From a virus (Duplodnaviria > Heunggongvirae > Uroviricota > Caudoviricetes): a stretch of DNA of 41,741 nt. The notes beneath the pieces were generated by a model that worked only from the letters and a program-made list of their open reading frames with translations, was not told the DNA's origin and ran no database searches. The position numbers and the translations under genes are program-made. This document shows, one piece after another, positions 1-41,741 of this stretch (positions are counted from its first letter, which is position 1; each line of letters opens with the position of its first letter). Location: IMG/VR virus record IMGVR_UViG_3300045988_117301; one strand, written 5' to 3'.

Positions 1-151
1 TGCGGGAAAGCAGACGCAAGAAATAGCGGCAATGTCTGTCCGTCCAGTCGAGCATAGGAGCAATGCTAAACCGAGAACTCCCGTAAGCGCCAGTTTTCTC
101 AGGCATCGCGCTGGTTTGATTAGTTTTCTGTGTTTCAGGATTATCGTGCAT
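1..151 (-). CDS. dusA: tRNA-dihydrouridine synthase A, 5' portion (continues beyond window start); N-terminus supplied by prophage DNA
   Basis: Minus-strand frame from ATG at 151-149 (internal ATG at 106-104) reads [50 protein letters not shown] and stays open to position 1; [14 protein letters not shown] is the conserved DusA N-terminal motif. Confidence 0.7.
44..105. repeat. attL: left copy of imperfect direct repeat, 8-bp identical core TCGAGCAT at 48-55
   Basis: About 79% identity to 41683-41741 over roughly 57 bp; core tcgagcat identical at both ends. Confidence 0.7.
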
Positions 152-184
152 TTTTGAACATTTCAGGCTATTTTTCTCGCGTTA

Positions 185-219
185 GGTTCCCGCACAGGTT
201 CCCACGATTTATGGGAACC
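185..219. promoter_or_regulatory. GGTTCCC repeat cluster upstream of int (two direct copies 185-191 and 197-203, one inverted 213-219); candidate integrase arm-type sites or int promoter elements
   Basis: Exact heptamer repeats seen directly; similar GGTTCCC/GGCTCCC pair at 41626-41643 on the other att arm. Confidence 0.35.
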
Positions 220-239
220 CGAAATAACGAGGTCGTGTA

Positions 240-1337
240 ATGGCGTACTATAACATAGAGAAACGACTAAAATCCGATGGCACACCACGCTATCGCTGTA
301 ATGTGATTATCAAAGAAAAAGGTGTTATCACTTACAGGGAAAGCAAAACATTCCCTAAACATGCCCATGCCAAAACATGGGGTACACAGAAAGTGATGGA
401 ATTAGATCTATATGGCATTCCATCATCAAATGCAGTTGACGGACTTACAGTCCGTGACTTACTACACAAATATTTAAATGACCCAAATGCCGGAGGTAAA
501 GCAGGTCGTACTAAAAGATATGTGCTGGAACTGCTTATGGATAGTGACATCTCCGCGATCAAACTATCCGAACTGACAGAAAATGACGTAATTGAACATT
601 GTAGGCTAAGAAACAACGCTGGTGCAGGTCCAGCAACAGTCAGCCACGATGTTAGTTATCTTGGCAGTGTTCTGGATGCGGCCAAACCTGTATACGGAAT
701 TAATTACACATCAAACCCGGCGAAAAGTGCTCGTCCATATCTACTTAAACTTGGTTTGATTGGTAAATCAAACCGTCGTAATCGTAGACCGGCATCTGAT
801 GAACTGGACATGCTCATTGAAGGTCTTCAACAACGATCTACACATAAATGCTCAAAAATTCCGTTCGTTGATATCCTCAAATTTTCTGTGTGGTCCTGTA
901 TGCGAATCGGAGAAGTATGCCGGTTACGATGGGAAGATCTCGACCAGGAACAAAAATCTATACTCGTAAGAGACAGGAAAGATCCACGCAAAAAGGAAGG
1001 CAACCACATGAAAGTAGCCTTGCTTGGGGAAGCCTGGGATATCGTCCAACGACAGCCCCAAAAATCGGAATTCATTTTTCCATATAACAGCACTTCTGTT
1101 ACTGCGGGATTTCAGAGGGTAAGAAGCAAATTAGGTATTAAAGATCTGCGATACCATGATTTGCGTAGAGAAGGGGCAAGTCGCTTATTTGAGGCTGGTT
1201 TTAGTATTGAGGAAGTCGCCCAAGTTACAGGGCATCGTTCATTAAACGTGCTATGGCAGGTATATACCGAACTGTATCCGAAATCTTTACATAATCGTTT
1301 TGAAGAGCTCCAAAAGAGCAGAAATAAGACCTCTTGA
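240..1337 (+). CDS. int: Tyrosine recombinase/integrase (dusA-targeting phage integrase)
   Basis: 365-aa ORF with ATG at 240 and a Shine-Dalgarno GAGG upstream; C-terminal region with R..HxxR..Y-type motifs (HDLRREGASR, LYPKSL); adjacent to attL. Confidence 0.9.
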   Translation: MAYYNIEKRLKSDGTPRYRCNVIIKEKGVITYRESKTFPKHAHAKTWGTQKVMELDLYGIPSSNAVDGLTVRDLLHKYLNDPNAGGKAGRTKRYVLELLMDSDISAIKLSELTENDVIEHCRLRNNAGAGPATVSHDVSYLGSVLDAAKPVYGINYTSNPAKSARPYLLKLGLIGKSNRRNRRPASDELDMLIEGLQQRSTHKCSKIPFVDILKFSVWSCMRIGEVCRLRWEDLDQEQKSILVRDRKDPRKKEGNHMKVALLGEAWDIVQRQPQKSEFIFPYNSTSVTAGFQRVRSKLGIKDLRYHDLRREGASRLFEAGFSIEEVAQVTGHRSLNVLWQVYTELYPKSLHNRFEELQKSRNKTS

Positions 1338-1385
1338 CACTGTTTATCCATACAGTTAAAAATAACACTGTATACAAACACAGTA
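1334..1385 (+). promoter_or_regulatory. Promoter with perfect -35 TTGACA (1334-1339) overlapped by two LexA (SOS) boxes, CTGT-N8-ACAG, at 1340-1355 and 1368-1383
   Basis: cACTGTttatccatACAGtt and cACTGTatacaaacACAGta match the E. coli LexA box pattern; located immediately upstream of the dinI-like gene. Confidence 0.6.
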
Positions 1386-1398
1386 TAGAGGGACTTTT

Positions 1399-1647
1399 AT
1401 GCGTATTGAAATCTGCATAGCCAAAGAAAAAATGACTAAAATGCCAACCGGTGCTGTGGATGCGTTAAAGGAAGAATTAACCCGACGCATCAGTAAACGT
1501 TATGACGATGTAGAGGTGATCGTAAAAGCCACCAGCAACGATGGCCTTTCTGTTACGCGCACCGCCGATAAAGATTCAGCTAAAACTTTTGTTCAGGAAA
1601 CTCTGAAAGATACCTGGGAGTCTGCTGACGAGTGGTTTGTTCACTAA
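1399..1647 (+). CDS. DinI-like damage-inducible protein
   Basis: 82 aa, [11 protein letters not shown]...[11 protein letters not shown] resembles E. coli DinI (about 81 aa, C-terminal TWESADDWF); Shine-Dalgarno AGAGGGA; LexA boxes upstream. Confidence 0.8.
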
Positions 1648-1713
1648 TTAACACGTAAAATCGGTAACGGCTGGAAATCATTCAATACTCGCACTATCGA
1701 AAGTTAACCAGCC

Positions 1714-1760
1714 AGCCGCAGTATCCTATCATGACAAGTTACTGCGGCTTTTTACTTTTT
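1714..1760 (+). terminator. Rho-independent terminator after the dinI-like gene
   Basis: 10-bp stem agccgcagta/tactgcggct (1714-1723 and 1740-1749) followed by ttttacttttt. Confidence 0.55.
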
Positions 1761-1764
1761 ATAT

Positions 1765-2052
1765 TTAACGGATCAACATCCAGATCAGCAGACACGCCAC
1801 CACCGGCACAGCAAAATCCATCAGACTTGCCACATCCCATGCACGTGGATCAAAACCGCCCCACCACGGCATATTCATACGCTTGCCATGCCCGAACATT
1901 TCAATCCAGCGATATTCTGCCTGGGTGTGTTCACGCGCAATGAAGAACGTACAACCGGCTATCGCCCCGTAAGCCCAGTTTCCGGTAAAAAGACCAGCCA
2001 GTACCTGCACCGCTACGGCACAAAGCGCATGAAGTATCGACGTGATATCCAT
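1765..2052 (-). CDS. Hypothetical small membrane protein
   Basis: 95-aa ORF with ATG start; hydrophobic segments (AVAVQVLAGLF, FAVPVVACLLIWMLI); position between attP-side region and tail fiber genes. Confidence 0.45.
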   Translation of the reverse strand: MDITSILHALCAVAVQVLAGLFTGNWAYGAIAGCTFFIAREHTQAEYRWIEMFGHGKRMNMPWWGGFDPRAWDVASLMDFAVPVVACLLIWMLIR

Positions 2053-2061
2053 CTGCTATCC

Positions 2062-2340
2062 TTAAAACCACTCCCTGAGCGGGCGCTCTGGTGTAACCAC
2101 CCACTCACGGAACACGGAATCATCAAATCCATCGTCAAGAAGACGGATATTAACAAAGTACCCTTCGTTTCGCGTGTATTCTGGTTCTCCGTCATCAGGA
2201 ACATCTGTCTCCCTGAACGTAAAACCAATCTCATCAACCAGAACGGCATTCTGCAGCTCTTCGTCCTCTTCCCAGTTAAGTTTCCTGAGAAATGCCCTGA
2301 AATCTGCTTTATCACTGAAACGCAACGTGAAATCTCTCAC
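2062..2340 (-). CDS. Hypothetical phage protein downstream of side tail fiber (position of a tail fiber assembly/chaperone gene; no recognisable Tfa similarity)
   Basis: 92-aa ORF, GTG start overlapping stf stop (GTGA), Shine-Dalgarno GGGAGG 7 nt upstream. Confidence 0.4.
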   Translation of the reverse strand: MRDFTLRFSDKADFRAFLRKLNWEEDEELQNAVLVDEIGFTFRETDVPDDGEPEYTRNEGYFVNIRLLDDGFDDSVFREWVVTPERPLREWF

Positions 2341-4400
2341 TCCACAACCTCCCCAAGCTGCGCATCTGTTAGCTCTTTATGCCAGAGACGAAAATTCCTC
2401 ACATGCCCAAATAAATGGCGTAATCCTGCTGTAGTTTGTCCACCAATGCGAATGGTTGCTGTACTCCGGATATATTCCCATTTGGTTTTAGTTTCGCTGC
2501 TTAACTTACCGTTACTGACTACACATGTGGACCGTTCGGACTTTACCCGCATACCAATAAGCATTTTTTCCAGCCCGGCATTTTCATTTATTCGTCGGTC
2601 TGAACCACCTATATCGCAATACGGAAAACCGTCGTACCCACCTGATGAACCAAACCCCATTACGATCCCCGCTCCGGTTTGATGACCGCCGGTATCAAAA
2701 ACACGCGGCGCTACATTTGGCGTTTTATACCAGTTCTTATGTACCTCACAAAGAACCGTAAAAGGAAGATTATAAAGGTTATTCTTGATTGGGACTGTCA
2801 CCATATCGCTTGCCCGCGTTGCCGGTGTCGTCCCCGTAACAATAAAAGATGATGTGCCTGTACCAGCCTCAATCTGTGGAGTGGTTACATCGAGATAATC
2901 CCCTGATGCAACCATCTGCCCTGTATCCGGAGAATACTGGACAAAACCACCAACCGTATTTTCTGTTGTATCTGCTTTTAATGTAGCCTCAAAAAATATC
3001 CAGCCAGTTGCATCATCCTTAACAGACCTTGCTGTAACACGGCTTGTCTGACCTGTCTTGCTAATTATGCGGGTGGTAAGGTTCAGGTTTGCTGCTCCTA
3101 TTGATGTCCTTACCTCCCCATCATAATGTTCAAATAAAATACGAACGGCGATATTATCAACTTCACTTTTTACCCGACAGGATATAGTTACATGCTTTTC
3201 GTCCCCTGAAGTATCAACCCCTCCGGTACTCGAATACAGTCCGATAATGGTATGCGCTTTACTTGTACCAACAATCGAATCCTGTACGACAAACCGGCCA
3301 TAATTAAACCCGAAACTATCTGTGCCTGTTTCTGTAACGTCCAGTGAAGTTGACTTATTCCACTTCGAAGGGTCTGTACTGTTCTGGAAGAAGTTCGTTC
3401 TTTGTCCCTCAATAAGCAGGCCATCACACTCAAATCGCGGCTCATTAATTTCCGCCGTTTTCAGTTCGCCAGATTTGTTGATATATGTTGCCGTTGATGC
3501 GCGACTGAAATTAACCTGTTTATCACTGGCAACCTGAACCACATTATCACCAATCTTCACTTTTTTATAACCCGGAGAATAGCCCGTAATCATATCCAGC
3601 GAATCATTAAAGGGTATCCACACATCCGGCAGCGGCTGTAAAACATATCTGTACGGCTCTGCTGTCTGGTTTGCGTATTCTCTGGCAGCATCTTCACTTG
3701 CTTTTGCTGCCGTCTGGCTTGCTGCCGATGCTTTCGCCGAGTTCGCCGCCGCTGTTTCGCTCACCTTTGCGTTGGCTTCACTGTCTTTGGCATTCGTCTC
3801 ACTGGTTTTCGCTGCCGTCTGGCTGGATTTTGCGTTTTTTTCGCTGGCCTTTGTGGCTGTCTCGCTATTTTTCGCGCTGGTTTCTGATTTTTTGGCTGCT
3901 GTCGCGGAGTTTGCCGATGCAGTCTGCGAGGCCGCTGCCGCCTGTGCGCTGTTAGCTGCATTCGTTTCTGAGGTTTTCGCCGCATTCTTCGATGAGGCTG
4001 CTGCCGTTTCGGATTTCTTTGCCGCCGCTGCACTCTGTGATGACGCTCCGGCATGACGTGCCACTTCATTCACCATCAGCTCAAAACGGCGCAGTGCCTC
4101 CGGACGAACATCATCCTCCGTCATGGCACCGAGAAAATCATTCAGCGTACCTGGTCTGGAACCTTCATAGACGGTAATGGTCCCGGCATGTGAAGGCGGA
4201 AAACCTTCAACCAGCAGGGCGACGCTGTACTGGCCATACTCAACATCCATGCTGTAACGCCCGGCTTCATCCGGATTTTCAGAGGCCACCGTGTTCACCA
4301 CCACCGTGCTGCTGGTCCGTCTGGCCTTCAGCACAATGGTGCAGTTCTGTACTGGTTTTCCTGTGCCATCTTTAAGCACGCCAGAAATTTTTACTGTCAT
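2337..4400 (-). CDS. Side tail fiber protein
   Basis: 687 aa; N-terminal MTVKISGVLKDGTGKPVQNCTIVLKARR... is the conserved prophage tail fibre N-terminal domain; long Ala/Ser/Thr/Lys-rich repeat tract (AAKTSETNA-type) as in StfR-type fibers; Shine-Dalgarno GGTGGA. Confidence 0.85.
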   Translation of the reverse strand: MTVKISGVLKDGTGKPVQNCTIVLKARRTSSTVVVNTVASENPDEAGRYSMDVEYGQYSVALLVEGFPPSHAGTITVYEGSRPGTLNDFLGAMTEDDVRPEALRRFELMVNEVARHAGASSQSAAAAKKSETAAASSKNAAKTSETNAANSAQAAAASQTASANSATAAKKSETSAKNSETATKASEKNAKSSQTAAKTSETNAKDSEANAKVSETAAANSAKASAASQTAAKASEDAAREYANQTAEPYRYVLQPLPDVWIPFNDSLDMITGYSPGYKKVKIGDNVVQVASDKQVNFSRASTATYINKSGELKTAEINEPRFECDGLLIEGQRTNFFQNSTDPSKWNKSTSLDVTETGTDSFGFNYGRFVVQDSIVGTSKAHTIIGLYSSTGGVDTSGDEKHVTISCRVKSEVDNIAVRILFEHYDGEVRTSIGAANLNLTTRIISKTGQTSRVTARSVKDDATGWIFFEATLKADTTENTVGGFVQYSPDTGQMVASGDYLDVTTPQIEAGTGTSSFIVTGTTPATRASDMVTVPIKNNLYNLPFTVLCEVHKNWYKTPNVAPRVFDTGGHQTGAGIVMGFGSSGGYDGFPYCDIGGSDRRINENAGLEKMLIGMRVKSERSTCVVSNGKLSSETKTKWEYIRSTATIRIGGQTTAGLRHLFGHVRNFRLWHKELTDAQLGEVVE

Positions 4401-4413
4401 ACTTTTCCACCAA

Positions 4414-4446
4414 TAAAAAAAGCCCGCAGCAGTGACGCCACGGGCT
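4414..4446 (-). terminator. Rho-independent terminator between lom and stf
   Basis: Minus strand: stem GCCCG..CGGGC followed by TTTTTTTATT (plus-strand A-run 4414-4420, hairpin 4421-4446). Confidence 0.5.
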
Positions 4447-4551
4447 TCAGGACAGTGTAACTTTACGTTTCCTCAAACGCAGTTCACCCCATAAGGCGGA
4501 TGAACCTGCGTATCATAACAATATTTACAGAAGATAAATCGGCGTCTGTTG

Positions 4552-5151
4552 TCAGAAACGGTATCCGATACCAACAATAAATGCATCCGTTCGCCAGTCG
4601 CCACTGCCGGAGCCTTCATAAGCAATATCAATGGCCACGGATTCGGTCGGGTTAAACTGCACGCCAGCTCCCCACGCCAGAGAGGTATTGCTGTGGCGAC
4701 CGTCATCACTTCCGGTCAGCACGTCGTGCGTTTTCCCCTTGTTGTCAGTTACGCGGAGATAATCCCCGGAGAAAGTCGACACACGGCTGTAAGCCACACC
4801 CGCGATCGCATACGCGCTGAACCATTCATTCACGCGCACAGACGGCCCCGCCATCACGCTGAACCAGCGGTTACGCACGGAATCTTCATGCCAGCGGGTA
4901 TCGCTGTAATGCGTTTTTTGTTCATCTTCTGCGTCGGCATAACTGAAAGACGTAATCAGCCCCAGCGTGTCCGTAAATTCATAACGGTATTTCACGTTAA
5001 TCCCGTTCAGATTATCGCTTCCTGGCATATCAGTGTGGGTCTGAAGATACCCGGCGCTTAGTGTGGACTGATGCTCTGCTGCGCTCGCTGGCGTACCAGC
5101 GGCAACCAGCCAGACTACTGCGGACAGAATAACAGCACATAATTTACGCAT
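4552..5151 (-). CDS. lom: Ail/Lom/PagC-family outer membrane protein
   Basis: 199 aa with signal peptide (MRKLCAVILSAVVWLVAAGTPASA), beta-barrel OMP pattern ending in aromatic GIGYRF; in the lambda lom position between J and stf. Confidence 0.85.
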   Translation of the reverse strand: MRKLCAVILSAVVWLVAAGTPASAAEHQSTLSAGYLQTHTDMPGSDNLNGINVKYRYEFTDTLGLITSFSYADAEDEQKTHYSDTRWHEDSVRNRWFSVMAGPSVRVNEWFSAYAIAGVAYSRVSTFSGDYLRVTDNKGKTHDVLTGSDDGRHSNTSLAWGAGVQFNPTESVAIDIAYEGSGSGDWRTDAFIVGIGYRF

Positions 5152-5174
5152 AATTACCTCTCGCTTTTCTGCAA

Positions 5175-5200
5175 TAAAAAAGGCGCCATTTCTGGCGCCC
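5175..5200 (-). terminator. Rho-independent terminator downstream of J, upstream of lom
   Basis: Palindromic stem GGCGCC (5182-5187 and 5194-5199), T-run on the minus strand (plus-strand A-run 5175-5181). Confidence 0.55.
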
Positions 5201-5218
5201 GTATTGGGGTTATAAAAT

Positions 5219-8200
5219 TCAGCTAATCGTGATGCCTGCAGTGGCTTTCTTCATCACAACAACCAGCAAATCGCTGATACTTGCTGTGGGATACCAGCCA
5301 TTTACCCACCATGCTGATACAGAAAACTCCAGCGTCATGTGGCCGCGACCAGCAGGCATATCAATAACACCACTGTAAACCAGCGTATTATCCATCGCGG
5401 TACGGTTATAAATTTCAGCACCGTTTTTCTTCACTATCAGGCGGCATGACGAATAAGTATCGCTGTTCTCCCGCTCATGTCTGGCACCGCTGAAAGCCAC
5501 CGCCGGAATAACAATCTGCCGGTTAAACGGCTGATCGTCATAAACCCTGACGGTAATGGTTCCTGATGGCCAACGCTCCGGTGCACGGGAGTCACGAGGG
5601 AAAGCCTTACCCACTGTTTTAACGAGATCGCCTTCAATCTGGTTTGCAGACAGTTTCCCTCTGATGACACAGTTCTCGTTAATGGTGACATTATTGAGCG
5701 TGCCGGTATTCGCCGTGATGGCTCCACTGATATCCGCATTGCGGGCTGTCAGCCTGCCATCCGGCGTCAGGGAAAACGTCGGAGGATTGCCGGATGACGT
5801 GATGCTCACCGCAAACAGTCGCTTCAGGAACACGTCGTTCATGAACAGCTGATTCCCCTGCGCCACAAACAGCGGCGTGGTGTTGCCGTTCTCCGGGGTA
5901 ATCATCGCAATGCGATCGGCCTGCAGCAGAATGTTACTCAGGGTCTGACCATCAACATCCTCAATCCCCGCACCAATCCCGGCCACATAGGGAATACCGT
6001 TTTTTGTTTTCTGCACCTTCAGCATATACATGGCATTCAGCTCATTGCGCGTGTCTGACTGAACCCGCTGGATTTGCTGTATGGTCACGGCCTGGTCACC
6101 CAGCTTTTTATCCGTGGTCGAGGTAATTTCACTCCCTTTTTTATCCACGTACTGGCGGACCTGTGCTATCTGTCGGGCGTTTTCTGACTGCCCCTGGCTG
6201 ACAGTCTGTGAGATTTCACTGCTCACCCGGTCCACTTTCTGGCTCACCTGCGCGATGGCCAGTGTCTGGTCCTCATTCTTTTTCGCAACCAGCTGCGTGA
6301 GGCTGTTTTCCGCCTTCCCGATTTTCCGGGTCACTTCTGCGATATCCGTGTCCATCCGCTGACGGATATCTTCTTCCAGTTGCGTGACCTCCGTACGCAG
6401 CGCTGAAGCATCAATGCGCTCTTTCAGTGCCTGGCCCAGAAGCGTCTCATCTATCAGCCCCCGGAAAATTTCCAGATACCCTTCACCATCATTGCTGGGC
6501 TGCCCGCTGGCTTCCACAAAAGCAGATTTTCCCACCAGGTTGACGCTTCGCACGTAAAACCAGAAATCCGTCCCCGGCTTAATCCGGCTCCCCTGGACAG
6601 TCCACTGACTGCCGGTCCCCAGATAACGGGCAGATTTTTCCACCTGTGCTGTGTTCGTGATGCGTTTTTCTGAGAACCAGAATTCAAACTGTACCGTCGG
6701 GTCATACACCGCAAGACGCGGGACCGCCGTTATCTGAAAATACCCCGGCGTCAGCTCAATGGTGGCGGGTTTTGCAGGTGCGTTAATCCGGAACGATACC
6801 GACGCCGGATCGCCCTGCTGTCCCCGGGTATTTACCGCCCGGACCGTCAGCGTGTAACGCCCCAGCGCCAGCTGCCTGAAGCGGTAAGTGGTTTCCGCCG
6901 TCCGGGCCGTGCTGACCAGCCGCTCACTGCCGTCATCCGCTGTTACGGTCAGACGGAGCAGGAAGCTCACGCCCTTCACCACCTTCGGCGTGTCCCAGCG
7001 CGCCAGCACCTGATATTCCCCGCTGTCTGCGGTGACTTCGGCGGTCAGGTGCTGCACCGCTGGCGGCGTGACACCATTCACCGTGCCGCTCTGGTCGCCG
7101 TCAAAGTGCGCTCCGTTATCCACGATGGCCTCTTTTTCCGGTACATGCTGCACGGCGGTGATGGCATACGCACCGTCATCGTTCTCCCGGATACTCACAC
7201 AGCGGAACAGGCGCTGGCGCAGCGTCGGCAGCTTCAGCCCCCACACGCTGTATTCGGCAACGCCGTCAGGAATACGGCTCACTTTCACCTTCACGCCGTC
7301 GGTGACGGACTGGACCTCCACGCTGACCGGATTACCCTGACCGTCAACAAGGCTTATCAGCGTGGTACCGGAGGATGGCAGCGTGATTTCACGGTCGAGC
7401 GTCAGCGTCCGGGTCTGGCTGTTCACCGCCAGCACGCGCCCGCCGGTGCTGATACCGGCATAGTCATCATCACAGATTTCAATGACATCGCCCGGAACAT
7501 GGCGAAGCCCTTCTGCGCCCACGCTGAAATCCACGGTCTGCGTTTCCAGCAGTTCCGTTTTAATCAGCCACAGCCCGGCGCGGTGTGCCTGCCCCCGGCT
7601 GGTACAGCCAAAGGCATCCATCTTCGTGACATTACGACCGTAACGGGCAATGGCCTGCGTATCTTCAACAAGCTCTGTCGCCGTCTCCCAGCCGTTGTTC
7701 GGGTCAATCCAGTTCACCTCAACGGCATTATGGCGGTCCTTCAGGGCGCTGAAGCTGTAGCGGAACGGCGCGCCATCATCCGGCATCACCACATTACTGC
7801 GGTTATAGGTCCACACCTTATCCGACTGTCGGTCCTGCACGAACGTCAGCGTCTGCCCGTTCCATACCGGCATACAGCGCATCGCCGAGCAGAAATCACT
7901 GAGCACATCCCACGCCTTGCGCTGTGTGGTCAGGTACGCATTACAGGTGATGCGCGGCTCCGTGCCGCCAAAGCCGTCCGGCACTGACTGGTCGCAGTAC
8001 TGGCCGATGACATACAGCGCCCATTTGTCCACATCCGCCGCACCAAGACGTTTCCCCATGCCGTAGCGCGGGTGGGTCAGCATATCCCACAGACACCAGG
8101 CCATGTTGTTGCTGTATGCTGGTTTTAACGTTCCGTCCCAGATACCGCTGTATTGCCGCGTCTGCGGGTTATAATTCGACGGCACCTGCAGAATGCGCCC

Positions 8201-8917
8201 GCGAAGATGATAATTACGGCTCACCTGCTGGCTGCCGAACTGCTCCGAATCCACCTGCACGCCGACCAGTGCCGTGTTCGGGTAGCACTGTTTCACATCG
8301 ATGATTTCGGTGTATGACGACCAGAGCGTTTTGTTCTGCAGCTGGTCTGTGGTGCTGTCCGGCGTCATCCTGCGCATCCGGATATTAAACGGGCGCGGCG
8401 GCAGGTTATCCACCACCACCGAGGCCAGATACTGTGAAGTGGTTTTACCCTTAATGGTGATGTCTTTTTCCGTCACCCAGCCACCGTTACGTTGTATCTG
8501 AACCAGCAGGCGGACTTCCGATGGATTCCTGTCCCCCTTTGAGGTGGTTTCCACCAGTGCCTGCACGCCGAAAGTAAAACGCAGACGGTCAATGTTTGCC
8601 GACGTGATGGTCCGGGTGATCGGAGTGTCATATTTCACTTCTGTACCGAGCACCGTCTCGGAGCCGGAGGATTCAAACCCCTCCGGCGGTGTCTGCTCCT
8701 GCTCACCGGCACGGAACACCACCGTGACGCCGGAGATATTGGTATTCCCCTCACTGTCCAGCACCGGCGTACTGTTCAGCAGCACGCTTTTTAATCTATC
8801 CACCGGACCTTCAACCGGCCCTTCGCTGATGGCATCGATCACACTCAGCAGCTGCGTGGACTTCAGGTTGTCCTTCGCTTCGCGCGGGGTATGCCCCTTA
8901 CTGCTGCCTTTACCCAT
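5219..8917 (-). CDS. J: Tail tip / host specificity protein J
   Basis: 1232 aa; N-terminus [37 protein letters not shown] and overall architecture match lambda J; follows the I-K-L-M block. Confidence 0.95.
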
Positions 8918-8977
8918 TCGTCATGCTCCATAAACGATAAAACCGCCCGGAGGCGGTTTCACATAAAACATTTTGCA

Positions 8978-9625
8978 TCAGCGACCAATCACCACAACCT
9001 GACCACCATCCCCTTCGTCTGCCGTGCTGATCTCCTGAGAAACCACGCGTGACCCCACGCGCATTTCACCGTACAGAACCGGCAGAACATTGCCCTGGGC
9101 AACCATGTTATCCAGTGACGAGAAATAGGTGTTCTGTTTGCCGTTATCTGTACTGGCTGCCGTGGGCGTCCTGGCTTTCGGTGCCAGCATCTGCGCCACA
9201 CCACCCAGGATCATACTGGCCCCTGCTGCATACAGACCCGATACAGCCGCGGCCCCCAGCCAGCCAACAGGGTTCCACCATGCCACCGCAATCAGCGCCG
9301 CACCCAGCACCGCCTGAAACACACCGCCACTTTTGGCACCCGCCAGACGCGGAACGACGTGGATCACGGCACCATTTGCCAGCGGTTCATTAAGACGGGC
9401 AGATAATTCATTTTCGCCTGCATCACGCCCGGAAATGCGCACCTGATACCAGCCCTCATTCAGTTTCTGGCGAAACGACGGAAGCTGTGTGGCCAGCGCC
9501 CGGATGGCTTCAGCCCCCGTTTTCACACGAAGGTCGATGCGGCGGCCAAATCGTTGTAAATCCCCGTAAAGGCAGATGCGTGCCATGCCCGGTGACGCCA
9601 GAGGGAGTGTGTGCGTCGCTGCCAT
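8978..9625 (-). CDS. I: Tail assembly protein I
   Basis: MAATHTLPLASPGMARICLYGDLQRFGRRIDLRVKTGAEAIRALATQLP... and C-terminal ...VSQEISTADEGDGGQVVVIGR closely match lambda gpI as recalled; overlaps the K 3' end as in lambda. Confidence 0.9.
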   Translation of the reverse strand: MAATHTLPLASPGMARICLYGDLQRFGRRIDLRVKTGAEAIRALATQLPSFRQKLNEGWYQVRISGRDAGENELSARLNEPLANGAVIHVVPRLAGAKSGGVFQAVLGAALIAVAWWNPVGWLGAAAVSGLYAAGASMILGGVAQMLAPKARTPTAASTDNGKQNTYFSSLDNMVAQGNVLPVLYGEMRVGSRVVSQEISTADEGDGGQVVVIGR

Positions 9626-10266
9626 TTGTCGGTATACCTCTCTCGTTTGCTCAGTTGTTCAGGAATATGGTGCAGCAGCTCGCCGTCACCACAGTAAATG
9701 GCGGCATGATTCGGCACCGATGAACCAAAACAGCACAGCAGCACATCGCCCGGCTGCGCCGCTGACAACGGCACCTGATACAGCCCTGTGGCCTCCAGAT
9801 TATCCAGATAGAGATTCTGACCGTGACGCCACCAGTCATCCTCGCGATGAAAATCCGGCATCTCAATCCCCGCCAGATGGTAAGCATCCCGGAACAGCGT
9901 GTAACAGTCCGTCACCCCGTGCTCAAAGCGCCGCCCGGTGAGATACGGCACACAGCGGAACTTGTGAATCGCCCCCCGGCAGACCAGCCACCACGGCAAA
10001 TCACTCTGCACCTGCAGCCGCCGGTCAGCCTCACTCAGCCAGGGCAGACCACCGGGATGACTGTGGACCAGTGCCACAATCTCACCCTGCATCTCTGCCT
10101 GCAGCCAGTCCTCCGGCGACATCCGGAAATACGCCTCCGGCTCACCGGAGATATTCACGCAGGGAAAATATCTTTCCCCTTCCGGCGTTCTCACCACGAA
10201 GCCGCACGACTCCGCTGGCGCACATCGCCGGGCGTGCGCCAGAATCGCTGATTCTGTCTCTGTCAT
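9523..10266 (-). CDS. K: Tail assembly protein K (NlpC/P60 + MPN-like domains)
   Basis: 247 aa; lambda gpK-like sequence and position between L and I. Confidence 0.9.
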   Translation of the reverse strand: MTETESAILAHARRCAPAESCGFVVRTPEGERYFPCVNISGEPEAYFRMSPEDWLQAEMQGEIVALVHSHPGGLPWLSEADRRLQVQSDLPWWLVCRGAIHKFRCVPYLTGRRFEHGVTDCYTLFRDAYHLAGIEMPDFHREDDWWRHGQNLYLDNLEATGLYQVPLSAAQPGDVLLCCFGSSVPNHAAIYCGDGELLHHIPEQLSKRERYTDKWQRRTHSLWRHRAWHASAFTGIYNDLAAASTFV

Positions 10267-10271
10267 GGGAT

Positions 10272-10970
10272 TTACTGCGAAAGTTTGTTAATGGAAAGGA
10301 AGCCGCCAAAGTTGCCGACGTTATTGCGAAACTTACAGCCATTCAGGCATTTGCTGCATTTATCCTTCGTGATATCGGACGTCGGCTGATCATATTCATC
10401 CGCGACAGCCGGACCGTGATAACCGCACTCATCACCGCGATAGGTCCAGGTGCAGGTATTAGCCAGCATGATGCGCCCCGGAAAAACGGCACCATCCGTT
10501 TCCGTCGGTGTGGACAGTACAAAGGAGGCACTCACCGCACTCAGTTCGCTGCACTGCTCGATGCGCCAGCGGCTGATCACCTCCTGCTCCGGATCGGCGT
10601 CGCTGTTTCCGTTGACGAAGTTCACCGCATCCAGAAAACGGGCGTAAACCTTACGCCTGACCACCGTTCCGCCGACCAGACTCTGCAGGTCTTCCGCCAT
10701 CCCGGTGACCATGCCGTGCAGGTTAGAGACCGTCAGTGTCGGACGGGCAGCACTGCCCTTACCGTTCAGTTCAAATCCCGTCCCCTGAATGGGGTATGCC
10801 TGATACTGCCGCCCCTGCCAGGTGACCGGCTCACCTTTTTCGTTCTGCTCATTACAGAAAAAATAACGTTCACCACCGACCTCTGTCAGATCGATTTCCC
10901 AGAGCACCACCTGGGCTGACTGAGTGAGGCGTGTCGTCTCATGATGTGTTTCCTGTGGAATATCCTGCAT
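10272..10970 (-). CDS. L: Minor tail protein L
   Basis: 232 aa; MQDI...VVLWEIDLTEVGGERYFFCNEQNEKGEPVTWQGRQYQ...KCSKCLNGCKFRNNVGNFGGFLSINKLSQ closely matches lambda gpL as recalled. Confidence 0.95.
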   Translation of the reverse strand: MQDIPQETHHETTRLTQSAQVVLWEIDLTEVGGERYFFCNEQNEKGEPVTWQGRQYQAYPIQGTGFELNGKGSAARPTLTVSNLHGMVTGMAEDLQSLVGGTVVRRKVYARFLDAVNFVNGNSDADPEQEVISRWRIEQCSELSAVSASFVLSTPTETDGAVFPGRIMLANTCTWTYRGDECGYHGPAVADEYDQPTSDITKDKCSKCLNGCKFRNNVGNFGGFLSINKLSQ

Positions 10971-10979
10971 CAGGGCCTC

Positions 10980-11309
10980 CTATGCCACGACCTGTTCAAA
11001 ATCTGCCGTTATGGTTACCCACAGCGCCCCCACGCTTGCCGACCATTTACGACAAACCACCCTGATCGGCTTCCAGTCATAAGGTGGCGTCCACTGAAAT
11101 GCGCGGACGCCACCGTGCCGTTCCAGAAAGGCTTTCAAAGATGGGTGTTCACATTTACGAACACGTATCGTCACGCTGTAAGTCGACAACTGGTTATTCA
11201 GTCCCGCCGCACGACGCTGTTCATAACCATCGCCCAGCTTCACTGTCACCACTTTCGGCTCTGATACCACATTCATATCCGGGCGCACTTTCCAGTGAAA
11301 CGTCTCCAT
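10980..11309 (-). CDS. M: Minor tail protein M
   Basis: 109 aa, lambda gpM-like; position between H and L. Confidence 0.9.
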   Translation of the reverse strand: METFHWKVRPDMNVVSEPKVVTVKLGDGYEQRRAAGLNNQLSTYSVTIRVRKCEHPSLKAFLERHGGVRAFQWTPPYDWKPIRVVCRKWSASVGALWVTITADFEQVVA

Positions 11310-14300
11310 TACCGATATGCTCCACTTAACCGACCACCATCACGGGCCTGCTGTTGCATAAAGTCCGCTGCCGCTTTTTTCCCAAGGTCATAAACCACCT
11401 TCAGGGCAGCCGGACCTATCTGCCCGTTCGTGCCATCGTTATTGATCTCGATGTTGTACTGCGGGGCAAACATCGCCATACCTGAACCACCAATATCCGC
11501 CACAACCCCCAGCTTACCGTCAGCACCACGACGCAGTGGCAGAATGGCTTCAGGTCCAGCTTCCCCCATCACACCCGCGCCTTTTGCAAAAGCAAAAAAC
11601 GTCGGACGGTTAACCACCGTGCCACTGTAACGACTCAAATCAGCAGACTGATAAATCCCCCCATTGGCATTCAGGGAAAGGCTGCTGAGATCAAATCCCA
11701 GTACACTGCCAATCCCTTTTATCGATTTCATCATGGTTGCCTGCGCCAGGATTTTCGCCATATCTGACAGCACAGAAGAGGTGAAGGATTTGAAATTGAG
11801 TTTGCCGGTAGTGACAAAAGTTGCCAGGCCATTTCCCATGTTGCTGAAGGCTGACGAGAACACCTGTTCTGCTGTTCCTGCCGTATTATCTGCATCCACG
11901 GTAAAATCCTGAAATGCACGCAGGACTCCGTTTTTCCAGTTACCCTGAGCAATTTCAAGCTGTTGCCAGTAACGGCGATTCTCATTCAGTTGTCGGTTCA
12001 GGCTCTCCGTCAGCGCCTGCTCGGCCTTTCTGTAGTCATCCGTGTTATATGTCCCTTTCTGCTCACTATCCCGCCTCAACTGCTCCAGCTGTTGCTGGTA
12101 TTTCTGGCGAAGACTCAGTTGTACCTGATATCGCTGCCGCTGCTGATCACCCATACCCACCGTGGCGATATCCTGGTCATGTTGCTGACGCTGAGCGCGC
12201 TCTTCTTCAGCCAGTTGACTGGTCAGCTGAATTGTTTTTTTCTTCAGATCGTTGAGTGCCGTCTGTTTCTGAAGCTCCTGCTGTTTTACATCCAGCAGCG
12301 TCAGTGCCTGAATCAGTTCATCTTTACGGGCCAGCACACTCTTTTCATCTGCCGTCAGTTTTTTCCCGTCCAGATCGCTGATGCGCTGCTGCAGAGCCAG
12401 AAGCTGTTTATGCGCTTCTGTCATCCTGTCAGTGGCAATGCCTGCTGACTGTCTTGCAGCAGCAATCTGTCCTTCCACCTGTGCCTGTTGCTGGCTGTAC
12501 TGCAGCAATAACCGGGTGGCCTCATCATTACGGGTTTCGCGTGTTTTTTTCTTACCGGATGCCAGGGCTTTCTCGTAACGTTCATTTTCACGTTGTATCG
12601 CCGCATCCCTGACAGCCTGATCGGCGTACTGCATGGCATTAATACGCGCAATTTCACGCTGATGTCGTGCAGCTTCCGTTTCATTCATCCGATTCAGTGC
12701 AGCATTTTCAGCATTACGGCGTTTCTGTTGCTCCTGATAATTCCGCTCTGCCTGCTCTTTTGCATCCTGCAAATCCTTCTGGCGTTTTTTCTCCTGAAGA
12801 TCGTTAAGACGCTGCTGATCGTATTCAACCTGAGAAGATGATGCCGTCCAGGGGAGTCTTTTCGCCCGCGACACTTTCTCCTGCAAAGTGGCAATCTGCG
12901 CATCCAGCGAATCTTCACGACCAATATTCATGGCCGCATCCCAGAAACGACTCCATAAATCAGACAGATACTTCAGCGTACTGCCCAGCGCATTGAGGTT
13001 ATTATCAATATCCGCAGTACGTCGACCGGTTTCCTCTGCCAGTGCAGACATGGCTATCCGTGCCGCATCACTGGACCGCCCCTGTTCCCCAAGGACGCGT
13101 ATCTGCTCAAGCTGAGTGGCAGTAAGAAAATGCAGCTCATTGTCCAGAGCCTTCGCGGCATTTACAGGATCATCCTTCAGCCGCTTAAACTGACTTATGG
13201 TATCGCTGACCGACTGGCCAACCGATCGCTCCATCTGTGCGGCAGCTCTCGCCACCATACTGATATCGTTTCCACGAAATGCACCACTCCCCACCACCTG
13301 AGCCAGCGCACCGACTGCAGCATGTTGCGTGATACCATTCCCGGAAATAGCACGACTGAGCGTCCACAGCTGCCCGGCAGTGACTCCGGCATAATGCCCC
13401 GTCAGCGACAGCTGGCGGTTAAATTCTTCCCCCTCCTTCTGACCGTCATACCAGGCTTTACCCAGACCATAGACAGCCGCGGCAATACCACCAATAACCC
13501 CGCCAAGCATCATGCCTTTCGGTGACATCAGTGTGTCTATCCACCCGGCACGGTTAGCCAGCGTTATTCCGGATCCCCTCAGCGCACCTAAATTTCCGCG
13601 GGCCAGTTCACCTATCAGAACGCCTATCTCCTGACGGGCCGCTGCACTTTTCAGACCCAGCGAATGCGTGGCTTTTCCTGCCTGCTCCATTTTGCGGATA
13701 TACACTTCTGCAGCACTGCTTACCCCCAGCTGGGCAGCCCTGGCACGAAGCAACTCAGAAGAAGAAAGATTCTGGCGGGTTGCCTGCTCTTTAAGCTGAC
13801 GGATAAACGCCACTTTCTGTCGGGTAGCCTCTTCCTCAGCCTGTGTAAGAACACGGGTTTTCGCCGTAACCTCAGAAATCAGCGCCAGATAATCCTGCTG
13901 ACCAATCCCGCCACTGTTTCTGGCCTGTCGGATCTGCTGCTGAATACGCTGTAATTCCTGCAGCCCCGCACTGGCCTGTTTCACACTGTCAATCTGACGA
14001 TAAAACGCGGCAGCCGCTTTATCCTGAGCCTCCGCCAGAGCCATGGCCTGCGCCTGTTCCTCGCGTATTTTCTGGCTCAGTGCCTCCATACGCTGGCGGG
14101 TTTTCTCCACCTCGCGGGCCATGCGTTCATGAGCCTGTGCGTTCTTCTCCACCGTCTGCGCATGGACGGATGCGGCTGTTGCAGCCGAAGACGCCGCCTG
14201 CGTTGTCTGCCGGGCGGCCTGAGTCTGACGCTCCATAAAACGCTGCATACGGGCAGAAGACCGTTCTGCATCGCTGGCTGCACCATTCAGAAGGTTTTTG

Positions 14301-14374
14301 ATACGGGGAATTTCATTTTTAAACTCTGCCGCATCAATCCCCAAATCAATGACCAGGTTAGCTATCTGGTCCAT
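11309..14374 (-). CDS. H: Tail tape measure protein H
   Basis: About 1020 aa, coiled-coil rich; C-terminus INNDGTNGQIGPAALKVVYDLGKK...DGGRLSGAYR matches lambda gpH C-terminus as recalled; start set at ATG 14374 (Shine-Dalgarno GGAGG 8 nt upstream) rather than the track's TTG at 14404. Confidence 0.9.
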   Translation of the reverse strand: MDQIANLVIDLGIDAAEFKNEIPRIKNLLNGAASDAERSSARMQRFMERQTQAARQTTQAASSAATAASVHAQTVEKNAQAHERMAREVEKTRQRMEALSQKIREEQAQAMALAEAQDKAAAAFYRQIDSVKQASAGLQELQRIQQQIRQARNSGGIGQQDYLALISEVTAKTRVLTQAEEEATRQKVAFIRQLKEQATRQNLSSSELLRARAAQLGVSSAAEVYIRKMEQAGKATHSLGLKSAAARQEIGVLIGELARGNLGALRGSGITLANRAGWIDTLMSPKGMMLGGVIGGIAAAVYGLGKAWYDGQKEGEEFNRQLSLTGHYAGVTAGQLWTLSRAISGNGITQHAAVGALAQVVGSGAFRGNDISMVARAAAQMERSVGQSVSDTISQFKRLKDDPVNAAKALDNELHFLTATQLEQIRVLGEQGRSSDAARIAMSALAEETGRRTADIDNNLNALGSTLKYLSDLWSRFWDAAMNIGREDSLDAQIATLQEKVSRAKRLPWTASSSQVEYDQQRLNDLQEKKRQKDLQDAKEQAERNYQEQQKRRNAENAALNRMNETEAARHQREIARINAMQYADQAVRDAAIQRENERYEKALASGKKKTRETRNDEATRLLLQYSQQQAQVEGQIAAARQSAGIATDRMTEAHKQLLALQQRISDLDGKKLTADEKSVLARKDELIQALTLLDVKQQELQKQTALNDLKKKTIQLTSQLAEEERAQRQQHDQDIATVGMGDQQRQRYQVQLSLRQKYQQQLEQLRRDSEQKGTYNTDDYRKAEQALTESLNRQLNENRRYWQQLEIAQGNWKNGVLRAFQDFTVDADNTAGTAEQVFSSAFSNMGNGLATFVTTGKLNFKSFTSSVLSDMAKILAQATMMKSIKGIGSVLGFDLSSLSLNANGGIYQSADLSRYSGTVVNRPTFFAFAKGAGVMGEAGPEAILPLRRGADGKLGVVADIGGSGMAMFAPQYNIEINNDGTNGQIGPAALKVVYDLGKKAAADFMQQQARDGGRLSGAYR

Positions 14375-14675
14375 AACGCACACCTCCGGAAATACCTTCC
14401 CCAAGATGCATCAGTTCTTCGTCCGTTCGCTCCGGTATCCCGTTCTCTTCCGGTAAAAGGCTGAAATCAGCCACCGCAGCATCACTGCTGCCGGACACCA
14501 TTCTCACGATCAATGCCTTCAGCGAGGCAAACTGCGCATCCATCCACACATCACTGAAGCTCTGCATCCGGAAATAATCGCCCCACTCACCAAGCTCAGT
14601 GGCCGACATTTCCGACAGCATCCGCCGCCAGTCTGCCCGCCGGAACTCCCGGGCAAGCCGCATGACAAACTGCAT
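14358..14675 (-). CDS. T: Tail assembly chaperone T segment (expressed as G-T fusion by -1 frameshift)
   Basis: ORF in the -1 frame relative to G, open upstream into the G 3' end; lambda G/T arrangement. Confidence 0.7.
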   Translation of the reverse strand: MQFVMRLAREFRRADWRRMLSEMSATELGEWGDYFRMQSFSDVWMDAQFASLKALIVRMVSGSSDAAVADFSLLPEENGIPERTDEELMHLGEGISGGVRYGPDS

Positions 14676-14683
14676 TTCCCGCG

Positions 14684-15070
14684 TCAGGACTTTTCCGGCG
14701 TCAGCACCTCATGCTCCAAATCCCCGGCATTATCAATGGCCCCCATACCGCTCAGCGACAGAACCATCTCCGCCCCCGCACCCAGGGCATCATACGACCA
14801 TGTTGTAATAACGGATGCGTAAAGCGTCTCAACATCCTGAGACTGTTCCGCATTCCACAGTGAGCGGGAAACCAGCCAGGCATTGATATCCATCCCCATC
14901 CGCAGAAAAGCAATCTGTCGTTCAGCCTCCGGCAGTTCTCCCTCCCCGGCATCAAACTTTGCCGTTCGCTGCTGAACAAACGTCAGATATTCAATTCTCT
15001 GCAGCCCGGACAGCTCACTGAGCACCACGGACTGTTTTTCATAATTAAACGTGTCCTGTTTCAGAAACAT
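14684..15070 (-). CDS. G: Tail assembly chaperone G
   Basis: Starts MFLKQDTF... like lambda gpG (MFLKTESFE...); Shine-Dalgarno AGGTGGAG upstream of tandem ATGs at 15073 and 15070. Confidence 0.85.
   Translation of the reverse strand: MFLKQDTFNYEKQSVVLSELSGLQRIEYLTFVQQRTAKFDAGEGELPEAERQIAFLRMGMDINAWLVSRSLWNAEQSQDVETLYASVITTWSYDALGAGAEMVLSLSGMGAIDNAGDLEHEVLTPEKS
14688..14699 (-). other. Candidate -1 programmed frameshift site for G-T (CCGGAAAAG; G frame ..CCG GAA AAG TCC TGA)
   Basis: A-AAG slippery context a few codons before the G stop; the -1 frame is open across the site into T. Confidence 0.45.
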
Positions 15071-15086
15071 CATGTTCTCCACCTGT

Positions 15087-15110
15087 AAAAAAGCCCCGAA
15101 TAACCGGGGC
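15087..15110 (-). terminator. Stem-loop/terminator between V and G
   Basis: Minus strand GCCCCG-gttatt-CGGGGC followed by a T-run (plus-strand A-run 15087-15092). Confidence 0.45.
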
Positions 15111-15130
15111 AAATGATGAGTATCGTCCTG

Positions 15131-15874
15131 TTAACCTGCTGCGCTGACAGTCACCGCAGCCACAGCCACAAAATTCCCGTCAGCGGTCATGCCCACAATG
15201 CTGACACTGCCCTGCTTCACGCCTTTCACCGTGGCCACAAGCCCGTTCAGGGTCACCGTGGCAGTCTGTGGATCTGTCGAATGCACACTGATCGCTTTGT
15301 CACTGGCTCCGTCAGGTTTTACTGTAAAGGTCAGCGTGGTGGTTGCTCCCACTTTTACACTGGCAGATGCCGGTGCCACCGTCAGCCCGGTAACGCTCAC
15401 TGTTTCAGTGCCTTCCTCTGCCAGATACGGACGCCCCACACCGCTGATTTTCACTGTGCGGGTCATCACGTCTTTTGAGGCAATGGTTTTACCCAGTGAA
15501 CTCAGCCAGCCACGGAAAACATCAACAGTACCGTTGGGATATTTGATACGAAACGCGCAGACTTCACCGGAGTCGAACAACTGAACCAGTTTTTTCTGCC
15601 CGCTGTCACCCGGACGCCAGGCCAGCGTCGCCGAAGTATCACCAACGGATTTCTGCCCCTGGGTTGTCGTTTTCCAGTCTGCATCTTCATCATCGAGATA
15701 AGTGTCATCTTCTGCATCAGCGGTCATTTCGCCAGGTTGCAGATCCTTCACCATCGCAAGACGCAGCCAGTCAGTGTCCGACAAAGGGTTCGCAAACGCA
15801 TCGCCGTTGCCGGTATACATCCAGAACGTCGTCCCCGCACCTTTCGTCTTTGCCAGTGGATTTGGTGTGGTCAT
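15131..15874 (-). CDS. V: Major tail protein V
   Basis: Start at ATG 15874 with Shine-Dalgarno AAGGAGG; MTTPNPLAKTKGAGTTFWMYTGNGDAFANPLSD...LDDEDADW... matches lambda gpV as recalled; C-terminal Ig-like domain. Confidence 0.9.
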   Translation of the reverse strand: MTTPNPLAKTKGAGTTFWMYTGNGDAFANPLSDTDWLRLAMVKDLQPGEMTADAEDDTYLDDEDADWKTTTQGQKSVGDTSATLAWRPGDSGQKKLVQLFDSGEVCAFRIKYPNGTVDVFRGWLSSLGKTIASKDVMTRTVKISGVGRPYLAEEGTETVSVTGLTVAPASASVKVGATTTLTFTVKPDGASDKAISVHSTDPQTATVTLNGLVATVKGVKQGSVSIVGMTADGNFVAVAAVTVSAAG

Positions 15875-15884
15875 TACCACCTCC

Positions 15885-16298
15885 TTAATTCGTGTACGTG
15901 ATCTGGTACGTGATTTCCGCCATCGCCCAGGTGGCCATCTCATTATCACGTTGATAGTTAAAACCGAGTGGGATCAGGGTGTCGATGAGTCCGGAAAGTG
16001 CCGGTACATCATTCAGGGCCGGGAAAATGGTGCTCTCCATCCACATATCCAGCTCTGAATCCGGTGCCTGTGCCCGGATGAAGACAGCAATATGCAGAAC
16101 AGCCTGCCAGTCATCTTCATCCGTCATTTTTCCGGTGTACTGAGCATCACTCAGCCACACCGCCACGGCAGGCAGTTCCTGCGCATCAATAAATGCCGGA
16201 AGCCCGTCAAAAAACGTGGCGCTGTCTCCACACTGTTCCCGAAGGCGTGCCAGTACGACCTGGCGGATTTGTGTATGTCGGTTCATCGGGTCAGCCAT
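15885..16298 (-). CDS. U: Tail terminator protein U
   Basis: 137 aa; ATFFDGLPAFIDAQELPAVAVWLSDAQYTG...PDSELDMWMES... resembles lambda gpU. Confidence 0.85.
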   Translation of the reverse strand: MADPMNRHTQIRQVVLARLREQCGDSATFFDGLPAFIDAQELPAVAVWLSDAQYTGKMTDEDDWQAVLHIAVFIRAQAPDSELDMWMESTIFPALNDVPALSGLIDTLIPLGFNYQRDNEMATWAMAEITYQITYTN

Positions 16299-16873
16299 AA
16301 TCTCAGTTGTTGTTTCAGTGCATACCCCAGCTGTTTCGGCATTTCCGCAGCAATGATGCGGTCGCGGGCATCTTCAAATGCCTGTGTCAGCGGTCCGGAC
16401 AGCGGGATTTTCACTACCTCCACAGGAAGACGATTTTTTCTTGGCCTGCCCTGATGGTCATGCCCTGTTGCAAAACGCGCTTCAGGAAGACGCCTCAGAA
16501 CATGCCAGCGGCCATTCGCCAGTTGCTGAACAAATGCCCCCCGGAAAAAGTATTTTCCCACTCTCAGTCCTTCACCAGCACGCCGCCGTGTTGTGTTCAG
16601 TTTGATGGCGGGCAGATTGCCCCGGTTAACGCGGATCCTGGCCGTCATTTTTCCTGACGGACTGGCTTTAAACACCCGGACACGCTGACGTACCAGTTTC
16701 AGGGGGATCCCTTTCACCTGGTTATCTCCCGCAACGGTATTCCCGGCAACCTTCCGGGTGGCAACCGAGACCGCTTTCTGTGCCACACGGTTTATCGCCC
16801 ATGCGCTGGCCTGTGGCACCATACGGGTATCAAGGCTGTTCAGATTGCGGATGGCATTCTCAAGCCCCTTCAT
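16283..16873 (-). CDS. Z: Tail completion protein Z
   Basis: 196 aa; position and size match lambda gpZ. Confidence 0.8.
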   Translation of the reverse strand: MKGLENAIRNLNSLDTRMVPQASAWAINRVAQKAVSVATRKVAGNTVAGDNQVKGIPLKLVRQRVRVFKASPSGKMTARIRVNRGNLPAIKLNTTRRRAGEGLRVGKYFFRGAFVQQLANGRWHVLRRLPEARFATGHDHQGRPRKNRLPVEVVKIPLSGPLTQAFEDARDRIIAAEMPKQLGYALKQQLRLWLTR

Positions 16874-16884
16874 CCCACACCTCT

Positions 16885-17160
16885 TTACTCAATAAAGATC
16901 ATTGGTTTACCGTTAAAGCGTTCATGCCGTGTGACCGTCCATTGTTGTCCGTCATAAACAACGCGATCCCCGCGCCGTGGGCGGTATCCCGAAGAAAACA
17001 CCACCAGAGAGACCGCAGGTCCGGACAGAGCATTCAGCTCTGCCAGTGTTTCTCCCGGGATCACAGTCATATCGACATCATTAATCGAGGCTGTCTTTCC
17101 CATCTTTCTGACCGTGATCGCATCCATACGCGCTGCCAGCCGGGAAAAGGGATCAGACAT
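16885..17160 (-). CDS. Head-tail connector FII-like protein
   Basis: 91-aa ORF immediately upstream of Z in the lambda FII position. Confidence 0.65.
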   Translation of the reverse strand: MSDPFSRLAARMDAITVRKMGKTASINDVDMTVIPGETLAELNALSGPAVSLVVFSSGYRPRRGDRVVYDGQQWTVTRHERFNGKPMIFIE

Positions 17161-17476
17161 TGAGTTTTACCGGCACTTCTTCTGCACTGGTTCCGGCATC
17201 TGCCCAGACAACCCCGACCAGCGGATCAGAGCCGCTGTTAGTCAGCTGAACTTTTCCGGACTTCAGATAAACCTTCTTACCCGTTTTCATATCATCCGTT
17301 TTCAGCTTAGGCAGCATAAACACACCTTCGGTCATGCCGTCGCCTGTTTCACCCTGTGGAATATCGGTCAGCGCCACCGCAAAAACATCACCCACCTGCA
17401 CCAGATCTCCGCTGCTGATGGCTGCACTGGCAACAATCGCCACCGTTTTTCCTTCTTCTACAAAATTCTTTGCCAT
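17153..17476 (-). CDS. Phage structural protein (DUF2190-like head-associated protein)
   Basis: Start at ATG 17476 with Shine-Dalgarno GGAG (track start is TTG 17521); follows major capsid gene. Confidence 0.5.
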   Translation of the reverse strand: MAKNFVEEGKTVAIVASAAISSGDLVQVGDVFAVALTDIPQGETGDGMTEGVFMLPKLKTDDMKTGKKVYLKSGKVQLTNSGSDPLVGVVWADAGTSAEEVPVKLNV

Positions 17477-17562
17477 AACTGTCTCCGCACAGCCCCGTTC
17501 AGGGGCTGATTTCAGGTACAAAAAAAGCCCTTACGGGCCATCAGAGTTGTTATCTGCGACGT

Positions 17563-19521
17563 TTACGCCGTACATTTCACCAGACCGCGGTGATCAACTG
17601 GCGCGACACCGGCGTCAATACGCACTTTCGTTGTCACGCCATCCACACTGAAGCCCTCCATCTGATCAATATATGGCGTATCCACACCGTTGAGATAAGC
17701 CACTTCAATCGTATCGGAGCCTTTTGACGCAGCCAGGTAGAAGGTGGTCTGGCTGTTATCATCAAGACGAGGCTCTGCAATAACGGTCGCAAAATCTTTC
17801 ACCGGGTTAATAATACCGGCGTTAATGTCAGCCCCCTTGACACTTGAGGAGCGAATGACCTGGTTAGCAACAGACTCCATCGCCGTCGGTACCAGTACGA
17901 ACGCAGGACGAATATTCAGATGACGCTCCCCCTCTTTCTGAACGCGCATCAACTGGCGGGCTTTATCCAGCGATGCCACGTCCATTGCAGCGCTCTCCAG
18001 TACGTTTGCATGTTTCGCTTTATCGAACAGACTTACATTATCTGTGGAGATTTTCGGGTTAGACGTCAGAATGGCATAAACCAGATCGGCAATAGTGGAT
18101 TTCGCCGCACGGCCCAGTTTCATCGGGACATCGGTCAGCATATTCAGATCATCATTGATAATGGCCTGACGGGTGATACTGAACAGCTCGCCATAGGTCG
18201 CCAGTGCAATAGTGGCCTGTTTATCTCCGGTGGTGACGTATTTATATTCCGCCCCTTCACGCACCTGACGCAGAGCACTGAAGCCCCCCATACCCACACG
18301 ATGGGCAATTTTAAAATCAGACAACTGACCTTTCCGCGTCCACTGTTCATAGGTTTCAGGAGCATCTTCCCAGCCCTGCAGAATGGCTTTGTTCGCAACA
18401 TCCAGCAGAATATTACCGAAGTCAGACGTACTGTGTGTGAACGCCGCACCGACCATCTGCATCGGGTTATAACTGGAAACCCCAATACCCCGTTCAGTCA
18501 GTGACATACGGGCATATTCACGCAGGGTCATCCCGTTGTAGACATTATCACGTTCGGTTTTTTCAAATCCGGCACGCGCCATCAGCGCCTGGCGGATCCC
18601 GTCCCCCACAAAATTACCGTTACCGGCATAAATATGAGCCGGTGTATTTTTATTGGATGGCGTGGACTCGCGCCCCATCTCGTTCAACAGCTTTTCGCGG
18701 GCCTGCTCCAGCGAACATTCAGGATCGGCAAGACACTGAGCCTGCAGCGTCTGATAACGCCCGCCAAACATGGCAAACAGATCATTAATACCGTTTACAC
18801 GCGCTTTTTGCTCTGCCAGTACCTGCGCACGGATACTGTTTTCATCCACCACGGGTGCTGCTGCCTGCACTGGCGTCCGGGAGGCTGCAGGTTCATCATC
18901 CTGTACGCGTGGAGCACTGTTGCGTGGCGGAGTAATCATGTTTCGAATGGATTCCGGCATCTTTTTAAATTCCTCTGTACGTTTTGACTGAATACATGCC
19001 ATTGCCTTAACGGCTGGCGTCACCTGATCAGCAAATCCATGTGCCAGACATTCGGCACCGGACATCCAGGTCTCATCCGCCAGCATGGCAGCAATTTCAT
19101 CGGTGGTTTTCCCGGTTTTCTGTGCATAAGCGGGTAACAGAACCGCCTCAACCTTATCGAGCAGGTCGGCATAGGTGCGCATGTCCTCCGCATCACCGCC
19201 CGTAAAGCCAAATGGTTTATGAATCATCATGAAGGTGTTTTCCGGCATAATGACCGGGTTTCCCACCATCGCAATGACCGACGCCATTGACGCCGCCACA
19301 CCGTCGACATAAACGGTAATGGACGCACCATGTGTTTTCAGCGCATTAAAAATGGCGATGCCTTCAAAGACATCGCCACCCGGTGAATTGATATGGAGAT
19401 TAATGTGGGTGATATCGCCCAGTGCATTCAGATCACTGATAAACTGCTTCGCTGTAACACCCCAGAAACCAATCTCGTCATAAATATAAATATCCGCGTC
19501 ACTCTGGTGACCAGCCTGCAT
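17563..19521 (-). CDS. Prohead protease (ClpP/S14-like) fused to major capsid protein
   Basis: N-terminal region INLHINSPGGDVFEGIAIFNALK...VDGVAASMASVIAMVG (ClpP-like Ser motif) then a large capsid domain; start chosen at ATG 19521 just after the portal stop (19535). Confidence 0.85.
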   Translation of the reverse strand: MQAGHQSDADIYIYDEIGFWGVTAKQFISDLNALGDITHINLHINSPGGDVFEGIAIFNALKTHGASITVYVDGVAASMASVIAMVGNPVIMPENTFMMIHKPFGFTGGDAEDMRTYADLLDKVEAVLLPAYAQKTGKTTDEIAAMLADETWMSGAECLAHGFADQVTPAVKAMACIQSKRTEEFKKMPESIRNMITPPRNSAPRVQDDEPAASRTPVQAAAPVVDENSIRAQVLAEQKARVNGINDLFAMFGGRYQTLQAQCLADPECSLEQAREKLLNEMGRESTPSNKNTPAHIYAGNGNFVGDGIRQALMARAGFEKTERDNVYNGMTLREYARMSLTERGIGVSSYNPMQMVGAAFTHSTSDFGNILLDVANKAILQGWEDAPETYEQWTRKGQLSDFKIAHRVGMGGFSALRQVREGAEYKYVTTGDKQATIALATYGELFSITRQAIINDDLNMLTDVPMKLGRAAKSTIADLVYAILTSNPKISTDNVSLFDKAKHANVLESAAMDVASLDKARQLMRVQKEGERHLNIRPAFVLVPTAMESVANQVIRSSSVKGADINAGIINPVKDFATVIAEPRLDDNSQTTFYLAASKGSDTIEVAYLNGVDTPYIDQMEGFSVDGVTTKVRIDAGVAPVDHRGLVKCTA

Positions 19522-19534
19522 CCTGAACCAGGAA

Positions 19535-21043
19535 TTATTCTTCGGACTGGTCGTCGGTGTGCTGCGGCTCCTGTCGTTTCGTTGCGGCACTGCTGCCTCC
19601 TTTATCACTGGCCGGATCGGTATCAAATACCAGATCCAGCTTGCGGTTTTCATCAATTTCGGCCTTGCGCCGACGTTTGACATCATCCGGATTACGACCA
19701 CCAGCACGTACCCAGTCTGATTCTGTCGCCGCTCCACCACGAATCTGGATTTTCCAGGCCTCAGCCTCCTTAACAGGGTCAATCCACGGCATCACTGGTC
19801 CGGAATACACCGCGGTATACAGTGAAGAACGGTCAAGATCGCGGGGTAGCCTGATAACACCGGATGCCACAGCCTGTTTCAGCCAGGCACGATACATCGG
19901 GCGGGTGACGGCACCAATAAACCAGTCCTGCAGGATCAGGTAGCCATCAGTAGATTCAACCAGCTCCTGACGCTGGGCGCTGTAAGTGCCGTTATAGTTG
20001 CGCGCTGTACTGGAAAAACTCAGACGACTGCCCGCCGCCACGGCACGCAACTGACCATTACGAAAAGTTTCAAGGTTAGGATTGGGGCGATCCGACTTCA
20101 CCATTCCGATTTCTTCGCCGGGTTTCAGATCGTCGTAAATAATGCCTGGCTGAATGGTAAGCTCGCGTTCCTTATCCTTGCTGCCATTACCATCCGGTTC
20201 ATAGCTCTGCCCGTCGCCTTTGCGGATGTACATCCCCAGAGCAGCGGCGATCCTTGCTGCAGTCAGCTCATAATCTTCATAATCTTTCAGGGCACTGAGG
20301 CGGATCAGCACACCGGACAACAAAGACGTCCCGCGTATCTGGTGCAGACGGCGAACAAATTTAAGATGCAGCATTCGCTCTGCATCCACTTCTTTGGTTT
20401 CCATCTGCCGTCCGGATACGGGACGGCTTTTATACACCAGATATTTTTCGGGACGCCCCCAGTCATCAACAAACACGCCCTGATTCAGCCTGTTGCTCTC
20501 ATCACTGGTCATGGGAATAAAGTCTGGCTCGAGCGCCTCCAGCCAGAAATGAACACCGGCAGAAGGCGTCAGGCTGTTTATGCGCCCGGAAACCATCTGG
20601 GCAAACACCTCACCATCGCGCAGCCAGGTACGCAGCATCAGACGTTCCAGCATCGGACGGGTAAACTGCCCGGTGACTTCCGGGCTGACAGACCATTCAC
20701 TCCATCGGGTGCGAATCTCCGCTGCCAGATCACGGGCAATGGCCCCATTGCGTAATACCGGATGTGGCTCGACAATAATCCCGTTTTTCCCCACCACCCG
20801 TTCTTCCAGCTTGTCAAATACACCAATAACCAGATCGTGGTTGTTATCAAGGTAACGGGCCTGCTCACGTAACGACACGGCCCCGTACTGGCTTAGCTGG
20901 TCGGCAGTTCGGTTCTCCCGTCGGGCTTTGTGTGTCCGCGTCGTTTTTACGGCTTCATAAGCCTGGATCACCGCACGGGAACGCAGCCTTGCCGCTTTCC
21001 ATCCAGGTGAAAAAACGCCAATCACATCATCAAGAATTGCCAT
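19535..21043 (-). CDS. Portal protein
   Basis: About 500 aa between W-like and capsid genes; start ATG 21043 overlaps the W stop (TGATG). Confidence 0.9.
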   Translation of the reverse strand: MAILDDVIGVFSPGWKAARLRSRAVIQAYEAVKTTRTHKARRENRTADQLSQYGAVSLREQARYLDNNHDLVIGVFDKLEERVVGKNGIIVEPHPVLRNGAIARDLAAEIRTRWSEWSVSPEVTGQFTRPMLERLMLRTWLRDGEVFAQMVSGRINSLTPSAGVHFWLEALEPDFIPMTSDESNRLNQGVFVDDWGRPEKYLVYKSRPVSGRQMETKEVDAERMLHLKFVRRLHQIRGTSLLSGVLIRLSALKDYEDYELTAARIAAALGMYIRKGDGQSYEPDGNGSKDKERELTIQPGIIYDDLKPGEEIGMVKSDRPNPNLETFRNGQLRAVAAGSRLSFSSTARNYNGTYSAQRQELVESTDGYLILQDWFIGAVTRPMYRAWLKQAVASGVIRLPRDLDRSSLYTAVYSGPVMPWIDPVKEAEAWKIQIRGGAATESDWVRAGGRNPDDVKRRRKAEIDENRKLDLVFDTDPASDKGGSSAATKRQEPQHTDDQSEE

Positions 21044-21261
21044 CAGAACCTCGCCAGCCGGTACCCGGGATGCCCCCGTCGTCGTGTAATCAGAGCCGCA
21101 AGGCGGCGCTCCCACTCCTGCCGTCCCTGCCGGATCTCAGATAAGTTTTCCATGGTCATCTGCTGACCATTAAAGGTGACGGATTTTCCGTCCAGCACCG
21201 CCATTTCAGCTTCCATATAACGCTGAATCATGGCTTCGATATCATTCTGGTTCATAACCAT
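21043..21261 (-). CDS. Head-tail joining protein W-like
   Basis: 72 aa ending RRRGHPGYRLARF (compare lambda gpW ...RRRGPAGFYV); between terminase and portal. Confidence 0.7.
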   Translation of the reverse strand: MVMNQNDIEAMIQRYMEAEMAVLDGKSVTFNGQQMTMENLSEIRQGRQEWERRLAALITRRRGHPGYRLARF

Positions 21262-23354
21262 CCTCCGGAAGTCAGCCAGGGGTTAACATCGTCAGTTACT
21301 GTTTTCTTCCGTTTTTGTTTTTTAACAGGCGTGGATACCGGTTCCGGTGAGGATGACGGTTCGGTACTGTCCTGGACACACTCCAGCCAGGTTTCCCGGC
21401 TCGCCCACTCCGGTGCATCCGGCCAGCGGATCTTTTCGTATCCATGCAGAATGACCAGAGCCTCGGCATACACCATCAGGTCAAAAGCTTCGTTGGCACC
21501 GCGACCCGGCTTACTCCATTTCCCGTCACTGCTCCGCTCTTCATACGTCAGTTCGTCGTAAAACCAGCTCCCCAGCCAGTCAGGGAAATGCACATAGCCG
21601 GGACCTGGCGAGTCACGCCATAACGCGTTATTCACCCGGTCTTTCAGTGCATCCGTCTGAAGAAGCCAGAGCAGCACATCACCTGCGGCCTGCGCCCGTC
21701 GGCCCGTTCGTCCGGTGTTATCAGGGAATGTACGGGTGATCAGTTTTGCGCGCCGGATGCTGTCGCCCTTAAACAGGTAAATACGTTTACCAAGGCCATC
21801 ACGACGGCAACGACGCCAGAATTTATAGGCATTATCAGTGACCCCGTCTTCACCGCCGGAGTCCACCGCCATTGCCATCAGTCGCATTTGTTGAGAAGGA
21901 TCGGAGGCCAGCGGCCAGCTTTTATGAAAAACATCCGTCAGCAGGACATCCCAGTCTTCCGGATAGCTGGCCGGATCAATTCGCTGGCTCTCCCCGTCAC
22001 TGTCACCGCGCAATGACTGCGTGATGTTGTAACGATCAATAATCCAGCGTTCGCCACGGCTGCCATAGCCCGTTACCTGAACCACAAAACGGCGATGACG
22101 TCCCGCCTGCACATCCACTGTCGCCACAAGGAAATTAACGCCATCCGGCACACTGCGGGAAGGAACTGGCTCTGCCCGCTGCTCAAGCAGTTCACTTTTT
22201 CGTTGCTCCATGCTGGCGCGGGGAAGATAAGGTAATCCCCAGTCGGTATTGATAACCGTCTTGAGTGTTTCTTCACTTCCGGTTGTCTCGTATTCCTGTT
22301 CTGCAGTAAGCAGTTTGTAAACGAGTTGCGAGAGTGTCTGGTAAGCAGCTGCCGGACCCTCCATCCAGAATGACGCAATACGTGAGCGTCGGGGATCACC
22401 ATAACGACTGCCATCCGCATTGATGGATTCACCATCCCGCAACCAGACCCCACGTCCGTTCAGCTCACGTTTTTGTTCAGGCATAATCCGTCCTGAACAG
22501 GAAGGACACTGAATATAAGCCGCCTCACTTGCCAGCACGGGATCGGCAATATCACGGAAACCAGCAACCACATCGCCGCAGGGCTGAAAATACTCACCAC
22601 AGTGTGGACAGGGCCAGTACCAGCGACGGCGATCACCACGGTTATAGAGCGACAGGATCCCCGTGGTTGGTGGAGCCTCATGCGGTGAAGTCCGTCGCCA
22701 TTTCACATCCTTCACATCCCTGCCGGGGGAACTCTCCACCAGCGTCATACCACTGGACATAAATGTGGTGGTACGTTTTGAGGCAAGAGAGAAAGCATCC
22801 CCCTCGCCATCAATATCTTCCGGAAAACGGTCATAATCCGTCAGCGCGACGCATTTATAATCTGATGAGGACATGATATTGACTGACGGCCAGCCGATTT
22901 TCAGGTAGTTACCAGCAAGGAATGTTCTGTCATAAACGTTGTTGTCATTTTTGTTCGGACTCAGGCGACTGACCACTTCCGGGCTGACGCGAAACGTTCT
23001 GGCGAGTCGTTTTTTGGAGTGTTCGCGGGCTTTTTCCTCCGTCATCTGAATGATCAGCATATCAGCAGGATCGCAAATCACGTTGTAAATCACCCAGCCG
23101 TCAATCAGGCCGATAGTCTTGCCGGTTCGTGCCGGGCCAACAAATATCACTGCGTCGTATTCACGCGAGGCCAGGCAGTTCATCGGCTCAATAACATACG
23201 GTGCCACCAGCGGATCCCACGGGACTGAGTTCCCTGCCCCCATGGGCACCCGCATATACTGAGCAACGGCATCAGCAACCCGCATTCGTCTCGGTGCGCG
23301 AAGGATATAACCTGAATCGGTTCGTGCTGCCTTTGCGGTTTCCTGATTCAGCAT
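21252..23354 (-). CDS. Terminase large subunit (lambda gpA-like)
   Basis: 700 aa; ATPase Walker A (VGPARTGKT), Zn-finger-like CPHCGEYFQPC, C-terminal nuclease region; ATG 23354 overlaps terS stop. Confidence 0.95.
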   Translation of the reverse strand: MLNQETAKAARTDSGYILRAPRRMRVADAVAQYMRVPMGAGNSVPWDPLVAPYVIEPMNCLASREYDAVIFVGPARTGKTIGLIDGWVIYNVICDPADMLIIQMTEEKAREHSKKRLARTFRVSPEVVSRLSPNKNDNNVYDRTFLAGNYLKIGWPSVNIMSSSDYKCVALTDYDRFPEDIDGEGDAFSLASKRTTTFMSSGMTLVESSPGRDVKDVKWRRTSPHEAPPTTGILSLYNRGDRRRWYWPCPHCGEYFQPCGDVVAGFRDIADPVLASEAAYIQCPSCSGRIMPEQKRELNGRGVWLRDGESINADGSRYGDPRRSRIASFWMEGPAAAYQTLSQLVYKLLTAEQEYETTGSEETLKTVINTDWGLPYLPRASMEQRKSELLEQRAEPVPSRSVPDGVNFLVATVDVQAGRHRRFVVQVTGYGSRGERWIIDRYNITQSLRGDSDGESQRIDPASYPEDWDVLLTDVFHKSWPLASDPSQQMRLMAMAVDSGGEDGVTDNAYKFWRRCRRDGLGKRIYLFKGDSIRRAKLITRTFPDNTGRTGRRAQAAGDVLLWLLQTDALKDRVNNALWRDSPGPGYVHFPDWLGSWFYDELTYEERSSDGKWSKPGRGANEAFDLMVYAEALVILHGYEKIRWPDAPEWASRETWLECVQDSTEPSSSPEPVSTPVKKQKRKKTVTDDVNPWLTSGGWL

Positions 23355-23845
23355 TACTCCTCCTGCTGTAATTCCTCCTCATCATCCGCACCTGCTTCGG
23401 TCACCCGCAGGGCTATCTGATCGCGCAGATCATCAATAATGGACTGAACACGGCTCACAGCGGCAGGCTGCAGACCGCAGTCACGTTCCAGAATATCCGG
23501 TAATGTCTCCAGCACCTGCACGACCGCTTTTGCCCAGATGGCAAACTCCCGTCTGACATCACTGGCCGGAATGAGTTGTGCCGTTTCCTGTTCGAACTTA
23601 AGACGCTCACGTTCAGACTGATACCAGGCTTTGCGTTCATGTGGATCCATTTCGCCCTCAGCAACCGGCGGTGGTAACCCCATAAATTCAGTCAGAATAT
23701 CGGTCAACCGGTATAGCTTGAGTTTGTCATGTCCACCAGCGGGACGAATGTTTTTCAGTCTTGCCACGACAGTCTGGCGGTGCAGACCAGATAAAGCCGC
23801 CAGTTGATTAATATTCAGCACCAGGTTTTTCAACTCATGATCCAT
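23354..23845 (-). CDS. Terminase small subunit (Nu1-like, HTH DNA-binding)
   Basis: 163 aa with N-terminal HTH (LNINQLAALSGLHRQTVVARL); Shine-Dalgarno GGAGG; about 185 bp downstream of the cosN-like sequence. Confidence 0.75.
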   Translation of the reverse strand: MDHELKNLVLNINQLAALSGLHRQTVVARLKNIRPAGGHDKLKLYRLTDILTEFMGLPPPVAEGEMDPHERKAWYQSERERLKFEQETAQLIPASDVRREFAIWAKAVVQVLETLPDILERDCGLQPAAVSRVQSIIDDLRDQIALRVTEAGADDEEELQQEE

Positions 23846-23899
23846 ATTTCCTCCGGAGAGCTTTAAACATGCATCGTGCGAACAACTTTAAGAAAACGC

Positions 23900-24040
23900 G
23901 TTCGATGTCGAACAAAAAACACTCAATTCGACATGCAAAAAACAAATAACCATTAATAATCAATAAGATGCAAAGATGATGGTGGCCGATAAAAATGCAA
24001 AAACTAGCCTTTTTCCGCGACGCTCCCGCCCCGTGGCAGG
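23900..24040 (-). other. cos region: cosN-like GC-rich element (about 24015-24035) and cosB with inverted TCGACAT motifs (23901-23935)
   Basis: Minus strand reads GGGGCGGGAGCGTCGCGGAAAAAGG..., resembling lambda left end GGGCGGCGACCTCGCGGGTTTTCG; spacing to terS start about 185 bp as in lambda. Confidence 0.5.
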
Positions 24041-24583
24041 CCACCCCACCGGGAGGACCCGTCAGCCTGACAGCCATGACGAACGTCTGATACAGCGCCT
24101 TGCATGAATGGCATCGGGATAATCCAGAAAGGAATAGCATCGTGCCCACAAGAATCTGTGTGAGTATCCTGTTTCTTCCACCCCCGCACAGGACTGGCGA
24201 GCATGAGGGACAAACCCGCGAACCATAAACGCGGTAAAAACCCGGTGTGCATCGTTTTTGATTATTCCCGCACACTCTCGCAGAAGGAGTTCCCCGTCGG
24301 GCTACGGTCTCTGTTAATACGGGAATACGGCGACGATACAGCGCATGATGTGTCAGGCTTGAATACCTTTATCCGTTAAAAGGGATATCAGTTAAGTTAT
24401 CCCGTGTAGGGTATAAGCCATTGTCGAGACCACTCATTGAATGGCCTCTGCAATAACCGATGTCTTTCCATCAGTCCGCCACCACAAAGAATCTTTTTTG
24501 CCATAAGGCTGGAGGTTCATCTTTCAGTGGCTGCCAGTGTTATTTCCCCACTTACTGGCTTGGGTTGTTTCGCTGTACTGCCG

Positions 24584-25126
24584 TTAATTGGTGAGTCCGG
24601 GGATTACGGTTTGCCCGTGCTGTTCAAGGCGTTCAATTCTCGCCAGTAGCTGAGGCTTCTTAATTTTTCCCCAGCGATTAAGCAGGCGGCCTGACATGCT
24701 GGCAACATCCTTCTCTTTCATGTACTCCAGCATTACGGCATTTCTCTCTTCTTCAAATTGACGATGACCAACCTGAAGCATGGCGTACATCCAGTTGAAT
24801 GCGTTGATGTAAGCAATTTTGATACGCATTGCTTCTTTTTTGGTGTAGGACATAACCAAAAGCATCAACCCATCCTTGCGGAGACGGTAGAATTTTTGCG
24901 GCTTACCATTCTGTAACTCATTGTTTTTATAGCAAAGCTCAAAATTGAGCTTTGTATCAAACTCAGGAGGGCAAGCTTCTATGGTTCGTTCAATGTCACG
25001 AACCACGTTCTTCGGCAGCTTTCCAAATGCTTTTGCCACCATAAAAGAATCTGTAACCGGATCGTTGTTTGCTACAAAAATTAGGTCTCTGAAATCTATA
25101 TCGTTAACAACGGTTGGGTAGTTCAT
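24584..25126 (-). CDS. Rha-family phage regulatory protein (moron between lysis and packaging genes)
   Basis: 180 aa; N-terminal FVANNDPVTDSFMVAKAFGKLPKNVVRDIE matches the Rha domain signature. Confidence 0.75.
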   Translation of the reverse strand: MNYPTVVNDIDFRDLIFVANNDPVTDSFMVAKAFGKLPKNVVRDIERTIEACPPEFDTKLNFELCYKNNELQNGKPQKFYRLRKDGLMLLVMSYTKKEAMRIKIAYINAFNWMYAMLQVGHRQFEEERNAVMLEYMKEKDVASMSGRLLNRWGKIKKPQLLARIERLEQHGQTVIPGLTN

Positions 25127-25274
25127 TGCGTCTTTACCTTTTAGAAAGATGAGCCTGTTCGCACAGAAAAGCCGTCCCCGAGATGGTCGCCACCATATAC
25201 GGCAATTCTCAGGCTCAGCTTTCTGAAAGACTCGGGATTGTTACGCGCTGCGATGCGCGGTTTACTGCAGATGT

Positions 25275-25298
25275 AAAAAAGCCCCGCGAATGCGAGGC
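25275..25298 (-). terminator. Rho-independent terminator after the lysis cassette
   Basis: Minus strand hairpin (plus 25281-25298 gccccgcgaatgcgaggc) followed by TTTTTT (plus A-run 25275-25280). Confidence 0.45.
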
Positions 25299-25473
25299 TA
25301 AATCCTGGTATTTGTAATGAACTGGCTCTTATCTCAACGCAGCCCCTTACCGCGCGCCATATGCTCAACTTCAAGCATCAGCAATGAGATGTTTAATCTG
25401 GATTCACTCCAGAAGTGAGCACCACCCTGTCTACAGAGCCAGATGTGAAGGATGATGAGTAAAATTATCGCTA

Positions 25474-25941
25474 TCATCGAAGGCATTGCGTCCTGATGTA
25501 TTCCTGAAGCGTTCTCAGTGCTGTCTGGTCTCTGATGATTCCGTCCCGGATACCGAGAACGTTTCGTCCAGCAACTGGAGAGAGTTCGACGGTGGCATCA
25601 TTGCCCATGCCGGAGGCGCTGGAGGTTTCGGCTGAGGATGGCACAGAGCATTTTCCTTTGACGAGCACCCGACCACCATTATCAAGCTTGCGCCGAAGAG
25701 CATCATTTTCAGCTTTCGCATCAGCCAACTCCTTCGTGTATTTAGCATCGAGTACATCAGCAGCACGCTGGCGTTGCTGCATGTCAGTAATGGTGGCGGT
25801 CGCCTGCTTCAGCTCACTGACTTTTTTATCACGCTGTTCTTTGTAGGCGATGGCGTTATCACGGTAATGATTGACCGCCCACGACAGGCAGACGATGATG
25901 CAGATAACCAGAGCATAAATAATCGCGGCGACTCTGCTCAC
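25474..25941 (-). CDS. Rz: Spanin inner-membrane subunit Rz
   Basis: Start GTG 25941 overlapping endolysin stop (GTGA); (V)[33 protein letters not shown]... closely matches lambda Rz as recalled. Confidence 0.85.
25515..25721 (-). CDS. Rz1: Spanin outer-membrane lipoprotein Rz1, embedded in +1 frame within Rz
   Basis: [21 protein letters not shown]... with lipobox VVGC and Pro-rich PKPPAPPAW, like lambda Rz1. Confidence 0.75.
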
Positions 25942-26471
25942 TGATCTATCCCCCAACAGGCTAATGCGCTTTCCTGGTCACGACGAATAACCTGTCCATA
26001 GCAGTTATTTGAACGTATGCGGCAATCGCGCCCACCATCTTTTATCCACCAGCGAATCGCCTCGCATGCACTCTTACGATCACCGGCATTCAGCCGCTTA
26101 TAAAACGTCGACGGGAAACACTTACCGGGGCCAATGTTATAGGGACAAAATGACGCTATACCCGCTTTCTGTGGTTCGGTCAGTGGTACTTTAATATTGC
26201 GCTCCACCCATGCCAGCGCCTTATCACGTTCAATAGCGTTAACCTGGTCGCATTTTTCCTTCGACAGCTTCATTCCCGGTATGACGGGCTTACCATCCAC
26301 CATTGTGGCACCACGACAGATGGTCCATATACCGGAACCATCGCGGTATGCCGTAGTGTGGTTACCCTCTTTTTCATCCAGAAACTGGTCAAGTATTTGA
26401 GGAGCAGACGAGCCTGCAGCAATCAGCGCCAGAACGGCAGCCGACAGGCCGTATCTGATTTTTGCGTTCAT
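25938..26471 (-). CDS. SAR endolysin (T4-lysozyme-like muramidase with N-terminal signal-anchor-release domain)
   Basis: 177 aa; N-terminal weakly hydrophobic Gly/Ala-rich segment [18 protein letters not shown]; lysozyme core; partner of a pinholin. Confidence 0.9.
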
Positions 26472-26534
26472 GGATATTTATCAGGATTTATCGGTTTCTG
26501 CCCACGGACAGGTTTATCTGTTCCGGTCAGTGAC

Positions 26535-26885
26535 TTAAGGTTGTGATTCCGGAGGAGTCTTCAGAGAACCAGTAATTCTTCCTGGTAGCTTTCCTTTGTA
26601 GGTTATCCACACATTCTGCGCATCTAAAATTACGGGGCGCTTTTCCGGCGACTGCTCATCCCCTTCACATAACCCGGCAGCAACATCCAGGAAGACCTGT
26701 CTGATGCTCCTTCTGGCTGCTGCCTCATAAAACTCCAGCGCGGCACCTTCAACACGGTCCAGCGAGATGTCCAGGTCAAAAATTTCACCGTCAAAGCGTT
26801 TTTTGTCCCGTAACGCTACAGTTACCGTAACTTTATTCTCAAAATTGCGGATCCCTTTCACAATCAGTTCATAGTTTTGAGTCAT
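26535..26885 (-). CDS. Uncharacterized protein inserted between holin and endolysin (YdfR/DUF1327-like)
   Basis: 116 aa, ATG 26885 with Shine-Dalgarno GGGGAGAG overlapping the holin 3' end; no TM segment; recalled similarity to Qin prophage YdfR, which sits between essQ and rrrQ. Confidence 0.6.
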   Translation of the reverse strand: MTQNYELIVKGIRNFENKVTVTVALRDKKRFDGEIFDLDISLDRVEGAALEFYEAAARRSIRQVFLDVAAGLCEGDEQSPEKRPVILDAQNVWITYKGKLPGRITGSLKTPPESQP

Positions 26886-26889
26886 TGAA

Positions 26890-27105
26890 TTACTCTCCCC
26901 GTGCAGCCTTACGCTTGTCTTCTTTAATCTTGAAATAAAGGTTTGTCAGATACGTCAGCAAGCCAAATACCAGACTACCCAGCACACCTATTGCCGCCCA
27001 CTGTGAGGGCGTGACTTTATCGAGCAACTGTAAAAACCAGTACCCGGCACTACCTGCTGAGGTGCCATAGGCGACACCCGTTGTTAACTTATCCATGGAT
27101 TTCAT
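26890..27105 (-). CDS. Pinholin, phage 21 S-type, with dual-start motif
   Basis: [71 protein letters not shown] closely matches S21 as recalled; two ATGs (27105 and 27096) separated by Lys-Ser give antiholin/holin forms. Confidence 0.85.
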
Positions 27106-27140
27106 AACCCCACCTCGCAGATGCGGGTGCTGTGTAATGG

Positions 27141-27166
27141 AAATAAAAAGGCCACCTGACGTGGCC
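27141..27166 (-). terminator. Rho-independent terminator between the methyltransferase moron and the holin
   Basis: Minus strand GGCCAC-gtcag-GTGGCC followed by TTTTTATTT. Confidence 0.5.
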
Positions 27167-27172
27167 ACCAGA

Positions 27173-28225
27173 TTATTTCCCCACCAGCTCGTTTATCTCT
27201 TTCACTGTCTGGTTAAACCGCTCTGACTCAAGCTCAACACCTAAGGCCCGACGCCCCAGCGCCATTGCTGCTTTTATTGTGGAACCGGAGCCCATAAAAA
27301 AATCAGCAACCAGATCACCTGGTCGACTACTGGCATTGATTATTTGCCTGAGCATATCCGCCGGTTTCTCACACGGATGTTTCCCCGGGTAGAACTGAAC
27401 GGGTTTATGCATCCAGACGTCGGTATAAGGCACGGAAACTGATACGGAGAAATAGCGCCGGAGAGTTTTAAACTCATCCAGCAATTCATAATATTTGCGA
27501 TTCAGTGAATCATAAGATGCCACCAGCTGGTGGTGTGGTTGTTCCAGTTGTTTTTCCTGAAACTTCTCTGCCGCTATACGGGAAAACAGTGCCTGCAACT
27601 TCCGGTAGTCAGCCTCATTCGGCAACTGCCACTGACTGGCACCAAACCAGTGGGAAACCATATTTTTCTTACCAGTGGCTTCGGCAATCTGTTTTGCCGT
27701 TATACCCAGTTCGGCACGAGCATCCCTGAAATACGATATCAGCGGTGCCATTATGTGCTGTTTGAGTTCCCTTTCTTTTGCCGCATAGCCGTCACTTTTG
27801 CCGCGATATGGCCCCTGGTAATGTTCAGCAAACAGAACGCGCTCTGTGGCAGGAAAATATGCGCGCAGACTTTCTTTATTACACCCATTCCAACGTCCGG
27901 ACGGCTTCGCCCAGATGATATGGTTAAGCACGTTGAAACGTTCACGCATCATGATCTCAATATCAGATGCCAGGCGATGCCCACAGAACAGGTAAAGGCT
28001 TCCGGCAGGTTTCAACACCCGCCAGAACTGGGCCAGACAGTGGTCCAGCCACTTAAGGTAATCTTCGTCCCCTTTCCACTGATTGTCCCAGCCGTTGGGT
28101 TTCACCTTGAAGTAAGGCGGATCGGTAACAATCAGGTCAATGGAATCATCAGGCAGGGACTGAATAAAATGCAGGCAATCAGCGTTGATTAAATCAACAC
28201 TGTTTATTTTTACAGTATTTTTCAT
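27173..28225 (-). CDS. Orphan DNA methyltransferase, beta-class (DPPY motif; likely N6-adenine)
   Basis: 350 aa; motif [10 protein letters not shown] near N-terminus, AdoMet motif FFMGSGST near C-terminus; no adjacent restriction endonuclease. Confidence 0.85.
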
Positions 28226-28375
28226 GGATCAGTAAGCGTAACTCTGGTAGGCTCACTCTGCTTTTGCGCTAAAGCAGTGGGCCGTGGTTCGCTTGTGACC
28301 AGTAGGCATGAGCGAATGGCTGGCAGGTGCTACCAACACCCACCAGCCGCCCATTTTCACAGCAGGAAACCGCCA

Positions 28376-28603
28376 TTACTGGCAGCGTCTGAATTTATTC
28401 CCGTACCCGCCGTTATCCTTCGCCAGACCCGCCAGAACTAACTGAGTCAGTATTAACTGGCACCGGGCTTCGCTTACTCCGGTAGTTCTCGTCATCATGC
28501 GTGGCGTTACCCACTTGTCAGCAGGTAAGAAATGAAGGACTGCGGCGGCGGTTTCTGTCATATCTTGCTGTTTTAGCATGTCTTTTTCCCTTCTGGTTAA
28601 CAT
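28376..28603 (-). CDS. Hypothetical small protein, possible winged-helix regulator
   Basis: 75-aa ORF with ATG start upstream of the methyltransferase; helix-rich segment TGVSEARCQLILTQLVLAGLAKD. Confidence 0.4.
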   Translation of the reverse strand: MLTRREKDMLKQQDMTETAAAVLHFLPADKWVTPRMMTRTTGVSEARCQLILTQLVLAGLAKDNGGYGNKFRRCQ

Positions 28604-28849
28604 GACATACCAATAACTCTTGTCTAAAAAGCCAGCAAGATAAAAGGTCAGTATTCACGACCACCAGCGTGTTTACTGTACTGCACCAAGTTTACAGGTA
28701 CAAAAAAACCGCTCAGCGGCGGGTTTAAGTTGTGTGGCGAAGTAACCACTCTTAACAGCATATTTGATTTTTTACGATTGTAAACGGTTGATTATTCATC
28801 TCCAATAAAAATAATTGTGTAGGTATGCCCTTAACAATGGATAAGAAAC

Positions 28850-29296
28850 ATGAATAAAATGACTGTACTATTACTTAGCGCAACTATCATTTCAGGTTGT
28901 ACTTCTTCCGTACCATTGATAAAAAAAACTCAATCAGGAAAACCTGAGGGGGTTTATCAAAATACGACAAAAGATAAAGTCAAAGATGCCCTTGTGAATT
29001 ACTGCAATAGTAGAGGGTTGATAATTTACAACGCTGATAACAGCAGTGTTATATGTGGTAAAGAACTGGAAGGCGGGTCTGCTGTTTTTGGACAAATGTT
29101 AATCGGCAATGCCTATTCAACAACCCCGGTATCAAAAGTCAGATTTACTATCGCTCAAGTTAATAACGATACAAAAGTGTGGGCCGATATGTGGATGGAA
29201 ACTCAAATGGCAATGGGGCAAGTACAACAAATGGCTATAACAGACAACGCAAGCAAAAACACTATCCAACAACGTCTTGATGAATTAAAACCTTAA
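28850..29296 (+). CDS. AT-rich moron lipoprotein
   Basis: 148 aa; signal peptide with lipobox IISGC (Cys17); markedly AT-rich codon usage; opposite strand to surrounding late genes. Confidence 0.65.
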   Translation: MNKMTVLLLSATIISGCTSSVPLIKKTQSGKPEGVYQNTTKDKVKDALVNYCNSRGLIIYNADNSSVICGKELEGGSAVFGQMLIGNAYSTTPVSKVRFTIAQVNNDTKVWADMWMETQMAMGQVQQMAITDNASKNTIQQRLDELKP

Positions 29297-29316
29297 GTAA
29301 ATTAATTAAATAAAAT

Positions 29317-29338
29317 GGGGAGAATAAATCGACTCCCC
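29317..29338 (-). terminator. Terminator hairpin about 45 nt downstream of Q (tR'-like); may also end the lipoprotein transcript
   Basis: Stem GGGGAG/CTCCCC (29317-29322 and 29333-29338), 10-nt loop; minus strand followed by TTTTATTTAATT. Confidence 0.55.
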
Positions 29339-29380
29339 ACACATTAAACTGATTCAATTACCCCCTCAATAAGAGGTCTT

Positions 29381-29746
29381 CTAACGATCCATCTCTAGCT
29401 CAATTTCTAACATCATTAACATGCCATCAACTACACCTTCAGCCTTTTGCAATAAACGCCCAACCCAGCAATCAGAACGCCCATGTTTACGGGCAAGCGC
29501 CATAAACGTCATACCACCTACATAATAATCCACTAATAAATCGTGCAAATCGCTGTTGTTCTTTTTCAGGCGAGCCATGCACCCACAAATGATCATCGCA
29601 TCATCGTCACAACATTGCGGGCGGGATTTTACTTTTGAAGGGATTAGTCCTTTAAATCCTGCAGCAATAGACGACCAGGTGACATCCTCGTGATTATTTG
29701 CCACCCATGCCCCCCAACGTTCAAGAACCATTTGAATATCACGCAT
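29381..29746 (-). CDS. Q: Late antiterminator Q (phage 82 / QuuD-type)
   Basis: [34 protein letters not shown]...[32 protein letters not shown] matches QuuD as recalled; start taken at ATG 29746 (track start is TTG 29761). Confidence 0.85.
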
Positions 29747-29763
29747 CAACGTTCTCCACAAAA

Positions 29764-30759
29764 TCAGGCCAGCACGCCAATTGCCAGCGCACGATCGATA
29801 AAACGAAATATCAGCTCCAGCTGGGAGCCATACTTCTCTTCAAATGCCACGGTATCCGCATGCAGCTCGTCGTGATGCTTTCTGCACAAAGGCAACACAA
29901 AGAGGTCATGCGCTTTTGTACCCATTCCCCCCTGACCGTGGCCTATCAGGTGGTGGGGATCATCAGCAGGCTTTCCACAACATGCACACGGCTGTGTCTT
30001 AACCCAGCGTGTGTACTTTTCATTAACCCAGCGGCGACGTTTTGGGCGTAACATAAAAGACTCCGGCGACTCCGGATCCACTTTCAGCGCCAGCACCTTT
30101 TTCGCCTTATCCTGGATGATGCTGGTGGCAGGAACCGAAGGCACAAGGTCACTTTCCCGGGTGACAGACGGCACAACAGGCTTCGGTAATCTCAGTGCCT
30201 TACGGGCTGCACTTTCCGGTAAGGCATCCGCCAGGTCATTACGAATCAGCCACCAGCACAGTTCCGGCATTGTCACAACGTGACTATCATCAAAACCGAG
30301 ATCCCGACGCACAACAGACAACACCCAGCGGGCACAGTTATCCGTTGCCATTGATTCCAGCCGTTCCGTGAACTGATCGCGCAGCTGGTTATCGCAGTGC
30401 CAGCACAGACGGATTGCGCCCGGCGCGTGTCGCATTGTTGTCATGTTCTCGCTGTGCCAGTCGGAATGAGGCCACTGGCAGCCTTTTTCACGAAGTAACC
30501 AGCTTTCAAGACATTCCACGCCACCAGCACGACGGATCACTTCCTCATTGCGGAACACGGCCCGAACGGCAGGATCATCCGCCAGCGGTTGTGATGCCGC
30601 CGGAACGACACCACTGGCGAAAGATGAATAACGTTCCGGCTCAGGCTCCAGCAGGACACGCCCCTGCATAAACAGGGGCATCAGCTCTGAACCTGGCCTG
30701 AACAATACGATCCCCATACGCGGGGCAATTTCAGGGGTCAGTAGTGCTCTCACGGTCAC
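29764..30759 (-). CDS. DUF968-like protein with C-terminal HNH-type nuclease motif
   Basis: 331 aa; C-terminal [43 protein letters not shown]; lies upstream of Q as in Qin/Rac-type prophages. Confidence 0.7.
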
Positions 30760-30760
30760 C

Positions 30761-31570
30761 TCAATGAACGGTATCGAGCAGCTTTAACAGCTCAGGGAAT
30801 CGGGATTCGAAGAAATGCGGCTGCGTCTCGCGCGGATTTGCGGGACTGGTGATGTTCTTGCCGAACATGCAACCTTTCGCTGTCAGCGACCAGAATTTTT
30901 TGATGTTGTTAATCGCGGTACGGCTGTATCGTTCGCGTTGTTCAACGATCCCCAGCTTCGCCATCTGGTGATATGCCTGATTAGCCGTAAGGCGGATACC
31001 ATACTGTTTCAGCAGTGCACTCAGCGACAGCGTAGGACGACTTGAGCCATCAGGCGCGTCAGCAGGAGCATCAATGGCATAGCGCGGTGCCAGATTCGGT
31101 AAGCCAACAGCCTCCTGGAGTTTCTGACAGGCACCAAGCACTGAAGAGTTAGACAGGTTTAATTCCCGGCGCATAAAGTCCAGCAGAATCACACCAGCCT
31201 GCATCTTGTCAGCAGCCTGTCCGGATAATTTTTCCGGTGCGCTGGTTACCATGTCGAAAGTACGGATCACCTTCAGATGGAATGACGGGCTGATCCACAT
31301 TGCATAGGCATACACCAGTTCCTTGCAGACATACGTTCCCCGTTCATTTCCCCCATGAATCACACTCACCGGGTCAACACCCAAATTCTGGGTGTTGGTC
31401 AATTCATGAACAAGCTCAACAGTTTGTTGGCTGGAAAGAAACTTTCCTGGCTCCTTGGTTCTGGCATTTGCACCAGATGCTACTGCTGCGCGATGCAGAT
31501 CGTTCAGGCTGTAACGCCCATAAGCATCACGACGAACTTCAATACCATCAATGACCATCAGATTATTCAT
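30761..31570 (-). CDS. KilA-N domain protein (antirepressor-like)
   Basis: 269 aa; N-terminal KilA-N-type region (MVIDGIEVRRDAYGRYSLNDLHRAA...). Confidence 0.75.
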   Translation of the reverse strand: MNNLMVIDGIEVRRDAYGRYSLNDLHRAAVASGANARTKEPGKFLSSQQTVELVHELTNTQNLGVDPVSVIHGGNERGTYVCKELVYAYAMWISPSFHLKVIRTFDMVTSAPEKLSGQAADKMQAGVILLDFMRRELNLSNSSVLGACQKLQEAVGLPNLAPRYAIDAPADAPDGSSRPTLSLSALLKQYGIRLTANQAYHQMAKLGIVEQRERYSRTAINNIKKFWSLTAKGCMFGKNITSPANPRETQPHFFESRFPELLKLLDTVH

Positions 31571-31589
31571 ACTTCGTTTCTCCTCTTAA

Positions 31590-31979
31590 TCAGGCGGCTG
31601 CACCCGCCGGTTTCTCATACTTACTGATAGTGATCTCGACCTTCCCTTTCGGGATAACCGGTCCCCACTCCACCAGCATTCTTTTCACCTGTCTGTCGTC
31701 TTCCCACACACCCGCGTGGGTCAGGGCGTCAAACAGCGCCTTGTTATAGTTGTCCAGATCGCGGATCCGGTTATCCGGAGGAAACAACACGATCTCCACT
31801 GAAGCAGGTGCCGACGTTGGTTTCGGCAGACGACGTAACTGCTCAACTATTGCTGCGCACGCCGCGCTCTGAAATTTTCGCCCCGCCTCGCTTATCAGGC
31901 TCTTACCAGCAAATGCCCCTTTGTTGGGGTGTCGCCAGTACGTGTTCACACTGGGCGGGAAAGGCAGGATCAACTTCAT
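31590..31979 (-). CDS. rusA: Holliday junction resolvase RusA
   Basis: 129 aa; LPFPPSVNTYWRH...RDLDNYNKALFDALTHAGVWEDDRQV matches the RusA family. Confidence 0.9.
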   Translation of the reverse strand: MKLILPFPPSVNTYWRHPNKGAFAGKSLISEAGRKFQSAACAAIVEQLRRLPKPTSAPASVEIVLFPPDNRIRDLDNYNKALFDALTHAGVWEDDRQVKRMLVEWGPVIPKGKVEITISKYEKPAGAAA

Positions 31980-32302
31980 ACTTTCAGGCCCCTCTCATGT
32001 AACCAGTGGGCTGCACGCAGCCTGGCGTTCTCCTCACCGGCAAGCAGTGCGCGGATGATACCGACCGCTTCGCTGTCGTCGTCCTTCACTGCGGTATGAA
32101 GCGTTATCCCCCGGGCCACGCCACGCTTTATCGTGATGACGCCTTTTTTCTCCAGTGCGCGAAGATGCTCCACCGCTGCATTCACTGAACGGTATCCCAG
32201 CATGGTTGCCACCTCCTGATTGGTTGGCGGAAAGCCACGCTCTTGCTGGTAAGAAATCAGCATATCCAGCACCTGCTGCTGGCATTGAGTTAACGTCGTC
32301 AT
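31976..32302 (-). CDS. LexA N-terminal DNA-binding-domain-like protein (no peptidase domain)
   Basis: 108 aa; QQQVLDMLISYQQERGFPPTNQEVATMLGYRSVNAAVEHLRALEKKGVI resembles the LexA winged-helix domain; ATGA overlap with upstream gene. Confidence 0.6.
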   Translation of the reverse strand: MTTLTQCQQQVLDMLISYQQERGFPPTNQEVATMLGYRSVNAAVEHLRALEKKGVITIKRGVARGITLHTAVKDDDSEAVGIIRALLAGEENARLRAAHWLHERGLKV

Positions 32303-32952
32303 GCCGCCATCTCCCTGACAAGTTTTTCTGCCTGCTGGCGAACCTGCGCCAAAAACGCCTCACCACATGCCTCAAGTTCATCGCGCCCGATGTAGCTGAT
32401 TGCCGGTCCCTTCCAGGTCTTGTCGAAAACAGCAATAGCACCAGCGAAGAAAGCGCCTGTCGGCACCTGCTTCTCATCCTTCGGGATAAACCAGGCAGGC
32501 AGTTCAAAACCAATACGCCCGCGAATAAAAGCAATATGGTCTGCATCTTCCGGCCACCACACTTCGCTGGTGGCAGCTTTGATCAGGAAAACATAGCGCC
32601 CACCCTTATCACGCATGGCACTGGCATGTTTCATGATGTAACGCATGCCGGTGATGTATTGCCCCTCATGCTGACTGGCGCGGCTGTATGGGGGATTACC
32701 AAAGGCAGCCCCTTTAAGCTCCGCAAGACGTTCTGACCAGTCATGCGCCAGCGCGTTGTCTTCCGCCGTGTAATACGCAGCACATTTGGCGTTATCACCG
32801 TCAGTGAACAGATCCAGAACAAACGGGCCAAACAGGGTGTTAATTCCCCAGAAAATGTTGTCCGGCGTGCGCCACTGATCGCCCACTTCCTTCAGTTCAT
32901 GGGCTGGTTTGTTCCGCAGTTCCACCAGCGCCTGGCAATATTTATTACTCAT
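32299..32952 (-). CDS. Phage N6-adenine DNA methyltransferase (Dam-like, NPPY motif)
   Basis: NPPY catalytic motif (GNPPYSRA); start at ATG 32952 overlapping upstream stop (TAATG). Confidence 0.8.
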   Translation of the reverse strand: MSNKYCQALVELRNKPAHELKEVGDQWRTPDNIFWGINTLFGPFVLDLFTDGDNAKCAAYYTAEDNALAHDWSERLAELKGAAFGNPPYSRASQHEGQYITGMRYIMKHASAMRDKGGRYVFLIKAATSEVWWPEDADHIAFIRGRIGFELPAWFIPKDEKQVPTGAFFAGAIAVFDKTWKGPAISYIGRDELEACGEAFLAQVRQQAEKLVREMAA

Positions 32953-33440
32953 TAAGCCCCCACGTAATTCCCTGACAGATACCACTCTTCACCCGATGCA
33001 GCGCGCTTGCTGCTTTTCCGTAAGCACCGCTCACGACGCGTCAGAAAATTGTTTCGTTCTGGCTGGGAGTGGCTTTCACGGAATGCCGCCATCCACACGG
33101 TTGCAGCACGACGGTATAAGCCCCTTGACTCCAGTTCTTCAGCCTGGCGGGTCAGGCACAAAATCACCCGGGGATCGTTAGTGCCGACATAGAAATTGCG
33201 CACAGGTCTGGTTTCACGAACTGGTTGTGGTTCCGGCTCCTGCGCTCTCTCAGTCAGGCGCGGGAAATGTCTGCGTGTATCTCCTTCACAACGGTGAGCC
33301 ACACGCCCACTCTGACGTAACTTGCTTGCTGACTGCAGAACGCGCTGCCGTGAGTAACCTGCAAAAGCATCCGCAATGTCTCCGGAAGTACACCCCGGAT
33401 GGGCTTCAATGAATTTCTGAACTTCATTCAAAAGACTCAT
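32952..33440 (-). CDS. Regulatory protein with PerC/Pch-like C-terminal motif
   Basis: C-terminal LYRRAATVWMAAF...ERNNFLTRRERCLRK resembles the PerC/Pch family pattern (LWRRA..W....RRxxC); N-terminal winged-helix-like segment. Confidence 0.45.
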   Translation of the reverse strand: MSLLNEVQKFIEAHPGCTSGDIADAFAGYSRQRVLQSASKLRQSGRVAHRCEGDTRRHFPRLTERAQEPEPQPVRETRPVRNFYVGTNDPRVILCLTRQAEELESRGLYRRAATVWMAAFRESHSQPERNNFLTRRERCLRKSSKRAASGEEWYLSGNYVGA

Positions 33441-33442
33441 GA

Positions 33443-34261
33443 TCACCCCCTGAATCCTGCCGGGATCTGGCTGTAGTCCACGTTGTCGTAACTGGCTTTG
33501 AAGTACGGATCCTCACGTCTGGCTGCAGATACCGCAGGAACTTCCCAGGATTCTTCGAAATGACGATCCGGACCAAAGAACGTGACAGCCTGTTTCACAA
33601 ATTGTGTGCCGCTGTTACCCATCGCAGATACCCAGCCCGCATAGCGTTTCACACCTTCCAGCATGGTTTCGGGGTTTACCCCCTCATTCAAACGGGCTTT
33701 CCAGGCTTTGAAGGCTGCAGATTTTGAATTGCCACCAGCACGTTTGGGGTATGCCAGCCATGCCTGCTCAAACTCCGGAGAGTATTCCGGTCGGTTTGAA
33801 CGAACTCGCACAGACTCATCAGCAGATGCACCAACAGCTATTGGTTCATTGACTGGTTCTTTGACTGGTTCAAAAGAGTGACTGGTTCTGGGTGAATCTC
33901 CTGCACCACCCCCTGGTGCAACTCCTGCACTACCTGGTGAATTTGCTGCACCAGATAGTGAATTATTTGCACTACCCCCTAGTGAATCTCCTGCACCATC
34001 AAGATGAAGGAGATAGATATTACTTGAGTTACCTTTTTCACCTTTCCGGGTGACTTTTTTTACCAGTCCGGAATCACAAAGAGCCGCAATATGATTCATC
34101 ACAGAACGTTTGCTAATCTCGCACTGGTCAGCAATATGCTGGTAGCTGGGCCAGCACTCACCCTGATCGCTGGCGTTATCAGCCAGCTTGATCAGAACCA
34201 GTTTTCGCAATGGATTACCCACTCGAATTTTCATCGCTTTAACCATCAGCTCCATACTCAT
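33443..34261 (-). CDS. Replication initiator O-like protein (N-terminal HTH, Gly/Ala/Ser linker encoded by iterons)
   Basis: Start ATG 34261 with Shine-Dalgarno GGAGG and ATGA overlap; low-complexity linker GSANNSLSGAANSPGSAGVAPGGGAGDSP coincides with DNA iterons. Confidence 0.8.
   Translation of the reverse strand: MSMELMVKAMKIRVGNPLRKLVLIKLADNASDQGECWPSYQHIADQCEISKRSVMNHIAALCDSGLVKKVTRKGEKGNSSNIYLLHLDGAGDSLGGSANNSLSGAANSPGSAGVAPGGGAGDSPRTSHSFEPVKEPVNEPIAVGASADESVRVRSNRPEYSPEFEQAWLAYPKRAGGNSKSAAFKAWKARLNEGVNPETMLEGVKRYAGWVSAMGNSGTQFVKQAVTFFGPDRHFEESWEVPAVSAARREDPYFKASYDNVDYSQIPAGFRG
33849..33998. repeat. Candidate replication origin: three TGACTGGTTC repeats and five 18-bp iterons (consensus GGTGAATCTCCTGCACCA) at about 22-bp spacing, then an AT-rich stretch
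   Basis: Iterons at 33891, 33915, 33936, 33958 and 33981; located inside the O-like gene as in lambda ori. Confidence 0.6.
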
Positions 34262-34482
34262 GCTGCACCTCCGAGATGCTTCATGTTTTTTCCGGAGCAA
34301 AAGGCTATAAGCGGCATACTGATGCGGTAATTACGGCCCAGCGGTTCACAAATCACCTTCTGACATTCACGGTCAACCAGGCTGACACGTAGAACATGCC
34401 CTGCAGGCGTGGTGTACCACTGACCAGGACGAGGACAACGGAAAGTCTGATTGGTAAACCGTTTGAAAATATTCCGGATCAT
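34258..34482 (-). CDS. Hypothetical small protein (translationally coupled)
   Basis: 74-aa ORF whose start and stop both overlap neighbouring genes (ATGA overlaps). Confidence 0.4.
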   Translation of the reverse strand: MIRNIFKRFTNQTFRCPRPGQWYTTPAGHVLRVSLVDRECQKVICEPLGRNYRISMPLIAFCSGKNMKHLGGAA

Positions 34483-35630
34483 TTGCGCCCCCTTACCTCT
34501 GAAGGGTTCAGCGACAAATTTATGAGGCAGGCCAGTGCCGAAGCATCATTAATATAGTCATACAAGCTAACAGCCAGCGGAGATTCGGCTTTTGCCAACA
34601 TAGGATAAAGCTGCTGCAGCCAGACCTGATGAATTGATGAAATGTAGGAATAGAGAACGCTGGCGTTATGTGCAACGTCGCTCAGTACAGAGGGATTTGA
34701 AAGCTGTTTCTCCATCTGGTTAAAGGCATTGATGTATGCCTCTTTGAACTGGGCAGCACGTTTACCCGTGAACCCCATAGCAAGAAACGCAAAGCCGTCG
34801 CGGGTTATTTGATAGCAAGGTAGTTTGCGGCCTGTGCAATCGGTGTAATCACTCACCGAAAAATTGCGGGCAGTGAATGATGCAGAGCATTCAAGCGTGC
34901 GGATCTTTTTCAGTACATCGTCATGACGTTTGGAGAAGAAGTTGGCAACAGCCAGGGATGAAGTAACAGCCTGACCATCAACGATGGCAATTTCAGGTTG
35001 AGTGAGGGTTGGGATCGTAGCCATGATGGCAGCCTCTTTGGTGATTTTTAATAACTCACCACCAAGGCTTTCCACGACCTTATTGGTGGTGAGACGTACA
35101 GGGGTGGAAATACCGGTCACCAAAGAACCCGGCCCAACCGAAGTTGGCCCTGCACGCCCCACCATAATTTGGGCGTAATGCTGCTCATTACACAAAAAAA
35201 CCGCAAGAGCGCGGTTGTGCGCTTTGGTGAATTCCGGGTTTCCACGCCCGGCACCCGCTTTATAAGGTGCCTGAACAGTGTAACGTCCCGGAATGGCAGA
35301 ATCAATGTGCTGGTGGTCCTTCACACTCAACAAAATCATGCCTGAATTTCCACAAAGGACTAAAGCACTCATGCGGGTAGTCTTTGCGAAGATAGATAAC
35401 GCGCTGTGTTTCTGGCTCCCAACGAATAACATGGACATAAAGCCCTCTTCCGTCACGAAACCAGCGGTTAAGTTCCTGCACAACTCGCCCCCCACAGTCA
35501 GGTAAAGTTCTCTGTGGTTACTTACAGCCAGGTGATTTGGTAATCTGCATTCATACCGTAACAACAGGTGTTCAGCGACACTGACCACCAGCTGTTGCGA
35601 CAAACGGTTATTTGCCGTTAAACTGTTCAT
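34479..35630 (-). CDS. Rha-family regulatory protein with a 200-aa in-frame N-terminal extension of unknown function
   Basis: ATG 35630 overlaps cII-like stop (ATGA); internal ATG 35027 with Shine-Dalgarno AAGAGG precedes the Rha-like part (MATIPTLTQPEIAIVDGQAVTSSLAVANFFSKRHDDVLKKIR...). Confidence 0.6.
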   Translation of the reverse strand: MNSLTANNRLSQQLVVSVAEHLLLRYECRLPNHLAVSNHRELYLTVGGELCRNLTAGFVTEEGFMSMLFVGSQKHSALSIFAKTTRMSALVLCGNSGMILLSVKDHQHIDSAIPGRYTVQAPYKAGAGRGNPEFTKAHNRALAVFLCNEQHYAQIMVGRAGPTSVGPGSLVTGISTPVRLTTNKVVESLGGELLKITKEAAIMATIPTLTQPEIAIVDGQAVTSSLAVANFFSKRHDDVLKKIRTLECSASFTARNFSVSDYTDCTGRKLPCYQITRDGFAFLAMGFTGKRAAQFKEAYINAFNQMEKQLSNPSVLSDVAHNASVLYSYISSIHQVWLQQLYPMLAKAESPLAVSLYDYINDASALACLINLSLNPSEVRGRK

Positions 35631-36178
35631 GCGTTAGTTTCTCCACAGACACAAAACGCCACGACGCCCGGAGCTGCACACTCGCGGGCGTCACTCTTTT
35701 CTGGAGCGCAGAAGATTTTGTAGACCAGTGCTGCATGCTCCTGGAGCTTCGAAATTGACAGATACAACTCATCATTAATTGCTGTCTGCTCGTGTGGCTC
35801 CACGACCCCATCTTCGATTGCCGAACGAATCTGCTTTGAGTAATTCCCGATCTGTTCGATGACTTCCAGCAGGCGCTGGTTTATATCGGCGTTCTCTACT
35901 TCCTCAATTTCAGGAAGCGATACGAACACCCCACCAGCAGACTGTGCGACAGCATCCGCAATGTAGTGAGTGCCAGCCGCGCGCTGTAAAACCATTGCCC
36001 ATCCCAGCGGGAAAATCTGATCGCCATCTGCACGAAGGCGGTTGAATAAAGCGTTCTCTGTTACATCCAGCCAGTCAGCAGCTTCAGCGTAACCCCCAGG
36101 CAATGCCGCGATAGTTTTTCTGACAGCTTTCACGTACCACTCAGGTTGTTTTTCCACTTTCCAATGATGCTTACCCAC
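35627..36178 (-). CDS. CII-like / YdaT-like early regulatory protein
   Basis: 183 aa directly downstream of cro; GTG start with Shine-Dalgarno AGGAGG. Confidence 0.5.
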   Translation of the reverse strand: MGKHHWKVEKQPEWYVKAVRKTIAALPGGYAEAADWLDVTENALFNRLRADGDQIFPLGWAMVLQRAAGTHYIADAVAQSAGGVFVSLPEIEEVENADINQRLLEVIEQIGNYSKQIRSAIEDGVVEPHEQTAINDELYLSISKLQEHAALVYKIFCAPEKSDARECAAPGVVAFCVCGETNA

Positions 36179-36431
36179 GGCTTACCTCCTGTTCCTGTGG
36201 TTTAAACCCATTCTGGTTTTGGCTAGATTGAAAACGTGCCGGATAAAGAATCTGCATTTCGCTGATTTCACCCTTAAAAAAATTGGCCAGACGTTCTGCA
36301 AGATCGATAGATGGAATTTGTTCCAGTCTTTCAATACGACTCAGCGTCGCTGGATTGACCTGAACGCCCGCAGCAACATGCTGCAAAGTAAATCCGTGCG
36401 CCTTACGCACATTCCGTAATGGTGATTGCAT
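36171..36431 (-). CDS. cro: Cro-like HTH repressor
   Basis: 86 aa, XRE-type HTH (FTLQHVAAGVQVNPATLSRIERLE); divergent from cI; Shine-Dalgarno GGAGG. Confidence 0.8.
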   Translation of the reverse strand: MQSPLRNVRKAHGFTLQHVAAGVQVNPATLSRIERLEQIPSIDLAERLANFFKGEISEMQILYPARFQSSQNQNGFKPQEQEVSRG

Positions 36432-36445
36432 ATAACCTCCACATA

Positions 36446-36522
36446 TTGCGTGATGAGCATATTATTTCACGCAAATATTTTGCGCAAGTTGATTTGCTTA
36501 ACGCGCAATAAAGAAATGTAAT
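36446..36522. promoter_or_regulatory. Immunity control region: operator sites TTGC-N7-GCAA (36446-36460, 36494-36508), palindrome CGCAAAtatTTTGCG (36469-36483), PR for cro and PRM for cI
   Basis: Minus strand -35 TTGCGC / 17 bp / -10 TAATAT upstream of cro; plus strand -35 TTGCTT (36494-36499) / 17 bp / -10 TGTAAT (36517-36522) ending a few nt before the cI ATG. Confidence 0.5.
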
Positions 36523-36528
36523 AAACGC

Positions 36529-37221
36529 ATGAACATAGGAAATCGAGTCAGACAACTTCGCCAGGCGAAGAACATGAAAATCGCCGATCTCGCTGAAGCA
36601 ATAGGAGTGGATGCGGCGAATATCTCGCGCCTCGAAACAGGTAAGCAGAAACAATTCACTGAACAAGCCCTGAGTAATATTGCCAGGAGCTTAGGTGTTG
36701 ATATTGCTGATCTCTTTACCTCAGACCTCAAAAGTAATACTGTATGTAAAAACAGTATTAGTGAGGATGTTGCGCAGGTGAAGGATGTATTCCGTATTGA
36801 AATGCTGGATGTCAGTGCCAGTGCGGGAAATGGCCTTATCCAGGGCGGTGATGTCATTGATGTGATTCATGCCATTGAATACAGAACTGATAATGCTGTA
36901 TCGATGTTTGGTGGACGACCAGCAAATCACATTAAAGTTATCAACGTTCGTGGGGACAGTATGTGTCCAACCATTGAGCCAGGAGATCTCATCTTCGTTG
37001 ATATCAGTATCAATCAGTTTGATGGGGATGGTATATATGTATTTGGTTTTGATGATAAAATTTACGTCAAACGACTGCAAATGATACCTGATAAACTGCT
37101 GGTAATTTCTGATAATCAGATTTACCGCGAATGGGGAATTACCAGCGAAAACGAACACCGGTTTATGGTCTTTGGAAAGGTCTTAATCAGTCAGTCACAG
37201 ACCCTTAAGCGACACAATTAA
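36529..37221 (+). CDS. cI: CI-type repressor (HTH_XRE N-terminus, S24 LexA-like autopeptidase C-terminus)
   Basis: 230 aa; N-terminal HTH (MKIADLAEAIGVDAANISRLETGKQ), C-terminal RGDSMCPTIEPGD Ser motif and downstream VKRL Lys; candidate Ala-Gly cleavage site in SASAGNG. Confidence 0.9.
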   Translation: MNIGNRVRQLRQAKNMKIADLAEAIGVDAANISRLETGKQKQFTEQALSNIARSLGVDIADLFTSDLKSNTVCKNSISEDVAQVKDVFRIEMLDVSASAGNGLIQGGDVIDVIHAIEYRTDNAVSMFGGRPANHIKVINVRGDSMCPTIEPGDLIFVDISINQFDGDGIYVFGFDDKIYVKRLQMIPDKLLVISDNQIYREWGITSENEHRFMVFGKVLISQSQTLKRHN

Positions 37222-37242
37222 CCCCCTACCTCAACATCAATT

Positions 37243-37267
37243 AGCCACCAGAAGGTGGCTTTTCATT
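37243..37267 (+). terminator. Rho-independent terminator after cI
   Basis: Stem AGCCACC/GGTGGCT with loop agaa, followed by TTTCATT. Confidence 0.6.
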
Positions 37268-37277
37268 ACCCACCAAA

Positions 37278-37329
37278 TTGCTTATCTCGCAATAAAACAC
37301 TTGCATAATGCGCAACTTCATTTTATCTT
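37278..37329 (+). promoter_or_regulatory. OL/pL candidate: two operator sites TTGCTTATCTCGCAA (37278-37292) and TTGCATAATGCGCAA (37301-37315) with -35 TTGCAT and -10 TATCTT
   Basis: Same TTGC-N7-GCAA motif as in the cI-cro intergenic region; 17-bp promoter spacing; rightward toward the early-left genes. Confidence 0.4.
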
Positions 37330-37740
37330 TCTCTCCAGACCTACAAACAAGGTACTAACAAAATTTGGTTGTAACACGGCGTATGGCACATGCGTCGTTA
37401 GCGGTCTGGGGACGTTAAAGGGGACAATCCACTCCTTGCTCGGGCAAACAAACCAGGTAGCCGGAATGTGCAAGTCAATGAGGATGCTGATAAGACGCCT
37501 AACCAGCGTGGCGATCCGGTTTGACGCCTGGGAAGAGACCAGGGTGCAACGATGAGGGCATTTATGGAACCGCGACAAAGTGTGGTGCCGTAACTGGCTA
37601 AGTGCTCTCAGCGTTGTGGTAATCCGCGAAATGGCGCGGCGGTAAGTATGGCGGGGTTACTCTTTCCCCGTTGAGGACACCGGATTGTCAGGTTGACCAT
37701 ACGCCTGAGTGACAACCCCACCACAACAGCCACTGCTTTG

Positions 37741-37788
37741 GCGGTACCAGTTTGTACACTTGCTTCCGGCTGGTACCGCTCTTTTTAC
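37741..37788 (+). terminator. Strong hairpin plus T-run in the early-left leader (tL-like terminator)
   Basis: Perfect 10-bp stem GCGGTACCAG/CTGGTACCGC with 19-nt loop, followed by TCTTTTTAC. Confidence 0.45.
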
Positions 37789-37875
37789 AAAACAGAGAAG
37801 AGCATCACCGGACGACGGGCTCATAACCCAATCCATCCGGGCGGCTGCCACCGCAGGTGTTCTTCTCTGTTTTGT
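37787..37875 (+). other. Long imperfect inverted repeat (18-bp arms, 17/18 paired, 53-nt structured loop); candidate structured RNA or regulatory element
   Basis: ACAAAACAGAGAAGAGCA (37787-37804) pairs with TGTTCTTCTCTGTTTTGT (37858-37875); no ORF explains it. Confidence 0.3.
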
Positions 37876-37999
37876 GGAGAAACTAACCGCCCCTACGGGG
37901 GCATTTATGGAAATGTAATTGACTCAATAATCGCCGGACGGTGAGGGCTTCCTTTTACCCGAATTCAGCGCGGTGCAGCGCATATACGTGGAGAACAAA

Positions 38000-38536
38000 A
38001 TGTCATTTATTAAAACTTTTTCCGGGAAGCATTTTTATTATGACAGGATAAATAAAGACGACATCGTTATTAACGATATCGCGGTTTCCCTTTCAAATAT
38101 CTGTCGCTTTGCAGGACATCTTTCACACTTCTACAGTGTCGCCCAACATGCGGTGCTTTGCAGCCAGCTGGTGCCGCAGGAATTTGCTTTTGAAGCGTTA
38201 ATGCATGATGCAACAGAAGCGTATTGCCAGGACATCCCCGCACCACTGAAACGACTTCTTCCTGACTATAAACGGATGGAAGAAAAAATAGACGCCGTAA
38301 TACGTGAGAAATACGGGTTACCTCCTGTTATGAGCACGCCAGTGAAATATGCCGATCTCATTATGCTGGCAACCGAACGCCGCGATCTCGGGCTTGATGA
38401 TGGCTCTTTCTGGCCTGTACTGGAAGGTATCCCGGCAACAGAGATGTTCAAAGTTATTCCACTGTCGCCAGGCCATGCCTATGGGATGTTTATGGAACGT
38501 TTTAACGAGTTATCGGAGTTACGCAAATGCGCATGA
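38000..38536 (+). CDS. HD-domain phosphohydrolase (YfdR-like)
   Basis: HD motif (ALMHDATEAY); start ATG 38000 with Shine-Dalgarno GGAG (track start is GTG 37973). Confidence 0.8.
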   Translation: MSFIKTFSGKHFYYDRINKDDIVINDIAVSLSNICRFAGHLSHFYSVAQHAVLCSQLVPQEFAFEALMHDATEAYCQDIPAPLKRLLPDYKRMEEKIDAVIREKYGLPPVMSTPVKYADLIMLATERRDLGLDDGSFWPVLEGIPATEMFKVIPLSPGHAYGMFMERFNELSELRKCA

Positions 38537-38889
38537 ATGTTTTCGAAATGGAAGGGTTTCTTCGTGGGAGATGTGTACCGCGAGATCTGAAAGTAAATGA
38601 AACAGATGCTGAATACCTGGCGCGTAAATTCGATGCGCTTGAAGCTAAATGTGCAGCACAGGAAAACAAAGTAATACCAGTGTCAGCTGAACTGCCACCA
38701 GCAAATGAAAGTGTTTTGTTATTCGATGCTAACGGAGAAGGCTGGCTAATTGGCTGGCGTTCTCTCTGGTACACCTGGGAACAAAAAGAAACCGGAGAAT
38801 GGCAGTGGACATTTCAGGTCGGGGACCTTGAAAACGTCAATATCACTCACTGGGCAGTAATGCCAAAAGCACCGGAGGCTGGAGCATAA
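38527..38889 (+). CDS. DUF551-like phage protein (YfdS-like)
   Basis: 120 aa; C-terminal W-rich segment (GWRSLWYTWEQKETGEWQWTF...HWAVMP); stop overlaps next start (TAATG). Confidence 0.5.
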   Translation: MRMNVFEMEGFLRGRCVPRDLKVNETDAEYLARKFDALEAKCAAQENKVIPVSAELPPANESVLLFDANGEGWLIGWRSLWYTWEQKETGEWQWTFQVGDLENVNITHWAVMPKAPEAGA

Positions 38890-39698
38890 TGACCACATTT
38901 ACCGATAAAGAACTGATTAAAGAAATCAAAGAACGAATCAGCAGCATGGACGTGCGAGACAATGTTGAGCGCCGTGCTTATGAAATTGCTCTGGCATCGC
39001 TGGAAGAGGATCCGGTGGCATGGCTGCATTCAGACAATGGCTTAGGTATTCCGGCAATAACTAGGAGTAAAAACATTGCTGACAGTTGGTTATCAAAGGG
39101 CTGGTATGTTCAGCCGCTATATATAGCCAAGCCAGTGCCGGTGGTGCCAGATGCTCGTCCATCTTTAAATAATGGCATAGTCGGTTTTGATGAAGGCTGG
39201 AACGCCTGCCGAGCTGCCATGCTCTATGGTGCCGTACCTGCAAGCCAGGCTTACAAGTTGCCACAAACGCAGTTTAAACAGGTTGCTGACCTCTACGAAA
39301 TGCAATTTGATGACGGTCGCACTTGTACCTTTCACACTGATGCGCAAAAGGCTGTGCAATGGCTTCAGGCGTGCGACGGAAACAGGGTTCAGGAATACGT
39401 TAAGCTGGAACGATTGCAGAACGCACTGTCTGGCAACTCTCCGGTAACTCCGGATGGTTGGGTTATGGTGCCGAAGAGACTAACAGCCGAGAACGGCGCT
39501 AAGGGGGCGCTATCCGGTGAATTTTCAGAAACTACGTTTATAAGCTGCCTGGAATGCTTTGGCGATGATGATTGCGATACCTGTGACGGGAGCGGACGTA
39601 TTGAAATTAAAGTGCCAGTCACGTGGTCGACCATAAAATCTATCTGGGATAAAGGTATCGAGTATTTTGCAGCAAAACCATCACAAGAGGTGAAGTGA
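38889..39698 (+). CDS. Hypothetical protein with C-terminal DnaJ-type CxxCxGxG zinc-ribbon motif (YfdQ-like)
   Basis: 269 aa; CLECFGDDDCDTCDGSGRI near C-terminus. Confidence 0.5.
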   Translation: MTTFTDKELIKEIKERISSMDVRDNVERRAYEIALASLEEDPVAWLHSDNGLGIPAITRSKNIADSWLSKGWYVQPLYIAKPVPVVPDARPSLNNGIVGFDEGWNACRAAMLYGAVPASQAYKLPQTQFKQVADLYEMQFDDGRTCTFHTDAQKAVQWLQACDGNRVQEYVKLERLQNALSGNSPVTPDGWVMVPKRLTAENGAKGALSGEFSETTFISCLECFGDDDCDTCDGSGRIEIKVPVTWSTIKSIWDKGIEYFAAKPSQEVK

Positions 39699-40270
39699 TG
39701 AACAACTTAATGATCGACCTTGAGACGATGGGGAAAAATAAGGATGCACCGATCGTTTCCATTGGCGCGGTGTTCTTCACTCCAGAAACCGGAGACATCG
39801 GACAAGAATTCTATACGGTTGTTAGCCTGGACAGTGCTATGAAGCTAGGAGCTACACCTGACGGCGATACCATCCTGTGGTGGTTGAAACAAAGCCCTGA
39901 AGCACGAGCTGCAATCTGTATTGATGATACTTTGTCGATCAGCGATGCTCTCTCAGAACTAAATCATTTCATTAACCGGCACGCAGACAATACGAAATAT
40001 TTAAAAGTCTGGGGTAACGGAGCCACCTTCGACAACGTAATTTTACGTGGAGCTTATGAGCGAGCAGGACAAATCTGCCCGTGGGCATACTGGAATGACC
40101 ACGATGTACGCACGATCGTTACGCTTGGGCGTTCCATCGGATTCGACCCCAAAATGGACATGCCTTTCGATGGCGAACGGCACAACGCCCTAGCTGATGC
40201 CCGTCATCAGGCAAAATATGTTTCCGCTATCTGGCAGAAATTAATTCCTGCCACCAGCACAGAATTATGA
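39698..40270 (+). CDS. DEDDh-family 3'-5' exonuclease (DnaQ-like)
   Basis: MNNLMIDLETMG... (Exo I motif DxE), later acidic/His motifs (HNALADARH); Shine-Dalgarno AAGAGGTGA; start ATG 39698. Confidence 0.8.
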   Translation: MNNLMIDLETMGKNKDAPIVSIGAVFFTPETGDIGQEFYTVVSLDSAMKLGATPDGDTILWWLKQSPEARAAICIDDTLSISDALSELNHFINRHADNTKYLKVWGNGATFDNVILRGAYERAGQICPWAYWNDHDVRTIVTLGRSIGFDPKMDMPFDGERHNALADARHQAKYVSAIWQKLIPATSTEL

Positions 40271-40306
40271 TTTTCCCGGGTGCAGCCGGTTTTGATGGAG
40301 AAAATT

Positions 40307-40588
40307 ATGAACACCTTGTTTTTACTGATGGCTGAATTCAATACCCCAAACATTGAACTCTCAGCAGTTAGCCAAAAGTACTTTGGTATGAGTCCAGCCA
40401 CGGCAGAAGCAAAAGCAAACGCTTGTAAGTTGCCCGTTCCAACATATCGCATCGGCACATCACAAAAAGCAAAACGTTGCATCAATATTCAGGATCTTGC
40501 GGAATACATAGACAAAAGGCGAGAAGAAGGACGTATCGAGTGGGAACAGGTCAGAACAGTCAAACAGAAGGGCAAAGAACATCACTAA
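40307..40588 (+). CDS. PrtN-family / excisionase-like small DNA-binding protein
   Basis: MNTLFLLMAEFNTPNIELSAVSQKYFGMSPATAEAKANACKLPVPTYRIG... resembles PrtN-family proteins as recalled; last gene of the early-left operon; Shine-Dalgarno GGAG. Confidence 0.5.
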   Translation: MNTLFLLMAEFNTPNIELSAVSQKYFGMSPATAEAKANACKLPVPTYRIGTSQKAKRCINIQDLAEYIDKRREEGRIEWEQVRTVKQKGKEHH

Positions 40589-40589
40589 A

Positions 40590-40618
40590 GAAAAAACCCG
40601 CCTGAAGGCGGGTTTTCA
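40590..40618. terminator. Bidirectional rho-independent terminator
   Basis: Stem AACCCGCC/GGCGGGTT with loop tgaa, flanked by an A-run upstream and a T-run downstream; between convergent genes. Confidence 0.7.
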
Positions 40619-40635
40619 AAAAGCACCAGCTATGA

Positions 40636-40809
40636 TCATGCTGCTTTGCGACGACGAAGCTTACCCTGCTGCTCTTTACCAGAGACAGTAGCGTGAGTGA
40701 ACGCATTAGGAGCAGCCTTCATCAGAACTTCAACAGCAGCACCCATACCTGCGAATGCTTTCATTGTGTCGAACTTAACCTGTGGCTTGGTTGCTTTTTG
40801 ATCTTTCAT
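40636..40809 (-). CDS. Hypothetical 57-aa basic protein (below the ORF-track size cutoff)
   Basis: ATG 40809 with Shine-Dalgarno GGGAG 6 nt upstream; translates MKDQKATKPQVKFDTMKAFAGMGAAVEVLMKAAPNAFTHATVSGKEQQGKLRRRKAA; ends at the bidirectional terminator. Confidence 0.45.
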   Translation of the reverse strand: MKDQKATKPQVKFDTMKAFAGMGAAVEVLMKAAPNAFTHATVSGKEQQGKLRRRKAA

Positions 40810-41005
40810 AGAAAACTCCCGAGACAGTAAAGGCGTCTCTAACCCTTTCTTTAAAGCTAGCTTGTTTCGCTAACTTATGCCAATCGATCATGTCGATTGG
40901 TGACATCGTTTCTTAGTAGTTTAAGCACAAAACGACTGCCATAGATGTACCTTTAAGGTAATCTGGACGGGTATCCTACAATTTGTAGACCCTTCTCGTC
41001 TATAC

Positions 41006-41539
41006 CTACTGAGCAAATTTAAGAAAGATATCCTGCAGCTCATCAATGACTGCCGACATCACATAACCGCACTGTTCCATGCGGAAACCAAAAGACTCGT
41101 AATACTGCACCAGTTCTGGTACTGGCTCTACAATGTGGACAACTTTACATTCAACAGCTTTACAAAATATAAAAGCACTCATAAGAGTGAGTAAAACCAT
41201 GCGCCCTTTCAATGGGTGAGATTCATCTTCTCTAGAAAACCTTTCGATCATATGGATACGAAAGATGTTTTCTTCAACCCCATAAACACAAATTGCTGCT
41301 CCTGATGGTATTCCCTGAACCCGACCTTGCTGAACAAGTTTTATGCAGAACTCATACTTTTCTCTGGAGTTGCCATAGGTACTTAACGCATAGTCCCATT
41401 CAAGCTCACCATAGCCACCACACAGAATCTTGTAATCATCATCACTGAGCGGACCAACAGCAAGAGGTAAGCCGACATGATCAATAATCAACTGGATATT
41501 GTTACGTACTGATTGACCTATCTCGTCCAGGGTAAGCAT
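41006..41539 (-). CDS. Hypothetical 177-aa protein, AT-rich cargo gene; possibly a divergent GNAT-like fold
   Basis: About 40% GC versus about 52% in phage core genes; C-terminal ...VHIVEPVPELVQYYESFGF resembles the GNAT motif B ending (Y..GF) but no clear acetyl-CoA Q/RxxGxG motif; Shine-Dalgarno GAGAGG. Confidence 0.55.
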   Translation of the reverse strand: MLTLDEIGQSVRNNIQLIIDHVGLPLAVGPLSDDDYKILCGGYGELEWDYALSTYGNSREKYEFCIKLVQQGRVQGIPSGAAICVYGVEENIFRIHMIERFSREDESHPLKGRMVLLTLMSAFIFCKAVECKVVHIVEPVPELVQYYESFGFRMEQCGYVMSAVIDELQDIFLKFAQ

Positions 41540-41667
41540 CATGGCCTCTCAAGCGGAACACTAAAAGTCGCATTATATCTCATTCTTAAGCCGCGTATGG
41601 ATTACACCTTGAAATGAAAACGCCGGGTTCCCAATAGGCTCCCGCAAAGTATATAACTACTTGTTTT

Positions 41668-41741
41668 TCAAAAACGGTACATCCTATCGAGCATTGGTGC
41701 AACGCTAAACCGACCACTCCAGTGAACGTCAGTTTTTTCAG
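41668..41741 (-). pseudogene. dusA: Displaced native 5' fragment of dusA (enters from beyond the window end, terminates in phage DNA)
   Basis: Minus strand reads ...EKTDVHWSGRFSVAPMLD then RMYRF and stop (TGA at 41670-41668); FSVAPMLD is the native DusA N-terminal motif, interrupted at the att core. Confidence 0.6.
41683..41741. repeat. attR: right copy of imperfect direct repeat, core TCGAGCAT at 41687-41694
   Basis: Aligns to 44-105 at about 79% identity; identical 8-bp core. Confidence 0.7.

Follow-up and report, generated by a model that had tools for sequence, protein, structure and literature searches.

A widely shared early-left operon of an Escherichia coli dusA lambdoid prophage, with a probable RdfN excisionase as its last gene

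In phage lambda, recombination and host-takeover genes are found to the left of the repressor gene, and the question raised by the virus record IMGVR_UViG_3300045988_117301 is what takes their place. The window, i.e., the whole stretch of DNA that was analysed (41,741 nucleotides), carries there a set of five genes. In the original prediction, made from the letters alone, their products were read as an HD-domain phosphohydrolase, a DUF551-like protein, a 269-aa protein with a zinc ribbon, a DnaQ-like 3′-5′ exonuclease, and a small PrtN/excisionase-like protein. All five domain identifications were borne out, that of the zinc ribbon as a motif in the sequence and the others by profile searches, as was the leftward, repressor-proximal position of a set devoid of exo/bet/gam or any other annealase. 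The likely answer is that these genes make up an accessory operon on the early-left side of an E. coli dusA lambdoid prophage, and that this operon is under repressor control and includes YfdR, a DexA-family exonuclease, and a terminal RdfN excisionase. The module is already known: accessory operons of this ordinary kind are widespread among E. coli dusA lambdoid prophages.

The window is a complete E. coli lambdoid prophage whose insertion site is the 5′ end of dusA (Table 1). The dusA reading frame is restored at the insertion and the integrase is of the DusA-associated kind, so that the element shows the marks of dusA-specific elements; the annotation of Z30 and SKA5 likewise shows a partial dusA at the matching place. 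The integrase is 99-100% identical to those of PhiR40_1, mEp460, and SKA5. GGYTCCC occurs twice near attR, at 41626 and 41637, where the repeats may serve as arm-type sites, and the same repeat is found near attL at 185, 197, and 213 (inverted). Convergent rdfN and minus-strand cargo genes are separated by a hairpin whose plus-strand stem is followed by four T and which, judged from this sequence, may act in both directions.

Table 1. Features of the prophage ends, the control region, and the early-left operon
Feature	Position	Strand	Evidence or remark
attL core TCGAGCAT	48-55		in hybrid dusA 5′ end, first codons phage-derived; window-end alignment, translation
attL and integrase region	48..1337	+	
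int, DusA-type tyrosine integrase	240-1337	+	phrog_1/25190; adjoins attL
cI-type repressor (HTH and S24 peptidase)	36529..37221	+	PF00717 5.9e-19, HTH families, phrog_4
Candidate leftward promoter/operator (pL/oL)	37275..37330	+	repeat families D2, D9, I4
Untranslated leader, about 670 nt, no convincing ORF	37331..37999	+	ORF list
yfdR, HD-domain 5′-deoxynucleotidase	38000..38536	+	98% to K-12 YfdR; phrog_318 3e-111
yfdS, DUF551 protein	38527..38889	+	95% to K-12 YfdS; phrog_583 5e-81
269-aa mosaic protein	38889..39698	+	phrog_60; alignment-based modules
DEDDh 3′-5′ exonuclease, Rv2179c-like/T4 DexA family, 190 aa	39698..40270	+	PF16473 3e-75
rdfN, PrtN-domain recombination directionality factor (predicted excisionase), 93 aa	40307..40588	+	PF11112, phrog_1300
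Hairpin between convergent rdfN and minus-strand cargo genes	40592..40617	called on − only	terminator scan, 11-bp stem
attR region	41626..41694		
attR core TCGAGCAT	41687-41694		in displaced native dusA 5′ fragment; window-end alignment, translation EKTDVHWSGRFSVAPMLD

The five plus-strand ORFs are real and tightly packed in 38000-40588. The family start of yfdR is the ATG at 38000, the mechanically called ORF opening at a GTG at 37973 with its end at 38536. The last gene may be read from a GTG at 40280 (102 aa) or from an ATG at 40307 (93 aa), and the latter is taken as the start because the family N-terminus MNT.FLLMAE is invariant. The junction of yfdR and yfdS is a 10-nt overlap, yfdS and the gene of the 269-aa protein share ATGA, and the latter and the exonuclease gene share TGATG; between the exonuclease gene and the last gene lie 36 nt, in which there is a GGAG Shine-Dalgarno sequence. 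These junctions therefore indicate that the first four genes are translationally coupled, as had been proposed for the whole set, whereas the fifth is only closely spaced.

The same DNA (about 98% identity) is present in 84 complete E. coli genomes, namely, Z30 and 83 others, and also in SKA5 and mEp460; parts of the operon DNA occur in 3471 of 5426 genomes. In SKA5 (OR670062) the match covers all 2.8 kb, at 98.6%. Both mEp460 and SKA5 are cultivable phages.

A cI-type repressor gene lies directly upstream of the operon on the same strand, and beyond its end the terminator scan placed a hairpin terminator at 37243-37260. Just past this terminator, TTGC-N7-GCAA palindromes occupy 37278-37292 and 37301-37315 and match a third copy between cI and cro (36494-36508); this pattern occurs six times against 1.6 expected, and three of the six matches are in the immunity region. 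Such operator-like palindromes point to a repressor-controlled leftward promoter, for which a possible −35 TTGCAT with a −10 TATCTT may be proposed. Three hairpins are found in the leader between this putative promoter and yfdR: one that resembles a terminator and has a T-run (37741-37785), a long one of about 100 nt (37782-37880), and a GC hairpin (37889-37901). The leader folds at −102.6 kcal/mol (z = −5.9), matched no family in an Rfam search, and holds no plus-strand promoter above chance in a promoter scan. A yfdP-yfdQ cassette, carried by mEp460 and Z30 and missing from the window, is inserted after the long leader hairpin (alignments with Z30, mEp460, ST64B, and LLS) and constitutes a simple presence/absence difference in a three-way alignment. 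ST64B and LLS conserve the position, but not the sequence, of the terminator-like hairpin between the candidate promoter and yfdR. No N-like antiterminator was recognised that would account for read-through past this hairpin; this and the outcome of the promoter scan speak against the proposed control.

The first two genes are close relatives of K-12 genes. YfdR is identical to its K-12 counterpart at 174 of 178 residues (98%), keeps an intact HD dyad at residues 69-70, aligns with PDB 2GZ4 (2e-13), and scores 24.2 bits against PF12917 (YfbR-like), just short of the 25.9 cut-off. YfdS passes PF04448 marginally (22.5 bits versus a gathering cut-off of 22), and its PDB matches are chance-level RNase H hits only. 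YfdR is a reported DnaA-binding protein; its near-identical K-12 counterpart binds DnaA domain I (PMC4776307). In the same study, initiation at oriC was inhibited on overexpression of yfdQ and yfdR together with yfdS or yfdT; a low nucleotide affinity is attributed to YfdR in work cited there. No tblastn match to yfdQ or yfdP was found in the window, which thus lacks the gene set that inhibits initiation. The proposed likeness to yfdQ/R/S/T of a cryptic prophage accordingly stands for yfdR (98%) and yfdS (95%) and for the first 42 residues of yfdT, and fails for yfdQ, which is absent together with yfdP.

The third protein is a mosaic. Alignment divides it into a YfdT-like part (residues 1-44), a variable part (45-104), a conserved part (105-190), and a putative C-terminal zinc knuckle (191-269). 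The identity to YfdT reaches 81% and extends over 42 aa only. The zinc motif consists of C220-x2-C223 and C229-x2-C232-x-G-x-G (CLEC, CDTCDGSG), and homologues have a DUF551 domain where this module stands. Neither the whole protein nor its segments matched a Pfam family, no zinc-finger model being found even at E up to 10, and segment searches of Pfam and PHROG returned no annotated family. An AlphaFold2 model from a 20-sequence alignment had a pLDDT of 44, too poor to judge a DnaJ-type CxxCxGxG zinc finger or to run a fold search. The label “Ea22” in some phage records is not backed by sequence; BLASTP against lambda Ea22 gave no alignment better than E 2.8. YfdS and the 269-aa protein are accessory proteins that probably act on host physiology.

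A broader proposal is that YfdR, the DexA-like exonuclease, and the DUF551 and zinc-knuckle proteins form a joint host-takeover or counter-defence module, gated by the leader as a new cis-regulatory RNA. We regard this as unlikely. During induction such a module, if real, would shut off the initiation of host replication and clear away species of DNA or oligonucleotides, among them possible immune signals.

The fourth protein matches PF16473 over its full length (1-177/177) and retains all five DEDDh catalytic residues (D7, E9, D112, H162, and D167). It is 28% identical to T4 DexA (E 7e-17; PDB 8KEL 5e-11). Like T4 DexA and M. tuberculosis Rv2179c it has the DEDDh residues, and of the DexA residues S87, D90, and W152 are kept as S80, D83, and W132; it differs from DexA in being 37 residues shorter, in lacking the DexA surface loops, and in having Ser146 where DexA has D169. 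The enzyme would most likely trim 3′ ends of single-stranded DNA or oligonucleotides in lytic growth. NCBIfam added nothing useful for any of the five proteins. Two other candidates were put aside. The ISG20-like TONDO exonucleases (PMC13344964) belong to another DEDDh branch, chosen by ISG20 similarity, and have no link to PF16473; K-12 ypdJ was rejected as an exonuclease remnant.

It has been reported that a plasmid-borne E. coli DexA homologue, EcD (HAK9828821.1), protects against T4 (the “HREX” strategy; PMC12153337). The exonuclease, perhaps with its neighbours, could in the same way be a prophage-borne defence gene, degrading T4-like hydroxymethylcytosine DNA and protecting the lysogen. 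Membership of the DexA family, with the catalytic residues and the W152 equivalent kept, agrees with this, as does a weak PADLOC match to a CRISPR-associated DEDDh model (2.7e-5), the only defence assignment that PADLOC made. However, HREX/EcD-type enzymes are recognised in that study by the loss of DexA D90 with W152 and D169 kept; here, the tetramer residues S87 and D90 are retained, and the 5hmC-recognising D169 is lost. Moreover, the gene is part of the operon for which repressor control is predicted, and no promoter for it alone scored above chance; it should thus be silent in a lysogen. The family is found in 594 phage records of many kinds and is common in virulent phages. A defence role is therefore quite improbable.

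The chemistry of YfdR and the exonuclease is mutually compatible, as DexA-type enzymes yield 5′-mononucleotides and YfdR is annotated as a 5′-deoxynucleotidase, and the two genes stand at the two operon ends in both E. coli and Yersinia phage YeP1. One might imagine them acting jointly on nucleotide pools or small signalling nucleotides, the exonuclease releasing mononucleotides or linearising and trimming oligonucleotide signals and the HD enzyme dephosphorylating them, in host takeover or counter-defence. Yet the two genes are not generally linked: most relatives (Stx2c phages, cdtI, 2H10, and K-12 CPS-53) have yfdR-yfdS and lack this exonuclease, and the exonuclease family is, as noted, spread over phages of many kinds. 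Apart from the weak DEDDh hit, no known defence or anti-defence family was matched in PADLOC, and dNMP dephosphorylation would oppose phage DNA synthesis. A joint action is very unlikely; the earlier suggestion that these enzymes act on signalling nucleotides found no evidence in its favour.

The product of the last gene scores 81.7 bits (4.2e-23) with PF11112 (PyocinActivator), whose cut-off is 24.2, and matches phrog_1300 “excisionase” at 8e-40. RdfN-type proteins are small, of about 76-100 aa, so that both size and domain fit this type. It is 61% identical to the 76-aa V. cholerae RdfN-type protein P0220, whose island adjoins a FUR-family gene and has Gabija-like and MpsA-type (PF12835) genes. 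PrtN-domain RdfN has been established by experiment as the recombination directionality factor of dusA-specific integrases: deletion of rdfN abolishes excision, and Int and RdfN suffice for it, as shown for IMEVchUSA3 only (Durand et al. 2021, PMC8409611). A survey of 94 dusA islands found prtN in 60 of them (PMC4482086). In phage records, the RdfN-like protein (n = 105) and the integrase type of the window (n = 124) share most of the listed accessions, with similar counts by genus (Vibrio 34/34, Yersinia 3/3, Pseudoalteromonas 5/5, and Escherichia 9/8); RdfN is thus co-inherited with the dusA integrase type across unrelated element backbones. Structure adds little, the best PDB match by sequence or profile being SlyA at E 1.2 and a single-sequence AlphaFold2 model having a pLDDT of 47, too poor for a fold search. 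The RdfN family, the V. cholerae relative, the dusA insertion, and the co-occurrence with the integrase support the view that the last gene is the excisionase. Most records label rdfN “pyocin activator” or “hypothetical,” and RefSeq calls the mEp460 homologue “excisionase.”

As both the family name and the Pfam model go back to PrtN, the pyocin activator, the protein might instead activate transcription of late or lysis genes, as PrtN does for Pseudomonas pyocin genes, and take no part in excision; the role of prtN in dusA islands was left open in PMC4482086. This is highly improbable. For its late genes the phage possesses a Q-like antiterminator; the protein accompanies the integrase type on unrelated phage backbones, including Vibrio elements of 13-15 kb; its gene adjoins attP in YeP1; and its 61%-identical relative is of the type sufficient with Int for excision.

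The place of the exonuclease gene in the early-left operon, the name “exodeoxyribonuclease VIII” in some phage records, and RusA elsewhere in the genome could suggest a recombination nuclease standing in for lambda Exo in the Red slot, but there is little chance of this, since DEDDh enzymes degrade 3′-5′ while Red/RecET-type recombination needs 5′-3′ resection, the window nowhere codes for an annealase such as Bet, RecT, Erf, or Sak, and the “Exo VIII” label has no family match here in Pfam or PHROG. Among the early genes of the window, PHROG and Pfam gave no match to Red exo/bet/gam, Erf, RecT, or Sak, the other matches being RusA, an O-like initiator, methyltransferases, and a Q-like protein only.

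The reading as a repressor-controlled accessory operon with RdfN at its end builds on gene identities, synteny, dusA att sites, and RdfN/Int co-occurrence observed here; the promoter, the operon read-through, and all biochemical activities in this phage are predictions. In the lysogen, the S24-type cI repressor would shut the leftward promoter (about 37275-37330). Upon loss of the repressor, transcription would run through the long structured leader into the five genes. RdfN would then bind the att arms and turn the DusA-type integrase, presumably expressed from its own promoter at the far prophage end, from integration to excision. With rdfN last in the induced operon, excision would be coupled to induction, comparably to xis on the lambda pL transcript and torI in KplE1.

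The result mainly tidies annotation by giving the correct starts of yfdR and rdfN and by showing that the “Ea22” and “exodeoxyribonuclease VIII” labels of related phage records are unsupported by sequence. In addition, E. coli dusA prophages of this very frequent class now have an assigned excisionase.

The closest known systems are mEp460 (NC_019716), SKA5, PhiR40_1/PhiR47_1/PhiR55_1, and Z30, whose integrases are 98.6-100% identical to that of the window. Their RdfN homologues are 85-98% identical (mEp460 97%, PhiR40_1/PhiR55_1 85%), and the exonuclease is 98-100% identical in mEp460 and PhiR40_1. mEp460 differs in its other middle genes (ead/Ea22-like and a 251-aa DUF551 protein), and SKA5 has a Mu-like tail module instead of the lambda-like one of the window. 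In Yersinia phage YeP1 the synteny is conserved as HD gene (58%), variable genes, exonuclease (65%), rdfN (55%), attP, and int (68%).

The right end of K-12 CPS-53/KplE1, yfdP-yfdQ-yfdR-yfdS-yfdT-(ypdJ)-torI-attR, has the same order and strand logic, with the directionality factor gene last before attR and the integrase at the far prophage end (PMC2951348). The separation of the excisionase from int, which had been pointed out beforehand, is not unusual, being the normal layout in dusA elements and in KplE1 (torI/intS). YfdT resembles the 269-aa protein over its first 42 residues and has the ...QEVK-stop/start junction in common with it. Compared with CPS-53, the window lacks yfdP and yfdQ, has a third gene of 269 aa with a zinc knuckle in place of the 101-aa YfdT, and adds the DexA-family exonuclease; its PrtN-type factor has no similarity to TorI and pairs with a dusA integrase, not with the argW integrase IntS.

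The early-left operon of lambda (N ... gam-bet-exo ... ea22 ... xis-int) is similar in running leftward beside the repressor gene and in combining accessory genes with a distal excision factor. Conversely, the window has no N, cIII, kil, gam, bet, or exo, and int is off that transcript, across attP. RdfN of IMEVchUSA3 is, like that of the window, a small PF11112 protein encoded far from int near attR, and its element too occupies the 5′ end of dusA and restores the frame. The RdfN of the window, a predicted excisionase, differs from that type in its 93 aa with a basic C-terminal extension, and its gene belongs to an early operon of a tailed phage, where control presumably lies with a cI-type repressor and not with an AcaCD-responsive promoter.

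The operon of yfdR, yfdS, the 269-aa gene, the exonuclease gene and rdfN is a common, already catalogued prophage module: its genes belong to described families and are widespread in E. coli. The original prediction described the region accurately. A mechanical ORF listing gives five consecutive plus-strand frames at 37973-40588, of 187, 120, 269, 191 and 102 codons. The start of yfdR is set at the ATG at 38000, which is also where the original prediction begins, because the alignment with K-12 YfdR begins at residue 10 of the mechanical ORF. For rdfN the invariant N-terminal motif of its family, MNT.FLLMAE, places the start at the ATG at 40307. These frames and their junctions (see table) confirm the proposed translational coupling, the overlaps linking the first four genes. 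Identical copies of all five proteins are found in public data, from 21 contigs for YfdS to at least 1000. Of 5426 complete E. coli genomes, 84 cover 80% or more of the 2.8-kb region (97.7-98.5% identity among the best matches listed) and 3471 match some part of it; in phage SKA5 the entire region is present, with 98.6% identity.

Features of the window outside and between the five operon genes
Feature	Coordinates	Strand	Remark
DusA N-terminus (left end)	1-106	minus	
Core, both ends	48-55 and 41687-41694		
GGYTCCC repeats, left	185, 197, 213 (span 185-219)		beside int/attL; one of three inverted
Tyrosine integrase	240-1337		
264-aa ORF	1888-2682	plus	a little past int; low-GC stretch (0.44-0.47)
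Mechanical Rha/Ash ORF	34479-35630		383 codons
C4 and isrK matches	35082-35270	minus	
S24/HTH cI gene	36529-37221		upstream of operon; terminator after it
Leader	37331-37999		about 670 nt, candidate promoter to yfdR
Leader hairpin 1	37741-37785		terminator-like, with T-run
Leader hairpin 2	37782-37880		long, about 100 nt
Leader hairpin 3	37889-37901		GC hairpin
yfdR/yfdS junction			overlap, 10 nt
yfdS/269-aa gene junction			overlap ATGA
269-aa gene/exonuclease gene junction			overlap TGATG
Exonuclease gene/rdfN junction			spacer, 36 nt with GGAG
57-aa cargo protein, phrog_2741	within 40636-41542	minus	
178-aa cargo protein, phrog_4350	within 40636-41542	minus	
GGYTCCC repeats, right	41626, 41637 (span 41626-41643)		beside attR
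Native dusA fragment (right end)	41680-41741		

The product of the first gene shares 174 of 178 residues with YfdR of the K-12 cryptic prophage CPS-53. It matches phrog_318 (“deoxyribonucleoside 5′ monophosphate phosphatase”, 3e-111), carries its HD dyad at residues 69-70 and has Atu1052 (2GZ4, 2e-13) as its closest solved structure. The second gene is yfdS (114 of 120 residues as in K-12), with a marginal DUF551 match. It has been reported that YfdR binds DnaA domain I (Noguchi and Katayama, PMC4776307), and its affinity for nucleotides is low according to work cited there (PMC4776307). The K-12 phenotype, inhibition of oriC initiation by overexpressed yfdQ and yfdR together with yfdS or yfdT, cannot simply be transferred to the present operon, since both yfdQ and yfdP are absent from the window. 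The suggested likeness to the yfdQ/R/S/T genes thus stands for yfdR and yfdS and fails for yfdQ; for yfdT it is confined to the first 42 residues (81% identity), the only part that the 269-aa protein has in common with YfdT.

In an alignment of 20 homologues, the 269-aa protein consists of four modules: the N-terminus is common to all, residues 45-104 vary, residues 105-190 are conserved, and the C-terminus is exchangeable. The last bears a zinc knuckle, C220-x2-C223 ... C229-x2-C232-x-G-x-G, whose place is taken by a DUF551 domain in many relatives. YfdT, the 269-aa protein and the DUF551-ended variants all close with QEVK-stop, encoded by CAAGAGGTGAAR (window 39680-39700; locus L003 10165-10185), which doubles as the Shine-Dalgarno sequence and start of the downstream gene. 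This site looks like a conserved joint for module exchange, and its overlap with the signals of the next gene is taken to account for the mosaicism of the protein. A Pfam search of the protein returned no family, no similarity to lambda Ea22 was found in it, and its predicted structure (pLDDT 44) was unusable.

The fourth gene product matches PF16473 (Rv2179c-like 3′-5′ exoribonuclease domain) over its full length (3e-75). Its closest solved relative is DexA of T4 (8KEL, 5e-11); identity with the T4 gene is 28% (E 7e-17), and every DEDDh residue is kept, as is DexA W152, here W132. DexA is reported to degrade host DNA and 5hmC DNA, and EcD, an E. coli homologue, to give protection against T4 (PMC12153337). 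An EcD-like enzyme was considered and rejected on the residues set out in that work (PMC12153337): S87 and D90, tetramer residues of DexA, persist as S80 and D83, and S146 stands opposite the 5hmC-recognising D169. Members of the exonuclease family are spread over 594 phage records of diverse types. What most related phages and K-12 have in common is limited to the leader, yfdR and yfdS, so the HD and exonuclease genes are not linked in general. The early regions of the window contain an O-like initiator, methyltransferases, RusA, a KilA-N-type regulator, an HNH/YdfU protein and a Q-like antiterminator. None of the Red, Erf, RecT or Sak functions is encoded there, in agreement with the claim that the operon slot does not hold lambda exo/bet/gam.

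Upstream of the operon, TTGC-N7-GCAA palindromes at 37278 and 37301 match one between cI and cro. The window contains six such palindromes against 1.6 expected, three of them in the immunity region, which supports a putative leftward promoter under repressor control at about 37275-37330. In the leader, no convincing ORF was found, Rfam gave no family, and fold stability is well beyond that of shuffled sequence (z = -5.9); an N-like antiterminator was not recognised. The long stem is kept over eight sequences, with four pairs changed on both sides and a few breaks; the T-run hairpin keeps its position in ST64B and LLS with a different stem sequence. In Z30, mEp460, ST64B and others, a yfdP-yfdQ cassette follows the long hairpin, and in the three named the small GC hairpin comes after yfdQ. 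By comparison with Z30, mEp460 and ST64B (locus L001, 6721-7973), the window is without this cassette, and its breakpoint, 37889, is at the GC hairpin. Of 5426 E. coli genomes, 4743 have pieces of this leader, as do SfII, SfV, mEp460, Stx2c phages and Salmonella ST64B. Based on only three diverged sequences, these features are suggestive of a terminator combined with an RNase III or regulatory site.

Rfam matches to C4 antisense RNA (83.6 bits) and isrK (67 bits) fall within the mechanical Rha/Ash ORF, at whose position the annotation of Z30, an E. coli strain with a dusA prophage, has a Rha protein and a DUF4222 protein. The actual gene is probably shorter, and a P1/P7 immI-like or IsrK-like RNA would precede it and control an anti-repressor.

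The window spans an entire prophage, integrated in dusA. Its left end encodes the DusA N-terminus with phage-derived first codons, its right end carries the displaced native dusA fragment (...EKTDVHWSGRFSVAPMLD), and the core TCGAGCAT is common to both. A matching arrangement has been described for DusA-associated integrases (PMC4482086). From the prophage dusA receives a new 5′ end, presumably together with a promoter, and the native 5′ fragment at attR is a leftover pseudogene. Five of the eight GGYTCCC copies in the window, a total not above expectation, lie beside the att sites and are candidate arm-type binding sites for Int or RdfN.

Between rdfN and attR, a typical moron position, there are two cargo genes. 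They occur in mEp460 and Z30, not in Yersinia phage YeP1, and their products found no match in Pfam, NCBIfam or PADLOC. The 264-aa ORF, without a match in PHROG and PADLOC, may be a further cargo gene.

The guess that the last gene is the excisionase is supported by its matches to PF11112 (PrtN, 4e-23) and phrog_1300 (“excisionase”, 8e-40), by 61% identity with a 76-aa PrtN-domain protein of V. cholerae and by co-occurrence with the integrase type; the mEp460 RefSeq record also labels its last operon gene “excisionase”. The name rdfN was given to the PrtN-domain ORF of dusA-specific elements (Durand et al., PMC8409611). Its deletion abolishes excision, and Int and RdfN are sufficient for mini-element excision in E. 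coli (PMC8409611). The island of the V. cholerae protein lies beside a FUR-family gene, with Gabija-like and MpsA-type genes. In the phage collection, an RdfN-like protein is found in 105 records and the integrase type in 124, with almost equal genus counts and most listed accessions common to both; lambda-like, Mu-tailed and 13-15 kb Vibrio elements are covered. From this co-occurrence, together with the gene orders of YeP1 and CPS-53, it follows that the directionality factor is swapped as a unit with the integrase and that separation of its gene from int is the usual layout of such elements. YeP1 has the order HD, variable genes, exonuclease, rdfN, attP, int, its proteins being 55-68% identical to those of the window, and its rdfN is followed by attP without cargo in between. 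In CPS-53, the corresponding place behind yfdT is taken by torI, a directionality factor gene unrelated to rdfN, and intS lies at the opposite end (PMC2951348).
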